A stretch of DNA of 64,000 nt, taken from the sequence record OM718002.1, one strand, 5' to 3'. Position numbers and translations under genes: made by a program. Numbering within the stretch: position 1 is the stretch's first letter; the number at the start of each line of letters is the position of its first letter. This document shows positions 1-64,000 of this stretch, piece by piece. The notes beneath the pieces are model-generated. The model did no database searches. It saw only the letters and a list, made by a program, of their open reading frames with translations, and was not told the origin of the DNA.

Positions 1-342
1 ATCCTATTTCTAGGACCGGCGCACCTGATACCGTAATAGTCGTTGAACCTTCTCCTATTCCTAAATGGAATGTTACGGAGCTTGGCTGCTGATTGTCCCT
101 ACCTAATCTTTTTCAAACCTTGGCTTTGTCTTTCGACTCGCAGTGGTAGATTAGTTTAACAGGATATCCCAGCAATTAGAGAGAACTCATCCCAATGATT
201 ACTCATTGGGGGAACTAGACTTGATTAACTTAATAAGGTATTTATCAAGCGCTCCATTCTTTTTTAAATGAAGTCGGATCAAAGACGGACACTACTCCGT
301 TTTGTTCCATTGTTTTTACCTTATTTGGTTATTTACTTGTCC
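1..342 (-). ncRNA. Second group I intron in the nvRNAP beta'-like gene (5' part only; 3' end lies beyond the window edge)
   Basis: The minus strand carries group I core elements P (AATTGCTGGGA, 167-177), Q (AATCAGCAGCC, 84-94) and R (GTTCAACGACTA, 37-48), plus the hairpin CCCAATGA/TCATTGGG. It begins right after exon codons ...LKAPN, where the (N)ADFDGD motif is expected. The exact 5' splice position is inferred. Confidence 0.85.
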
Positions 343-450
343 ATTAGGCGCTTTAAGGCATAATACTGACATGCTGATTGAATTATCATTAATGTCATCT
401 TTTACTTTAGTAATAAAGAATTGCTGAGTAGATCCACGTTGAAGAGTCGG
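343..450 (-). CDS. nvRNAP beta'-like subunit, internal exon 2 (36 aa: PTLQRGSTQQFFITKVKDDINDNSISMSVLCLKAPN)
   Basis: In frame with exon 1 after splicing. It gives HRN|PTLQR, matching the beta' NRxPTLHR region, and ends at APN just before the expected catalytic ADFDGD. Not in the ORF track. Confidence 0.88.
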
Positions 451-1644
451 CGTTGTGTTCAGATAAGTTCGTTAAGCTTATCCCGTCTATTAATAATAGA
501 CAGCTGCATGTCGCCATGCAGACCAGACTATATCTTCACCTTTGGCATTACCCAGTAAGGTGCTCCCTATTTCGAGTCACTTGACTCTACTCTACTCGGT
601 TCACTTTCGTGCCTTTCGATAGTCGTTGAACGTTCCTATTATTTCTAATAGGCTTCGCTGCTGATTGTCTCAGTGAGATGTTCCAGCAATTAAAGGAGTT
701 TTGTCGAGTAATATTTCTATTACAAGGAAACCATTGGTTAGGGTCACTTACGGCTCTTGGTGGCGCACCGTAGTGTTTTAAGCATTTGATAACGATTGTA
801 TTTCTCAATAGATTCATCTATCTCAGATTGGGTGAGTTTAGAAACGTATTCGAATAACCGTTCCTTATCCTCGACCTTACAGACAACTACTCCATTAAAA
901 ACTCGAAGATCGCGTTTCTTCAGGATATCTTGAATAGTACCTTTAATCAATCCTGTTTTTAATTGGAGATCAGTAAGGTTTACTGCTCGATAGAATGTAC
1001 CTGTTTTAAAATCAATGCAATAAACTTCAATTGCATTCTTTCTTTGTTGCGGGTGGTATTCACCCGTTACCTCAAAAATATAACGTCCGTTATATGGTTT
1101 TTCAGTGTGTGCAAGAACTACATGTAAACCTTTCTTATGTTTCAGTTCAAGGAATTCTGCAACTTCTTTCATTGAGATGAAGTTCCATACTTCCTTAGTT
1201 ATTACATCTGTACATTTTACAGAAAGGGCATGTTTATTCGCACCTGTTATAAAAGCATGTTTGACATTACCACTATGTGTTATCCATTCCAGATTACGAT
1301 AATAGTTATTATGCTTATTCGTATCTTTATGGTTTACATCCCAATCATCAGGATTATCTGGCAATCCATTAAATGCCATACATACAAATCTATGTGGATA
1401 TCTTATCTTTCTCTCGCCTTTATCGTTAATGATGTTAACAGTCAAGTATGTACCTTTAGATGATTTATTCTCATGTTGTGAGATAATATCATGGTTTAAG
1501 TTACGTACTATACCGAACTGGTTAATTTCATAACGACTAAAACCAGGTATTTTTCGCCAGTCTAATTCTTCATCCATATTTCCTCACTGTTAGTGACATC
1601 AGGCGCCACACCCTAGTCAAATGCTTTTTTTCCTAACTAAATTA
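451..1644 (-). mobile_element. Group I intron 1 carrying a homing endonuclease (mobile intron)
   Basis: Starts TAATTT after a U (AAT|TAA) and ends in G (ACAACG|CCG). Core elements: P AATTGCTGGAA 681-691, Q AATCAGCAG 658-666, R GTTCAACGACTA 620-631, S AAGATATAGTCT 525-536. Confidence 0.92.
744..1577 (-). CDS. Intron-encoded NUMOD4-HNH homing endonuclease (phiKZ gp56-like)
   Basis: N-terminal WRKIPGFSRYEINQFGIVRN (NUMOD4-like); HRFVCMAF...VNHKDTNKHNNYYRNLEWITHSGNVKHA (HNH); SD GAGGA. Confidence 0.92.
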   Translation of the reverse strand: MDEELDWRKIPGFSRYEINQFGIVRNLNHDIISQHENKSSKGTYLTVNIINDKGERKIRYPHRFVCMAFNGLPDNPDDWDVNHKDTNKHNNYYRNLEWITHSGNVKHAFITGANKHALSVKCTDVITKEVWNFISMKEVAEFLELKHKKGLHVVLAHTEKPYNGRYIFEVTGEYHPQQRKNAIEVYCIDFKTGTFYRAVNLTDLQLKTGLIKGTIQDILKKRDLRVFNGVVVCKVEDKERLFEYVSKLTQSEIDESIEKYNRYQMLKTLRCATKSRK

Positions 1645-2781
1645 ATTTCGGTGAAAAGTACAACCCATCCCTTTATAAGGGGCTGCTTCTGCAATTAGCT
1701 CTTTAAATAGATCTGCAATGATTTGGTTATATTGAAGTACATTCTCATATACAAATGAGAATGCTTCACGAGTTGTCATGTTAAACTTTGCTTTTAGTTT
1801 ATTGGTTAGATGATACTTTAATAATTGACAACCTACTCCCCACGGAATATGTAATTCATCATAATCATGCGGATCACTAATAGAAGTGATTACTGCACGT
1901 GCCGTAGCGTTGAGACGAGCACCAAACATGTGACGCCGAGCAAGACCAGGCTTTTGAGCAATTCGTGATTTTGCGTAGATCTCGTAGAACTGGCCATATA
2001 GTCTTAGTCCTCGCATAGTCCTATTCTGAGCTTTAATTGGACTAAGTGGTACAGATGATGCATCAATACTAGCGAAGGTTAAGGTAGCATCAATTGCTGC
2101 TTCAATTGGTTTATCTAAGTAAGTACCAGATGTGGTTGATTCTGCTACGAAACAGAGTTTAGAAGGAACTGGTAAATATTTAGGGAATAACTTATCTTTA
2201 TTCTGAGCAACGAATTGAGCGAATTCGGATTTATTATTAGAAATAATATTTGCATCTAGTAGGAATTGGAAGATCTCATTGAAATTATCAATGAAGTGAT
2301 TTAATCCTCTTTCAAATCCTCGATGCAGTAGCCTATCTACTTTTCTGCGTGTTTCTTTAGAACCAATAGATTCCACATCGTATCGATAAGAAGTATCAGT
2401 TAGATATGCTAAGAAATCGAATTCTTTAGTTACTAGATATCCGGTTAGCATAATGATTAAACGTGGGTTAATTAGACTACGTACATGTTTTGGTGTACGA
2501 ACCCACATTGATGGTTCGATAGGGCGGCTAGAAGTATTGACAACTGGAGTATTACAAATATCACAGATTACTCCGAGTTTATGTGCGTCTTCGATTGCTC
2601 GACAATCACAACTTACGCTACTTTCAATTGCTTCTGAATCTTGGAAATGAGAATAGAAATGCCTATCAAATTCTTCTTTCTCATCTGAGTTACTCGTATT
2701 GTAATCATTGGCATAAATACGTTTACCCGTAAATTGATCATGTACTTCATCATGATCAACAACTTTGGCATAAAGACCCAT
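1645..2781 (-). CDS. Non-virion RNA polymerase beta'-like N-terminal subunit, exon 1 (phiKZ gp55-like)
   Basis: Zn-finger CDC...CDICN; GLARRHMFGARLNATARAVI matches the beta' FRxNLLGKRVDxSGRSVI region; the ORF stops at the intron 5' end; adjacent to chmA. Confidence 0.92.
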
Positions 2782-2806
2782 ACCAAACTCCTATTTATCG
2801 ATTAAC

Positions 2807-2849
2807 AAAAAAAGGAGATATAAGCGGCCCCCGAAGGAGCCGCTATATC
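2807..2849 (-). terminator. Intrinsic terminator after chmA and the structured RNA
   Basis: GATATAGCGGCTCC-TTCG-GGGGCCGCTTATATC followed by a U-run on the minus strand. Confidence 0.85.
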
Positions 2850-2850
2850 A

Positions 2851-3175
2851 GTTTTTACAATGGACCACCAACGGAGCCTGGCCCGAGCCTAGCGTCATCT
2901 ACAAAGCTTAACCTCCGCTCTTCTTTGTAGCATACCGGCACTAGTCTCATTTACCATCCATTGTAGTTTTTGATCACACGTTACCTTTTGAGTAACTCCT
3001 TTCGGTTAAGTGATCTATCATCCTCGTGTAGTGATAGGTCGACCTAGACTAAGTCCACTAGTCGATTACTTCACGGAACCTACTCCTAACCGTTATCACC
3101 GAAGTGAACCAGGGTCGCAGTATTAGAATCGGGATGTTACTTATTTAACATCCCTATCTACCGAGGTATTTCCTA
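2851..3175 (-). ncRNA. Putative structured non-coding RNA / chmA 3' UTR element, family unknown
   Basis: No ORF of 60 aa or more; about 45% GC by hand count; at least 6 helices, UUCG and GAAA tetraloops, A-rich linkers. Confidence 0.6.
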
Positions 3176-5056
3176 TTAGTACCAGGTACCCGGTGCATTA
3201 TAGGAAGGAGCGCCGTAAGTTTGACCCATGCTGCCAGCCATGCCAACTTGTGCACTACCAGAAACAGCCATGTTACCCATACCGGTGTAACCAGCGAAGC
3301 GCTGTTGACCGAAGTTGGTAATTAGGTTTTCCATGGTTACAGTTACACCAGCTGCTGCTGCTGCGGCATCCATTGCGGTGATGAATTTCGGGTTAAAGGT
3401 TAGACGACGAGCACGACCAGTATAGGTAACGTTACCTAGGTACATCTTGTCGAAGCCTTTACTGTTATTCATACGACGCACAATGTGGTCATTACCTACT
3501 TGAGTAGCATACCAGGTCTTCCACTCTTGATCGTTACCTTCAGACATGTTCATGGCACCTAGAACGTCAAGATCACGACGGTCACTTAGTTCGCCATGCT
3601 CATCAGTGTAGTGACCGAGGTCTACTTCATGATGGTTGTCAAAGATGATCGGACCAGCTTCAGCTAGGTTATAGAACTGACGGAAATCAGTGCCATATAG
3701 GTTAGTTAGAGCTTGGAAGATCAGGCTAACTGCACGAGCTTGGTTTACGCCACCAGCTGCATCTAGGACTACTTGCTCAAGAGCAGAGTTGTCACCCATC
3801 GGATCGATATCGATCTGGAATGCAGGGTTCTGGTTAACCATCTTGTTCATTAGCATTACGAAGTTGCTGTCGTCTGCCATGAATGCTTCGGTGCGAGTTT
3901 CAATCGCTTTACCTAGCTCTGAGTAATAACCAAGTGCACCAATATCACGCATCTTGCTGGTAGCGATCTTCGGCATTAGGGTACGAGCCCATGCCTGGGA
4001 TGCAGTTGCACGATACGCATTACCAAGTGCGAACAGCCACATTTCTAGAGTCCATGCTTGGATCCAGGAAGCCTTACGAACGTCAGTGATAACGATGTAA
4101 GGAGTGAACTGCGGAGGTAGAACTGCACCAGGTAGAGTTACGCCGAACATACCTTGTTGCTGGCCAGTGGTCGGAGTCCAATGTAGGTCTACGAATAGAC
4201 TAACTTGGTTTAGCTGGCTATCGGTATCATAGAACTCGTTCTCAGGTACGTTGGTTTTCTTACCACGGCTAGTGGAGATAACCAGGTCAGAACGAATCGG
4301 ATTACCGCAGCTATCTTTAACCGGAATACCATTGTAGTCTAGGTTGCAGGTAAGCTGTTCGTTTTCTGCTTTGATGTGGGTCGCAATAGAGAACGGAGTC
4401 TCATTGTTACGACGTGCGATAGCATCTTCACAGATATTAACAGATTCAACTAGTAGGTTCTTAACAGCTAGTTCATCTTTGAAGTCGAAGTCAGCATACA
4501 CTGCACGGGGACCGGCAGATAGTACTTCTAGACCAGGGATGTTGTAACGGTTCCGTAGGAATTCGCCGATCTTGCTCCAGTATTGAGCAGTGAATACATC
4601 ACGCGGTAGTACCTTCTCTTCAATGATGTCATCAGTTAGACCATTGTTGATCTTGTGGGTACGGGGACGGATGCGAGTACCAGGTAGGTTATCGAGTACT
4701 AGAGTACGAACGAATGCCTTCATGGAACCATTGATATCTTTAGCTAGTTTAACAATTAGTAGACCAGCCATACCAACTTGTTGCGCATCGCGATCGAAAC
4801 GATGGATATCGAAATCATCAGGTAGGTCCTGATGGCGGATTGCTTCTTCTTTTACTTTAGTGAATACTTGTAGGGCATCTGCTGAACGAGCATCAGAACC
4901 ATCTAGCCGCCCAGAGCGACGCATTAGATGGTTAATGCCAGTAGTTGACCCAGGTGCGCCAGCAGGACGTTGAGCTTGACGCTGTGCAGTGGGTTGCGGA
5001 GCCGGAGTGGTAGCTTGAGTTTGAACGGTGCCGATTTCGTTTTCGTTAACAGCCAT
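3176..5056 (-). CDS. chmA: Chimallin, major phage-nucleus shell protein (phiKZ gp54-like)
   Basis: 626 aa; low-complexity Q/A/P N-terminus; recognisable phiKZ gp54 sequence; canonical position next to the nvRNAP beta' gene. Confidence 0.93.
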
Positions 5057-5128
5057 TTTAAATACCTTTACGATTATGGTTTCTTGATCAAGAAGAACCT
5101 AAGTACTTAGTATACTAGATTCAATTTA

Positions 5129-5136
5129 GTAATATA
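5129..5136 (-). promoter_or_regulatory. Early (virion RNAP) promoter core TATATTAC upstream of chmA
   Basis: TATATTAC on the minus strand, 73 nt upstream of the ATG; matches the phiKZ early consensus. Confidence 0.75.
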
Positions 5137-5209
5137 AATCTCAAATTTTTTTCATTACAACATAGACGCTATAATCTGCTATCAGCAGATCGTAACGAAC
5201 ACTATGTTC

Positions 5210-5244
5210 ACTACATATTATTACAATCTGAGTATTATTTATTT
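5210..5244 (-). promoter_or_regulatory. Middle/late-type promoter AAATAATAC-N14-TATG upstream of chmA
   Basis: Exact 35-bp reverse-complement identity with 61294-61328. Confidence 0.7.
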
Positions 5245-5367
5245 TTCATCTTACAATTTCCATATCTTCTTTTTTGAGTTTATGGGTATAAAGTTTGAAT
5301 CCAGAAACTAATTTACGTCAGTCCTGTATTAAATAATAACTATCAGTATTTTTATAAAATGCAGTTA

Positions 5368-5733
5368 TCATTTACTTCGCATATACTTACGAACTGTTCC
5401 AAAAAGAGAATGATACAGTTTGTATAGTTTACTAACTGGATCAACTTTATTATTATCAGTTGTATCAAATTTAGCAATAAATGGTGAATGTGCCGAAGCA
5501 GATGTTTCATTTACTTTAACTACACTACCAAATCGATATGCGACTAATACCTTTATTAATTCCTCATGGAGTTTAGTAGCAGTCGCTAATGGATTGGGAT
5601 CATTAGGATCTATCTTAATCCTACGCTCGACATTGAAAAAGTTTACTACAATTTCTTTGCTAGTCATGTATACAGTAAGATCTTTGTTATTACCTAAATA
5701 TAGTGGCGGATCTTCAACATTATTTTTAGCCAT
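5368..5733 (-). CDS. Hypothetical protein (gp53-like)
   Basis: 121-aa ORF with SD AGGA; position. Confidence 0.75.
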   Translation of the reverse strand: MAKNNVEDPPLYLGNNKDLTVYMTSKEIVVNFFNVERRIKIDPNDPNPLATATKLHEELIKVLVAYRFGSVVKVNETSASAHSPFIAKFDTTDNNKVDPVSKLYKLYHSLFGTVRKYMRSK

Positions 5734-5814
5734 TGTATATTCCTATTTGTAATTACTACTGTTGTTACCAAACTATGATATAGATCTCAATTAATTTTTA
5801 ATCGGATAATAACC

Positions 5815-6906
5815 ATGTATAATTTATTTAAGAATGCTCCGTCACGTAAATTGGGGCAGGTGGTTGATCCTAACATCCATTATATCCGACGAATCTACGC
5901 TGAGCAAATTAGGGACGTTAAAAGTTATTATAGACGGGCACCGAAGTATGTTGAATCTAAAAACATATTAGCACAAATGATTCGACATTTTAACGTAGAG
6001 TTACTAAGTGATGATGCTACTTTTATAAAGAACGTGGACGATCGTTCACGTGCTATTATTCGTTCATTTGGTATTACATCATCTTTAAATAAAGGTAAGG
6101 TTCATGTAGGTGGTGTTACACTTGGTCCTCAAACTGAAGAAGTTCTAGTATCCACATCAGAGAGCTTTGATCTAAAAGATCTAAATAAAACATGGTATAA
6201 ACTTTCCCCTGTTACGTATCTGTATCATACACGTACTGATACTAATTTACCTATCATGAACAATACCACACAGGGTAGAGGCTATGGTGTAACTCTAGTA
6301 AATATACCAATGCTTCTTGTGATGTACCGTTACTGGTATCGATGGCAAGTTGAGAAGAATCCTGATGAAGTAGAAGACACTTATAGGTTTATAGGATCAT
6401 TTGTATTGCCAAATATGGTTGACTCTTATTTAGATATTTCTTTCTTTAATAGGTTAGCAAGGAATGCTTTAGATATTAAAAATCCAACATTCCCTATACC
6501 GCATCCATTTTACATCACTGATATGAATCCACGTATTGATAAACTATGTACAACTATCAATAGAGAATCCATATTAAAAGGTGTAGACATGGAAGGTTTA
6601 TCATGGATAACACCAGCTATCGTACAATCTAATTTGTTCGATATGATGCGGCTCCCACGAGAACCTATTAACAGGAATAATGAATGGGCTTATGTATTGG
6701 CTCGCACACCCTTCATTAAGTATCTTGTAGGGCAGCTTTTAAAGAATACTGGTTATGATCAATCTTCTGTTAACACTGTATTAATTGATCTTATAGAAGC
6801 ATCTAATGATCAAGCATTTAAGCAACAAGCAAATAGTGAGTTTGTAAAAGCTCAACAGGCACAAGTTGATTGGATGATAGATGCACTTAAAAGAAAAGAA
6901 ATGTGA
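5815..6906 (+). CDS. Conserved jumbo-phage protein (gp52-like, probably virion-associated)
   Basis: 363 aa; TAC-N14-TATG promoter at 5757-5777; convergent terminator at 6911-6936. Confidence 0.8.
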   Translation: MYNLFKNAPSRKLGQVVDPNIHYIRRIYAEQIRDVKSYYRRAPKYVESKNILAQMIRHFNVELLSDDATFIKNVDDRSRAIIRSFGITSSLNKGKVHVGGVTLGPQTEEVLVSTSESFDLKDLNKTWYKLSPVTYLYHTRTDTNLPIMNNTTQGRGYGVTLVNIPMLLVMYRYWYRWQVEKNPDEVEDTYRFIGSFVLPNMVDSYLDISFFNRLARNALDIKNPTFPIPHPFYITDMNPRIDKLCTTINRESILKGVDMEGLSWITPAIVQSNLFDMMRLPREPINRNNEWAYVLARTPFIKYLVGQLLKNTGYDQSSVNTVLIDLIEASNDQAFKQQANSEFVKAQQAQVDWMIDALKRKEM

Positions 6907-6949
6907 CATAAACCCCCTCCTAAATTGGAGGGGGTTATATGCCGTTTTA

Positions 6950-7672
6950 TTAGAAATTACCTTTCTTCATTTTAGAAAGTAATTTTCTACGTTCAGCTCG
7001 GTTAATTCCTGGGATAGCTGGTAATAGCATTTTATTACTAAACTTACCTGGCTTGCGGTCATGATTTAGTAATTGATCAACTACAGCTTGGTCACTGCTT
7101 TTAACTCCATTATCCATTTCATCTAATGGGTCCATAATAGCTTTAGCAGTCAATCTTAGATGAGTAACTAGTTCATCAAATGAACTATCGGTATTAATAA
7201 GTTGTTTATCAACACCTTCTTTAAGAGCTTGTTTAATAGTTACGTCTTTTACCAGGATATTATCACATTCCCAAAGAGTTGTATGATGGGTATTTAGCAT
7301 TAATTCAAGTGAGACATTATTGTAATCGTTGTCAGCACTTGAGTGCCAATTGAATTCATCAATATAGTCATTTAGACTCATTAACTTTGGTGGTTCGTTA
7401 CTAGAGGTAATTAAACCAATTGGTTGAACATCATCTAGTGAACTTTTATCACTAGTAATTGCAGTTGTTTCAGTAGTAACATCAACTTCTTTTAATTCGT
7501 TGGTATAAGTTACATATACTAATTCTTCACTACCGTCATCCAAAAGAACATAGGCTGTTGCTTTGGTGGAATCATCAGGTGCTAATCCATGGATCCTAAT
7601 ACGATTATCATTTACTAATTTACTATAATCATTCCAGGTAATTACGCGGACTTCTTTATTCTCTTTCATCAT
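6950..7672 (-). CDS. Hypothetical protein (gp51-like)
   Basis: 240-aa ORF with a basic NRAERR tail. Confidence 0.75.
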   Translation of the reverse strand: MMKENKEVRVITWNDYSKLVNDNRIRIHGLAPDDSTKATAYVLLDDGSEELVYVTYTNELKEVDVTTETTAITSDKSSLDDVQPIGLITSSNEPPKLMSLNDYIDEFNWHSSADNDYNNVSLELMLNTHHTTLWECDNILVKDVTIKQALKEGVDKQLINTDSSFDELVTHLRLTAKAIMDPLDEMDNGVKSSDQAVVDQLLNHDRKPGKFSNKMLLPAIPGINRAERRKLLSKMKKGNF

Positions 7673-7865
7673 TAGTTACCTCTTTTAATTTGTCTTTAAT
7701 ATAACTTCGGATAAATGCTCGTTTTTCTTCACGAGTTAACCCAGGTGGAGCGGTTGGTAATGTGATAGTACCACTGTTAATTGCCTTCTTCATCCGATCT
7801 AAGTCAAAATTAAATTCGGTATGATTTGTCATTATATTGAACCATATTAAGTTAGTAATTGGCAA
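7656..7865 (-). CDS. Small hypothetical protein
   Basis: ORF overlapping the next start; promoter-like AAGATTTATATAG upstream. The true start may be the second Met. Confidence 0.55.
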   Translation of the reverse strand: MPITNLIWFNIMTNHTEFNFDLDRMKKAINSGTITLPTAPPGLTREEKRAFIRSYIKDKLKEVTNDERE

Positions 7866-7930
7866 TCAGACTATATAAATCTTAATTATTTTTTAGTATA
7901 TAAGCCTCCCACTAGGGGAGGCTATATTTC

Positions 7931-10126
7931 TTAATAGAAGTCAGAGATGAGTCGATCGTTATTTTTATCAATAAGGAAAATACCTAGGGACTCTAAGGTT
8001 AGATAGAATACACCCATAGTGTTTCCAATGATAGTTCTAACGTCAGCAACACGCGTAATAACTTCTGGAATACGACCAGTTTCTACTACTGTACTCGGGA
8101 TATGGAAATCACCAATACTGGTTTTATTTTCTTCAGTAACCCATGCTTGAATACGAGCAGCTAATTTCTTATCTTCGATACCATCAATCCATTCTTTGAT
8201 CGCAGTTTTATTATTAAGAGTAACTGAGATCTTTACATGTGAATAAGGTGGATCACCAGCGTCACCAAATGATGGAGCAAATACAGTCTTCCACACTAAT
8301 CCCTTTTTATGGGTTGAGTTATCTTCAGATTTATAAGACTCAGGTCGTTTAGTTTGACCACTTGTCAGATACTCAGCTTTACCACTTCTAACAGACTCAA
8401 TAATTTCTCTTTCGATATCACCAACTTCTTTTAGAATTGAAGCCAAGTCGATTTTCTCTTCAGTCTTTACAGTTTTAATGATATCTTCCATGAGTGTTTT
8501 AGCACGACTATTAATCTTCTTAGGTACTTTACTATCCCTTAGTCCTACACCCTTGATCTCCATTCGTGACTCATTAAACATTACCCCTTCTTGGGCATCC
8601 TGTGATGCAAAGTAATGTTTAGAACGAGTAGTTAAGGCCAGTACTGCGAAATAATATTCGTTCTTCATTGCAAATAGACGAAGCTTATCTTTAGATACAC
8701 CCATATTAGCGGATTGAATCGCCAAGATATGCATAACTACTTCAGACACTAGAAACACTAGTGCGAATACTAGTCGCTTAGCTTCATTGCTAAAAGTTAC
8801 TTTACCAAAGAATTCCTCAACCCACCATTGTAATGTAAACATAGTGGAGTCAGTATCTGAAATAACAGCAGCTCGTCTATACACAGTTGGAAAAGCATGA
8901 ATGCTTGATGGTACACATTTAGTCAAGAAGAAAGCTTCAATCAATAGACGATATTCATTAAGAGTTTCAGCGATATTTCGACCAGTGGCATAAACTTGGT
9001 TTAATGTATCTGGATCTGACTCTTTTAGTTTAGCTTTAGATCGACCTTTAACAGTATCAAAGCAAATAAAGCTAGCCAATAGATCCATATCACCATCATA
9101 AGTTGAATATTCTTCTTCAGTGATGATTTGTTCTTTTGTTCCAACCTGGCTTAATTTAATTAGAAAGCTCTTGATTAATTCTTTATTGTATTTATATAAG
9201 TGATATAGATCACCTACGTACATAACTGCTGCTCGTTCGACTGGTGTCATCCCAGTAGCTAGTTTTAAAATCTGCGCCGTGTAGTACTTATTTTGCCAAT
9301 AGTGTTTAGTTGAATAAAGAACCATATCAACTACTTCTTCTGGCGTTGGGCAATGTAGATTAAAATTAGTTACTGCTTTTTGAATTAACTCCATATCAGC
9401 TACATTAATAATATTTACTAAATTAGCTTTTGTGATTTCTGGAGTATAATAATGCCTATTACCCATAATGAATTTTTCATTATTTGAGTTAGCATAAGAG
9501 GTACCAGTTCTACAGGTAGATGTTAAACTAGAGTGTGTGGACTTATAATAAAGAATAGTGGCAGCAGATACAGTACCGCCTGAATATGAGTTATTGTTAA
9601 TTTTGAAGTTTTCTTGCTCACCTTTACGTACTTGTGCAAGTTCTGTTTTAATTTGTGAATTCTCTTTGTCACCGGCTTGTAGGAAAGCAGCTGCTTCACG
9701 TTCAGCCTGCATCTGCTCACCTTTAACACGCTTACGGTTTTTCACACCTTCAGCAATATAGATGGAGTGCGTAGACTGTCTAACAGACTCTGGTAAATAT
9801 GCAGTCATTGATGGAGATAATAATAGATTCTGTTTCTTAACACGATTAAGGAAAGCCATAAATGAAACAGTCTTTAATTCCCTATCGCCAAACTTATTTT
9901 TATCTAGAATAGTTGCCATCGGATTACGAAGTGCATATTCACCATCTTGGCGTAATTGCTCTTTAACAAATTCTTTACATTCTTCTAAACTAATATTTAA
10001 TTCATCTTTTGTCATTAATTGAAGATATTTGGCATTATCATCAAGACATGCATTAATGATGTCAATATCACGATGGTAATCATTGACATCTTTTAAAAAC
10101 GGATTTGGTTGTGCAAATGCTGTCAT
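7931..10126 (-). CDS. Family B DNA polymerase, polymerase-domain subunit of a split enzyme (phiKZ gp50-like)
   Basis: Motif B KINNNSYSG, motif C ISDTDS, MKNEY, EIKGV. No exonuclease motifs or motif A seen, consistent with the known split phiKZ polymerase. Confidence 0.9.
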   Translation of the reverse strand: MTAFAQPNPFLKDVNDYHRDIDIINACLDDNAKYLQLMTKDELNISLEECKEFVKEQLRQDGEYALRNPMATILDKNKFGDRELKTVSFMAFLNRVKKQNLLLSPSMTAYLPESVRQSTHSIYIAEGVKNRKRVKGEQMQAEREAAAFLQAGDKENSQIKTELAQVRKGEQENFKINNNSYSGGTVSAATILYYKSTHSSLTSTCRTGTSYANSNNEKFIMGNRHYYTPEITKANLVNIINVADMELIQKAVTNFNLHCPTPEEVVDMVLYSTKHYWQNKYYTAQILKLATGMTPVERAAVMYVGDLYHLYKYNKELIKSFLIKLSQVGTKEQIITEEEYSTYDGDMDLLASFICFDTVKGRSKAKLKESDPDTLNQVYATGRNIAETLNEYRLLIEAFFLTKCVPSSIHAFPTVYRRAAVISDTDSTMFTLQWWVEEFFGKVTFSNEAKRLVFALVFLVSEVVMHILAIQSANMGVSKDKLRLFAMKNEYYFAVLALTTRSKHYFASQDAQEGVMFNESRMEIKGVGLRDSKVPKKINSRAKTLMEDIIKTVKTEEKIDLASILKEVGDIEREIIESVRSGKAEYLTSGQTKRPESYKSEDNSTHKKGLVWKTVFAPSFGDAGDPPYSHVKISVTLNNKTAIKEWIDGIEDKKLAARIQAWVTEENKTSIGDFHIPSTVVETGRIPEVITRVADVRTIIGNTMGVFYLTLESLGIFLIDKNNDRLISDFY

Positions 10127-10328
10127 TTCACATATCTCTCAGTATACTTATTTTTTAATTATAGTGAATGATATCTCTCCTTTTAACCAAAAAAAGAAAA
10201 GGAAAGAATGGGTACCCTATACGGGTACCCTAAATTGAGAGGTAGCACATCAACTTACATTCACATTAGATGATGTAAGTAAGTAAAAATAAAACAACAT
10301 AAAAGGAGCCATAATGGCTCCTTTATAG

Positions 10329-10754
<426 letters not shown>

Positions 10755-10779
10755 CTAAAATAGTTGGTTACATAGGGTA

Positions 10780-11163
10780 TTACTCATCTAGTAATACTAC
10801 TACACCAAACAGACCTTTCGTATCCATTGGTACTGTAATGAGCACATGTCCATCTGGATACTTTTCTTTAAAACTATTGATAAACTCGGTGCAATATTCA
10901 ATAACATATCCTTTAGTAGAATAATTCTCTAACTCAATATCTTCGTCAGGATCATCAAATGAGTCATGCCCATACATCAGCATATGGATATATATGTCAT
11001 TATTAAGCGTATCCATATAACTTAACTTACGTGATTCTTCAAATAAATCAAGTGGTGTTGGACAATCTGGATATATCATTCGTTTTGTATATTCACGAAG
11101 CAAATGTTGCGAATATACTTCTGATTCCTTAGATTTGAATACGATAAATACTCGTTTTTCCAT
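10780..11163 (-). CDS. Hypothetical protein (gp48-like by position)
   Basis: 127-aa ORF in a tandem block. Confidence 0.7.
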   Translation of the reverse strand: MEKRVFIVFKSKESEVYSQHLLREYTKRMIYPDCPTPLDLFEESRKLSYMDTLNNDIYIHMLMYGHDSFDDPDEDIELENYSTKGYVIEYCTEFINSFKEKYPDGHVLITVPMDTKGLFGVVVLLDE

Positions 11164-11235
11164 ATCGGTTCCTAGTAGGAAGCCTATGTGAACCGATAGG
11201 CTTTCCTATTTGCGTCAATTGTTAATATGTGTCAC

Positions 11236-11772
11236 TTAATCAACATCATTGTAACAGTCTATACCAAAGTCTTCACCTTCTAGGATATAACCCTGATTAT
11301 GTTGATCAACTGAGATTGATTGGATTCTTTCTACACTATATCCATTCTGATAGAGATAAGCTATTTCAGATTGTAGTTTACTAGCCAGTGTTCTACACAC
11401 AGCTGCAAACCACATATTAAGAACACTCAATGCATATTTATCTTGCATAATCACAGGTGCTACCGATGGAAAGTATTCTTGTAAATAATAGTCAACCCCT
11501 ATAATTGGTTGAGTAGGCTGTTGTGCTAGAAATTCAATATATGCATTAATCGCCTGATACCATAACTGTTCTATAGACTGGTGTTCAGTATATGGGTGAG
11601 GGGTATTGTAAGACTTATTGACAACTACATCAGCCATTTTATTAACGATGGGCCAGATATCACTGATGTTAACAACTACGAAACTCGTCAGTCCTTGTTG
11701 GTCTGGAGTTATGTTATTAGCATCATTTATCCGCTGCATTTCTTGTTGTCTATAAAGAAGTGGATGCATCAT
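11236..11772 (-). CDS. Hypothetical protein (gp47-like by position)
   Basis: 178 aa; ATGA overlap with the upstream gene. Confidence 0.7.
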   Translation of the reverse strand: MMHPLLYRQQEMQRINDANNITPDQQGLTSFVVVNISDIWPIVNKMADVVVNKSYNTPHPYTEHQSIEQLWYQAINAYIEFLAQQPTQPIIGVDYYLQEYFPSVAPVIMQDKYALSVLNMWFAAVCRTLASKLQSEIAYLYQNGYSVERIQSISVDQHNQGYILEGEDFGIDCYNDVD

Positions 11773-12203
11773 GTTTGAGACCTCATAACTAATTTAGTTA
11801 CCATCTTATATTTATCTACTTCTATACATTTAAGACTAGTAATAAGATTACCTGTTTGAATAACTTGTTTTTGGATTATCTCTAGGAAATCAGTTCCAAA
11901 TAAATCCAATACCCTTTCGATAATCTCAGCAGATCTTAAGTGCCAATTAATAGTATTAGGATTTCCCTGATGATCAAATACCATCATGCTCATCGGTCTA
12001 TCTGGTTCTATATAGGTATCGCTTAAGTAATCTTCTAACCATTGCTCTAAAAAGGTAGGCCAATCTAACCTCTGCCAGTGGTTAAAGTATTCTACATATG
12101 CTGCTAGAAGTCTATTAATACACCACAGTACAAAATCAGTCGGCTCATCTACACCTAGCTCTTCCGTAAAAGAACGCGGTTTCAAAATTAGCAACAATTG
12201 CAT
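11769..12203 (-). CDS. Hypothetical protein
   Basis: 144 aa; SD GGAG. Confidence 0.75.
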   Translation of the reverse strand: MQLLLILKPRSFTEELGVDEPTDFVLWCINRLLAAYVEYFNHWQRLDWPTFLEQWLEDYLSDTYIEPDRPMSMMVFDHQGNPNTINWHLRSAEIIERVLDLFGTDFLEIIQKQVIQTGNLITSLKCIEVDKYKMVTKLVMRSQT

Positions 12204-12660
12204 ATTGACTCCACTCTTTACCAGAGACTATAGTTAATAGAACAACTTTGTTATCTATTACTCTAATGAACTTATAGTCTATTAAATTCTTCGGTGTTCT
12301 ATGTAATAATTGGATTCCAGTTGTATAGAACAAATTAATGAACTCATCCCAATCTGGACCATTTCCTAGTTGTATTGGTATATCCACAAAAGGAATAATC
12401 GTATTATCTTGTTGTAATTTAGACATCACCTTAACAACCCATTGAGCTAATAAGGTGATGACAGTAGCTTCATCTTTATTTGTTAGGTAAGTAAATTTCT
12501 TTATCAATGTGATTAATTGTGGGAATACCACTTCGATTGGCAATGCATATACCAGACGTTGTACTTCCTCCGATGTACAATCCATCTCGTGCTTCAGTTT
12601 CATACCACAGTTCCTTAGTATTTGTTGGAATGAGGTGCATAATCTGATCTGCACCTTCAT
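12145..12660 (-). CDS. Hypothetical protein (true start probably 12585 or later)
   Basis: The ORF overlaps both neighbours. Confidence 0.6.
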   Translation of the reverse strand: MKVQIRLCTSFQQILRNCGMKLKHEMDCTSEEVQRLVYALPIEVVFPQLITLIKKFTYLTNKDEATVITLLAQWVVKVMSKLQQDNTIIPFVDIPIQLGNGPDWDEFINLFYTTGIQLLHRTPKNLIDYKFIRVIDNKVVLLTIVSGKEWSQYAIVANFETAFFYGRARCR

Positions 12661-12928
12661 CGAGAAGTTCTATCAGTTTATGCATGAAATGAATGTCTTT
12701 AGCATATTCATAGAACATTTCTTCTTTAACAACCATTTGCATAAGCTTCTGTTCTGCCAATGCGACAAGCAAATGCATTGCTTCGATATAACTAATATCT
12801 AAAAAGTCCAATACAAATCTTAGATAGTTATCATCTTTAATAAGTTTACTTTTAGTCGCTCTTAGTAAAAAACGAGGTTGTGGTGTGGGTAATGGTGACG
12901 TATAGATCTTCTGGTTTCTCAGTATCAT
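12476..12928 (-). CDS. Hypothetical protein
   Basis: 150-aa ORF in an overlapping block. Confidence 0.65.
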   Translation of the reverse strand: MILRNQKIYTSPLPTPQPRFLLRATKSKLIKDDNYLRFVLDFLDISYIEAMHLLVALAEQKLMQMVVKEEMFYEYAKDIHFMHKLIELLDEGADQIMHLIPTNTKELWYETEARDGLYIGGSTTSGICIANRSGIPTINHIDKEIYLPNK

Positions 12929-13241
12929 AAATAACCCTATTTAACTGGATGTTACCAGCTGATGGTAGAACTACCCGGTTAGAACAATTATACAGATAAG
13001 TTGTTAAATTAATATCACAAATATCCCTATAACCCAGCATCTGATTAATTAGTTCTATGACATCATTAGATGTGCTACCCGATGCCCTCTCAGACGCTGC
13101 TGCCAATACAATTGTTAATGCATATTCTGCACCAATACTATTTTTTATAGATTTCCAAATATCAGAATGTTGATCTTGTACAAAAGATCTTACTTCCATT
13201 CTGATACACATTGATGTGTCTTTATCATTAGATATGTTCAT
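12852..13241 (-). CDS. Hypothetical protein
   Basis: 129-aa ORF. Confidence 0.6.
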   Translation of the reverse strand: MNISNDKDTSMCIRMEVRSFVQDQHSDIWKSIKNSIGAEYALTIVLAAASERASGSTSNDVIELINQMLGYRDICDINLTTYLYNCSNRVVLPSAGNIQLNRVIYDTEKPEDLYVTITHTTTSFFTKSD

Positions 13242-13290
13242 TATAAAAACCTTATAATCGGTATAAAGCCCCCCATAAGGAGGGCTTTAT

Positions 13291-14364
13291 TTAGTATAGA
13301 TTATTTTCTAAAATGTATCGCTCAGCTTGCGCTCGCTGATCATCAGGTAAATAATCACCACGTTGATATTCAAATACTAATTTCTCAATAGGATAAGTTG
13401 CATTCTTATTCTTGTATACAGAAATTACATAGCTATGATACTCTAGTTCATACTTAACGTCATGCTCAATTCTGGTTGAAAAATATGCCATGTTAATAGA
13501 ACTAACTAGAGGGCTAATATATTTCTCTTCAAATAGTAATAAATTATCAAGTCCTAAACTTGCAAAGAAATCATGGTTAACCTTAGGTATTAGATAAGAT
13601 ACTTTAATATTACTATATTGTTTAACAATTACACCAATAAGTAATGCAGTTAACTGTTCTTGAATATATTCTACTGCGATGTTATATGCATGGTTAGTGG
13701 TGATGTGGTCTTTATTTAAAGTATAGCTACCACCATTAGCAAGAGATAGCTGAGTTTTACGCCTAGATTCGTAGATACTATAACCTAATGTTTGTAAATT
13801 AATTCTGTCAAAGCCATGGAAGAATGTACGGAGAAATTCACTAAATAAATAGTTTAATGGGTTCAGTAGGTTAAGTGATACCACTGCATGATCATCACCA
13901 TTATCAATCCCATGGACACGATCATATTCCGCGATACGATAATCTTTGCCACTGATTAAAGTTATAACTGAACCAGCTTTAACTACATCCCATTGGATCC
14001 ATGTACCGCTATCGATATATTTAGCTACTTGTTTATAGATATCTAGATAGATAGTTTCTAGATAAGGTAGTTTCATTAGATTTTCTACCCAAGCAACTTT
14101 ATTACTATCTACGTCAGTTACAGCACAATTAAAAATAGCTGCTGCCATCTTAAGATTGGTGTACTGGTCTTTGGCTGTTTTATATGAAACTAAACTCTCT
14201 ACTATATTTTCAACCATTAGATGTAAAAACTGTTGAGCCACATCTTTACTCAATTTCACCCCAATCGCTTCATCAATTGAAGCTGAAGCTGTAAGCTGAC
14301 CTAGTAAATCGTATATTGCTTTTTCTTGGTGGCGCGTATCAAGTACAATGAGCTTATTCGACAT
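13291..14364 (-). CDS. Conserved hypothetical protein (357 aa)
   Basis: Long ORF; SD GGAG; terminator at about 13265-13290. Confidence 0.8.
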   Translation of the reverse strand: MSNKLIVLDTRHQEKAIYDLLGQLTASASIDEAIGVKLSKDVAQQFLHLMVENIVESLVSYKTAKDQYTNLKMAAAIFNCAVTDVDSNKVAWVENLMKLPYLETIYLDIYKQVAKYIDSGTWIQWDVVKAGSVITLISGKDYRIAEYDRVHGIDNGDDHAVVSLNLLNPLNYLFSEFLRTFFHGFDRINLQTLGYSIYESRRKTQLSLANGGSYTLNKDHITTNHAYNIAVEYIQEQLTALLIGVIVKQYSNIKVSYLIPKVNHDFFASLGLDNLLLFEEKYISPLVSSINMAYFSTRIEHDVKYELEYHSYVISVYKNKNATYPIEKLVFEYQRGDYLPDDQRAQAERYILENNLY

Positions 14365-14377
14365 TATATTTCTCCAA

Positions 14378-14806
14378 TTAATTTTTTGGAATAGCGATCC
14401 AAACTGTGTTCTTTAACCGATAAAATATTACAAACTTACCTGCATTTACTCTAGGTATAATTTTTAATATATCCCAAAGATCAGATGCGGCCTCATGATT
14501 ATCATGAAACCATTGGATTTCTTGAGGGGTGTTATTTATTGGATTATATCCAGTAGTATACATGAATTCAAAAGAGTCAATAGAATATTTAAAGAAGTCA
14601 TCAATTAAGCTGTCCTCTACTGATTTAAATATATGCTCTAATGTACCATAGTCATCTGGATGTATTCCAAAGCTTTGGCACCTAATTGCTAAACGAGCAT
14701 TTATTAGCTCTTTTGGCGATCTTGGTACTAACTTGGCTATCACCCTCGTTACATCTATTACATACAGGTCAGCTACTTGGGGAGTAGTCACAGTACAATC
14801 TCTCAT
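14378..14806 (-). CDS. Hypothetical protein
   Basis: 142-aa ORF. Confidence 0.7.
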   Translation of the reverse strand: MRDCTVTTPQVADLYVIDVTRVIAKLVPRSPKELINARLAIRCQSFGIHPDDYGTLEHIFKSVEDSLIDDFFKYSIDSFEFMYTTGYNPINNTPQEIQWFHDNHEAASDLWDILKIIPRVNAGKFVIFYRLKNTVWIAIPKN

Positions 14807-14933
14807 TAAATGTTCAGGAACATGATATAGATCTAAAAATATTTTTAGTCAAATCTGTTCGTGGTAAGCCGATGTATATTATACCTTAGTTGGGTATTAT
14901 CTCCATCGAAAAAACGCGTACAGCGCATTATAG

Positions 14934-15743
<810 letters not shown>

Positions 15744-15853
15744 AAAAAAAATAAAAAAAAAGACATAATGCCCTCCCATTGCGGGAGGGCTTATGCCATT
15801 AAGATAATATCTAAATAACACTATATTTAAAAACATACTGGTATAACCCATCA

Positions 15854-16081
15854 TCAATTAATACTGTTGAGAATCTTTTTGATGAGATCACCAGGTGCAA
15901 TACCAATACCTGAACAATACCGTCTAAAGTTATTACACGGTTGACATGCTTTCTTTTCAACGATATTTAATTCAAAGCAAATATTGCCACGTGAATCTAG
16001 AATGGATATAAATGCTTTGTTACCTGTTACGCGATATGTCTTACCGAATACAACAGTTGTTTTATATGCAAGGCTATTCAT
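15854..16081 (-). CDS. Small hypothetical early protein (75 aa from the Met at 16081)
   Basis: SD AAAGGA before ATG 16081; early promoter TATATTAC at 16116-16123 lies inside the longer ORF call. Confidence 0.6.
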   Translation of the reverse strand: MNSLAYKTTVVFGKTYRVTGNKAFISILDSRGNICFELNIVEKKACQPCNNFRRYCSGIGIAPGDLIKKILNSIN

Positions 16082-16148
16082 GATTATTCCTTTAACATGG
16101 ATTATTATCATGTTTGTAATATAGCCTTTAAATGTATTTAAATATTTA

Positions 16149-16436
16149 TTAAACCCCATAGCGATGAGCTATATATGTTTTTAATACCTCATATGCCTTA
16201 TCAGTTGCCATGGAACTATTGACAAAATCAGAATGATCAATCTTAATAATCTTACCGAATGAATCATAATCGATAGTTGTAACTGCTATTCGATCACTAT
16301 CACGGATCAATAGTTTATTTTTATTTAAAACAAAAATATTCCATTTCTCGCCATCGGCTAAAATAACATCCTCATCTTTAAGATTAAGACGAACAAACTG
16401 TTTTACATAAATACTTAACTGAGCAACTGTTGACAT
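16149..16436 (-). CDS. Hypothetical protein
   Basis: 95-aa ORF in an operon. Confidence 0.65.
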   Translation of the reverse strand: MSTVAQLSIYVKQFVRLNLKDEDVILADGEKWNIFVLNKNKLLIRDSDRIAVTTIDYDSFGKIIKIDHSDFVNSSMATDKAYEVLKTYIAHRYGV

Positions 16437-16747
16437 AATGATTTCTCGATATCTGTTAATGAAATAATCATATCTTGGACATTGATGGTAATAACATTTT
16501 TATAAGTTAAATAAGTTGGATATGAACCCATAAATGTAATAGTCCCACAGATATGATTTTTATATCTAATATCAACACATCCGTCATATCTCCAGATAAA
16601 ATCAAATGATCCTTTAGTGTGGTGTTCAAGTGAAAGAATAGAACCACTAACTAATTTAGGATATTGTTCAAATTCAGACATTACATAATCTGCCAGTTCC
16701 TTAACCTCAGGATAATCAATCAATAATAGCATATACGTAAATCTCAA
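16415..16747 (-). CDS. Hypothetical protein
   Basis: 110 aa; start overlaps the upstream stop. Confidence 0.65.
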   Translation of the reverse strand: MRFTYMLLLIDYPEVKELADYVMSEFEQYPKLVSGSILSLEHHTKGSFDFIWRYDGCVDIRYKNHICGTITFMGSYPTYLTYKNVITINVQDMIISLTDIEKSLCQQLLS

Positions 16748-17217
16748 TTAGTTAATATAACACCCCATCCAGGGTGGACTCTTTCGAAAAATGGTAATGT
16801 ATTATTTCGTATACTGTCTGCATCAATATTTGGAATGTGGATGGTACAACAGTGGGGGTTACTGTCAATCTTGAAATAGAAATTATCTTTTAAATCTTCA
16901 ACCTTGGATGTTTGTAATGGATATAAAATACCATTCCCCCAAACATACCAACGTCTATACAGCTTATCGTTTAACCGCTTCTCAATAACCGAATGCGATT
17001 TGAAACGAGGAACTCGCAAACGCATCCCGTTTACTTCAGCCCATTTGTCTACCCGATCATAGCTAATAATTCCATCCTTAACCATTACAAAGATAAATCC
17101 CTCAACTATGTTGGGGAGACGAACTACGTGTTTCAGAACCATAGTAAACGGAGATAACGTCAGATCAAGTTCAGCTGCCATTTGCTCGTCGAGCTTTTTA
17201 GCAGTGTTCTTTGCCAT
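16744..17217 (-). CDS. Hypothetical protein
   Basis: 157 aa; SD AGGAG. Confidence 0.7.
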   Translation of the reverse strand: MAKNTAKKLDEQMAAELDLTLSPFTMVLKHVVRLPNIVEGFIFVMVKDGIISYDRVDKWAEVNGMRLRVPRFKSHSVIEKRLNDKLYRRWYVWGNGILYPLQTSKVEDLKDNFYFKIDSNPHCCTIHIPNIDADSIRNNTLPFFERVHPGWGVILTN

Positions 17218-17256
17218 CGGTTATCTCCTAATATACAGATTATTAATTATCGCTAG

Positions 17257-17739
17257 TTATTTAATATCTGCAAAATTCTGATTTACTTTACCCATAAAAA
17301 TACCATCGGCTCTATCGTCATAATAAAGCTTCCCTGCTTTAGCATTACATAAAACTCCATAAATGTGACCATTGTAACCATCAAAATTAAATAAAGATGG
17401 ATTATGCGGTACATGAATGAATCCCATTTTATCGCACAGAAACTTAGCTACAGCAGCCGATCGGCTAATACCTGCCTCACAGTGTACGAATAGGTGTTGA
17501 CCCTTACCAAGAGCTTCACAGAAGGAAATAATACGTTGTGCATGCCGATGATCAAATAGATCATAAGAAGAATCAACATAATCCTCAATGTCATCAACAT
17601 TGATACGTAAATAATTAAGATGTTTTGCTGAATAAAGTGGGACTCTACCTTTCTCCAGTAGACAGATCATATTTCTAGGGGAATAAAATGATTCAGCTAC
17701 ATGCAAAGGAATATAAGTAACTGTATTTACTGGCTTCAT
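17257..17739 (-). CDS. Cys-based PTP/dual-specificity phosphatase (CX5R)
   Basis: FVHCEAGISRSAAV P-loop. Confidence 0.85.
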   Translation of the reverse strand: MKPVNTVTYIPLHVAESFYSPRNMICLLEKGRVPLYSAKHLNYLRINVDDIEDYVDSSYDLFDHRHAQRIISFCEALGKGQHLFVHCEAGISRSAAVAKFLCDKMGFIHVPHNPSLFNFDGYNGHIYGVLCNAKAGKLYYDDRADGIFMGKVNQNFADIK

Positions 17740-17793
17740 ATTACACCTCGTTACAAAAAAAATAAAAGGAGCCCCGAAGGGCTCCAGTATAGG

Positions 17794-18777
17794 TTAATCG
17801 AATACAAGACCACTACTAGTTGCTTGGTCATCCACATCTAGAGTAGACTGACGCTTACGCATATTAGCTTTGGCTCGATTCATCATTTCACGACGTTCTT
17901 CTAATCGTTTACGAATATCTTCAACAGATAGACTAGTGATCACAAAATGCATTTGATCGAAATCATATTTCTCGGGATCAGCATAACCAGTGGTACGAGT
18001 TAAAACAGTGTTAATGGATACTTCGCGATCAGGGTCAGTGTATAGCGAAGCAATAGAAATTGGGTCCAGAATAGCCTGGGCTTCTTGACGATCAAAACAC
18101 ACGTGTAATTGGACAGTCTGTACAGGTACATCATGGTGTTTATGGAAGTGTGCCCAGTTAGTGATATCCATTAGATCAAGACTTTGGTGTTCTTGATTAA
18201 ATAGAGTTACTAGTGCATCTAGTACTTCAAGAATGTTTTGGTTCACCATTGACTGCGGTACACCTTCAACATTCTCATGATAGTTAATAATCATCGGAAC
18301 TTTACTAACAGAGGAAACCCCTTCAAACGTCTTAAGGCTACCACTACTATTTCGAAGACTAATATCACTGTCGTAAGATCCAATGACCACACTTACAACT
18401 ACTTCACCTTGTTGTTGTAGATGACTGACAAGGGAAGGACCAATAGTTGAACCAGAAGCACCACCCATTGAATACACTACAATGTTAGCATCCCCTGCTG
18501 GGAAATGATGGGCAATGGCAGGAATGTGTGAAGAGATTAGTTCTGCGGCTGCCTTACGATCTTTACCCATACCGATAGCACGTTTACGTGCGGTCTGGTC
18601 AGCTAGCTTAGTATCCGCTTCAATAATGATCGTATTATCGTCAGTATTGTGTTTGTGTTTATTTTGTACACTGGTATCAATGTAGCAAACATCCTCATGA
18701 TAACCATGGAATAGTTCACCAATACGGAAACCAGCACCACCACAAAAGTAAATTCGAGTTTTTACTTTAGACATCAT
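17794..18777 (-). CDS. phuZ: PhuZ/TubZ tubulin, nucleus-positioning spindle (phiKZ gp39-like)
   Basis: CGGAG and SMGGASGST tubulin signature; C-terminal SSGLVFD; close to the recalled phiKZ sequence with a few substitutions. Confidence 0.96.
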   Translation of the reverse strand: MMSKVKTRIYFCGGAGFRIGELFHGYHEDVCYIDTSVQNKHKHNTDDNTIIIEADTKLADQTARKRAIGMGKDRKAAAELISSHIPAIAHHFPAGDANIVVYSMGGASGSTIGPSLVSHLQQQGEVVVSVVIGSYDSDISLRNSSGSLKTFEGVSSVSKVPMIINYHENVEGVPQSMVNQNILEVLDALVTLFNQEHQSLDLMDITNWAHFHKHHDVPVQTVQLHVCFDRQEAQAILDPISIASLYTDPDREVSINTVLTRTTGYADPEKYDFDQMHFVITSLSVEDIRKRLEERREMMNRAKANMRKRQSTLDVDDQATSSGLVFD

Positions 18778-18827
18778 TACACCTCATTGTGTTTAATATA
18801 AATTCATATACCAACTTGTAAATGGTA

Positions 18828-19340
18828 TCAGTGCTTAAAAGTAACGATCTCTTCATGAGTTCGTTCTTGATGAACAATTAATTCATTAACCACTTTACCA
18901 GTATCAGATTTAAATTCGATTACCATCTTATCTCGACACATGTATGTTTGCCAAGTACCACCAGACTTAACACAATCAATAATCATGTTAAGTACATTCT
19001 TAACTTCAATCTTACTAACTTTATAACGATAAACGTTTAGAAGTTCAGTAAGCCATTTCGTTTTTGGGATTTTGGCATTTTTACGTTCTTTTGAAATATC
19101 AAAAGGAATTAGTGCAATGATCTCACCATCTTTGTTGGTGAATTCAAATACCATTCCTTTTGAGTTAGCTAAAGGACGAATGTTATAATTACCTTTAACA
19201 CTGCATACTTCTTCAGATAACTTAACTAACCTATCTAGTTGAACATCAGATGCATGAATGTTATCTTCTTTAAATGCTTTCTTTAGTTCATCATGAGTTA
19301 GTGGAGTACGTACTAGAGTGTAATCTTTCTGTTCAGTCAT
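18828..19340 (-). CDS. Hypothetical protein with two internal repeats
   Basis: 170 aa; two similar helix-plus-beta-hairpin halves. Confidence 0.7.
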   Translation of the reverse strand: MTEQKDYTLVRTPLTHDELKKAFKEDNIHASDVQLDRLVKLSEEVCSVKGNYNIRPLANSKGMVFEFTNKDGEIIALIPFDISKERKNAKIPKTKWLTELLNVYRYKVSKIEVKNVLNMIIDCVKSGGTWQTYMCRDKMVIEFKSDTGKVVNELIVHQERTHEEIVTFKH

Positions 19341-19589
19341 TTTTCATTTTTTCCAATTTTTTCTATTTTCAAATTAAACGGTATTGGCTTTTTATAGCCA
19401 ATCCCTTATTACTAAAAGTAATAGATTCTCGAACTAAGGATGGGTTATACCCCTTCTCTAATAATAAGGAATATTATATGGGACCCCCCCAAAGGGTCCC
19501 CCCCCACATAATATACTATTTATATAATTTTCTTTTTAGAAGAAAAGAGATAAATAAGAGAAATACAGTCTATTAAAGTAATGAATTTC

Positions 19590-20411
19590 TCAAAAATTAA
19601 ATAGTACACCGCGCGTCCGTTGCGTCGGATTGGCCTGCCGGACGATGGTCCGGATGTGCGGTAATAGCGGGTTTTTCAAAAATACTTGCATCGCGGTTGA
19701 ATTGAGCGGTTGATTATAACGTGTGATCTTAATAGTAAATAGAACTTCTTCAACATCTGAATGACATCCTTCGAAACTAAAATATACTTCAGTCCGATCA
19801 ATAAACTGATACATTTCTACAGCTGGTTCAGCTGGATCTTTAAAGGCCAGCTTATTAGCGAAATAATCAGTATGGGCTAGAATTAATTCTTTTACATTAA
19901 TTGCATTCTTCTTATCAACAAGGAATTCAAACTCTTCAAGGTTATCTGTTTTGAAAATACCTTGATAAGATGACGACTCGATTAGTTCATCACTGATATC
20001 ATCAACATGAACGCCTGGCATAAATTCAATGACTGGTAGAATAAGCTTGTTACCTCCTACGCCGTCAGCGATATGAATTCCAATCACATTACCATCACTA
20101 ATGTATTCGTCATTACCGCAAATAACGGCACCAGCCGCTAGATATAAATTATCAACATATTTCAGATTATCGGCAATAATGCGAGATAGTACATATTCTC
20201 GCACCATGGCATCATCTGGACTTGACTGCGGTTTAAAAGTATAGTGGGTGTTATGACTACTCATGGTCGCACATGTAACAAAAACTGAAATATCTACTGG
20301 ATTAAATACCCAATGAACGGAGATATCCTCTAATTTATGTGGATGATGTAAACCATCTAGCTTAGATAGGGCTTGGAGTTGTTCTTCCCAGGTGATGTTA
20401 AATTGAGTCAT
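19590..20411 (-). CDS. dip: Dip, RNA degradosome (RNase E) inhibitor (phiKZ gp37-like)
   Basis: Recalled N-terminus MTQFNITWEEQLQALSKLDGLHHPHKLEDISVHW; position two genes from phuZ. Start taken at the MTQ Met. Confidence 0.8.
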   Translation of the reverse strand: MTQFNITWEEQLQALSKLDGLHHPHKLEDISVHWVFNPVDISVFVTCATMSSHNTHYTFKPQSSPDDAMVREYVLSRIIADNLKYVDNLYLAAGAVICGNDEYISDGNVIGIHIADGVGGNKLILPVIEFMPGVHVDDISDELIESSSYQGIFKTDNLEEFEFLVDKKNAINVKELILAHTDYFANKLAFKDPAEPAVEMYQFIDRTEVYFSFEGCHSDVEEVLFTIKITRYNQPLNSTAMQVFLKNPLLPHIRTIVRQANPTQRTRGVLFNF

Positions 20412-20447
20412 TTTTTCTAACCTCTTCATTTATTAAAAATAATACAC

Positions 20448-21260
20448 TTATTTTACTTTAGCAGTTGATACTTCACATACATTAACTAATTGTTCAAATA
20501 ACGGTTCATTATCTGGATCATTAACTAATTTTGATGTATTAATAATAATACCAGAATACAGCATATCATCTTCATCTCGATCACTTGTTTTGCTGGTTAC
20601 ACCTTCCCACTTCCATCCATAGTAAATTAAATCAAATGATGAACCAATGTTAAAGGTTGATTGAATAAATTTGCATGTACCATTTTCTTTTAACCAATCA
20701 GGCCTATATGGTTCATTTTTATAAAATTCATGCATGAGTACTTTAAAATCAGTTTTAATGTTTTCATGAATAATGCAATCAATAGAATTAAGAGCTTCAT
20801 CAAGAGCTGATTTAGACTCAATAATGATTTCTGATACATTGGCAGATTTTAGTGTAATCATGCCTAGTTCATCTGAGTGTGCTCTTCCGATTTGAAATAC
20901 ATTGAGCTTACCAATTGGTAAGGTGGCTTTTAATGGCAGATTAGTATAGTGAGATACATCGCTTTTATAACTGTCTTCATATGACTCAATTAAATTAAGC
21001 CATGCTCTTTCAATACGTGTATTCTCAAAATGCTGTTCTTCTTCTAGTAGTCTAGAAATTAGATGATTAATGTATTGAACATTATGGCCAGTACCTGTAA
21101 TTGAATTATATTTCGTATTACCGGTAATTCCCCATTTATTATTTTCTTTATTTATCCAACCGTAGATTACACTGTTTTTAGGATATTTATTTTTAAAATT
21201 ATCGTATATTTCTTTTAGATGTGGATTAGGGGTAAAACTAAAAGTAGTTGATTCAGTCAT
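20448..21260 (-). CDS. Hypothetical early protein
   Basis: 270 aa; TATATTAC at 21301-21308. Confidence 0.75.
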   Translation of the reverse strand: MTESTTFSFTPNPHLKEIYDNFKNKYPKNSVIYGWINKENNKWGITGNTKYNSITGTGHNVQYINHLISRLLEEEQHFENTRIERAWLNLIESYEDSYKSDVSHYTNLPLKATLPIGKLNVFQIGRAHSDELGMITLKSANVSEIIIESKSALDEALNSIDCIIHENIKTDFKVLMHEFYKNEPYRPDWLKENGTCKFIQSTFNIGSSFDLIYYGWKWEGVTSKTSDRDEDDMLYSGIIINTSKLVNDPDNEPLFEQLVNVCEVSTAKVK

Positions 21261-21363
21261 TATAGATACCTATTTGAATATTGTTTATTATTGCAAATAT
21301 GTAATATAGATCTTAAACTTTTTTTAACTCAGCATAAAGCCTCCCCTAGGGGAGGCAATATGT

Positions 21364-22179
21364 TCATTTATCTATTTCAGCGTTTGGATCATACCAAGGT
21401 AATAAACTTAGTAATGCCGGTTGTTGTTTCTTCATATCCTCTAAGATTGTTGCTTCACTTGCACCTTCTAACATAGTGGTGAAAGTAATCATGTTCTTAG
21501 AGTTATATATCGGACGTAGACCATTACCAAAGAATTTTACCTGTTGAACCATTATTTTGAAATCAGGGTTATCGACTACATCTGGGATATAGATATCAGG
21601 TGGCGCACTGAAATAACGTTTAATTAACTCAATAGCCCAATACGTTGGTAAATCACCAAACTGTGATTTCACTGTAGCTAGGTTTAATTGGAATGCTTTA
21701 GGTTCTTCAGGCGGTGGTTCCACCGGATCAACTGGATCAGTGGGTTCTTCAGGGTCAGTAGGTTCAGTTGGCTCTTCAGGATCCTCTGGATCGCCTTCTG
21801 TTGGCTTTTCTTCAGATGTGCCACCATCAGGGTCACCTGAACCATCATCATCTTCAACGGGCTCCTCAGGCGTTTCTATAGGCTCCTTCGGATCTTCCTG
21901 ATTCTCCGATAGATCGGGCTCTTCTGATTCCCCATCTCCATTTGCTTCAGTAGAAGACGTGTCTTCTGATTCTTCATCTGTTGTCGAGTCAGTTGCGGCT
22001 GTGTTTTCTGAATCGGCAGTGGTATTTTCATTTTCACTTGATTCAGTAGAAACAATTTCAGTAGGAGTGGTTTCAAGTTCATTGACACTATCCTCTGCAT
22101 TAGTTACTTCATTAGGGATTTCACTAATTTCTGATAATGTTACTGGTGCACTTACTGCGCGAGCTTTTCGTTTAGCCAT
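21364..22179 (-). CDS. Acidic, Pro/Glu/Asp-rich low-complexity protein (gp35-like)
   Basis: EDPEEPTEPTDPEEPTDPVDPVEPPP repeats followed by a folded C-terminal domain. Confidence 0.75.
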   Translation of the reverse strand: MAKRKARAVSAPVTLSEISEIPNEVTNAEDSVNELETTPTEIVSTESSENENTTADSENTAATDSTTDEESEDTSSTEANGDGESEEPDLSENQEDPKEPIETPEEPVEDDDGSGDPDGGTSEEKPTEGDPEDPEEPTEPTDPEEPTDPVDPVEPPPEEPKAFQLNLATVKSQFGDLPTYWAIELIKRYFSAPPDIYIPDVVDNPDFKIMVQQVKFFGNGLRPIYNSKNMITFTTMLEGASEATILEDMKKQQPALLSLLPWYDPNAEIDK

Positions 22180-22188
22180 GGTTGTACC

Positions 22189-22968
<780 letters not shown>

Positions 22969-23054
22969 CTACAATTATATTTGAGTTATTGTACTACAGA
23001 TGATAAAAGAGAAAATACATCATAAGCCCTCTCCTTATGGAGAGGGCATTATAT

Positions 23055-23258
23055 TTACATAGTGTTAAAACACGCATTAAATTTAGATAAAGAGCAACCA
23101 GTATAAATTAATGATTGCTCTAGTTGTATGATGACATCACCATTACTATCAAAATCAGCAGCAACAAAAGTAGATTCAGTTATCTTAAAAGTAGATGGTA
23201 GCATTTCTAAATAATTAAATATTGCTTGATTATCGATGTCATGAGGATTTAAATCCAT
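23055..23258 (-). CDS. Small hypothetical protein
   Basis: 67 aa; SD AGGT; followed by a terminator. Confidence 0.55.
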   Translation of the reverse strand: MDLNPHDIDNQAIFNYLEMLPSTFKITESTFVAADFDSNGDVIIQLEQSLIYTGCSLSKFNACFNTM

Positions 23259-23265
23259 ATGTTAC

Positions 23266-24135
23266 CTATACATAGATAGTTATGGACCAAATATTAACAG
23301 GGCTGCATAAGACAATTGTGATTAAATCTCCATGAGTTCTCTGATAATGGTTGGAACACATAACTTTGATTAACTTTAATTTTTTAGTTTCTTTATTTTG
23401 AATTTCTTTGATAAGTGATTCAATAAGATCAGTAGTAATAAGTGAATGACCATCAATAAATGGTTTTATACTTACTAGCGAATCTTTGTTAAATAGAATT
23501 GCATCATCATATTCACATGTAGATGCGGTCTTGTATATGGATGCAACTTTATTAACTTTGTCATTAGTGACTATAGAAAAATTAAATTCACTCTTAGTTT
23601 TACTCAACGATGTTTCAAATAATTTATATTTATCAATAATAGTTTTATTATCAATAAATGATTTCATCCCAATATTTAAATCTATGTCCAGTGTGTAAGA
23701 ATCATGTATTAAACCAATTGATAGTTGAGTCTCATTACCACTATTGTTAAACTTAATATTATTAACTGAACATATCTGATTATTAATAAACGATAATAAT
23801 AGTTTAGAAATAGTTTTAATAACATTAACTTCATAATCATTATTAGTACAAGCAAGTGCAGTTGTCATGTATCGACTAACTTGACTAACATCTAGTTTCT
23901 GATAGTTACTACTACTATCTACCCATGGGTCAATATTTAAAAAAATCCTTAGACTAGCTAGAATATCAGAAGATGTTTCAGAATAAATGAAAAACACATT
24001 ATTATTAAGATCATCTTTTAGCCAACCACTAGTTCTAAGATTTTCTAGATCTTTTTCATTAGATACCGATTGACTTAATTGCTGAATTAAACTAGGGTTA
24101 GCTAGGTTTAATAAACTAATCATTTTATAAACCAT
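23266..24135 (-). CDS. Hypothetical AT-rich protein
   Basis: 289 aa; SD GAGGA. Confidence 0.7.
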   Translation of the reverse strand: MVYKMISLLNLANPSLIQQLSQSVSNEKDLENLRTSGWLKDDLNNNVFFIYSETSSDILASLRIFLNIDPWVDSSSNYQKLDVSQVSRYMTTALACTNNDYEVNVIKTISKLLLSFINNQICSVNNIKFNNSGNETQLSIGLIHDSYTLDIDLNIGMKSFIDNKTIIDKYKLFETSLSKTKSEFNFSIVTNDKVNKVASIYKTASTCEYDDAILFNKDSLVSIKPFIDGHSLITTDLIESLIKEIQNKETKKLKLIKVMCSNHYQRTHGDLITIVLCSPVNIWSITIYV

Positions 24136-24225
24136 TTTATTATCCTCTAATTTATGTAATTACATGGAATAAATAACATAAGTACTTTTATGACTTATGA
24201 TTTGATTCTCCAGGAGGTTTTCCCA

Positions 24226-25464
24226 ATGGCAACTATTAAAGAAGTCCTTGATAGAAATTTTAAGGATGTTCAATTTGATCGCGATTTATGTAAAAGAATT
24301 ATTGACTTTACTATCAGTTTTATGAATAGGAATGCTGATCACTCTGCTTTCTTTGGTGGTGTATTACTAGGTGTACAACAAGTTAAATTCTTCGATACGG
24401 ATCGTGAGATTTGGTATGATGATGTTTTACGAATTGATGAAGCGCTGTTAGTCCAAGATTTTAAGTCAGTTGAATTCATTGACCCTAACCATCGTGTAAT
24501 GTCAGATGTATTCAATCATCTTCCTGCCTATATTTGTTCTAGGCTTTTAAAAACAACTAATGTTCCTTTGAATATTAGACATGAAGCAATGGTTAGTTGT
24601 TTCATGGTGTTGCATTTTAAATATCTAACATCTTTACTTGTACCACGCTTTAAATATCCTGCACGTAAAGAAGTAGCCGAAGCTGCATTCGCCGCACTCA
24701 ATTATCGATTTGACATTAAGACAATTGGGTCATGGGAGAAACTATTTAGGCAACGGGCTGAAGGTATCATTGCACCTGATTCTATTTATGCACCTTTCTT
24801 AACTGGTAAAACACAAGAACTGGATTATTGGTCTGGTCGTGTAGTATCTGATACTCAAACACGTCTACGTGAATTAATCAACAAGTACTATGATGTTTAT
24901 ATCAGAACACTGCAATCAGGTGGTAAATTAGTTATTTCATCAGACATGGCTATTAATTCTGATGGTGAGCAGATTCTACGCGATAAGTCTACTGGGTATC
25001 GCTCATATCTTACTTATATCCATCAAGTTGCGCAACAAGAACAAAATTTCATTAGACCTGAGTTAGTCGGTATTATTGAAAAGATAATGCCCACAATGCC
25101 ACCAGAAATGTTCATGGCGACACTTAGACACCTTTCCCGTAATATCGGTCAACCTAGGGCACAAAAGCTTGAGAAACTCGTAGATGAGTGCTTATTGTAT
25201 GCTTTCGATTATATGCAATCACTCCGTACAATGGTTGCTAGAAATAATGATCTACAAACATTGCTTGTAAAAATACGAGCAAAGATAATGGCATCTAAAA
25301 CAGAAAATGCTCAAGTTATTTTCATGCGTGAAGAAGGTGAGAAGTTAGTTAGGGATGCGACTAATTCTAGGGTACCTGCATATATCGCAGCAACTAGGAC
25401 TGGGTTGATGTTGTATTTAATTCTACGTGCTATGACTAAGAATTACTATACAAAAACAAAATAA
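24226..25464 (+). CDS. Conserved virion-associated protein (gp32-like)
   Basis: Start chosen at ATG 24226 with SD GGAGG; terminator at 25472-25492. Confidence 0.8.
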   Translation: MATIKEVLDRNFKDVQFDRDLCKRIIDFTISFMNRNADHSAFFGGVLLGVQQVKFFDTDREIWYDDVLRIDEALLVQDFKSVEFIDPNHRVMSDVFNHLPAYICSRLLKTTNVPLNIRHEAMVSCFMVLHFKYLTSLLVPRFKYPARKEVAEAAFAALNYRFDIKTIGSWEKLFRQRAEGIIAPDSIYAPFLTGKTQELDYWSGRVVSDTQTRLRELINKYYDVYIRTLQSGGKLVISSDMAINSDGEQILRDKSTGYRSYLTYIHQVAQQEQNFIRPELVGIIEKIMPTMPPEMFMATLRHLSRNIGQPRAQKLEKLVDECLLYAFDYMQSLRTMVARNNDLQTLLVKIRAKIMASKTENAQVIFMREEGEKLVRDATNSRVPAYIAATRTGLMLYLILRAMTKNYYTKTK

Positions 25465-25510
25465 ACATAATGCCCTCCCGCAATGGGAGGGCTTATGCTG
25501 TTAAGTAACA

Positions 25511-25873
25511 TTAGCTAGATTGATCATTACATAAATTTTTCAGAGCATCGTAAATAGCCACATAAGTAAAAATAGTTAAACTATCTTTAATTTCCTTACG
25601 CGGGGTACCACTGAATCCACCCCATGATACATTTGTATTACTAACGCATACAGTGCTAATAGCTGGCTCATGATAGCCACCATCTACTTTACGCTTTGCA
25701 TAAACCTTAGCCGTAATTTCTCCACGTAACTTTTTGAAGAAAACTAGAGCACCCGGAACGACTATACGTTTATTACCAATCTTCGTAATAAATTCTTTAC
25801 GATTAGTAAAGTGCTCTTTTAATAAATCATTAATAATTTTAGTTAAACTATCAATTTCATTCTTCATCGACAC
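25511..25873 (-). CDS. Hypothetical protein
   Basis: 120 aa, basic. Confidence 0.65.
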   Translation of the reverse strand: MSMKNEIDSLTKIINDLLKEHFTNRKEFITKIGNKRIVVPGALVFFKKLRGEITAKVYAKRKVDGGYHEPAISTVCVSNTNVSWGGFSGTPRKEIKDSLTIFTYVAIYDALKNLCNDQSS

Positions 25874-27060
25874 GTTGTTAGTTCCTTACAAATAAACTTG
25901 ATAACGTGATCACTTACAAATTTCAATGGACCAGAACAATTAGATTTCTCAATAGCGGTTTCAGTGTATGAAATTATTTGATTTCCACTTAAGGATAATG
26001 AATCAAATAATTCATAAGAGTTATTATTTTTATTCTTAAAGGATACTGCATATTGACTATTTTCACTATTGATGCAAAATAGGTTAATAGCTGGGATAGA
26101 TACAGAGTTATCTGAAGTATGGCTATTTTCCGTAATATTCCAATTACTGTATACAGTGAAAATATTTGCAGCTAGTAAAAGGTTGGCATTAACCGTTTCT
26201 AAACTAACATACTCCACAGAAGTACCTTTATGCCAATATAGTTCAATTGGATTAACCCAAGTATACCCAATGGTTTTATAGAAGGCATGCATTACATATT
26301 CTCGCCAACGTGTGGGTTTCTTATTATCAGTTAAAACACACGTAATATTGCCTGACGGATAAATGTGGTGGATGCTACATGCATTAATTTCATCTCTAAC
26401 ATTAGTTGTTTCAGTAATATTAGAATGATCCTGTTTGAATAGCCATTTTAAATGACTATTAGTTGTGTCATCACCTTCCCCATTTGCAATGTCATTTTCT
26501 AACCACTTTTCAAATGTAGCTTGTCTATCAGGTGTTGGCATTCCCCAATAGGTAGCTAAAATGAAACGATAATAGTATCGAATAATATCATCATCGTTAA
26601 GAATATTTTTATTCAGTTTCCAGTGATGTTGATACTCGTATACTTCGCTTGGAATATTATTTACTTGATACCATGTATTAATTAATACTTGAATTGTTAA
26701 TTGCCGAATACTCTCACTTGTTAGAGTGTAATATTCCCTGCTATGCGGCTCTTCAATTGTCACTTCTTGATCAGTATAACCAATGTATTTAGGTTTACCA
26801 CCGATGAGTGCAAAATTAACATTCCATGATGTATCATTACTAAAAGTGATATTAATAAAACCTTGTTCAAAGCTAGGCTTCACTACGAAACTGACATCAT
26901 CCTTCTGATATGTCATTTGCGTTAGAATACCAAAATTAATTTTAGATGTAAATTCTTTATCGAAGTTATGTTTATAAAGTAATCCTAGTAAACAATCAAT
27001 TTTATTAATAGTGTGGTTTTCTAATAATAAATCAGTATTTGTAAGTTCATTAATTTTCAT
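25864..27060 (-). CDS. Hypothetical early protein
   Basis: 398 aa; SD GAGG; TATATTAC at 27114-27121. Confidence 0.75.
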   Translation of the reverse strand: MKINELTNTDLLLENHTINKIDCLLGLLYKHNFDKEFTSKINFGILTQMTYQKDDVSFVVKPSFEQGFINITFSNDTSWNVNFALIGGKPKYIGYTDQEVTIEEPHSREYYTLTSESIRQLTIQVLINTWYQVNNIPSEVYEYQHHWKLNKNILNDDDIIRYYYRFILATYWGMPTPDRQATFEKWLENDIANGEGDDTTNSHLKWLFKQDHSNITETTNVRDEINACSIHHIYPSGNITCVLTDNKKPTRWREYVMHAFYKTIGYTWVNPIELYWHKGTSVEYVSLETVNANLLLAANIFTVYSNWNITENSHTSDNSVSIPAINLFCINSENSQYAVSFKNKNNNSYELFDSLSLSGNQIISYTETAIEKSNCSGPLKFVSDHVIKFICKELTTCR

Positions 27061-27187
27061 TTTAACCTCTCTAAAATTTACAATCTAGTTTTACTTATTG
27101 AATAAGCAAACATGTAATATATATCTTAATTATTTTTTAGCATAGTTTTTAACAACATAAAGCCTCCCCGAAGGGAGGCGATATGCT

Positions 27188-27369
27188 TTAGCTTTTTTGG
27201 TTAGTACCGACAGTCTGCTCATTCTTTTCAGTTTGAGCATTTCGCCGAAGTTGACTAACCAGACCATTGCCAGCCGCAACTACATCGGGAGAAAAGAATG
27301 CATTGATATCAAAGTTCTGATCTTGGTTGCGAGTCTTCCCAGGTGGGACCATCGGATATACTTTTGCCA

Positions 27370-27370
<1 letters not shown>
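27188..27370 (-). CDS. Small protein coupled to the tail tube gene
   Basis: 60 aa; TAATG overlap; terminator at 27162-27179. Confidence 0.65.
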
Positions 27371-28254
<884 letters not shown>

Positions 28255-28282
28255 ACTTTTCCTCATTCTGAAAGCCACCCAC

Positions 28283-30421
<2,139 letters not shown>

Positions 30422-30498
30422 CTAACAGTCAATCATAGATATTAATCATAGTTGACCATACTAGTTATTTTTTACTATCCATTTAAGGAGTAGCGGTA

Positions 30499-35829
<5,331 letters not shown>

Positions 35830-35968
35830 ATATAAAGCCCCCTAGGAACCACCTAGGGGGCTTTATAACGTCTTTTAACACATTATCCATATGAGACTAT
35901 ACTTTACAATTGCCGTTCAATACGGCTTTATTATGGCACATTAAAATAAGTACCTTAAAGGGCAGTGT

Positions 35969-38122
35969 ATGGACGTTATACTTTTCAATAGTGATTGGGA
36001 TAAATACTACAGCGCTAGTGTTGATCTTACTACTAAAAATAAATCTTTTATAAAGTTAGCCTTGACTTATAAAAAGATGGGTATTAAAAATTACAAATTT
36101 ATACTAGCTATATTGGACCAAGGTTTAATTGGGGTGGATCCATATGACCCTAATCTTAGCGAAGAAATGAAGTTTCGTATTAACATGGAATGCAAATATA
36201 ATCCTTGGTATTTTTTTAGGGAAGTGGCAAGAATCCCCCCTAACTCGGGTAATAATCCAATTCCATTCCAAGCTAACCGTGGTAATATTGCTTTATTCTG
36301 GTGTTATTTCAATCACGTAGATTTTGGTTTATTACAGCCTCGTCAGACAGGTAAGTCCGTATCAACTGACGTGCTCAATACAGGCATGATGTATATCTGG
36401 GGTGAGAACACTAAGATTAACCTTATTACTAAAGATAACAAACTACGCAATGCTAACATCGAGCGTCTAAAAGTAATGCGTGATTTGTTACCAGAGTATA
36501 TCCACTATACTGATCCATTAGATGCGGATAACTCCGAATTGATGACATGTATTAGATTAGGTAATAGGTATCTAACAGCTGTTGGTCGAAATGATGTTAA
36601 CGCAGCTGATAAATTAGGTCGTGGTCTTACTGTACCAAATATGCACTTTGACGAACTTGCCTATATTAACTTAATCGGAGTTTCACTGCCGGTAGCACTT
36701 GCATCTGGATCAGCAGCTCGTGATGAAGCTCGTCGTGAAAACCAGCCGTATGGTAACATCTATACAACTACAGCTGGTAATATTACTACCCGTGATGGTG
36801 AGTTTGCGTATCACTTCTTAACAGGTGGTTGCCCATGGTCTGAGGAATTCTTTGATCTACCAGATCAGAAAACTCTACATCGGGTTGTAGAGAAAGGCAC
36901 TACTGGAAAGAAACCTCTAGTTTACGGTGCATTTAATCACCGTCAATTAGGGCGTACTGATCAATGGTTGTATAATACTCTTCGTGAATCTGGTTCATTT
37001 GGTGAAATTGCAGATAGGGACTTCTTCAATATTTGGACAGTTGGTGGTGAAGGCTCACCCTTATCGTCAGATGAGAAAGATAAACTTAAAAACAATATGC
37101 GCGAGCCAAGCTGGACAGAAATCACTGATGATGGTTACACACTTCGTTGGTATATACCAAAAGATGAAGTAGCCTCAAGGATGATGAATAGTAGATTCGT
37201 TATGGGTACTGACCCATCTGAACTTCTTGGTGAAGATAATGACGCCACTGGTGTAGTTGTAGTTGACGTAGAAACACATGAGGTCATGTGCGTTGGTAGA
37301 TACAATGAATCATCAGTGCCATCAATGGGTAATTTCTTTGCAACAATGCTATTGAGATATCCTAATATTCTTTGGATACCAGAACGTAAATCAATAGGTA
37401 TATCGTTAATTGACCATGTTATCTTGATTCTACATACTAAAGGAGTAGATCCATTCCGGCGCATCTTTAACAGAATTGTCAATGAAGCTTCAGAAAGAGA
37501 AAATGATTTCAGAGACATTCAAACTCCACTATCAGCAAGACAACCATCGTTCTATGATAGGTTTAAACGTTATTTCGGTTATGCAACATCAGGTAATGGC
37601 GAGTATTCTCGTGATAATCTATTTAAGGTGGCATTACCATCAGCAATGCATTATGGGGTAAGGACCATCTATGATAAACCACTTAGCACGGAGTTATTAG
37701 CACTTACTATCCGTAATGGTAGAATTGACCACGCTAAGGGTAATCATGATGACTTAGTGGTATCATTATTATTAGCTCACTGGTTATTAATACAAGGTAA
37801 GAATTTATCTTATTATGGTATCAATGTTCCTATCTTAGGTAAATCAAAATTACGTGATAAAGAACCAAGTCAACTTGAAAAATATCATGAAGAGAAAGAA
37901 CAGCAAGGTCGTAAAGAATTTGAAGAATTAATTGACCGACTTCGCGGTGAAAAGAACCCAATGATTGCAGCTAAACTAGAAATGCGTTTGAAACAATTGT
38001 CTAAACGTGTTAATATTGATGATGGCAATGGTGTAGGTATTGACGCCATGTTAAATCAGGCTCGTGCAGAGCGCACACGTAGAGTACGTATTAACCGATA
38101 TTCTAAAAATAGCTGGTATTAA
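35969..38122 (+). CDS. terL: Terminase large subunit (phiKZ gp25-like)
   Basis: Walker A PRQTGKS; Walker B HFDELAY; coupling motif TTTAG; nuclease DPSE...HDDLVVS. Confidence 0.93.
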   Translation: MDVILFNSDWDKYYSASVDLTTKNKSFIKLALTYKKMGIKNYKFILAILDQGLIGVDPYDPNLSEEMKFRINMECKYNPWYFFREVARIPPNSGNNPIPFQANRGNIALFWCYFNHVDFGLLQPRQTGKSVSTDVLNTGMMYIWGENTKINLITKDNKLRNANIERLKVMRDLLPEYIHYTDPLDADNSELMTCIRLGNRYLTAVGRNDVNAADKLGRGLTVPNMHFDELAYINLIGVSLPVALASGSAARDEARRENQPYGNIYTTTAGNITTRDGEFAYHFLTGGCPWSEEFFDLPDQKTLHRVVEKGTTGKKPLVYGAFNHRQLGRTDQWLYNTLRESGSFGEIADRDFFNIWTVGGEGSPLSSDEKDKLKNNMREPSWTEITDDGYTLRWYIPKDEVASRMMNSRFVMGTDPSELLGEDNDATGVVVVDVETHEVMCVGRYNESSVPSMGNFFATMLLRYPNILWIPERKSIGISLIDHVILILHTKGVDPFRRIFNRIVNEASERENDFRDIQTPLSARQPSFYDRFKRYFGYATSGNGEYSRDNLFKVALPSAMHYGVRTIYDKPLSTELLALTIRNGRIDHAKGNHDDLVVSLLLAHWLLIQGKNLSYYGINVPILGKSKLRDKEPSQLEKYHEEKEQQGRKEFEELIDRLRGEKNPMIAAKLEMRLKQLSKRVNIDDGNGVGIDAMLNQARAERTRRVRINRYSKNSWY

Positions 38123-38176
38123 ATAAAAAAAAATAATAGTGCGACACCCTCTTCACAATGAAGAGGGTATTTGAAG

Positions 38177-38461
38177 TTAAGCAACTCTAGCGAACAAAAG
38201 ATTACTGGAGTTAGAATTAATATGATAGTTAGACGATCCGTCAATCCATTTAGCATCGGAAATCTTGTTTACAAGCTGACCATTGCCAATGTAACCTAGG
38301 AAAGTTTTATTATCATATACAGCAATTTTGATTAGCTCATTTCGTCCGTAGACTAGTGGCTTACCATTGAATGCTGTTACTTCTAAACCAGCCATGTATC
38401 CATAAATTGGATCAGGTCTGGAACTTGTTTCAAAGACTTTCATTCGAAGTCTCCACTGCAA
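38177..38461 (-). CDS. Hypothetical protein (start probably the second Met)
   Basis: 94-aa ORF converging on terL; terminator at 38146-38168. Confidence 0.55.
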   Translation of the reverse strand: MQWRLRMKVFETSSRPDPIYGYMAGLEVTAFNGKPLVYGRNELIKIAVYDNKTFLGYIGNGQLVNKISDAKWIDGSSNYHINSNSSNLLFARVA

Positions 38462-38659
38462 GAAAACCCATTTTGGGTAAAAATGTCAAGCTTAAGCTTG
38501 ACGACATATAGCCCTCCTGTTGCACCAGGAGGGCTAATCTTTTTCAGAACTTACGTTATTATTATGATTTACGATAGCTATCTCGTAAGTTCTATTTAAT
38601 GATGTAAACTAGTTTAGAATCCCATTAGTTATTAAACTAATGGGAATTCCTTTATACCG

Positions 38660-38944
38660 TCATTTGGCAATAAGTCCCTGAATCGTTAGGGTCTCGGTAT
38701 CAGATGCAGGTTGAGTCAAACGAGTTACACGAATATAATCCGTGTAGTCATCCAGGCTCGAACAACAGTTGCAACCACGTACTTTGATCTTGGTTGCTTC
38801 GATTTCGAAATCATTCAGTTTGATATCGCTACCGAAGTGATCGACCATACGTTGGAATAACTTACCGAATGAGAAAGTTTCGTACTCGCAGTCGATGTGG
38901 AGGACATCAACAGTGTCCACTGGTGGATTATAACTATTACTCAT
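38660..38944 (-). CDS. Hypothetical early protein with a CxCC motif
   Basis: 94 aa; SD AAGGAG; RGCNCCS. Confidence 0.7.
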   Translation of the reverse strand: MSNSYNPPVDTVDVLHIDCEYETFSFGKLFQRMVDHFGSDIKLNDFEIEATKIKVRGCNCCSSLDDYTDYIRVTRLTQPASDTETLTIQGLIAK

Positions 38945-38981
38945 TTGTCATCTCCTTGTGTTTATTTCGATTTAACTGAGT

Positions 38982-39197
38982 TTAGGAAAAATTGAAAACG
39001 ATTTCATTATCATGCCACTCCCAAGTGGCCACAACGATAGATTCGTCACTCCGCTTCAACAGCTTACCCTGACCAAGTACATGTTGATCGATCCACGTCA
39101 GTGGTCGACCTTCTTGTTCGGCCAATGCATTTAATACGGCTCCGTAAGTACCAGCCTCATAATTACCATAAGGGCCATTATACATTTTCGTTGTCAT
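38982..39197 (-). CDS. Small hypothetical early protein (start at Met 39197)
   Basis: Codon usage fits only from MTTKMYNGPYG onward. Confidence 0.6.
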   Translation of the reverse strand: MTTKMYNGPYGNYEAGTYGAVLNALAEQEGRPLTWIDQHVLGQGKLLKRSDESIVVATWEWHDNEIVFNFS

Positions 39198-39345
39198 GGT
39201 TGATTCTTTCATTAGTAATCGGATGGTTGTTGATGATATTGTAAGTGGTTTTATGTGGATCGACTTCACGAGTATAGTCGTCTTAGGTATATTGGTATGC
39301 CAATACCATTTCAACCTGTTCTTTAGTTACATAGAACTTTTTCAC
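39178..39345 (-). pseudogene. Small gene with an in-frame TAA at 39283-39285
   Basis: Strong SD AGGAGG plus GTG; 20 codons, TAA, then 34 further open codons with phage-like usage. Confidence 0.45.
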
Positions 39346-39373
39346 TTATACATCCTCCTGTGCCATGATGACC

Positions 39374-39709
39374 TCAGATATTCACCATGTTCGTGAAGTC
39401 GGTGTAGTTGTAGCCGGTATTCATATCGAGGTAGTCTTGTTCGACCATGTCGTTATTCAGGTACTTGACGTAAGCCTCGGCGTGAGCAGTGGCTACCGAC
39501 TTGGTGAAGAAGTAACGAGCGTACTGACGGTTCTGTTCGAACTGACGCAGGTTGGTAGTGGCCTGGCCGCCGAAACCATGGACCTCCATTACCCCGTAAA
39601 CAGTATGATCATCCAGAGTAGTGATCTGTGCAACCACTACACGAGAAGCATTTTCCGAATGGTCGATGAACGCCATGCTGTAAATCTCGATGTCTTTGAA
39701 GTCTTCCAT
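39374..39709 (-). CDS. Hypothetical early protein
   Basis: 111 aa; SD AGGGG. Confidence 0.7.
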   Translation of the reverse strand: MEDFKDIEIYSMAFIDHSENASRVVVAQITTLDDHTVYGVMEVHGFGGQATTNLRQFEQNRQYARYFFTKSVATAHAEAYVKYLNNDMVEQDYLDMNTGYNYTDFTNMVNI

Positions 39710-39944
39710 TAGAATCCCCTGTTAAAAATTGAATAGACAACCCCTGCCTCAAGGTAGGGACTTTATGTCGTTACTTGCTATGCAGATTTTCTTCGTGCAC
39801 AGCATCTGTTAACTGACGCAGTGGGTGGAGTTGATCAGGCATGAACTTCCGGAGATTCTCCAGACCGATTATTTTCTTCTTGAATATTGAAATATTCCTT
39901 TTGATATATTAAATAGTTTTGATTATTTCGGAGTTATTGAATAT

Positions 39945-40166
39945 TTAAGTTACCATCTGCTCTATATAAATCCGACTGATTTCATTTAAGTAAGCGAGTA
40001 CTAATATAACACCAGCCCAAATAACAATTTTTCGAGTAGTCTGTTTTTCTATTACACCTGGGTGTGATTCACGAATACTACGGTAACAAAAGACATAGAA
40101 CAGGCTTAAACTCATTGTGATGAAAATAATGGTAAACCAACCTAAATAGATCATTTTCTTCACCAA
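39945..40166 (-). CDS. Small two-TM membrane protein
   Basis: Two hydrophobic segments. Confidence 0.6.
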   Translation of the reverse strand: MVKKMIYLGWFTIIFITMSLSLFYVFCYRSIRESHPGVIEKQTTRKIVIWAGVILVLAYLNEISRIYIEQMVT

Positions 40167-40237
40167 TTGGATTTATGTATTTAAGAGGGAGTTAACACAA
40201 CGTGTCGAAGTTGTGTTAACTCTTTAGTTTATGACAG

Positions 40238-40507
40238 TTAGCTCTGATTACCCACTGCCATGATTTCGACATGGTAGGGCTTATCAGAATTATGCCCAAT
40301 GCAAGTCTCGCATTTGAAGATACGCCAGAACCCATAAGAAGGGAGTTCACGGTTTTTCACATACATGTAATCATGTGCAGCCGCGAGGTACTTTTGTTGG
40401 ATAGAGAATTCACAAGTGATATAACCTTTCTCACGAATGAACTCTTGTGTCATCTGATCAAAAGTCTTTTTGAGTTCATCAGTAAGATCGACTTGGATTG
40501 CGAACAT
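40238..40507 (-). CDS. Hypothetical early protein
   Basis: 89 aa; SD AAGGA. Confidence 0.65.
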   Translation of the reverse strand: MFAIQVDLTDELKKTFDQMTQEFIREKGYITCEFSIQQKYLAAAHDYMYVKNRELPSYGFWRIFKCETCIGHNSDKPYHVEIMAVGNQS

Positions 40508-40544
40508 TAAAACATTCCTTTTAGTATATTGAATAATAATAAAT

Positions 40545-40916
40545 CTATTGTTTTGTCAATAGAAAGATCTCTTTTAAAGCTGCATCAATCTGATGATACG
40601 GCCATGAATCAACACGAGGTTCGTTACCAAGGTATGTCCAAAGTTGGATACCTTGAAGTTTATTGTAGAATACCTTGATTTTGATTCCTTCGTGGCCAAC
40701 AAGACCTTCAATGTAAGCTACACCATGTACGTATGTAGCCCTAAGTGCGTACTCACTATCTTCACTGTCGCGCTGCATATATCTGGAATAGATGAAACTC
40801 TCATGATCAAATGGATCAGCTTGAACAATGTGGTCAAAAAATTTCTTTAGTTCGGATTTTTCAATATTGGTCATTACATTATCCTCATGATTATTGAAAT
40901 GATTTATTAAGTCCAC
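40545..40916 (-). CDS. Hypothetical early protein
   Basis: 123 aa. Confidence 0.65.
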   Translation of the reverse strand: MDLINHFNNHEDNVMTNIEKSELKKFFDHIVQADPFDHESFIYSRYMQRDSEDSEYALRATYVHGVAYIEGLVGHEGIKIKVFYNKLQGIQLWTYLGNEPRVDSWPYHQIDAALKEIFLLTKQ

Positions 40917-40948
40917 CTCTTAGAAGATAGACTTAATACTATTCGATG

Positions 40949-41341
40949 TTATTTTAAGACACCTGCCTTGTAACCTTTAACAACATTTCTAGCTTCTAAC
41001 ACACTGATCTCGCCAATGTGTTTACGCAGTGCTGTAATAGCATTGATGGTGGGTTCATTATCTGCGATATGGCGCCAGTTTCCCTTACCCCTAATAAGTT
41101 CAACATCCTGGACATATAGACCATCTTTAACTAGATCCATTGTTTCCACCAACTTTTCGACTTCTTTAGTTAGATGAGTATGAAGACTGGCGAGGGACAT
41201 GTCAGTCATTTGATGCACGTCATAGAGAAAATCTCTATTATCAGAAGACGATAAAATCTCTTTGACTAGTTTATTTACAGTGTCGATGTTTGCTGCAATT
41301 GAAATTAGCAGCCCGGCATATTTCTCTGCGTTATAATTCAT
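40949..41341 (-). CDS. Hypothetical early protein
   Basis: 130 aa; SD GGGG. Confidence 0.7.
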   Translation of the reverse strand: MNYNAEKYAGLLISIAANIDTVNKLVKEILSSSDNRDFLYDVHQMTDMSLASLHTHLTKEVEKLVETMDLVKDGLYVQDVELIRGKGNWRHIADNEPTINAITALRKHIGEISVLEARNVVKGYKAGVLK

Positions 41342-41369
41342 TAATACATACCCCTATTTAAAATTGGAT

Positions 41370-41513
41370 TTAGTGCAATGCAGTAATACTGCGAATATCT
41401 AATTCATGTAAATCATATTTCTTTAGGAACTCATTCACCGCTTGCTGAATGGTGTACCCACTCGGAGATTCCCACTGAGTACCATTAAAAGCAATAATAC
41501 GATAACCTACCAT
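41370..41513 (-). CDS. Small protein missed by the ORF track (47 aa, MVGYRIIAFNGTQWESPSG...)
   Basis: SD GAGGA with good spacing; fills an intergenic gap. Confidence 0.6.
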   Translation of the reverse strand: MVGYRIIAFNGTQWESPSGYTIQQAVNEFLKKYDLHELDIRSITALH

Positions 41514-41569
41514 TTTTTATTCCTCTAATCACAAAATAAATACCCTCCCGAAGGAGGGTATTTATATCG

Positions 41570-42048
41570 TTACCAATTGATTACAGCGACAAACTCAAAT
41601 ACCCGACACAATTCTTTATCACGATGGGCATGATGAAAAGATTTACCTTCAATACCGCAATACGGATAAAACAATTTTCGGTGTTCCGTGTCGCCGAACC
41701 AGAAGGTGGTGTTATTGGAATCAACCACACCATGGATAGCCACATCACGATGTACTGAAATACATGAACTGCCTTATCAGTGATCACTCGCAGTTCTACA
41801 CCGTGTTCCTTCATCATAGCCAGGATGTCTTCCTTGGTGTAATCTGCTTGTTCAGCATTGGTCATGATCTTGTGAGTCAGAGAACGCTTTTCCTTGTCAC
41901 CGAAACAGATACAGACCAATTGCACCAACTGACCTTCTACCTTGAGACCACTGGTCGGTTTTAGTAGAACGAACTCATCATATTTGTAATCATTGGTGAC
42001 AATCAGTGCCGACTTATTGCGAGTGACAATGCCTAGGTTATACGACAT
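41570..42048 (-). pseudogene. Hypothetical protein with a probable frameshift near 41770
   Basis: The C-terminus of the called ORF looks off-frame; an alternative frame is open to 41570 with typical codons. Confidence 0.45.
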
Positions 42049-42060
42049 AATTAATCTTCC

Positions 42061-43062
42061 TCATTTTAGAATATGTTGAACCTTGTGGATGTCTTCCAGG
42101 CTATGACCAAGACCAGTGGCTTTGTAAGAATGTTCCTGATCAACACGCTTGTGATATGCAAGCAGTGCATCTACTGGATGTTCAGCGAAGAAGTATTCAG
42201 TGTTGTTGCAGTCCCAAGCGAACTCCCATTCACCATCACGAATCTCTATTTTGTTAGCACTGAGGTAAGTGATATTGATGGTATTTACAGTGGCATTACC
42301 ACCAATGAGGTAGTACGATCCTTCATTGCTACGAACATCGATCCTGCCGCCATCGATAGTATCCTGATAGTAGAAACCACGGTCGAAGAATAACTTCAGC
42401 ATCGAAGTGAAGTAGCTGTTCAATACAGCTTGAGCATCTTTCTCTTCGACCACCCATTTTCCATCAACGATGTTATTCAGGTAATTACGATCATGATTGA
42501 TCCCGACATTATCCACGATGTCAGCGTAGTTCTTATGGAACTTAGCAATCTCGTACAAACGTTCCAGAGCAGCAAAACGGAAAGGGCTGGTGGGATGCAG
42601 AGCCAGAATGATCCGACCTACGCTCCACAAACCGGTCCCGTTGACCTCGTAACTTTCTTCGAGGTAACCTTTGATACCACAGTTAACTTCAAGTTCATCT
42701 GCTGGGAAACCGGTGCGGAGCCGCCTACGGATAGCCAATAGTACCGATTCGGATTCTTCCGGATCGAACAGGTCTATGCCGAAAGTAATCCAGCTACCAC
42801 GTACTTTGTGCTGGTATGCCAGGCGTACAGTATCACCGAATGGAGAAATGAACCAGCGTTCGTCTTCCGATACGACCAAATGGCAACCACATTGCCACAG
42901 GGTACTTAGAGGATCGTTAGAGGCGAGAATGCGCTTGGTGTCGTTCATATCCGACGAAGTAGCATCTGGACTGCCATGTAGGTGTGTCAGAATAAACAGA
43001 AGCGATGATTCTGTAGTTTGAGCACTCAACATTGCGCGAGTGATGGTTGCATTGATGATCAT
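42061..43062 (-). CDS. Hypothetical early protein (333 aa)
   Basis: Long ORF; SD AAGGAAG; GC-richer codons. Confidence 0.8.
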   Translation of the reverse strand: MIINATITRAMLSAQTTESSLLFILTHLHGSPDATSSDMNDTKRILASNDPLSTLWQCGCHLVVSEDERWFISPFGDTVRLAYQHKVRGSWITFGIDLFDPEESESVLLAIRRRLRTGFPADELEVNCGIKGYLEESYEVNGTGLWSVGRIILALHPTSPFRFAALERLYEIAKFHKNYADIVDNVGINHDRNYLNNIVDGKWVVEEKDAQAVLNSYFTSMLKLFFDRGFYYQDTIDGGRIDVRSNEGSYYLIGGNATVNTINITYLSANKIEIRDGEWEFAWDCNNTEYFFAEHPVDALLAYHKRVDQEHSYKATGLGHSLEDIHKVQHILK

Positions 43063-43166
43063 GAGATATCTTCCTTTTTACAGTTTATGAATATATTGCT
43101 AAATAAAAAAATATTACGATGTAGAAAATAAAAGGGAGTCCGAAGACTCCCATTATTGCGTGTAAT

Positions 43167-44279
43167 CTATTTGATGATAACCGCTTTAGAAAGAGTTTCC
43201 ATACTTCCAATAACTAATTTGGATTTCTCTTCTTCAGGGTTCCCCATTGCTTCACGCAGGAGTTCACCAATAGTTTTGGGTTGAACATCATCACTGATTT
43301 CACGCGAGCATGCCGAGTCGTCGTACATATCAAACACATTCAGATCATCATCATCCAGGGGCGTGCTGTCATTCCATGAATAGCTTGATTCATCCGAGGT
43401 ATCATCAGACTCACCATACTGTTCACTGAGGTCACGGTCCAGTTCAGCCTCATACATCTCGCTAATTGCTTTATCGTCTTCTTCTTGCGCCTTACGACGA
43501 GAAGTCTTGTAGAACGGAAGCAGGCGTTGCAGGACTTTATGGAACTTCTTCTTGCTGATCAACCAGCTAACAGAGTAGCGAGACAGCTTTACTTCAGCTG
43601 CTTTGATAGTCGGATCGGAGTACAGCGCCATGACTAGCTTGTCCAGTTTGTGCAGATGATCTTTAAACGAGTTTGCATAAGCAGGATGTTCCCGAAGAGT
43701 GAACATCACAAACGAACGCATGTCAGTGATATAGTACTGACTGTGATGTTTGTTGATTTCGATGTATACCGGATCTACTGCGCGGTTATAATCGAATTCC
43801 TCTGCCCAGGTAAGGCTACGTACTTTAGTAGGACGAGGACCTTCTGCCCAACGAACAGTCGGATGTTTCTCACGGATGTTCCAACCATGATTGCGATCAT
43901 ACTCAGTTGACTCTTCTTTGAACCAGGTGAAATTACCTTCACCGCGCGATACAATACCACGGCACCAACTGACGTTGATTGCCTTGTTACGGCTTTCAGT
44001 AAGATCACAGGGCATGTCCAGAATAGCGACATAACTGTTATGACCATTGGCCACAACGCCGAGAACAGTAGCTTCGAATGTCTCGTAGCGCTGTCCAGGA
44101 TACACACGTTCATTCTCATCCAGGTAACGAAGGGAGCAGGATTCGAAGATAGCACGAGTACCGGCAGGGAAATGGGCACGACCGAAAGGTTGTTCGGCCT
44201 TTCTTTCTTTACGACGGCTGATAACCCATTCCAGTTTTTCTTTGGTCAGACGGGTTACGGGTTCACGATACTGTTTCAT
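43167..44279 (-). CDS. Early protein, candidate homolog of the phiKZ014 ribosome-binding factor
   Basis: 370 aa; basic N-terminus and acidic disordered tail. Assignment from size and position only. Confidence 0.5.
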   Translation of the reverse strand: MKQYREPVTRLTKEKLEWVISRRKERKAEQPFGRAHFPAGTRAIFESCSLRYLDENERVYPGQRYETFEATVLGVVANGHNSYVAILDMPCDLTESRNKAINVSWCRGIVSRGEGNFTWFKEESTEYDRNHGWNIREKHPTVRWAEGPRPTKVRSLTWAEEFDYNRAVDPVYIEINKHHSQYYITDMRSFVMFTLREHPAYANSFKDHLHKLDKLVMALYSDPTIKAAEVKLSRYSVSWLISKKKFHKVLQRLLPFYKTSRRKAQEEDDKAISEMYEAELDRDLSEQYGESDDTSDESSYSWNDSTPLDDDDLNVFDMYDDSACSREISDDVQPKTIGELLREAMGNPEEEKSKLVIGSMETLSKAVIIK

Positions 44280-44373
44280 GGTAATTTCCTTTTTACGATT
44301 GATTGGGTTGAGTACATCTCAATGCATCCTTTTCAAGACGCATTGAGATGGGGTCTCCGAAGAGACCCATCTA

Positions 44374-44976
44374 TTATTCCTGGGTCAATTCCCCAAGACG
44401 ACCTTCGGCTTTCATGCGACGGATTTCCGAGATGGATTTACCGTACATTTTGGCCAGTTCTTTCACAGTACCTTCAGGCACAGGTTTGTTCATGTCGCGG
44501 AAGTTCTGCTTAGCGATATTGTAACGCTGATGTTGAAGAGTCTTCAGTTCCGAACGTACCAGAGCGTTACCGGCACATTGGGAAATGAATGTAACCATGA
44601 AGGTCTTCAGCTTGTCACGGTAGACGTTGATCCAAGCACAGGACTCATCCACGTGGATGTTCTTGTACTCGGAAACCTTGGCGTATTCCAGCAGGCCGAC
44701 GGCATCGGGACCTTCGTCCTGATAGACCATCTTGTTGAACAGGCCCAGGGCGATATCGGAGGAACGCTCACCTTTTATGAAGGCGATGGCGTCTTCGATG
44801 ATCTTGGTTTCCAGGTCTTTGTACTTGACCGGGTCGTTCTTGATCAACAGTAGCATGGCGTCGACCTTAACAGTCAAACCCATGTCGGCACCGCGTCGAT
44901 CGATCAACTCGTTGTGCTGTTTCTGTGTGAACACGGGATCCATGTTCTTGAAAGCTTTCAGGAGACGCTGTTCCAT
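44374..44976 (-). CDS. Early protein with a C-terminal HTH-like motif
   Basis: VKELAKMYGKSISEIRRMKAEG. Confidence 0.7.
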   Translation of the reverse strand: MEQRLLKAFKNMDPVFTQKQHNELIDRRGADMGLTVKVDAMLLLIKNDPVKYKDLETKIIEDAIAFIKGERSSDIALGLFNKMVYQDEGPDAVGLLEYAKVSEYKNIHVDESCAWINVYRDKLKTFMVTFISQCAGNALVRSELKTLQHQRYNIAKQNFRDMNKPVPEGTVKELAKMYGKSISEIRRMKAEGRLGELTQE

Positions 44977-45153
44977 TTACTTGTCCTCTTTGACGTTGAA
45001 TGCGTACATGGTGCATTTCGGCTTAGCCGGGTGTTGGCACCACTCTTTAGATACATTGCCCTCAGGTTTAGTGAGATCGTAATAGAACTCACCACCTGCG
45101 GCAGCGATACCCATCAGTACTGCAATGAATCCCATTCCGATCTTTACTTTCAT
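44977..45153 (-). CDS. Small membrane/secreted protein missed by the ORF track (58 aa)
   Basis: MKVKIGMGFIAVLMGIAAAGG signal-like segment; ATGA overlap upstream; its stop abuts the next ATG. Confidence 0.7.
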   Translation of the reverse strand: MKVKIGMGFIAVLMGIAAAGGEFYYDLTKPEGNVSKEWCQHPAKPKCTMYAFNVKEDK

Positions 45154-45548
45154 TTGGCAATGATCCGTTGTACGAAGTGTTGAAGGTTGGCTACCAGGCG
45201 TTCGAATTCTTCTTCGGTTACCTGGTCACGATGCGATTCCAGAAGTACTTCTACTTCCGGCAGGACGTTCATGGCGATATCCAACTGGATACGGCTGATG
45301 AACTCTTCCGTTGTGATATTGCGATCACGACGAATACGACTTACCAGCTTGCGATGTTGTTCGCTGTTGCGGTAGGTCGAGATCTTATCGATCAGGATGT
45401 CCGAGATACTGTTTTCGATCTGTTGTACTTCGGTCGGGCCTTCCTCTTTGTAAGTTGCCTTTACTGCCAGAATAGCTGCTACTGCGGTAGAGGTAACAGC
45501 AACTACAATGAGACCGAGTCCCAGTGCATTTTCTTTAATGAAGTTCAT
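45150..45548 (-). CDS. N-terminally membrane-anchored early protein
   Basis: Hydrophobic residues 8-29. Confidence 0.7.
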   Translation of the reverse strand: MNFIKENALGLGLIVVAVTSTAVAAILAVKATYKEEGPTEVQQIENSISDILIDKISTYRNSEQHRKLVSRIRRDRNITTEEFISRIQLDIAMNVLPEVEVLLESHRDQVTEEEFERLVANLQHFVQRIIAK

Positions 45549-45553
45549 GATTA

Positions 45554-45895
45554 TTACCCTTTCAGAGTAGCATCCGAATTGAAGACATCGGGACCAACCG
45601 AGAGACTTCCCAGAAGATCCGGAGCAAGGTAAACGGAGTTGAGGGTTTCGTATACACCGGTAACAGTATCTACGTTAACCAGACTAGAACTACGCAGGGG
45701 TACCCATTCACCGTTAAGGAAGGTTTCGCCGACCAGTACACGAACACCATCTACGTCAGTGCGGTTCGGCCATAGATCCTTACCTTCTACTATTTCTACG
45801 TTACGAGCATGGTAGACTAGTTTACCATTCATGCGAGCAACGATATTCGGACGGCGCAAGTCGTCGACTACTTTAATTGCTACGGACTCTTCCAT
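45554..45895 (-). CDS. Hypothetical early protein
   Basis: 113 aa. Confidence 0.7.
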   Translation of the reverse strand: MEESVAIKVVDDLRRPNIVARMNGKLVYHARNVEIVEGKDLWPNRTDVDGVRVLVGETFLNGEWVPLRSSSLVNVDTVTGVYETLNSVYLAPDLLGSLSVGPDVFNSDATLKG

Positions 45896-45909
45896 TTTTA
45901 TACCCTTAT

Positions 45910-46260
45910 TTACACTAAATAATTTACAACACGCAGATTATCTTCAGAAGAATAGTTCCAAAGAATTTTACCATAGGTAATTCCATCTAACCATATTTCA
46001 ATATGTTCTTTCTTAAGATCTGGAATACCCTGATTTATTTCTTCACCAATAATATCTCTATCGGCAGTAAGGTGATATAATGGTGTGCCGTCGCAATCAC
46101 GTCCATACCCAAAAACATAAAGACGGGCGCCTGAATGCACATCTTCTACCAACTCACCAATAGCGATATTATGGTTTTTAGCCAAATTATTCTCACGTAC
46201 AGTTTTGCCATTTTCTTCAACAAGATCGCAGACGAGGATGACTACATTATCTTTAAGCAT
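45910..46260 (-). CDS. Hypothetical early protein
   Basis: 116 aa; SD GGAG. Confidence 0.7.
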   Translation of the reverse strand: MLKDNVVILVCDLVEENGKTVRENNLAKNHNIAIGELVEDVHSGARLYVFGYGRDCDGTPLYHLTADRDIIGEEINQGIPDLKKEHIEIWLDGITYGKILWNYSSEDNLRVVNYLV

Positions 46261-46286
46261 AATTATTCTCCATTTAATAGCGGTGA

Positions 46287-46442
46287 TTATTTGGTAACGA
46301 GAATTTCAACGCCATTAGGGGCGATGCGATGACCCAGTACAACTTCTTCTTGAGCAGTAGTCTTAGAACCATTGTCATAGTTGGCATTGATGAACAGACC
46401 ACCGAATACCATACCAACGACAACCAGGGCAATTGCTTTCAT
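46287..46442 (-). CDS. Small membrane protein missed by the ORF track (51 aa)
   Basis: MKAIALVVVGMVFGGLFI; SD AAAGGA. Confidence 0.7.
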   Translation of the reverse strand: MKAIALVVVGMVFGGLFINANYDNGSKTTAQEEVVLGHRIAPNGVEILVTK

Positions 46443-46495
46443 GATGATTTCCTTTGATTAGACTGCTTCGAGGTTATTGAGATAAGCTATCGGTA

Positions 46496-46756
46496 TTACA
46501 TATCGTGCAGATAGGTCTCATCAACGATGGCACGGGCCAGCTCAATGAGGCTATCTTCATCAACAACAATGTTACCATCTTTCCAAGTAGCACTATGGGA
46601 CAACCAGTTACGGTAATCTTGACCTCGTACAGGATTGATGCATACCTGACGAGTAGCTGCATCACGGTCACCACGGAAACCCATGATAGCACGTGCACGG
46701 CGGATTGCTTCTTTCTCCAAGTCTTCGTCAGATTTGAAAGTCAGGAAAGTTGCCAT
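46496..46756 (-). CDS. Hypothetical early protein
   Basis: 86 aa; SD AAGGA; first gene after an early promoter. Confidence 0.75.
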   Translation of the reverse strand: MATFLTFKSDEDLEKEAIRRARAIMGFRGDRDAATRQVCINPVRGQDYRNWLSHSATWKDGNIVVDEDSLIELARAIVDETYLHDM

Positions 46757-46789
46757 GGTTTGATTCCTTTTTACTAATTTAATAGGTTT

Positions 46790-46832
46790 AATTACACTTT
46801 TGTAATATACTGTTTAAATAGGTTTGAATGTA
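46790..46832 (-). promoter_or_regulatory. Early promoter of the repeated ~40-bp class
   Basis: ATTCAAACCTATTTAAAnnGTATATTACAAAAGTGTAATT; near-identical copy at 48770-48810 and a looser copy at 48272-48307. Confidence 0.8.
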
Positions 46833-46836
46833 TTTT

Positions 46837-47181
46837 TTATTTCCATATCCGACAATAGTCATCTACATGTCGAGTGATTTCAGCAACAGCACGTAGTCGC
46901 CTACGACCTGTCAATTTAGAACAATGTTTATTAATTAGTGAATCAACAGCCTTGCGCAGTTTAACACAACGTTCTTCATTGGGTATATCTTGTTCGATAA
47001 ACGTGCTGGTTAGTTTTTGAATCTCTACATGTATTTTTTTACATGCATCTGTAGCAGCTCTTTCTTCACTTAACTTGTCATATGCCTCTACTAATTTAAT
47101 TATAGCAGTGGTAACAGTGGTGGCGGTTACAAGAATTTGAATACCATTGATAAAGTTCTTATTAAACATTATAAACTCCAA
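46837..47181 (-). CDS. Early protein with a hydrophobic N-terminus
   Basis: 114 aa. Confidence 0.65.
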   Translation of the reverse strand: MEFIMFNKNFINGIQILVTATTVTTAIIKLVEAYDKLSEERAATDACKKIHVEIQKLTSTFIEQDIPNEERCVKLRKAVDSLINKHCSKLTGRRRLRAVAEITRHVDDYCRIWK

Positions 47182-47247
47182 TTACTATATTAAAAAAATA
47201 TGTGCGTATTAATAATAAAGCCCTCCCCGAAGGGAGGGTGTATTTCA

Positions 47248-47457
47248 TTAGGTGGAACCATACATTCTTTCAAAGTTGTTTACATCACAACCTGAGTAGT
47301 GTGTTGCTGAACCACCTGAGTTATTATCTATAATCTTGACTATCACCTCATCAGATTCGACATAAACGTGCATCGTATCACGAATGGAACAAACATGATC
47401 GCCCCGAGAACGTATAAATGCAGATACAGCTTCACTACTAATCTTTTGCTCAGTCAT
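47248..47457 (-). CDS. Small hypothetical protein
   Basis: 69 aa; followed by a terminator. Confidence 0.6.
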   Translation of the reverse strand: MTEQKISSEAVSAFIRSRGDHVCSIRDTMHVYVESDEVIVKIIDNNSGGSATHYSGCDVNNFERMYGST

Positions 47458-47459
47458 TA

Positions 47460-47717
47460 TTATTTACTCGATTTATTCCAGTTAAAATTATCTTTTGCAT
47501 TTTTAGTGAAGAACCCGTCACCCCAACCAAACGAGTATCTAAAGTCCTTGACTACACCAGCATCTGAATCGATAACTTTATATTCGATGACTTTATCGCT
47601 ATTTTCCAGAATGACTAAGATTGCGATAAGATCTTTAGGATTACCTACAGTCAGTTCATGTCTTTCAGACTCGTCTCTGTGGATAACTATATACATGGTA
47701 TTTAATTCTCCATTCAT
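47460..47717 (-). CDS. Small hypothetical protein
   Basis: 85 aa; coupled to the upstream gene. Confidence 0.6.
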   Translation of the reverse strand: MNGELNTMYIVIHRDESERHELTVGNPKDLIAILVILENSDKVIEYKVIDSDAGVVKDFRYSFGWGDGFFTKNAKDNFNWNKSSK

Positions 47718-48229
47718 TCCCAGCTAGTTACAGGGAGTTCGAAGGTTTCACACAAGTCGAGTACCTTCCGATGTTCTAGGTTATTTTCAGGATAGAAGGT
47801 AATAAGTGTAGTCGGACTACCCCAATTAACACGACATCCAGTTTCTTTATGGATTTCACCAAGTGCAACATACGCACCTGCCCCATCTGCATAACCCATT
47901 TGATTAGGGTTAATGCAGATTTGAGTAAAGCGCTCCACCAATACTCGATTAATAGTGACGGTCAAGAGACGAACGAACTCACGGGTCTTTTCGATATCAT
48001 CTACCCAGAATTCCAGAAGGATCCATTTCCCATGAGGGTTATCATGTCCACCCTGGAAGAATACACTGAAACCTTCTTTTGCTTTATAAAACTCGTGATT
48101 GGTGATGTTGCATTCAACCATTTGTTTCACTGCATGCCATACACGCTCGGTGACATAATCACCATAAAGTTCGATGCAGTGACCACGGCCAGGAAATTGT
48201 TCTTTTTTAGCAAATTTAATTTCGAACAT
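47714..48229 (-). CDS. Hypothetical early protein
   Basis: 171 aa; SD AAGGA; TATATTAC at 48276-48283. Confidence 0.75.
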   Translation of the reverse strand: MFEIKFAKKEQFPGRGHCIELYGDYVTERVWHAVKQMVECNITNHEFYKAKEGFSVFFQGGHDNPHGKWILLEFWVDDIEKTREFVRLLTVTINRVLVERFTQICINPNQMGYADGAGAYVALGEIHKETGCRVNWGSPTTLITFYPENNLEHRKVLDLCETFELPVTSWE

Positions 48230-48323
48230 GGTATAGATTCCTTTTTACATTAATTAAAGGTTTAATATCAAGTTTGTAATATACGCTTTAAAATGGTTTG
48301 AATGTATTATCAGTAGGGAAGGG

Positions 48324-48728
48324 TTACCCTTTTAACTTTTTAATACTATTGGATAAGTACATGACACTACGGAAAATTTTGAATCTTGAAAAGTATTCAC
48401 GTACTTCTTTTTTAGTCAATACAAGTCTTCCATCTTTGTTTACATTATCACCAAAGACAATTTCCTGAGTATTTTTCCATAAAGATCTATAAAGATAACA
48501 TCCGTGTGGTGCATCATACCAATCATAGATCTTAAGTTCAAATTCAACTTTGTCGACAATATCGTTATCAAATAAAATAATATTTCCTTTACTATTTAAT
48601 TCCATTAACTCATTTGCACAACTTATTGCAAACTCAACCGCTGCCCAGGTCCTACTACCACTGAACATATCTTTATTTAATTTACTTAGATCGATAGCAT
48701 TATAAGTTGTTTTCTTAGGTTTCTTCAT
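48324..48728 (-). CDS. Hypothetical early protein
   Basis: 134 aa; SD GGAG; TATATTAC at 48781-48788. Confidence 0.75.
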   Translation of the reverse strand: MKKPKKTTYNAIDLSKLNKDMFSGSRTWAAVEFAISCANELMELNSKGNIILFDNDIVDKVEFELKIYDWYDAPHGCYLYRSLWKNTQEIVFGDNVNKDGRLVLTKKEVREYFSRFKIFRSVMYLSNSIKKLKG

Positions 48729-48845
48729 GGACTGTACTCTCCAATAATAAATAGAATAATCTATATTTAATTACACTTTTGTAATATACCCTTTAAATAG
48801 GTTTGAATACATGACATAAAGCCTTCCCTAATGGGAAGGCTATTA

Positions 48846-49367
48846 TTATGTTTTAATCCAACGTGTATATTTACACAAATCTGTTTCTTTAATAATGGTT
48901 GATTTCCATTTATCCCATTTAATGATTTCTTTAGGGAAATAAACACAACTACTATTATCGATTTCCATCTTGACAGTAGTAATGTACATTTCGTCTAAAA
49001 TATCCTTTTTAATGGCTTCTTTATAAAGTTGAGAACCACCAATGACCCATACATCCTTTTTAGTTTCTTTACTAAAATGATCAGCATATACAAGAGCCGC
49101 ATCCAGATTGGGAAGTACACCTAATTTATTATCACAGGATACTGGGTAATTACCGTTACGATATAAACTTGATGATACAACAATATTATTACGATTAGGC
49201 AGTGGTTTACTACCTAAGGATAAGAAAGTATTCTTACCCATAATAACACAACAACCAGTTGTCATTTCTTTAAAGAAAGCTAAGTCTTCGGGTATATGCC
49301 AAGGTAATAGATTATTATACCCGATGACACCATTAAGATCGTGTGCGACAATTAATTTAATAGCCAT
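48846..49367 (-). CDS. folA: Dihydrofolate reductase
   Basis: IVAHDLNGVIG...LPWHIPEDLAFFKEMTTG..VIMGKNTF.S...PLPNRNNIVVS; VIGGSQLY. Confidence 0.95.
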   Translation of the reverse strand: MAIKLIVAHDLNGVIGYNNLLPWHIPEDLAFFKEMTTGCCVIMGKNTFLSLGSKPLPNRNNIVVSSSLYRNGNYPVSCDNKLGVLPNLDAALVYADHFSKETKKDVWVIGGSQLYKEAIKKDILDEMYITTVKMEIDNSSCVYFPKEIIKWDKWKSTIIKETDLCKYTRWIKT

Positions 49368-49873
49368 TAATTTTCCTTAGGCCAGAATTTACAAGTAACT
49401 TCATTATCTTTAAATTCAATAGCCCAACTACAGCAAGTGAAATTAGTTTTAAACTTAAATGTAGACGCTAATAGGTAATTAATTTGAGCCATTTGTAATA
49501 GCGTTAATTCGCCGTATACTTTCTCATCAATTAATACACCGGGTCTTTTATGTTTAATAACTAATTCATTCAGCTTAATATCTTGTTCAATATAAAGGTA
49601 TTCTACTTCGCCTTTTTCTAGTATGGGTATGTCCCAAAGGATCAGACTAATCTGCTGTGTGAATTCTTCAATACTAGTTGTAATATCTAGTCCTTCATAA
49701 CCTATCAATAGATTTATAAGTACTTGTAGACTAATCAGATTAACAGGTAAGTCTTTTAAATCGTCTTCTTTAATAGTTGTTCTAAAATAAACAGTGCCAT
49801 CTAAGTTTTTAACTAATAATCTATTTAATAGATGATTGACTTCTGATTTAATCTGATAATCCAGTTTGATCAT
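49367..49873 (-). CDS. Hypothetical protein (gp3-like)
   Basis: 168 aa; TAATG coupling to DHFR. Confidence 0.7.
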   Translation of the reverse strand: MIKLDYQIKSEVNHLLNRLLVKNLDGTVYFRTTIKEDDLKDLPVNLISLQVLINLLIGYEGLDITTSIEEFTQQISLILWDIPILEKGEVEYLYIEQDIKLNELVIKHKRPGVLIDEKVYGELTLLQMAQINYLLASTFKFKTNFTCCSWAIEFKDNEVTCKFWPKEN

Positions 49874-50432
49874 TAGCTAACTCCTTGAGTCTAGTCATGC
49901 CATTACTAACTTCAATAATGTAACTAAAGTCAAAACTATATTTCATCATTTTGAATTCTTCTTTAAAGTTAGCGATATTTCCAGACAGAGCAATTTGTTC
50001 AAATCGACTAAAATCAGTGATAGTTTCATCAAACATTAGTTCTCTTGCGGTAATATCTGGATCATAGTTAGGATGATCAACTACAGTACCTTCATGATTT
50101 AAAGTGCCTTGAAAATTCAAAGTCTTCTTAACATGATCTACAGTTATTTTCCAGCTAGTTGCAATATACCGAGCTTTAACTAAATTAGGAGCATACCTGT
50201 AAATACACCATTGTAGTGGGGTGCCAACAGTTTGCGTATCATGCGTGGCTTTTATAACTTTAATAAAATTCTCAAGTTGATCAAATGTAACATTCCTAGT
50301 TACACCATCATTAGTGGTTATATTAAGAGATGGTCGAAGACCAGTACCAAGATCATTGGTGATGATTATATCCTCAACTAAAGCTTCATATAACTTTAGT
50401 CCTTCTTTTCTGGATCCAACATCATTACCCAT
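49848..50432 (-). CDS. gp2-like protein; candidate ChmB (chimallin-interacting) by gene order
   Basis: 194 aa, second gene of the operon ending in DHFR. Assignment by synteny only. Confidence 0.45.
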   Translation of the reverse strand: MGNDVGSRKEGLKLYEALVEDIIITNDLGTGLRPSLNITTNDGVTRNVTFDQLENFIKVIKATHDTQTVGTPLQWCIYRYAPNLVKARYIATSWKITVDHVKKTLNFQGTLNHEGTVVDHPNYDPDITARELMFDETITDFSRFEQIALSGNIANFKEEFKMMKYSFDFSYIIEVSNGMTRLKELANDQTGLSD

Positions 50433-50785
50433 TGTTTAGCTTCCTCTTTTGTTACCAGTTGATAAAGTTTATTAAATTCACGTTGACGCATTAATTTGTA
50501 ATCTAATATACGCCCATTATTTTTACGAATTAAAATAATAAAATCACCCGGACAGACAATTTTATCTTTATCTGAACCCACACGTAAAATACCATGACTA
50601 GATTCAGTTAGATTACATAATGGACAAATCGTATTACTAAGAGTAGACTCTTTAGTAGGTATGACATAACCAACAATAGCACCTTGATTGATATTGTTGA
50701 TAACGCCATCACCAGGTATATCACCGTTCTTTTTCCATTCGATTGCTTCAATTGGATCGGTGTATCTCGGTAGATAAAAAGACAT
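50396..50785 (-). CDS. Conserved phage protein with a CPxC motif (gp1-like)
   Basis: IEAIEW, ICPLCN, VCPGDFII. Confidence 0.7.
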   Translation of the reverse strand: MSFYLPRYTDPIEAIEWKKNGDIPGDGVINNINQGAIVGYVIPTKESTLSNTICPLCNLTESSHGILRVGSDKDKIVCPGDFIILIRKNNGRILDYKLMRQREFNKLYQLVTKEEAKQWVMMLDPEKKD

Positions 50786-51078
50786 TCTTAATTAACTCCG
50801 ATAAATAATAGTAGTATAGTAAAAAGCACTTAGGTATATTTCTATTTTAAGCTATATTGCGGATAAAATAAAACCTAAGGGTACATAGCGGGTTATTGTT
50901 TAAAGCTCTTAAATAGCGTGGTAGAACGATATTGGACTATATGGCTGTAACCCTTAAGACACTAAGGCTACAAGGATTTTTAAGATAAAGATATCCAATG
51001 TACCATAGTATGCTTTTACAATAGATCAACTAAATTCATTTAAAATGGGTCGTAAAAATACTAAGTTGATCTAAAGAT

Positions 51079-53418
51079 ATGTTGAATACTTTTTCACATG
51101 AACTTACGACTCACAATTGGAAATTAACAATGTTAAAAACTATCATTAAACTAGACGGTACTGAAGAAGCATACTCACCTGCTAAGATCAATGGTTGGGG
51201 TGAATGGGCAGCCCAACATCTTGGTGATAAGGTAGATTGGAGCAGTGTTGTAATGGATGCTGTTCAAGCTCTTGGCGATAAAACTTCATCACAAGAACTA
51301 CAATTACAACTTATTGAAGAATGTCTAAATCGCAAGACCTGGTCATATTACCTGATGGCGGGCCGACTGTATGCTATTTATCTTCGCAAAAAGTTTTATG
51401 GTCTAAATGGTATCCCAACTGTTAAAGCGCTTCAAACTAGAATGCGCAAAGATGGTATCATTGTTAAACTAGATTATAGTAGTAAAGAATATGCACAAAT
51501 TGAAAAGATCATTGATCACGACCTTGACCTACTTTGTCCACATTTCTCACTTCACCATATTCGTGGAAAGTATGCTCTACGTAATCGTAAAACTGGTCAA
51601 GAATATGAAACTGCACAATTTGTGTACATGCGTATGGCAATGGCATTAGCTGAGAAAGAACCAGTTGAAACCCGCATGACTCATGTTGAGAATTTCTATA
51701 AACTATTATCTAATAAGATTCTTAGCGCTCCAACACCTAATTATGTTAACCTAGGTACTAAGCTTCGTGGATTCGCATCATGCTGCCTGTTTGCTTCTGG
51801 TGATAATGGTGTATCACTTGCAATGGGTGATTATATTGCCAACATCATGACGCAGTCATCGGCAGGTATTGGTGTTAACCTAATGACTCGGTCTATTGGT
51901 GATCCTATTCGTAATGGTCTAATCATCCACCAAGGTAAGAAACCATACATCGATGTAATGGGTAAAGCAGTACGGGCTAACCTACAGAATGGTCGAGGCG
52001 GTGCTGTTACATGTTACTATAGTGCTTTCGACCCTGAAGCAGATATGATTACTCAGTTACGTAATCCACGTTCTACTGAGGATAGGAAGAACCGCGATCT
52101 TCACTATGCATTCCTAAGTAATAAGTTCTTTGCTAAGAAAGCGGCTCAGAAAGATGGCATGATCTTTGTATTCAATCCATTTACTGCTCCAGATCTACAT
52201 GATGCTTTCTATAGTGGTGATATTGATAAGTTTATTAAGCTTTATGAAAAATATGAAGCAGATCCTAAATTTGAGAAAACCTATGTAAATGCTCGGGATC
52301 TTCTCAAATCAATGCTAGTTGAAGCATATGAGACTGGAACCATCTATTCAGCTCAAATTGATGAGATCAATCACCATACCCCATTTAAAGAACCTATTTA
52401 CAGTTCTAACCTCTGCCTTGAAATCGCAGAACCCACTAAGCCTTACTATCGAATGGAAGATCTTTATTCTAGTGAGGACCACGGTCGAGGTGAGATTGCT
52501 ACTTGTTCACTGGCCGCTATCGCAGTGGATAATGTTCCTGATAAGCAAACTTATGAAATGGCAGCTTACTACGCGCTTAAGATGATTGACTATTGTATCC
52601 TTAATGCAAAATATGCCTTTCCACACCTTGCACTAACTGCTAAGAATCGAATGAGTGCTGGTGTTGGTATCATGGGTCTAGCCACGCATATGGCACGTGC
52701 TGGCCTTAAATATAGTAGTGATGCTGGTAAAGCTGAAATCCACTTCATTGCTGAACGGCATATGTACTTCCTCATTAAGGCATCACTTAAGATTGCTAAA
52801 GAACGCGGAAATGCACCTTGGATTCATAAGACTAAATGGCCAGAGGGATGGACTCCACGTAAGACTTATAATAAGTCAGTGGATACTATCATTGAAGGTG
52901 GCTTTGAAGAACTTTATCCATGGGATGAGCTAGAGAAAGAGATTAAGGAGAATGGTGGTATTGCACACTCCGTACTAGCTGCATACATGCCTGGTGAGGC
53001 ATCATCTAAGGCACTAGGGTCAACTAATGGTCCATATCCGGTACGTCGCCTAATTCTTAATAAGACTGATAATGGCGCACGTGTGCTATGGGCTGCCCCA
53101 TACGGCGATGATGATTCCTATGTGTATGAATCGGCTTATGATATCCCCACTAAAGATCTTATTGATTGCTATGCCATTATTCAAAAGTGGACCGATCAAA
53201 CAATCAGTGCGGATCTCTATCGACGCATTGTAGGTTCTGAAAAGATCTCTTCTAATGAAATGCTAGGTAATCACTTCTACATGGTGAAACGTGGAATGAA
53301 AACCCGGTATTATGTAAATCTAGAAACAGCAGCAGGACTTGATATTAAATCACTTGAACGTGCTGTTGAGGTAACTAATACTGAAGTTGGGTGTGCAGGC
53401 GGTTCGTGCACTCTTTAA
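51079..53418 (+). CDS. nrdA: Class Ia ribonucleotide reductase alpha subunit (likely start ATG 51130)
   Basis: PTPNY, ASCCL, SNLCLEI active site, TRYY, C-terminal CAGGSC. Confidence 0.95.
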   Translation: MLNTFSHELTTHNWKLTMLKTIIKLDGTEEAYSPAKINGWGEWAAQHLGDKVDWSSVVMDAVQALGDKTSSQELQLQLIEECLNRKTWSYYLMAGRLYAIYLRKKFYGLNGIPTVKALQTRMRKDGIIVKLDYSSKEYAQIEKIIDHDLDLLCPHFSLHHIRGKYALRNRKTGQEYETAQFVYMRMAMALAEKEPVETRMTHVENFYKLLSNKILSAPTPNYVNLGTKLRGFASCCLFASGDNGVSLAMGDYIANIMTQSSAGIGVNLMTRSIGDPIRNGLIIHQGKKPYIDVMGKAVRANLQNGRGGAVTCYYSAFDPEADMITQLRNPRSTEDRKNRDLHYAFLSNKFFAKKAAQKDGMIFVFNPFTAPDLHDAFYSGDIDKFIKLYEKYEADPKFEKTYVNARDLLKSMLVEAYETGTIYSAQIDEINHHTPFKEPIYSSNLCLEIAEPTKPYYRMEDLYSSEDHGRGEIATCSLAAIAVDNVPDKQTYEMAAYYALKMIDYCILNAKYAFPHLALTAKNRMSAGVGIMGLATHMARAGLKYSSDAGKAEIHFIAERHMYFLIKASLKIAKERGNAPWIHKTKWPEGWTPRKTYNKSVDTIIEGGFEELYPWDELEKEIKENGGIAHSVLAAYMPGEASSKALGSTNGPYPVRRLILNKTDNGARVLWAAPYGDDDSYVYESAYDIPTKDLIDCYAIIQKWTDQTISADLYRRIVGSEKISSNEMLGNHFYMVKRGMKTRYYVNLETAAGLDIKSLERAVEVTNTEVGCAGGSCTL

Positions 53419-53518
53419 GTGTATACACCCTCCCTTAATTGGGAGGGTGTTATTCCCAATTTATACTAACCTCTATTATTTATTGTAAGAAATATTTTTA
53501 AATTGTAAAGGAACTGAT

Positions 53519-54682
53519 ATGTCTACTAAATCTCAACTACCAAAGAAAATCTTCAATGTTGCTAAGAGTGATTATCATCTACCGGAAATTATTCTTGGAG
53601 ATGATCCAGGTCTACTAGATTCAATCCACACTCATTATCCTAAAATGTGGGAGCTATATAAGCGTCTAAAGATGCTTGATTGGGATGAGCTAGAATTTGA
53701 CTTTTCCACTTGTCTAGTAGAATTTGAAACGTGTGATAAATCAACTTATGACATGATGATTAAGACACTGGCCTGGCAATGGGAAGCTGACTCTGTAGCC
53801 AGTCGTTCCATTGTTAATATTCTATCACCTGTCATGACAGATTCACGAGTATGGGCGGGATATGTACGTATTAATGATAATGAAGACGTACATGCTTTAA
53901 CTTATTCTGAAATTGTACGTAATAGCTTTAAAGATCCTAAAGTTATTCTAGACGAAATTCTTAGGGTAGAAGAAGCACAAGAACGAATGGTTGCAGTAGC
54001 CCGCACTATGGGTGAAGCACATGACGCAGTTCATGCGTATGCTCTTAATCAGGTACCCAATGATCAAGAACTTTACAATAAAGTATTCATGTTCTTCATC
54101 GCTCTATATTTCCTAGAACGTATCCAGTTCATGGCATCCTTTGCAGTAACCTTTGCTATTGGTCGTACTGGTGCATTCCAGCAAATTGCAGCCGCTGTTA
54201 AGAAAATTGCCCAAGACGAATTCGAAATCCATGCACAATATGGACAAGAAGTTATTCGTGCACTACTGGCAACTGAACGCGGTAAACTCGCTTACAGTCA
54301 ATGTAAAGATAAAATCATTGAACTACTATGGGAAATTGTAAAGACTGAAGTTACCTGGGTTAATTATCTATTCTCTGAAGGTCGTGAACTAACTGGTGTT
54401 AATGCGACTAAACTTATTAACTGGGTACTTTTCAATGCTAATGCCGCAGCAACATTCCTAAGTATTGAAAATGATGTTGTAGAACAGTATCAAGTGGAGT
54501 TTAAAGAATCAGCTGGATTTGATTTTGTTTGGCCAGAGAAGAACCCACTTCTTTATATGGAAGACTACCTAGATATTTCATCAACCCAAGCATCTCCTCA
54601 GGAAGAAGAGAAGCCTGATTACATGGTCAACGTTGTAAATGATGTTGGTGAAGAAGAAGAATTTGAGGTTGACTTCTTATGA
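53519..54682 (+). CDS. nrdB: Ribonucleotide reductase beta subunit
   Basis: Di-iron ligands WEADS, NEDVHALTY, LERIQF, DEFEIH. Confidence 0.95.
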   Translation: MSTKSQLPKKIFNVAKSDYHLPEIILGDDPGLLDSIHTHYPKMWELYKRLKMLDWDELEFDFSTCLVEFETCDKSTYDMMIKTLAWQWEADSVASRSIVNILSPVMTDSRVWAGYVRINDNEDVHALTYSEIVRNSFKDPKVILDEILRVEEAQERMVAVARTMGEAHDAVHAYALNQVPNDQELYNKVFMFFIALYFLERIQFMASFAVTFAIGRTGAFQQIAAAVKKIAQDEFEIHAQYGQEVIRALLATERGKLAYSQCKDKIIELLWEIVKTEVTWVNYLFSEGRELTGVNATKLINWVLFNANAAATFLSIENDVVEQYQVEFKESAGFDFVWPEKNPLLYMEDYLDISSTQASPQEEEKPDYMVNVVNDVGEEEEFEVDFL

Positions 54683-55092
54683 TTAAGATTATCGCATTCG
54701 TAGTTTTAATGTGGTCCACTGTCCTATTTGCAGCAACTGAAGTAAAATCAACTACAGATGGTATTATTGCACATTCAGAATGTCAGCTAGTTGCTAAAGA
54801 TAGTAGTGTTGTCGGCACTACTGTTGGAGGTGCGGTTGGAGCCACCGCAGGCGCTGTGTTAGGTCGAGCAATCTTTGGTAAATCTGGAGGTTGGGTAGGT
54901 GGTTTAATCGGTGGTGCCGCAGGCGGCGCAGTCGGTAATAATGTTAGTGCTACTGAAACATTTCAATGTAAACTGATTGTTAATACAGATGGCAAGCAGT
55001 ACATGGTTCAAACAGTTACCAATGAAAAACCAAAGGTTGGTGATAAAGTCACTGTTGTTGAAATGAATGATGGTACACGAGATATAATGTAG
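54679..55092 (+). CDS. Glycine-zipper membrane protein with a signal peptide
   Basis: GTTVGGAVGATAGAVLG...GGLIGGAAGGAVGN; SlyB/YcfJ-like layout. Confidence 0.8.
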   Translation: MIKIIAFVVLMWSTVLFAATEVKSTTDGIIAHSECQLVAKDSSVVGTTVGGAVGATAGAVLGRAIFGKSGGWVGGLIGGAAGGAVGNNVSATETFQCKLIVNTDGKQYMVQTVTNEKPKVGDKVTVVEMNDGTRDIM

Positions 55093-55177
55093 ACATAATG
55101 ACCCTCCCTTAATTGGGAGGGTTTATGCTAACAATTCTATAGCACTCTTATTAACAGTCATCAACGAGAGAGTAGAC

Positions 55178-57061
55178 ATGAATAAAATGCTAAACTTCCT
55201 AAACCGTACGCTATATAGCGGTACTGAAAAAGTATCTTCAAAAGCTACACCAAGTCTAGAACACTTTAAAACAAATGTTGAACAAGTAGATAAAAAGATT
55301 CTACAACCCTTTAGTACTAAATTTAAAACCATTCTAAAAGAATGTTACAGTAATGAAGAGTGGGTTGAAGAACAATCATTTATTGAAGAACCTATTGATC
55401 TTGGTTCAGCTGCACGCGGTCTTACCGAGCGCGGTATTATGCGTGGTGATTGGGGACGCTTAGCGCATTCCACTATTAAAGAAGCAGAAGGTATGATGCG
55501 TACTTATAGTGGTCGTCTAAATGAAGATATGGAGGCATCTGAAATTAATGAAGTAATTCAAGATATGCCTTATAACTTCACAGCTGGCTCAGCTAATACT
55601 AGCCGTTTAGAAGAAGATGATTCTATTTTTGTTGAAGCAGATACAACTGTAGTTGAACCTCTGTCTAAGCAGACTCTGCCAAAAGTAGCAGAACTTACTA
55701 ACCAACTAGTAGAAGTTTATAACCGAATCACTGAAGAATTTACAGAAACTGGTATTGCTAAAGTTGAACAAGTTGAACAGCCAGCAGTTCTTGTAGCACT
55801 TGGTGAGATCATTAGTAGTTTTAATAAACTAATTGATGCTTCATGTGGTGCTCTACCAGTGGAAGAAACTGTTATTGTAGAGGAGGATCCGTTACCTGCC
55901 ATTGTTACTGGTCCAACTACTGAACCCATTGATGGTGAAATTCCACCTGTTGATGCTATTAATAATTCTGCGGCATTAGAAGAGTTTATTGAAGAAGTAC
56001 TAAGTACTAATCCAGAATTCATTAAATACCAAAGTATGAATGATAGTAATATTGATTCATATCTAACTGGAGATGACTGGATTATACTAAAATTTAAAGA
56101 TGGTTCTTATTATTTATACAATGCCCAGAGTGCTGGTGAAACAAATATAGAAATCATGAAAGATATGGCCGAAACTGGTAGTGGTCTTAATGGTTTTATA
56201 AATCGAGTTATTCGTGGCGGGTATGTAGAGAAGTCCATCATTAATACTCCCGGTTTTATACAAGTCTCAAATGAAGGTCTTATCGACACCATTAAGAGTA
56301 TCTTCGACTCTGGCCCTGAGATCAATCTTGATAAAAAGAAGAAAGCTATTGCTACACTGAAAAGTACCTATGGTGATGCCAAATGGGTGGCAGAAGCAAA
56401 GCTTAAAACCGGCGAAGTAAAAGTATCGAGTTACGAGACGTTCGCGTCTAATGATCCTAAGACCGCAAAAGCCAATATCACTAATGCTGTAGCTAAAGCT
56501 GATCGTCACAACCAGAAAGTTCTGGATGAGAACAGTAAGATACTAGCCCCCGTGGTTAATCTGTTCAAAGGGAATGATTGGCAAGACCCTAAGAAAGTCG
56601 CTACTCTTCTGGCTGAATGGAAACCCAATGTAAAGACAAACTTCCAAGAACCCAAATGGCCAGATAATGCTGGTGCTAAGATTAAGTTGCTTGATGCTAC
56701 CGGTATTGTGGAAGCAGCTAACGTTATCATTGACGTTCTGTCTAACAACACTAAGACTATTGCGGACACTTGGGTAGCCCAGTATCCTGACCTATCTGTC
56801 AATGGGGATATCTACAAACATAAGCTATCCACTATTAAAGATAAAGATGCTCTTGAGGATGTATATCTGCTGGCTAAAAGGGCCGATAATGCCATTCTTA
56901 ACATTCATGCATCGTACGACGACGCTAAGGTTGAATCTACATATCGAGTATTTGCTATCGACATGTTGAAACTAATGCAAGCATCTGTCAGTAGCTTCCC
57001 AAGTGGTTCAACCGTAGAGAACACCAATGAACGCAATATGGTCATTGGTATTGAAGAATAA
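55178..57061 (+). CDS. Proteolytically processed head/ejection protein (gp303-like) with an internal KTSC-like module
   Basis: Acidic N-terminal half; S/A/G-x-E prohead protease-type sites (SAALE, VSNE|GL). Confidence 0.65.
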   Translation: MNKMLNFLNRTLYSGTEKVSSKATPSLEHFKTNVEQVDKKILQPFSTKFKTILKECYSNEEWVEEQSFIEEPIDLGSAARGLTERGIMRGDWGRLAHSTIKEAEGMMRTYSGRLNEDMEASEINEVIQDMPYNFTAGSANTSRLEEDDSIFVEADTTVVEPLSKQTLPKVAELTNQLVEVYNRITEEFTETGIAKVEQVEQPAVLVALGEIISSFNKLIDASCGALPVEETVIVEEDPLPAIVTGPTTEPIDGEIPPVDAINNSAALEEFIEEVLSTNPEFIKYQSMNDSNIDSYLTGDDWIILKFKDGSYYLYNAQSAGETNIEIMKDMAETGSGLNGFINRVIRGGYVEKSIINTPGFIQVSNEGLIDTIKSIFDSGPEINLDKKKKAIATLKSTYGDAKWVAEAKLKTGEVKVSSYETFASNDPKTAKANITNAVAKADRHNQKVLDENSKILAPVVNLFKGNDWQDPKKVATLLAEWKPNVKTNFQEPKWPDNAGAKIKLLDATGIVEAANVIIDVLSNNTKTIADTWVAQYPDLSVNGDIYKHKLSTIKDKDALEDVYLLAKRADNAILNIHASYDDAKVESTYRVFAIDMLKLMQASVSSFPSGSTVENTNERNMVIGIEE

Positions 57062-57083
57062 CTTACTGAGTATGTAATGATAT

Positions 57084-57228
57084 GTAGAAATGATCCCTCC
57101 CCCTCGTTTCTACATTAGTCATAATAAATCGGAGCCAGTCCCCCTTCCAACTGGCTCCCAGAGAGTAAAACTCTTTGCTGGGCATTAATGACGATATATC
57201 GCCTCCCTTCGGGGAGGCTTTATATTTT
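57084..57228 (+). ncRNA. Putative sRNA with two C-rich loops
   Basis: TAC-N14-TATG promoter, three hairpins, UUCG terminator with a U-tract. Confidence 0.65.
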
Positions 57229-57281
57229 GTTTTTACGTATGTATATTAAAATATGTATAAACAACATAGAGTAATTATAAA

Positions 57282-57734
57282 ATGATCAAAAATGAACTTT
57301 TACCAGGGCTAATCTATGCCCAAAAAGAATTTGATAAAATTGCAGCTAATGTAAAAGACTATGATAAGTATAAAAGACGCGAAGCTGGTAGGGCAAGTGC
57401 CGTTTTAAGAAGTCTAGTGAGCAATATTGTAAATCAGAATAAACCATCCTCACTTGAACATGAAGGCAAAGTTAGTACTACTAATACTAATGAATATTTA
57501 GAAGAAGTTAATAATTACTTCTTTAACATTAATAATATTAAATTAATTTCTCCTAAACTCATAAAAGAGAAATTAACAATTGATCTAATGAATATTTATG
57601 TTAAATGGAATATGATTGGAGTGGCTGGCCGAAATGATGTGCCAATTATTGAGCACAGAATTAATGATTGGTGCGAAGTGACCGATGTCTACATTAATGG
57701 TAATAAGATAACTTCTTTACAATGGCCACGTTGA
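57282..57734 (+). CDS. Hypothetical protein
   Basis: 150 aa. Confidence 0.7.
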   Translation: MIKNELLPGLIYAQKEFDKIAANVKDYDKYKRREAGRASAVLRSLVSNIVNQNKPSSLEHEGKVSTTNTNEYLEEVNNYFFNINNIKLISPKLIKEKLTIDLMNIYVKWNMIGVAGRNDVPIIEHRINDWCEVTDVYINGNKITSLQWPR

Positions 57735-57792
57735 ATTTAAAATAAGTTGTAATAAAATACCTAGCATTACATGTTATGTATTGAAGCACAAT

Positions 57793-57877
57793 GCCCGAAT
57801 GGTGAAATTGGTAAACACAGAAGACTTAAAATCTTCCGGCTACGGTCTTGTCGGTTCGAATCCGACTTCGGGCACCA
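57793..57877 (+). tRNA. tRNA-Leu(UAA)
   Basis: Class II cloverleaf; anticodon loop CT-TAA-AA; encoded CCA. Confidence 0.95.
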
Positions 57878-57886
57878 ATTTAAATA

Positions 57887-57962
57887 CGGAGTGTAGCGCA
57901 GTTGGTAGCGCGCCTGCTTTGGGAGCAGGATGTCGGGAGTTCGAGTCTCCCCACTCCGACCA
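57887..57962 (+). tRNA. tRNA-Pro(UGG)
   Basis: Cloverleaf; loop TT-TGG-GA; CCA. Confidence 0.95.
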
Positions 57963-57983
57963 TTTTAATAATAGGTAAATAGG

Positions 57984-58277
57984 ATGGATAATAAATGGAT
58001 ATCATGGGAACATCAAATTATAGGAACAGCTCTTTACGCTATTCTTAGTGACCCTGAATTAACTAATATTCAATTAGCTCAAGGCTTACACTATCTAACA
58101 GAAGCAAAGTCTTCTGTATTACATGTTTGTAATAACCATATTACATTCACTGTAACCTATCCACATGGCACATTTAGAACCAATGTAATTAGAGAGTGCC
58201 CTGCTAGTGATACAAATACATTCAAATGGTCAGGTGTATTAGTCCGTCAAAAAGATGGAACATTCTTACCAGAATAA
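57984..58277 (+). CDS. Hypothetical protein
   Basis: 97 aa between tRNAs; SD AGG. Confidence 0.65.
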   Translation: MDNKWISWEHQIIGTALYAILSDPELTNIQLAQGLHYLTEAKSSVLHVCNNHITFTVTYPHGTFRTNVIRECPASDTNTFKWSGVLVRQKDGTFLPE

Positions 58278-58284
58278 ATAAAAA

Positions 58285-58361
58285 GGGCCTATAGCTCAGT
58301 TGGTTAGAGCAGGCGACTCATAATCGCTTGGTCGCAGGTTCAAGTCCTGCTGGGCCCACCA
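58285..58361 (+). tRNA. tRNA with CAU anticodon, most likely Ile2 (lysidine) rather than Met
   Basis: C4-G69, C5-G68, C29-G41, A73; body closely resembles bacterial ileX-type tRNAs. Confidence 0.8.
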
Positions 58362-58413
58362 TACACTAGCCTCCCACTTGGGGGAGGTTTTATACTGTCT
58401 CATTGAGGAAAAC

Positions 58414-58635
58414 ATGAATATAGTAATAATGTTAGTATTATCTATCAAAGTTGGATTATTTGGTTTCACTTCGACTAATGAGAGTAAGATCCTATTTGAA
58501 AATAGGGGACAATGTATTTCTCACCTGGATATGCTGGAGCATAAATACAAGTCTCTTGAAACTATTCGAAATGAGAATACTCTGAAGATAGCCGACAGAG
58601 ATAACCATTCGATTTATATTTTTAAATGTCCCTAG
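58414..58635 (+). CDS. Small protein with an N-terminal hydrophobic segment
   Basis: SD GAGGA before ATG 58414. Confidence 0.6.
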   Translation: MNIVIMLVLSIKVGLFGFTSTNESKILFENRGQCISHLDMLEHKYKSLETIRNENTLKIADRDNHSIYIFKCP

Positions 58636-58722
58636 GAAAAATATATTGAAACAACCATTAATCCGATTCTTAGGGGTGGTGCTAAATACCATTGAATTTT
58701 ATTTCAAGCATACGGAGTAAAT

Positions 58723-59070
58723 ATGAATAATTTAACTGAATCTCAGTATAGTGTATATTCCACATTTTGTAGTCCAAAATTAATGTGCATGTCTCTTACA
58801 GATGCGTTTATTGAAATTCATAAACAACATCCAGAAGTAAAGCAATGTATTAAGAAAAAGATCAGTGATAGCGAAACTCAGTTCATCTTTATTTTTAAAG
58901 ATGGGACTGATAATCTGATTATCAGTCGTAAAACTGAACCGTGCCCTGAACTGGATATTCCCGTAGGGGTTAGGGTCAAGCTGTCTAGTGAGGAACTTAA
59001 GAACATCCTTGCTGAACATGGTAGCCCTAAAGATGACAATTATTTTAAGCACTGGACTGACCGACCATAA
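58723..59070 (+). CDS. Hypothetical protein
   Basis: 115 aa; SD GGAG. Confidence 0.65.
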   Translation: MNNLTESQYSVYSTFCSPKLMCMSLTDAFIEIHKQHPEVKQCIKKKISDSETQFIFIFKDGTDNLIISRKTEPCPELDIPVGVRVKLSSEELKNILAEHGSPKDDNYFKHWTDRP

Positions 59071-59123
59071 TAAAAATATTACTGATTGTATAATACTATG
59101 TAAGAAGTCATGTCCATACGTTC

Positions 59124-59200
59124 GCGCTCATAGTTCAGTTGGTTAGAATACCCGCCTGTCACGCGGGTGGTTAGGGGTTCGAGTCCCCTTGGGCGCGCCA
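59124..59200 (+). tRNA. tRNA-Asp(GUC)
   Basis: Cloverleaf; loop CT-GTC-AC; G73-CCA. Confidence 0.95.
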
Positions 59201-59205
59201 TTTAA

Positions 59206-59239
59206 TTCCGTGATAGCTCAGTCGGTAGAGCAAGTGACT
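59206..59239 (+). repeat. 34-bp direct repeat: truncated 5' half of tRNA-Asn (second copy at 61389-61422)
   Basis: TTCCGTGATAGCTCAGTCGGTAGAGCAAGTGACT is identical in both places. Confidence 0.92.
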
Positions 59240-59252
59240 TTTACGATTTCAT

Positions 59253-59339
59253 TGGTAAGTACCCGAGTGGTAGCAGGGAGCGGACTGTTAATCCGTTGGC
59301 GAAAGCCCACCGTAGGTTCGAATCCTACCTTACCAGCCA
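59253..59339 (+). tRNA. Atypical tRNA-Asn(GUU) with a Tyr-like class II body
   Basis: Acceptor TGGTAAG/CTTACCA, G73-CCA; D-arm CCC/GGG; anticodon CT-GTT-AA; variable arm GGC-GAAA-GCC; T-arm GTAGG-TTCGAAT-CCTAC. Confidence 0.85.
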
Positions 59340-59423
59340 AATTCTAAAGAGTAGCTTCGGCTACTCTTTTATGTTGCCATGGGTTATCTTATGAATTAAA
59401 ATGATTTACTTGAGAGCACACTC

Positions 59424-60431
59424 ATGTTTGAATTACTATTATCGCCAGATATAGGCGAAGAGTTACCCTTGGTTGGATTTAATGAAATTATTAAATTAGG
59501 TGATCTACCTGTGGCACTAGCTGGTACTATGTCATATGTGGATGGAAATACACTATATGTTGGATCTGGACATCATACTGAAGGACAAACAGCTGCAACT
59601 GTGTTCAGACGTTTTACCATATCGCCATTTGCCGATATAGGTGCAACTGCTTCTGGAACATTCTTACCAGGGGTATCTTTAGGATTTGGGACATTACATA
59701 AGAATAACTTTATTGTTTATGGCGGTATTACTGGATGGAACTCGGCTGGTAATGGTGGCACGGGAACATCTAACTTTATACAACATTTTGATATAGCTAC
59801 AGGCAATAGGGTTGAGCGATATAGTGGCCCCGTACCACTTTGGGGCACAGCCTCCGCATCAGATGGTAATGATCTTATTCTATGCGTTAACCCAATTGGC
59901 GTAAACGCAATGCGATTAAAACCATCAAGTAAGTCTTGGCTTAGCGGGCAAGACTACGCAGGTGGTGCTCGTTCAGGTCAACAGTTATTCTTTTATAATG
60001 GTTACTTTTACCATTTTGGTGGTTGGGATAATACAAAGAACATACCTAATCTTGAAGTTTATCGATATAATGCAACTACCTTAATATGGGAGCAAACACC
60101 TTGGATGATTATACCTGCTGATAAAGGAACAATCTGGCAAGGTAATGGTTATGTAGATGGGGACTATTTTAATTACCTTAACGCTGTTGATGTCGGCGGT
60201 GTAACTAAAATGTTTGCACAACGTTTTAATATTAGGCGCCGGAAATGGGCTGAGCCATTTGAACTAGGTATCGGATTCCTCAATATTTCATCTATCGCTA
60301 AAGGTCCGGATAATAGCATGATCATTGTAGGTGGATCTAAAATGCCAGTTGGTGGTGGAGCATACATGTTGAAAAGCCAATTGTTATCAGGTATCTATCA
60401 GGTAAAACTAGCACCATTAATCATTGATTAA
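59424..60431 (+). CDS. Kelch-type beta-propeller protein (probably virion/tail)
   Basis: Repeated YVGSG, VYGG, HFGG and IVGG blades; MFELLL N-terminus. Confidence 0.75.
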   Translation: MFELLLSPDIGEELPLVGFNEIIKLGDLPVALAGTMSYVDGNTLYVGSGHHTEGQTAATVFRRFTISPFADIGATASGTFLPGVSLGFGTLHKNNFIVYGGITGWNSAGNGGTGTSNFIQHFDIATGNRVERYSGPVPLWGTASASDGNDLILCVNPIGVNAMRLKPSSKSWLSGQDYAGGARSGQQLFFYNGYFYHFGGWDNTKNIPNLEVYRYNATTLIWEQTPWMIIPADKGTIWQGNGYVDGDYFNYLNAVDVGGVTKMFAQRFNIRRRKWAEPFELGIGFLNISSIAKGPDNSMIIVGGSKMPVGGGAYMLKSQLLSGIYQVKLAPLIID

Positions 60432-60483
60432 AATAATAATATTTATAACTATTTAGATAATTATACTGGCACGATGATATTAT

Positions 60484-60595
60484 GTAAGAGTACTATACTA
60501 AAGTATTCTTAAATCTATCCACTAAACACACTCGGTGGTAGAACTTATTATAGAGTGTGTCTAAATGCCAGGGGTTTGCCACCCCTGGCTATATT
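60484..60595 (+). ncRNA. Putative small structured RNA
   Basis: TAC-N14-TATG promoter, two hairpins, GC-rich terminal stem; no ORF. Confidence 0.5.
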
Positions 60596-60715
60596 CATTG
60601 TTACTATTATAAATTCATTTATAGATGAGAAAAGGTTTTATCACCTTTTCAAAATCGGCATTTGATTCTAGTTAAAAAACTGAATCTATGCTACATTGTA
60701 ATAAAGGAGTCTATT

Positions 60716-61228
60716 ATGACTAACTCTAATCCGTTTGTAAGAACTATTGTAAAGTACCAAGATATCCTAGATGCTTTAATTCAAAAAACGAATGAGAACT
60801 GGGTTAATTATCGATCTAATTCTATTGGCCATATTGTTATTCGTGAATACAGGACTGTTGGATTATTTGTAGGTCGGCAATGTGGTAGTACAACTGCATT
60901 GATTGAGTTTGCTAATCGTCATCCTGGCGAATGTCTAGCTGTATTTGTAGAAGATAAAATTAAACAGGCTGTACTGGCTAAGTTCCAGAATGCTAAAGAT
61001 AATATTGTTTCTTGTTTAATTACACACCAACTCCGTAAATATATTCATCAACCTGAAGAATCATCTATTCAAAAAGATATTAAAGAAGAATTAATATCGT
61101 CTGTAAAATATATTCTTGTTGACAATGCCTCATTTAATCTGAACCTACGCGGTATCACTGATAAAGAATTTAACCAGTGGGTTGCAGATACTTTTGGTAC
61201 AGAGGTAATGGTGGTTCGTTTTAGTTAG
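60716..61228 (+). CDS. Degenerate P-loop NTPase-fold protein
   Basis: SD AAGGAG; VGRQCGST (Walker A-like, no Lys); YILVDN (Walker B-like). Confidence 0.6.
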   Translation: MTNSNPFVRTIVKYQDILDALIQKTNENWVNYRSNSIGHIVIREYRTVGLFVGRQCGSTTALIEFANRHPGECLAVFVEDKIKQAVLAKFQNAKDNIVSCLITHQLRKYIHQPEESSIQKDIKEELISSVKYILVDNASFNLNLRGITDKEFNQWVADTFGTEVMVVRFS

Positions 61229-61293
61229 AATTAGTAACTTTGATAGTTTCTAATAAGATTAACTACACGTTATTTACATAATGTCATAACAAG

Positions 61294-61328
61294 AAATAAA
61301 TAATACTCAGATTGTAATAATATGTAGT
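61294..61328 (+). promoter_or_regulatory. TAC-N14-TATG promoter for tRNA-Asn
   Basis: 35-bp identity with the chmA upstream promoter. Confidence 0.7.
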
Positions 61329-61389
61329 TATTACATATCTATATTAGGTTGTCAGTAACTCATCTCTAATATAAAATCGCCATAATTCT

Positions 61390-61465
<76 letters not shown>

Positions 61466-61596
61466 ATTCATAGTTTTAGATTTAGTTATATTTCACCACT
61501 ATGTAAACTATAAAGGCAGCTAATGCTGCCTTTATGTCGTCTTGTAAAAGTACCCAATAGTTGAATCTTATAGCTGAATACAAATAGGGTAAAGAC

Positions 61597-61782
61597 ATGT
61601 CACTTAAAGCATTGCAAGATATAGTTAGTAGTGTTCCTACAAATGAACGAAAGGAACGATTAGTTAAAGTTCGGAAAACGATGGAAGAGCTAAATGAGTC
61701 TATTAAGAATCAGATTCGTAATAAACGACCTAGTCAAGCTCTTCTCAACAAAACGATAAACTGGGGTACTAAGTATGGCTAA
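61597..61782 (+). CDS. Small basic helical protein
   Basis: 61 aa; overlaps the next start. Confidence 0.55.
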   Translation: MSLKALQDIVSSVPTNERKERLVKVRKTMEELNESIKNQIRNKRPSQALLNKTINWGTKYG

Positions 61783-62065
61783 GACATTAGTTCGTGCAAA
61801 GCTGATTACTGAGGCTGGTCAATGGATGTCGTCTGACTGGGAACGTGGTTTCCGTGCATGTCGATTCGTGAAACTTGGTAATGTTCATATAAACATAAAA
61901 GACTTTGAGTCTATGATCACGACATTCGAAGTTGGTGATATGTTAGTGATTTGGCCAAATGGACTTAGAACTTCGTATAGTGTGGATAATTTCAATAAGT
62001 ACTTTTCCCATATCAAAGATGAATACTACGAGACTGATTTTCGTCTACTCTTTTACCCCAAGTAG
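61775..62065 (+). CDS. Hypothetical protein
   Basis: 96 aa. Confidence 0.65.
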   Translation: MAKTLVRAKLITEAGQWMSSDWERGFRACRFVKLGNVHINIKDFESMITTFEVGDMLVIWPNGLRTSYSVDNFNKYFSHIKDEYYETDFRLLFYPK

Positions 62066-62265
62066 TTGAGCTAGTGCATCTAGGTATTGTATCACTCACC
62101 TATCTAAATAACATATACCCTCCCGTAATGGGAGGGCTTTATGCTGTCATCTTATGAAGCTGTATTGCCATAGCGATTACAAAGTACGCATATGCGAAGT
62201 CATTTTAATGGCTTTGCATATGCCATTAACTATAAATTATAGTAATTTTTAGAAGAGGCATTTAA

Positions 62266-62424
62266 ATGTTTGAGGCGCTATTATTTACACCACTTGTTAA
62301 TTTAAAACCTATTGTGGACGCTATAGACATATATGAAGGTAGTTTACCACCATCAGCAAGTTTCCAGGTTATCGATTTAGATAATACTGTAACTGAACCA
62401 GAGGTTACATCGGATGATAATTGA
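62266..62424 (+). CDS. Small protein missed by the ORF track (52 aa, MFEALLFTPL...)
   Basis: SD GAGG; overlaps the next start by 11 nt. Confidence 0.55.
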   Translation: MFEALLFTPLVNLKPIVDAIDIYEGSLPPSASFQVIDLDNTVTEPEVTSDDN

Positions 62425-63388
62425 ACTTAAATGGCTTGATCCTAATAAAACAAAATATCATTCCACTGAAATATATCGAGCTAGTCATGAATTTGATAAT
62501 ATTGAAGATGCTGAATTAATTGCTACAGTAGGGCCAGGGATAACATCTTATCAGGATACGTCTGTAGAACATAAAAAAACATACTATTATCGTTTTAGAT
62601 TGATTTATGGATCACAAAAATTTGAAGCATCTGATATGTTCACATTTTCGGCTATCCCGTATACTGGACCTGGGCCGGCTATTTTCCAATTTGGGGATGA
62701 ACGTTTTGGTTATTTTGGAAAGTTTCCAATGGACCTGCCATCAATACCATCATTTAATATGATTCGTGGTGTATTTGGTTTAGAGCCAATTATAGGTAAC
62801 TATCTAGAAGTAACCGAACTCCATAAATTCGCAATAGGGGGTACTATCAGAGGTACTTTCCCATATCCATTGGCAATTGGGTCAGAACTACCAAGAAATA
62901 GTGAAATCATACAAACATTGATTAATGGTGGTGCACTTCCATTAACAATAGGTTTACATGATTGGAAAATAATAATACCTTCAGCCGAACATCATGATAA
63001 TCCAAATCACAATGTACAGCATTTCCCAGGTGAATTGCGATCAATGATGGCAGTTATTACAGAAATGTATGCTCGTGTTGAAGATGCTGAAACAGGCAAC
63101 AGAACTGGCGGTAGACTTACATTAAACAATGGTTTAAATATGTTCTACGATCCGTTAAGTACCAGATTTCCAGATACCGAAATAAAATATATAATTAGTT
63201 CAGATTGGACTGATAATGAGTGTACAGCTATTAATTGGACAAATAGAGATGCGACATACCCATTAAGGGCAAAAGAACTCCATACTGAAGTTGTTAATGT
63301 ATCTACAGATGACATATGGAATAGAATGCTTATTTGGCCAGTTCTAGTTTACACAGGTCTAACTAAACCGAAGGAAGTACAGCCGTGA
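62414..63388 (+). CDS. Virion structural protein with an N-terminal FN3-like domain
   Basis: LKW...EIYRA...SYQDT...YYYRFR, then the YTGPGP...GDERFGYFG family motif. Confidence 0.75.
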   Translation: MIIELKWLDPNKTKYHSTEIYRASHEFDNIEDAELIATVGPGITSYQDTSVEHKKTYYYRFRLIYGSQKFEASDMFTFSAIPYTGPGPAIFQFGDERFGYFGKFPMDLPSIPSFNMIRGVFGLEPIIGNYLEVTELHKFAIGGTIRGTFPYPLAIGSELPRNSEIIQTLINGGALPLTIGLHDWKIIIPSAEHHDNPNHNVQHFPGELRSMMAVITEMYARVEDAETGNRTGGRLTLNNGLNMFYDPLSTRFPDTEIKYIISSDWTDNECTAINWTNRDATYPLRAKELHTEVVNVSTDDIWNRMLIWPVLVYTGLTKPKEVQP

Positions 63389-64000
63389 GAATTGAATTGA
63401 CTGACTATAATTCAGATCCATCTACAACTATAAAGATTTATAGGCATTATTATCCATTTGACGTAGATAATTTGCCGCCCGTACTAGTTGAATTACCTGG
63501 CGATACAAGTAGCTATACTGATGAGACCCTTATTCTCAATGCCATGGTTTATTACAGGATATCAGTTGTACATAATGGCAATGAGGTAGTTGGTCCTTTG
63601 TATACCACAATGAAACGGTACTACACTGGACCACAGATAAACAAAGATAGACCTGACCAGATTCTTCGTGGAGACAACTATATTGGTCGTTATGGAACCC
63701 TTCCCTTAGACACAGTGTTATCGTTGAATGTAGCGAAACAGCTAGTGCCGTCATGTACAGTTATCGATGGGATCGTTCCTGAGATGATTGAGGTAGAAAA
63801 ATGTAGTTATCACGGGAACGTGTTGTTCATTTCTACCGTCCCGGTTTTCCATGGTAGTCCAGAAGATCTATATAACGACGGAGCATTGTTGTCGCATGGC
63901 GATGGTTCTGGCATTTTGAGTTCGACCTTATACGATTCCATCGCAACTAAAGTCAACCAGGGTAAACCAATAACCTATAATAACTACTCATTCAAGTTTA
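63385..64000 (+). CDS. Paralogous FN3-like virion protein (partial, GTG start)
   Basis: GTGA overlap; IKIYRH...SYTDE...VYYRI...YTGP...GDNYIGRYG; open to the window end. Confidence 0.75.
   Translation, partial: MRIELTDYNSDPSTTIKIYRHYYPFDVDNLPPVLVELPGDTSSYTDETLILNAMVYYRISVVHNGNEVVGPLYTTMKRYYTGPQINKDRPDQILRGDNYIGRYGTLPLDTVLSLNVAKQLVPSCTVIDGIVPEMIEVEKCSYHGNVLFISTVPVFHGSPEDLYNDGALLSHGDGSGILSSTLYDSIATKVNQGKPITYNNYSFKF

Follow-up and report, generated by a model that had tools for sequence, protein, structure and literature searches.

A conserved structured RNA with exposed C-rich loops in phiKZ-like phages: a candidate anti-Shine–Dalgarno small RNA

A short late transcript of phiKZ-like phages is shown here to belong to a family of RNAs, present in three genus-level groups, that has a covariation-supported structure and displays an invariant loop, CCCUUCCA. 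Structure, family and loop are new, as are motifs resembling the 3' tail of 16S rRNA in the relatives and a negative result in the search for phage targets. The favoured reading, to which a probability of roughly 40% is given and whose mechanism is judged from the design of the RNA only, is that of an autonomous, trans-acting small RNA (sRNA) of the anti-Shine–Dalgarno (anti-SD) type. To our knowledge, a function has been established for very few sRNAs of virulent phages and for no sRNA of the phiKZ-like phages, which serve as models of the phage nucleus and are candidates for therapy. If the anti-SD reading is true, a jumbo phage would be controlling translation by means of an RNA; should that reading prove wrong, the invariant loop would nonetheless point to a candidate binding site. 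The nucleotides picked out for mutation are the CCCUUCCA loop and the CUCC-type motifs.

The locus and its late transcript

The window, the whole stretch of DNA analysed, is 64,000 nt long and corresponds to the last 64 kb of the 282,824-bp record of Pseudomonas phage Churi (OM718002, Phikzvirus; genome G+C 37%); the joined Churi pieces and the window together give the full record. Positions 56000-58500 are 100% identical to Churi and 99.7% identical to phage PA7. The sRNA element lies inside a 220-nt intergenic space (57062-57281; Table 1). ARAGORN found no tRNA or tmRNA within the element, and Rfam gave no match for 57062-57281 at the gathering threshold, searches by E-value returning sub-threshold matches alone.

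Table 1. Features of the sRNA locus (window coordinates).
Feature	Position	Strand	Basis or remark
PHIKZ303 homologue (gp303-like; virion structural protein)	55178-57061	+	upstream neighbour of the sRNA
Late promoter, TATG core 57081-57084, G57084 = +1	57059..57084	+	TATG rule; phiKZ P144 orthologue
P1 (hairpin 1), 5'-terminal, 10 bp, starts at +1	57084-57093/57104-57113	+	MFE fold
L1 (loop 1), UCCCUCCCCC, 10 nt	57094-57103	+	MFE fold
P2, closing helix GUCAU/AUGAC	57118-57122/57188-57192	+	MFE fold
P3 (hairpin 2), 9 bp, GGAGCCAGU/ACUGGCUCC	57131-57139/57150-57158	+	MFE fold
L3 (loop 2), CCCCCUUCCA, core CCCUUCCA	57140-57149	+	MFE fold
P4 (hairpin 3), short, CAGAGAGU-AAA-ACUCUUUG	57159-57166/57170-57177	+	MFE fold
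Intrinsic terminator: outer A/U helix, core GCCUCCC-UUCG-GGGAGGC (57201-57218), U-tract	57193..57235	+	fold, pattern scan
Second late promoter, TATG 57252-57255	57237..57256	+	phiKZ P143, TSS 273977 = window 57256
PHIKZ302 homologue (gp302-like)	57282-57734	+	downstream neighbour of the sRNA
tRNA cluster, six genes	from 57793		downstream of the gp302-like gene

Late promoters have the consensus 5'-TATG-3', in which the G is +1 (PMC4666361). The sequence-only reading of this DNA, made before any database search, had proposed a promoter of the form TAC-N14-TATG. The TATG core holds good, whereas the TAC-N14 portion corresponds to no defined late-promoter element and is absent from phiKZ; the AACTTAC upstream of the TATG overlaps the stop codon of the gp303-like gene. 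At the other end, the terminator was called independently by a pattern scan, and its sequence is that of the phiKZ terminator. (The U-tail is interrupted, and no Hfq-type features are evident.) The second late promoter, 3' of the terminator, serves the gp302-like gene and the tRNA cluster, and the start at its phiKZ counterpart has been seen in dRNA-seq too.

The transcript is already known, from phiKZ. According to Putzeys et al. 2024 (microLife, PMC10914365; supplement taken via bioRxiv 10.1101/2023.10.13.562163), the transcription unit TU237, a small intergenic transcript 5' of PHIKZ302, is 141 nt long and runs from the late promoter P144 (TSS 274148(-)) to the terminator T131 (TTS 274007). 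It comes from ONT-cappable-seq data, its length and abundance were verified by northern blot with probe JVO-21409, and Table S7 classes it as a 5'UTR-derived ncRNA candidate of PHIKZ302 without an assigned function (PMC10914365). (Table S7 gives this minus-strand RNA in the letters of the genome plus strand, so that the loops look G-rich there, and the entry ends with the reverse complement of GTAGAAATAA.) No structure, C-rich loops, conservation outside the genus or function were found for the 141-nt RNA in the accessible parts of the paper; the earlier dRNA-seq and Grad-seq studies of phiKZ do not report it, and no functional study of it was found in the literature.

TU237 shares with the Churi element its locus, its flanking genes, its TATG start and its terminator, at 96% identity (96.3% over the 161 nt of phiKZ 273998-274158(-)). 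The two differ in L1, which reads UCCUUCCCCC in phiKZ and UCCCUCCCCC in the Churi / PA7 lineage, and in one compensated stem pair. By coordinate mapping, the phiKZ TSS falls on window position 57085, one base off the +1 that the TATG rule assigns to G57084, and the T131 TTS places the 3' end at about 57226. The published 141 nt fits window positions 57085-57226, the transcript being demonstrated for phiKZ and predicted for Churi itself. A discrete late RNA of about 145 nt, which the sequence-only reading had called for, is borne out in this way by an orthologue with mapped ends and northern verification.

Fold, relatives and conserved loops

Folded as 57084-57227 (+), the transcript has a minimum free energy (MFE) of -56.2 kcal/mol, compared with -30.95 +/- 3.63 kcal/mol for 200 dinucleotide shuffles (z = -6.96), none of which (0/200) is as stable, and its centroid structure is the same as its MFE structure. 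Over 57062-57235 the plus strand reaches z = -6.31 versus -3.89 for the minus strand. The 5' hairpin is followed by a three-way junction (57118..57192) in which P2 encloses P3 and P4, and both L1 and L3 have a predicted unpaired probability of 1.00. The hairpins, closing helix, TATG and UUCG terminator described in the sequence-only reading are all present on the plus strand, in the letters as well as in the MFE fold, with two amendments. Hairpin 1, drawn there with 12 bp, has 10 bp from the +1, the two further pairs (57082/83) lying upstream of the transcript start; and hairpin 3 is present, while its outer CCCAG/CUGGG pairing overlaps hairpin 2 by two bases and is not conserved in the relatives.

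On its two strands, the Churi genome has 154 C-rich tracts (7 or more C in 10 bases), for the most part coding sequence or terminator arms that are paired. Of the 154, only three lie in a hairpin loop closed by 7 or more contiguous pairs, L1 being one of the three. (L3 was missed by the boundary rule of the script used for this count and is evident in the fold.)

Among members of Phikzvirus, the identity of the element is 93.7-100%. More distant homologues were located by synteny, following the genes for RNR-beta, gp304-like and gp303-like proteins, in the Pawinskivirus-like phages PS119XW, HPP-Temi and phiHQ (the phiHQ element being identical in PA1C, BRkr and HHBS36_1) and in phiPA3 (Miltoncavirus). 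The promoter, the P1-P4 architecture and the GCCUCCC...GGGAGGC terminator are kept in all homologues, and the predicted RNAs are 144 nt long in Phikzvirus, 180-182 nt in the Pawinskivirus-like phages and 159 nt in phiPA3. A covariance model built on the fold (R1) detects exactly one copy in each genome of the three groups, with scores of 70-126 bits, and no second copy across the whole Churi genome; a blastn-short search for paralogues within the window matched the terminator family alone. By the same model, the RNA is absent from the loci after the gp303-like gene in 201phi2-1, Phabio and Viktualia. Two IMG/VR scans and one JGI metagenome scan for the hairpin-2 motif yielded no further members, the matches being PA7, phiPA3 and three chance matches in GC-rich or unrelated coding DNA.

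The sequence-only reading had named covariation as a check, and compensatory changes are found in all four helices. When nine sequences are aligned by MAFFT, standard pairs form in 96.2% of cells, versus 37-47% when the partners are slid by 1-3 columns. Five pairs change on both sides in this unbiased alignment, from which RNAalifold recovers P1, P3 and P4; an alignment fitted to the model, which leans to the structure and contains one spurious row, gives 13 pairs with double changes. In P1, the pair G57092-C57105 becomes A-U in phiKZ, T2P and 124.01, with further changes in the Pawinskivirus variants. P3 is paired in 100% of cells and has two positions that change on both sides (G-C to A-U or C-G; U-A to C-G), so that its CCAGU/ACUGG becomes CCAGC/GCUGG, CCAAC/GUUGG or CCACU/AGUGG in relatives, and P4 (93% of cells paired) has one compensatory position (A-U to G-C or U-A). 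P2 is out of register in the MAFFT alignment and clear in single folds, where it reads GACCACA/UGUGGUC in PS119XW, GAUCACA/UGUGAUC in phiHQ and AACCGCA/UGCGGUU in HPP-Temi. Since it is drawn from three clades, this comparison of sequences provides covariation evidence that is good, not overwhelming.

The loops do not drift over constant stems, the outcome that would have told against the sequence-only reading. The L3 core is invariant in every sequence (MAFFT columns 59-66, 8 nt) while the P3 stem changes. L1 is not strictly conserved, occurring as UCCCUCCCCC, as UCCUUCCCCC in phiKZ, as UCACUCCU in the Pawinskivirus-like phages and as CCUACUCCU, and its 3' half stays CYCCU (CUCCU or CCCCU) throughout. 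In the Pawinskivirus-like RNAs, P2 and the terminator are separated by some 50 additional nt, which hold CCCCUCCUUUC and UUUCUCCUUGUUGUGUUGAUG. The latter is common to phiPA3, where its unpaired probability is 0.37 (largely paired), versus 0.62-0.70 in the Pawinskivirus-like RNAs. A further pyrimidine motif found in relatives is UUCUCCUUG. The universal 3' tail of 16S rRNA ends in ...UCACCUCCUUA, and the Pawinskivirus motifs (UCACUCCU, CCUCCUU) match this tail in 7-8 positions. When G-U wobble is allowed, L3 reads GGRRGGG and L1 reads GGGGGRGGG. Across the family, two to four pyrimidine motifs that resemble anti-SD sequences appear to be displayed.

Possible function and alternative readings

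Several features argue for an autonomous sRNA gene. The promoter, CTATGTAATGATATGTAG, is nearly invariant and directly follows the stop codon in all three genus-level groups, its DNA being conserved across that stop codon despite the 27-40% identity of the upstream proteins. The transcript opens with a hairpin at +1 and closes with a terminator, which in Phikzvirus is followed by the mapped late promoter P143 and whose tail in the Pawinskivirus-like phages and phiPA3 reads TTTATG. In addition, the unit of promoter, sRNA and terminator is conserved while the downstream gene differs among the groups (gp302, tRNA-Leu directly, or gp374). The invariant 8-nt loop on a covarying stem, along with the recurring CUCC-type motifs, argues for a function in pairing or recognition. 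Taken together, autonomy and the conservation of loop and motifs favour a trans-acting sRNA of the anti-SD type.

How might such an RNA act? The non-virion RNA polymerase of the phage would transcribe an sRNA of about 142 nt late in infection, from the TATG promoter to the intrinsic terminator, and such an RNA, bounded 5' by a hairpin and 3' by the terminator, should be stable. The unpaired anti-SD-like motifs (L1 UCCCUCCCCC and L3 CCCCCUUCCA; UCACUCCU, CCCCUCCUUUC and UUCUCCUUG in relatives) would be on display and, by analogy with NfeR1/alpha-r14 and RsaE/RoxS, could pair with purine-rich GGAG or GGRRGGG sequences at the ribosome-binding sites (RBSs) of mRNAs, occluding them. The sRNA would presumably prefer as targets the mRNAs of the GC-rich host, or a handful of those of the phage, because G-rich SD sequences are rare at phage starts (GGGAG in 1/329, GGAGG in 4/329). 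The host, P. aeruginosa, has 66% G+C. The SD motifs that are common at phage starts are AGGA (35%), GAGG (24%) and GGAG (16%), one of the three being present in 56% by crude start calls. Going by these sequences, the C-runs of L1 and L3 would bind most phage RBSs weakly and could prefer G-rich sites of the host.

Other observations count against an anti-SD sRNA. L1 and L3 were compared by RNAduplex with both strands of the 282,824-bp genome, the reversed loops serving as a control for composition. Once the antisense of the element is set aside, G-rich arms of phage terminators come out as the best partners, at -18 to -19 kcal/mol (about -18.5), and these arms are already paired with the adjacent C-arms. 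There is no extended complementarity to L1 or L3 at annotated phage starts in the whole Churi genome. (Checked against the Churi annotation, the top start-proximal sites belong to ORFs that are internal or spurious.) In a scan of start regions (for each of some 329 crude gene calls, the preceding 25 nt and the first 6 nt of the gene), 9 regions reached -10 kcal/mol or lower with L1 and 7 with L3, compared with 6 and 7 for the reversed loops, nothing above the control; within the window, the element itself is the only place where exact complements to the loops (TGGAAGGG, GGGGGAGGGA) are present. The anti-SD pairing put forward in the sequence-only reading has gained from the conservation of the loops, whereas phage start regions pair with them no better than with their reversals. 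Moreover, since about 56% of phage genes use AGGA, GAGG or GGAG, a generic anti-SD RNA could hit mRNAs of the phage as well, and the looseness of L1 and the lack of evident Hfq-type features also tell against this reading. Judging by RNA-seq work on phiKZ, little host mRNA may remain late in infection, which speaks against host mRNAs as targets. Furthermore, phiKZ transcribes inside the phage nucleus, and an anti-SD function would need export of the RNA to the cytoplasm, another point against it.

The foremost alternative, unlikely in itself, is that the element acts in cis, as a leader whose conditional terminator (an attenuator) sets the read-through from P144 into the gp302-like gene and the tRNAs, the short RNA being the aborted product. 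This was proposed by the original authors of the phiKZ data set, in which short and full-length forms are both detected from P144, with the short form in the majority, and the transcripts TU233-236 pass T131 into PHIKZ302 and the tRNAs (PMC10914365). The position of the element at the front of the tRNA cluster, common to the three groups, is also in keeping with such a role. However, the downstream gene is not conserved, and in phiKZ the terminator is followed by P143 and by the middle promoter P141, which precedes tRNA-Leu (PMC10914365), making read-through dispensable. The distance between junction and terminator, 0 nt in Phikzvirus versus about 50 nt in the Pawinskivirus-like phages, is hard to square with a coupled expression platform; the folds, which included no dedicated search for alternative structures, show no conserved antiterminator pairing; and the invariant hairpin loop is left unexplained.

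Unlikely as well, and next in rank, is a protein-binding or decoy RNA, in which the CCCUUCCA loop and the 16S-tail-like motifs (UCACUCCU, CCUCCUU) would be recognised by a host or phage protein, such as a factor or nuclease acting on the anti-SD tail, and the RNA would titrate or recruit the protein bound to it. Strict invariance of an 8-nt loop while the stem beneath it covaries is what sites of protein binding or tertiary contact typically show, and recognition by a protein accounts for the loop as well as an anti-SD sRNA does. The 7-8 positions in which the Pawinskivirus motifs match the 16S tail point the same way, as does the failure to find an RNA target in the phage genome. On the other hand, the flanking genes suggest no RNA-binding partner, we know of no candidate protein, and the genera differ in how many motifs they have and where these lie, which fits redundant pairing seeds better than a fixed protein site.

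It is rather improbable, though related to both of these functions in trans, that an abundant late phage RNA serves as a multi-copy mimic of the 16S 3' tail, either as a sponge for SD sequences or as a decoy that engages a factor attacking or binding the anti-SD tail. A sponge would soak up G-rich RBSs and could shift translation from host and early phage mRNAs to late phage mRNAs. If the sponge or decoy were real, it would constitute an RNA-based take-over of translation, conserved in three groups of phiKZ-like phages of P. aeruginosa.

That the RNA has no function in trans at all is improbable. It would then be a by-product, the 3'UTR and terminator stabilising the PHIKZ304-303 mRNA and a chance TATG after the stop codon firing. 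In the phiKZ data, T131 does terminate the PHIKZ304-303 mRNA (TU238) in addition to TU237 (PMC10914365), the gp303-like gene is the one conserved neighbour, and terminators and TATG cores are often juxtaposed in Churi. However, a terminator alone would suffice for this purpose, and four covarying helices with an invariant loop in three groups imply selection on the RNA itself. The conservation of the promoter DNA across the stop codon, next to proteins so divergent, and the abundance of the short RNA reported for phiKZ likewise argue against a by-product.

Antitermination in trans, with the C-rich loops pairing with the GGGAGGG 3' arms of terminators and weakening termination late in infection, is very improbable. 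Pairing with these arms had been offered as a second possibility in the sequence-only reading, beside a sponge for a C-rich-binding protein, and the arms are indeed the top-scoring partners of L1 and L3 genome-wide. However, every G-arm is made just a few bases behind its own C-arm and is locked locally in a hairpin, and the Pawinskivirus L1, UCACUCCU, has lost most of the complementarity, the terminators there being unchanged. Antitermination by the loops of an sRNA has no precedent known to us.

Finally, a 32-residue peptide can be dismissed: an ORF of 32 codons (57090-57188; MIPPPRF...) does begin 6 nt after the +1, but its start lies buried in the P1 stem without an SD, its ATG is lost in five homologues (ATA in phiKZ, T2P, 124.01 and fnug; ACG in PS119XW), and the reading frame differs across P3 in phiHQ, which has the ATG, and stops after 7 codons in HPP-Temi. 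With neither start codon nor frame conserved, the RNA is, judging from its homologues, non-coding.

Comparison with known RNAs

The trait expected of a C-rich-seed sRNA, an unpaired C-rich motif conserved over a variable stem, is seen in CCCUUCCA over P3. The best resemblance in Rfam is to alpha-r14 (RF02344), at 19.9 bits versus a gathering threshold of 58.8 and with E = 0.05-0.14, which is far below threshold and is driven by the two hairpins with C-rich loops of the Churi element. Alpha-r14/NfeR1 are alphaproteobacterial, Hfq-independent sRNAs in which C-rich anti-SD loops on variable stems occlude RBSs (PMC10746234). An identical CCUCCUCCC occupies the unpaired region of three hairpins in alpha-r14; the Churi loops instead read UCCCUCCCCC and CCCCCUUCCA, with AAA in P4. 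Unlike alpha-r14, the Churi element has C-rich loops on two of its four hairpins and belongs to a phage of a gammaproteobacterium. The likeness is best taken as an analogy of design, not as membership or common descent. RsaE/RoxS of the Firmicutes are described as having several unpaired C-rich regions that pair with G-rich SDs. They are regulators of host metabolism, have no sequence or Rfam similarity to the Churi element and differ from it in architecture.

Other ncRNAs from untranslated regions of phiKZ (5'UTR_p40; 3'UTR_PHIKZ298 / 5'UTR_PHIKZ297; the sRNA upstream of gp182) fall into the same class as the Churi element and are unrelated to it in sequence. They are short structured RNAs that arise by early termination after a phage promoter and have been validated by northern blot or Grad-seq.

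The stable RNAs C and D of phage T4 (species 1 and 2) also lie next to a tRNA cluster; they are about 120-140 nt long, are co-transcribed with the adjacent tRNAs and have no known function. Whereas the T4 RNAs are released by processing of the tRNA precursor, the Churi/phiKZ element has a promoter and a terminator of its own.

Promoter and terminator of the sRNA

About 20 nt upstream of the +1 of the sRNA, the ~142-nt late RNA with C-rich loops, the stretch TAACTTACT (window 57059-57067) is similar to AAanTTACc, the motif published for phiKZ middle promoters, and is conserved in the Pawinskivirus-like phages, where its counterpart reads TAACTTACC. Given this resemblance, the sRNA promoter might be active already from the middle phase; the published class of its phiKZ orthologue is late. 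The terminator tail of the sRNA in the Pawinskivirus-like phages and phiPA3 is GGCTTTATGTTG. At window 55100-55128 and many other sites, members of the CCCUCCC...GGGAGGG terminator family very often have TTTATG or TTATG, which contains the late-promoter core, directly on their 3' side, an arrangement that suggests compact terminator-promoter modules.

A different element in 201phi2-1 and Viktualia

In 201phi2-1 and Viktualia, the place of the sRNA behind the gp303-like gene is taken by a different, small conserved element, which begins with TATG followed by a hairpin, AAACCCACAGC...GUUGUGGGUUU. This shared element has no C-rich loops, and R1, the covariance model built on the sRNA structure, does not match it. 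It may be a positional analogue of the sRNA.

Features in the window and in loci L012 and L018
Feature	Location	Strand	Details
Group I catalytic intron	window 504-749	-	Rfam RF00028, 89.6 bits, model matched full-length
Six clustered tRNA genes	window 57793-61465	+	Leu-TAA, Pro-TGG, CAT-anticodon, Asp-GTC, two Asn-GTT
Small conserved element, 201phi2-1	L012:5143-5339		after gp303-like gene
Small conserved element, Viktualia	L018:4827-5009		after gp303-like gene

Published phiKZ ncRNAs and other features

In Supplementary Table S7 of Putzeys et al. (2024), the row for phiKZ 274148-274007(-) gives the plus strand of the genome and hence the reverse complement of this minus-strand RNA, so that the C-rich loops look G-rich in print, and the RNAfold energy in that row (-48.7) belongs to the wrong strand. 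For the other phiKZ ncRNA in the literature, 3'UTR_PHIKZ298 / 5'UTR_PHIKZ297 (phiKZ 270595-270485), an orthologue is expected at window ~60.4-60.7 kb, 3' of ORF 59424-60431. Within the tRNA cluster, the CAT-anticodon gene (58285-58361) is called tRNA-Met by ARAGORN but tRNA-Ile in the Churi record. Elsewhere, at window 19481-19509 (Churi 238305-238333), GGACCCCCCCAAAGGGTCCCCCCCCACAT contains two C runs, C7 and C8, an unusual pair in an AT-rich genome.

Follow-up and report, generated by a model that had tools for sequence, protein, structure and literature searches.

A class II tRNA-Asn in the phiKZ-like phage Churi, probably a substitute gene carried by a homing-endonuclease cassette

Pseudomonas phage Churi, a phiKZ-like jumbo phage whose host is Pseudomonas aeruginosa, encodes a tRNA-Asn(GUU) with the long variable arm of a class II tRNA. 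The textbook bacterial tRNA-Asn belongs to class I, and the GenBank record labels the gene plainly as tRNA-Asn. We propose, at a probability of roughly two in three, that this tRNA is a functional Asn decoder and travels, as a substitute for the class I tRNA-Asn gene, with a homing-endonuclease cassette that targets that gene. A remnant of such a class I gene lies immediately upstream of the class II gene in Churi, and in phiKZ and several relatives a class II tRNA-Asn and an HNH endonuclease gene are found together inside a split class I tRNA-Asn gene. The link between the scar and the HNH cassette therefore offers a reason, at the level of DNA, for the existence of a structurally different tRNA-Asn. 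The features of the locus in the window, by which we mean the whole 64,000-nucleotide stretch of record OM718002.1 that was analyzed, are listed in Table 1.

Table 1. Features of the tRNA-Asn loci in the Churi window
Feature	Position	Strand	Basis
Promoter-like motif TATAATACTATGTA, upstream of the tRNA-Asp/scar/class II tRNA unit	59089..59102	+	exact match
tRNA-Asp(GUC), first gene of the unit	59124..59200	+	ARAGORN; Rfam, 68.4 bits
Scar: nt 1-37 of class I tRNA-Asn, ending in the anticodon loop, G34 changed to T	59207..59243	+	sequence comparison
Linker CGATTTCAT, nine bases, left end of the inserted cassette	59244..59252	+	same in phiKZ
Class II tRNA-Asn(GUU), 87 nt	59253..59339	+	ARAGORN, Rfam, MFE fold, covariation, phiKZ RNA-run contigs
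Terminator hairpin: 10-bp stem, UUCG loop, then UUUUAU	59346..59369	+	fold, -14 kcal/mol, z -4.3
Intact class I tRNA-Asn(GUU), site B, uninvaded form	61390..61465	+	ARAGORN; Rfam, 69.3 bits

Structure, authenticity, and expression of the class II gene

ARAGORN placed a tRNA-Asn(gtt) at exactly the boundaries given in Table 1, the Rfam tRNA model (RF00005), whose gathering score is 29, matched it with 55.8 bits and placed an insertion of 11 nt in the variable region, and the minimum free energy (MFE) fold of the gene is a five-arm cloverleaf. The variable region is 15 nt long and forms a GGC-GAAA-GCC hairpin with a 3-bp stem and a GAAA cap, which is the architecture of class II (more than 10 nt, with a stem-loop of its own) and not that of class I (a loop of 4 to 5 nt). 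The acceptor stem comprises seven pairs beginning with U1-A72 and is followed by the discriminator G73 and an encoded CCA; the anticodon loop is CUGUUAA, and the D arm, CCCGAG..GCAGGG, has a three-pair stem. These results bear out an earlier note on this DNA, which had read a class II body, a long variable arm, the anticodon GUU, U1-A72, and G73 from the sequence alone.

That note had also raised the possibility that the anticodon was a sequencing error, GTA misread as GTT. Such an error is excluded by the recurrence of the identical sequence in many isolates and sequencing runs. All 87 nt are shared unchanged with the independently isolated phages T2P and HUST_1, isolates from different countries are 100% identical in this gene, and the phiKZ copy differs by 1 base. 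The gene occurs in 24 phage records at 95 to 100% identity (8 at ≥99% and 16 at 95 to 99%). Every sampled word of positions 59100-59420 was found in 12 DNA runs belonging to several studies, and an 18,990-nt contig, possibly derived from the source sample itself, reproduces this segment without differences.

Selection has maintained the fold. Among 17 phiKZ-type relatives of the class II tRNA, 99.2% of the cells in the paired columns of the alignment hold standard pairs, and 14 of the 23 pairs have changed on both sides. None of 500 shuffles reached the observed covariation, and slid controls paired only 27 to 55% of cells. Compensatory changes occur in all five helices, including six of the seven acceptor pairs and all three pairs of the variable arm. 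U1-A72 is present in 17 of 17 sequences, and G73 and the anticodon loop are likewise invariant; the search pattern partly prescribed the anticodon loop and the T loop but not the acceptor end.

Evidence for expression comes from assembled contigs of phiKZ runs, rather than from Churi or from tRNA sequencing. phiKZ was present in three RNA runs, where it was recognized by its T-to-C change at 59271, and its contigs cover the scar, the class II tRNA, and the terminator of the second phiKZ tRNA-Asn locus (site B, below). In the nanopore RNA run, word depth was 45 to 96 thousand over tRNA-Asp, 8 to 16 thousand over the class II tRNA, and less than 0.6 thousand farther downstream. An adaptor-joined 5' end lies at 59104, from which depth climbs, and poly(A)-joined ends lie at 59372 and at 59341, the latter being indistinguishable from the CCA end. 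The phiKZ contigs support, without proving, the transcription and processing of the class II tRNA. Run X12 also contained a contig that corresponds to part of the host tRNA-Asn. The motif TATAATACTATGTA may act as the promoter of the unit; a copy with two mismatches lies at 61313-61326, upstream of the second tRNA-Asn gene, and the number of such motifs in the whole window is not above chance.

Split class I genes and the tRNA-HNH cassette

Two loci are involved, which we call site A (beside tRNA-Asp) and site B (downstream). At site A of Churi the scar matches the intact class I gene of site B exactly over positions 61390-61422 and diverges afterwards; it also aligns with two phiKZ sequences, the intact gene of site A and the 5' half of the gene that is split at site B. 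The sequence directly 3' of the class II tRNA is the terminator and flank of site A. This terminator was found by folding, a simple terminator scan of the window not having called it, and it is homologous to those that follow the class I tRNA-Asn and the cassette-borne class II tRNA in phiKZ and PA1C. Because the class I gene, with its variable loop of 5 nt, is present as well, the class II tRNA gives Churi a second decoder for Asn, as the earlier note had proposed.

In phiKZ the arrangement is swapped: site A holds an intact class I tRNA-Asn gene, and the gene at site B is split. There, nt 37 and 38 of the class I tRNA-Asn are separated by a 774-bp insert. It begins with the linker, and next come the class II tRNA, a hairpin terminator, and the open reading frame PHIKZ296, which carries the Pfam domain HNH_3 (PF13392); the 3' half of the class I gene comes afterwards. 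As in Churi, CGATTTCAT joins the class I 5' half to the class II tRNA. Both class I halves are mutated, with one point change affecting the anticodon stem and another the T loop, and the split gene is therefore decaying. A megablast search with phiKZ site B found the insert in about 10 phiKZ-type genomes; about 20 others, Churi among them, have flanks that are 98 to 99% identical and, at the empty site, a class I gene that is intact. Presence and absence at one exact site in near-identical genomes, with no target-site duplication at the phiKZ insert, is the pattern expected of a homing cassette.

The same architecture recurs beyond the phiKZ-type genomes. Two phages of about 300 kb, PA1C and BRkr, share it at about 83% identity; there the split gene is a class I variant of their own, whose acceptor stem (TCCGCGA/TCGCGGA) contains a compensating change and which has since lost part of its anticodon arm. 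The uncultivated phage contig L358 (250 kb) contains the 5' half of a class I gene, then a class II tRNA-Asn that is built differently, with a Leu-like D arm, then an HNH gene and the class I 3' half. L104 and Psa21 keep only the 5' scar of the class I gene. Homologues of the HNH protein, 59 to 76% identical, are encoded about 70 nt downstream of the class II tRNA-Asn in phiKZ, PA1C, BRkr, L039, L104, Psa21, L357, and L358, a spacing seen in each case examined. When the open reading frames of part of the collected loci were searched with an HMM of this HNH family, 9 of the 15 matches lay ≤90 nt from a tRNA-Asn(GUU) gene; a paralogue in phiLBG22 comes after a tRNA-Thr. An endonuclease gene thus neighbors the class II tRNA in relatives and not in Churi, where no HNH homologue was found within the window. 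Churi would therefore be an endonuclease-less derivative, and we infer homing from its relatives only. The endonuclease-less form is common to Churi, OMKO1, T2P, HUST_1, and fMGyn-Pae01.

These arrangements suggest a two-gene mobile cassette, composed of the class II tRNA-Asn followed by the HNH (PF13392) endonuclease gene, that would enter the part of a resident class I tRNA-Asn gene coding for the anticodon loop and split it. Homing is the most likely route: in a co-infection, the HNH enzyme would cut the cassette-free gene, and repair would copy the cassette in. The class II tRNA carried by the cassette would then take over the Asn-decoding function that had been destroyed. Such a replacement gene would have to escape its own endonuclease and would have to avoid recombining back. 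The class II gene is presumably no target of the HNH enzyme because it is built differently, the longer variable arm placing the T arm about 10 bp farther from the anticodon arm. This immunity is not self-evident, since the 11 bp around the anticodon (GACTGTTAATC) are common to the class I and class II genes, and a long arm is not needed for it, as a class I variant is carried by T5.

For Churi, the simplest course of events would have had two steps. The cassette would first have entered site A, with the tRNA halves serving as homology. Recombination between two similar terminators would then have removed the HNH gene together with the class I 3' half, a route that we favor because the terminators of the class I and class II genes are homologous. 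The present arrangement, in which the 37-nt 5' scar and the 9-nt linker precede the class II tRNA and its terminator, would be what was left.

One observation is difficult for the homing model. The phiKZ genome contains both the HNH gene and, at site A, an intact class I tRNA-Asn gene, so that either an inactive enzyme or efficient repair is needed. The phiKZ enzyme may indeed be inactive, because a frameshift has cost its open reading frame about 25 N-terminal residues in comparison with PA1C.

The phage family, the identity of the tRNA, and the role of the long arm

The earlier note had suggested a search of phage tRNA sets. In a BLAST search, the 87-nt sequence also matched tRNA-Asn genes of T5-like phages and of CHI14, a T4-like Serratia phage, in the anticodon arm, the GAAA variable arm, and the T arm. 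A pattern scan of viral sequences for a GUU loop and a T loop at class II spacing yielded at least 120 loci in viral contigs, and at the listed loci ARAGORN called at least 121 class II tRNA(GUU) genes, at least 89 of them distinct. In a scan that accepted both spacings, about 13 of 80 tRNAs were class II, among the rows listed. In T5-like phages a single locus occurs in two forms, the class II gene in most of them and a class I variant in T5 and BF23; the T5 variant is 78 nt long and adjoins T5.069, which encodes a protein with a T5orf172/MUG113 domain. Long-arm tRNAs of Lys, Thr, and other isotypes also occur in the sampled phage contigs. The same pattern scan of cellular genomes gave, among the matches listed, 11 genes that ARAGORN called class II tRNA-Asn (one of phiKZ type and several in actinomycete genomes), the remaining matches being tRNA-Ser variable arms, partial tRNA-Asn-like repeats, and unrelated repeats. 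Rarity of class II tRNA-Asn in cellular genomes is therefore only roughly supported.

The earlier note had described the body of the tRNA as Tyr-like, and of four profiles with the anticodon masked, that of Tyr does score highest for the Churi tRNA (31.5 bits). The Ser profile is only 2 bits lower (29.5 bits, with class I Asn at 18.7 and Leu at 15.3), so the description has only moderate support. The best canonical relative outside the family itself is a tRNA-Tyr of Acinetobacter phage Ab_121, identical at 67 of 87 positions, and certain odd class II tRNA-Lys genes are nearer (71 of 87); a BLAST search for the nearest E. coli tRNA found none at the database size used. Among family members, the highest-scoring body profile is that of Tyr in 64 of 100 cases, of Ser in 22, and of Leu in 10. 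Because of this mixture, either repeated recruitment of the long arm or far-reaching divergence of the bodies must be assumed.

That note had also proposed an identity switch; a recent one-base change from tRNA-Tyr is not supported by comparison. The family is widespread, and a separate Tyr(GUA) gene, encoded at 55 of the 120 loci among the matches listed, keeps the Tyr acceptor features (A73 in 45 of 47 and G1-C72 in 41 of 47 genes from the same contigs, again among the matches listed). Derivation from the phage's own tRNA-Tyr was likewise rejected, the tRNA-Tyr genes of PA1C and BRkr being dissimilar to the class II tRNA. The comparisons indicate that the Churi gene is a member of an old family and not a recent Tyr mutant.

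The strongest alternative to the cassette explanation is that the long arm mainly protects the RNA. The class II tRNA would be a spare Asn decoder that escapes PARIS AriB, PrrC-like enzymes, and colicin-E5-type tRNases, and the HNH link would be incidental hitch-hiking. AriB, which cleaves tRNA-Lys, tRNA-Thr, and tRNA-Asn, depends also on contacts elsewhere in the tRNA than the anticodon arm, for instance in the D loop (PMC12409363); the long-arm Lys, Thr, and other tRNAs of phages would fit such a role, as would the apparent repeated recruitment of the long arm onto Tyr-, Ser-, and Leu-like bodies. The breadth of the family points the same way, since it extends across unrelated phages and hosts, and most of its members, in T5-like and other phages, have no adjacent HNH gene of the cassette family. 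However, the class II tRNA retains U36-A-A-U-C|C41, the AriB cut site of E. coli tRNA-Asn (PMC12409363). The support from the PARIS study does not transfer to it either, because in T5 it is the class I variant of tRNA-Asn, altered in its anticodon stem, that helps against PARIS (PMC12409363), and in the phiKZ group the direct genomic evidence favors a DNA-level cassette. That the long arm blocks host anticodon nucleases, as the earlier note had supposed, is possible and compatible with the cassette explanation; as the main reason for the arm, we consider it unlikely.

A second alternative is that the tRNA reads Asn codons and carries another amino acid (Ser, Tyr, or, if GatCAB rejects the long arm, Asp), a deliberate or tolerated mistranslation. 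SerRS does not read the anticodon, and in nematodes class II tRNAs that bear unexpected anticodons are mischarged; G73, shared with tRNA-Ser, and a Ser profile that scores nearly as high as that of Tyr would be in keeping with such a fate. SerRS requires G73, G1-C72, and a long variable arm with a stem of about 5 to 7 bp, however, and the class II tRNA begins with U1-A72 and has an arm that is short for Ser, at 15 nt with a 3-bp stem (the Ser tRNAs of the same contigs have 15 to 23 nt, mostly 19 to 20). A Ser identity is therefore unlikely. Tyr identity, which the earlier note had entertained in the form of Asn codons mistranslated as Tyr, is contradicted by the sequence at positions 1, 72, 73, and 36: bacterial tRNA-Tyr has GUA, A73, and G1-C72, and this tRNA has GUU, G73, and U1-A72, the same acceptor features as class I tRNA-Asn.

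The anticodon, the discriminator, and the first base pair are those of bacterial tRNA-Asn. The main features recognized by AsnRS and AspRS are the anticodon and G73, and enterobacterial hosts use AsnRS, not GatCAB. In P. aeruginosa, Asn-tRNA is made by way of a nondiscriminating AspRS and GatCAB (PMC2330236), and bacterial GatCAB requires U1-A72 (PMC2811023, PMC1635274). In this host the class II tRNA would be charged by the nondiscriminating AspRS and then converted by GatCAB, in keeping with its GUU, G73, and U1-A72. Docking models place the tail of GatB near the variable loop (PMC2811023), and the long arm may therefore be handled poorly by GatCAB, which is a point in favor of an Asp-carrying tRNA. 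The first base pair, on the other hand, tracks the charging route of the host: it is U1-A72 in all of the phiKZ-type class II genes (17 of 17) and G1-C72 in the versions examined from phages of enterobacteria. Among the matches listed, the 89 distinct class II tRNA(GUU) genes have G73 in 81 cases, U1-A72 in 56, all of them together with G73, and G1-C72 in 21 to 23, depending on which of two parses is used; G73 and U1-A72 are also the features of the few class I tRNA-Asn genes that these contigs contain. OMKO1 and T2P encode no phage tRNA-Asn other than the class II gene, and a class I tRNA-Asn is absent at 106 of the 120 loci and present at 14, among the matches listed. Since the acceptor marks match the amino acid of the anticodon, faithful decoding is to be expected. 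The anticodon, G73, U1-A72, and the phages in which this is the sole tRNA-Asn all favor charging with Asn, and we regard mischarging as very improbable.

The least probable reading, to which we give almost no weight, is that the class II tRNA is a decaying remnant, as its position beside an obvious pseudogene fragment might suggest, or that the split class I gene is spliced back as an intron-containing gene, the phiKZ insert lying in the anticodon loop, a place in which bacterial group I introns are found, and including an endonuclease open reading frame: the strong compensatory covariation, the invariant anticodon loop and G73, and the identity among isolates speak against decay, and a group I intron was rejected because the Rfam model Intron_gpI gave no match to the insert at E values up to 10, the insert has a terminator of its own, and the exon halves are mismatched in phiKZ, have lost part of the anticodon arm in PA1C, and lack the 3' half altogether in Churi.

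Relation to known systems and significance

Free-standing endonuclease genes among phage tRNA genes are known from T4, where SegB is an example of intronless homing (PMC2330249), and from T5, with the F-Tfl HNH enzymes. In SegB-type systems, as here, the endonuclease gene is missing from related phages; the preferred target of SegB is a tRNA-Asn gene, and its inheritance involves cleavage and recombinational repair with co-conversion of the flanks (PMC2330249). SegB differs in being a GIY-YIG enzyme encoded between genes, whereas the cassette described here encodes an HNH_3 protein and lies inside the anticodon loop of the target tRNA gene. Unlike SegB, the cassette brings with it, as a putative replacement, a tRNA of the same specificity and a different structure. 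Group I introns of bacterial tRNA genes share with it the insertion point in the anticodon loop, an endonuclease open reading frame within the insert, and variable presence in close relatives. The cassette differs from them in having no ribozyme and no splicing; the interrupted gene decays, and a second tRNA gene within the insert would restore the function.

The anti-immunity tRNAs of phages, such as the T5 tRNA-Lys, tRNA-Thr, and tRNA-Asn against PARIS (PMC12409363) and the T5 tRNA-Tyr against retron-Eco7 (PMC11555353), are likewise phage copies of host tRNA species with differences, and the class II tRNA-Asn possibly shares with them the role of a nuclease-insensitive spare. The T5 tRNAs are of class I (or, for Tyr, of normal class II) and have point changes around the cut site, whereas in the class II tRNA-Asn the whole architecture departs from that of the host tRNA-Asn and the anticodon arm is host-like. 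Bacterial tRNA-Tyr resembles it in being of class II, in having a variable stem of 3 bp and the anticodon loop CUGUNAA, and in a D arm of the form CCCGAG...AGGG, and differs in the anticodon and at the acceptor end, as described above. The nev-tRNAs of nematodes and the allo-tRNAs of bacteria also combine a long-arm body with an anticodon that normally belongs to class I; they keep a Leu or Ser identity and mistranslate. The class II tRNA-Asn, in contrast, has the acceptor marks of the amino acid that its anticodon specifies.

Full-text literature searches, in which the older literature on T5 and T4 tRNAs was largely not covered, returned no account of a long-arm phage tRNA-Asn or of a tRNA-HNH cassette. 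The pairing of a long-arm tRNA-Asn with an HNH gene, recurrent in many phages, thus seems not to have been described before. We hold only tentatively, at somewhat less than even odds, the broader interpretation that a selfish endonuclease and a rescue tRNA of different architecture together achieve an intron-free invasion of tRNA-Asn genes, and that a family of faithful decoders in hundreds of phages from unrelated groups has kept its long arm in order to evade nucleases at the level of the gene and perhaps also of the RNA.

The existence of a large family of class II tRNA-Asn genes with correct acceptor marks means that amino acid identity does not fix the class of a tRNA, and the family is a natural test of how well AsnRS, nondiscriminating AspRS, GatCAB, and EF-Tu tolerate a long variable arm. 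Among closely related therapeutic phages of the phiKZ type, the cassette accounts for differences in tRNA-Asn content: OMKO1 has the class II gene only, PA7 has two class I genes, and Churi has one of each. tRNA-Asn appears as a contested target, at the level of DNA by SegB and the HNH family of the cassette and at the level of RNA by PARIS. The link to the HNH gene suggests a third way in which a homing element may reside harmlessly in an essential RNA gene. Beside self-splicing introns and placement between genes, such an element could carry a substitute for the gene that it destroys.

Variable arms in isotypes other than tRNA-Asn

Long variable arms were also found in tRNA-Lys, in genes of 88 to 90 nt from Caulobacter phage CcrColossus and two genome contigs that bear a CUU or UUU anticodon and a variable arm capped by GAAA. 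The CcrColossus gene matches the class II tRNA-Asn of phage Churi at 71 of 87 positions and is nearer to it than any tRNA-Tyr compared. ARAGORN output on the sampled phage contigs, counted among the matches listed, included tRNAs of at least 81 nt for Cys (9/45), Trp (7/43), Thr (10/62), Met (11/103), Glu (7/62), and Ile (7/64).

In the same sample, ARAGORN called at least 34 distinct genes as a class I-like “tRNA-Leu” with a variable region of 5 nt. A tRNA-Leu with a short variable region is the anomaly opposite to a class II tRNA-Asn; these calls could also be ARAGORN miscalls.

Partial and repeated tRNA-Asn-like sequences

Apparent 3′ parts of tRNA-Asn, often repeated, were present in many bacterial contigs among the matches listed (Verrucomicrobia, Acidobacteria, and Deltaproteobacteria). 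In these loci a short additional hairpin separates the anticodon-loop sequence from the T arm, the sequence upstream is unlike tRNA, and ARAGORN made no call. Integration-site duplication or an unusual form of tRNA-Asn could account for them. Genomes of Saprospiraceae carry tandem repeats of tRNA-Asn-like sequence, spaced at 128 or ~430 nt, with aberrant T and acceptor regions; their D arm is of the class I type, their loop is GUU, and their variable arm (CCCGATAGCTATCGGG) is long and palindromic. These repeats likewise drew no ARAGORN call. A further conserved repeated element of ~60 nt was found, among the matches listed, in contigs of Pseudomonas, Denitrificimonas, and Thiopseudomonas. Its core, GTGTTAATCCGTCGATGAACCC, is followed by GGTTCAACTCCGG, it occurs in one or two copies per locus with ~400 nt between copies, and ARAGORN finds no tRNA in it.

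In the Churi window, the scar (a 37-nt 5′ half of tRNA-Asn) and its linker lie within a transcription unit, with tRNA-Asp on one side and the class II tRNA on the other, and maturation of the class II tRNA by RNase P should free scar and linker as a small RNA resembling a tRNA half. Depth across the scar junction was high in a phiKZ nanopore RNA run, but the sequence there is partly common to the intact class I gene and to host tRNA-Asn. Folding of the scar and linker alone did not reveal unusual stability.

Coordinates of the loci discussed in this section (L-numbers denote loci taken from viral or genome contigs)
Feature	Locus	Coordinates	Source
tRNA-Asn 3′-part-like loci	L244, L252, L258, L297, L336		genome contigs
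Saprospiraceae tRNA-Asn-like repeats	L294	5502-5800	
Saprospiraceae tRNA-Asn-like repeats	L304, L237		
~60-nt repeated element	L242, L263, L296, L302, L353		genome contigs
Scar and linker	window	59207-59252	Churi
Class I-like tRNA-Leu, example	L019	5013-5086	ARAGORN
Class II-like tRNA-Lys	L006	600-689	CcrColossus
Class II-like tRNA-Lys	L306, L239		genome contigs
HNH paralogue with tRNA-Thr(UGU)	L356	1348-2064	phage phiLBG22
HNH ORF	L002	5653-6207	phiKZ
HNH ORF	L007	4369-4926	PA1C
46-codon open frame	window	28980-29117 (+)	Churi
T5 tRNA-Asn locus	L354	11953-12525	NC_005859 33952-34524
T5.081	L354	19618-20052	T5
83-nt class II tRNA-Asn	L004	576-658	Salmonella phage Shivani

The HNH endonuclease family

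In phage phiLBG22 a tRNA-Thr(UGU) gene of 78 nt is followed, after ~75 nt, by a paralogue 59% identical to the cassette HNH protein, and a tRNA-plus-HNH module is therefore present for a second isotype. This paralogue is also found in BRkr, and remoter members of the family adjoin genes for tRNA-Asp, tRNA-Gly, and tRNA-Val. Relative to PA1C, the phiKZ HNH ORF has one additional A in a poly-A run directly 3′ of the PA1C-type start codon, because of which the annotated start of PHIKZ296 falls ~25 residues later; PHIKZ296 may be a degenerating endonuclease. The 46-codon open frame in the window matches the cassette HNH protein weakly (E = 0.004), which could reflect chance or a piece of another HNH gene.

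The tRNA-Asn locus of T5-like phages

The record for T5 annotates T5.081 as a “tRNA amidotransferase,” a label for which no Pfam family gave support (the best match, at E = 0.05, was to an unrelated family). Two alleles occupy the tRNA-Asn locus of T5-like phages, with a downstream flank common to both: most, such as Shivani, carry the 83-nt class II form, and those of T5 and BF23 are class I variants of 78 nt. The T5 variant is preceded by T5.069, a protein of 172 aa with T5orf172/MUG113 domains, which are related to GIY-YIG nucleases. The locus may be a second case in which tRNA-Asn alleles have been swapped in connection with an endonuclease.
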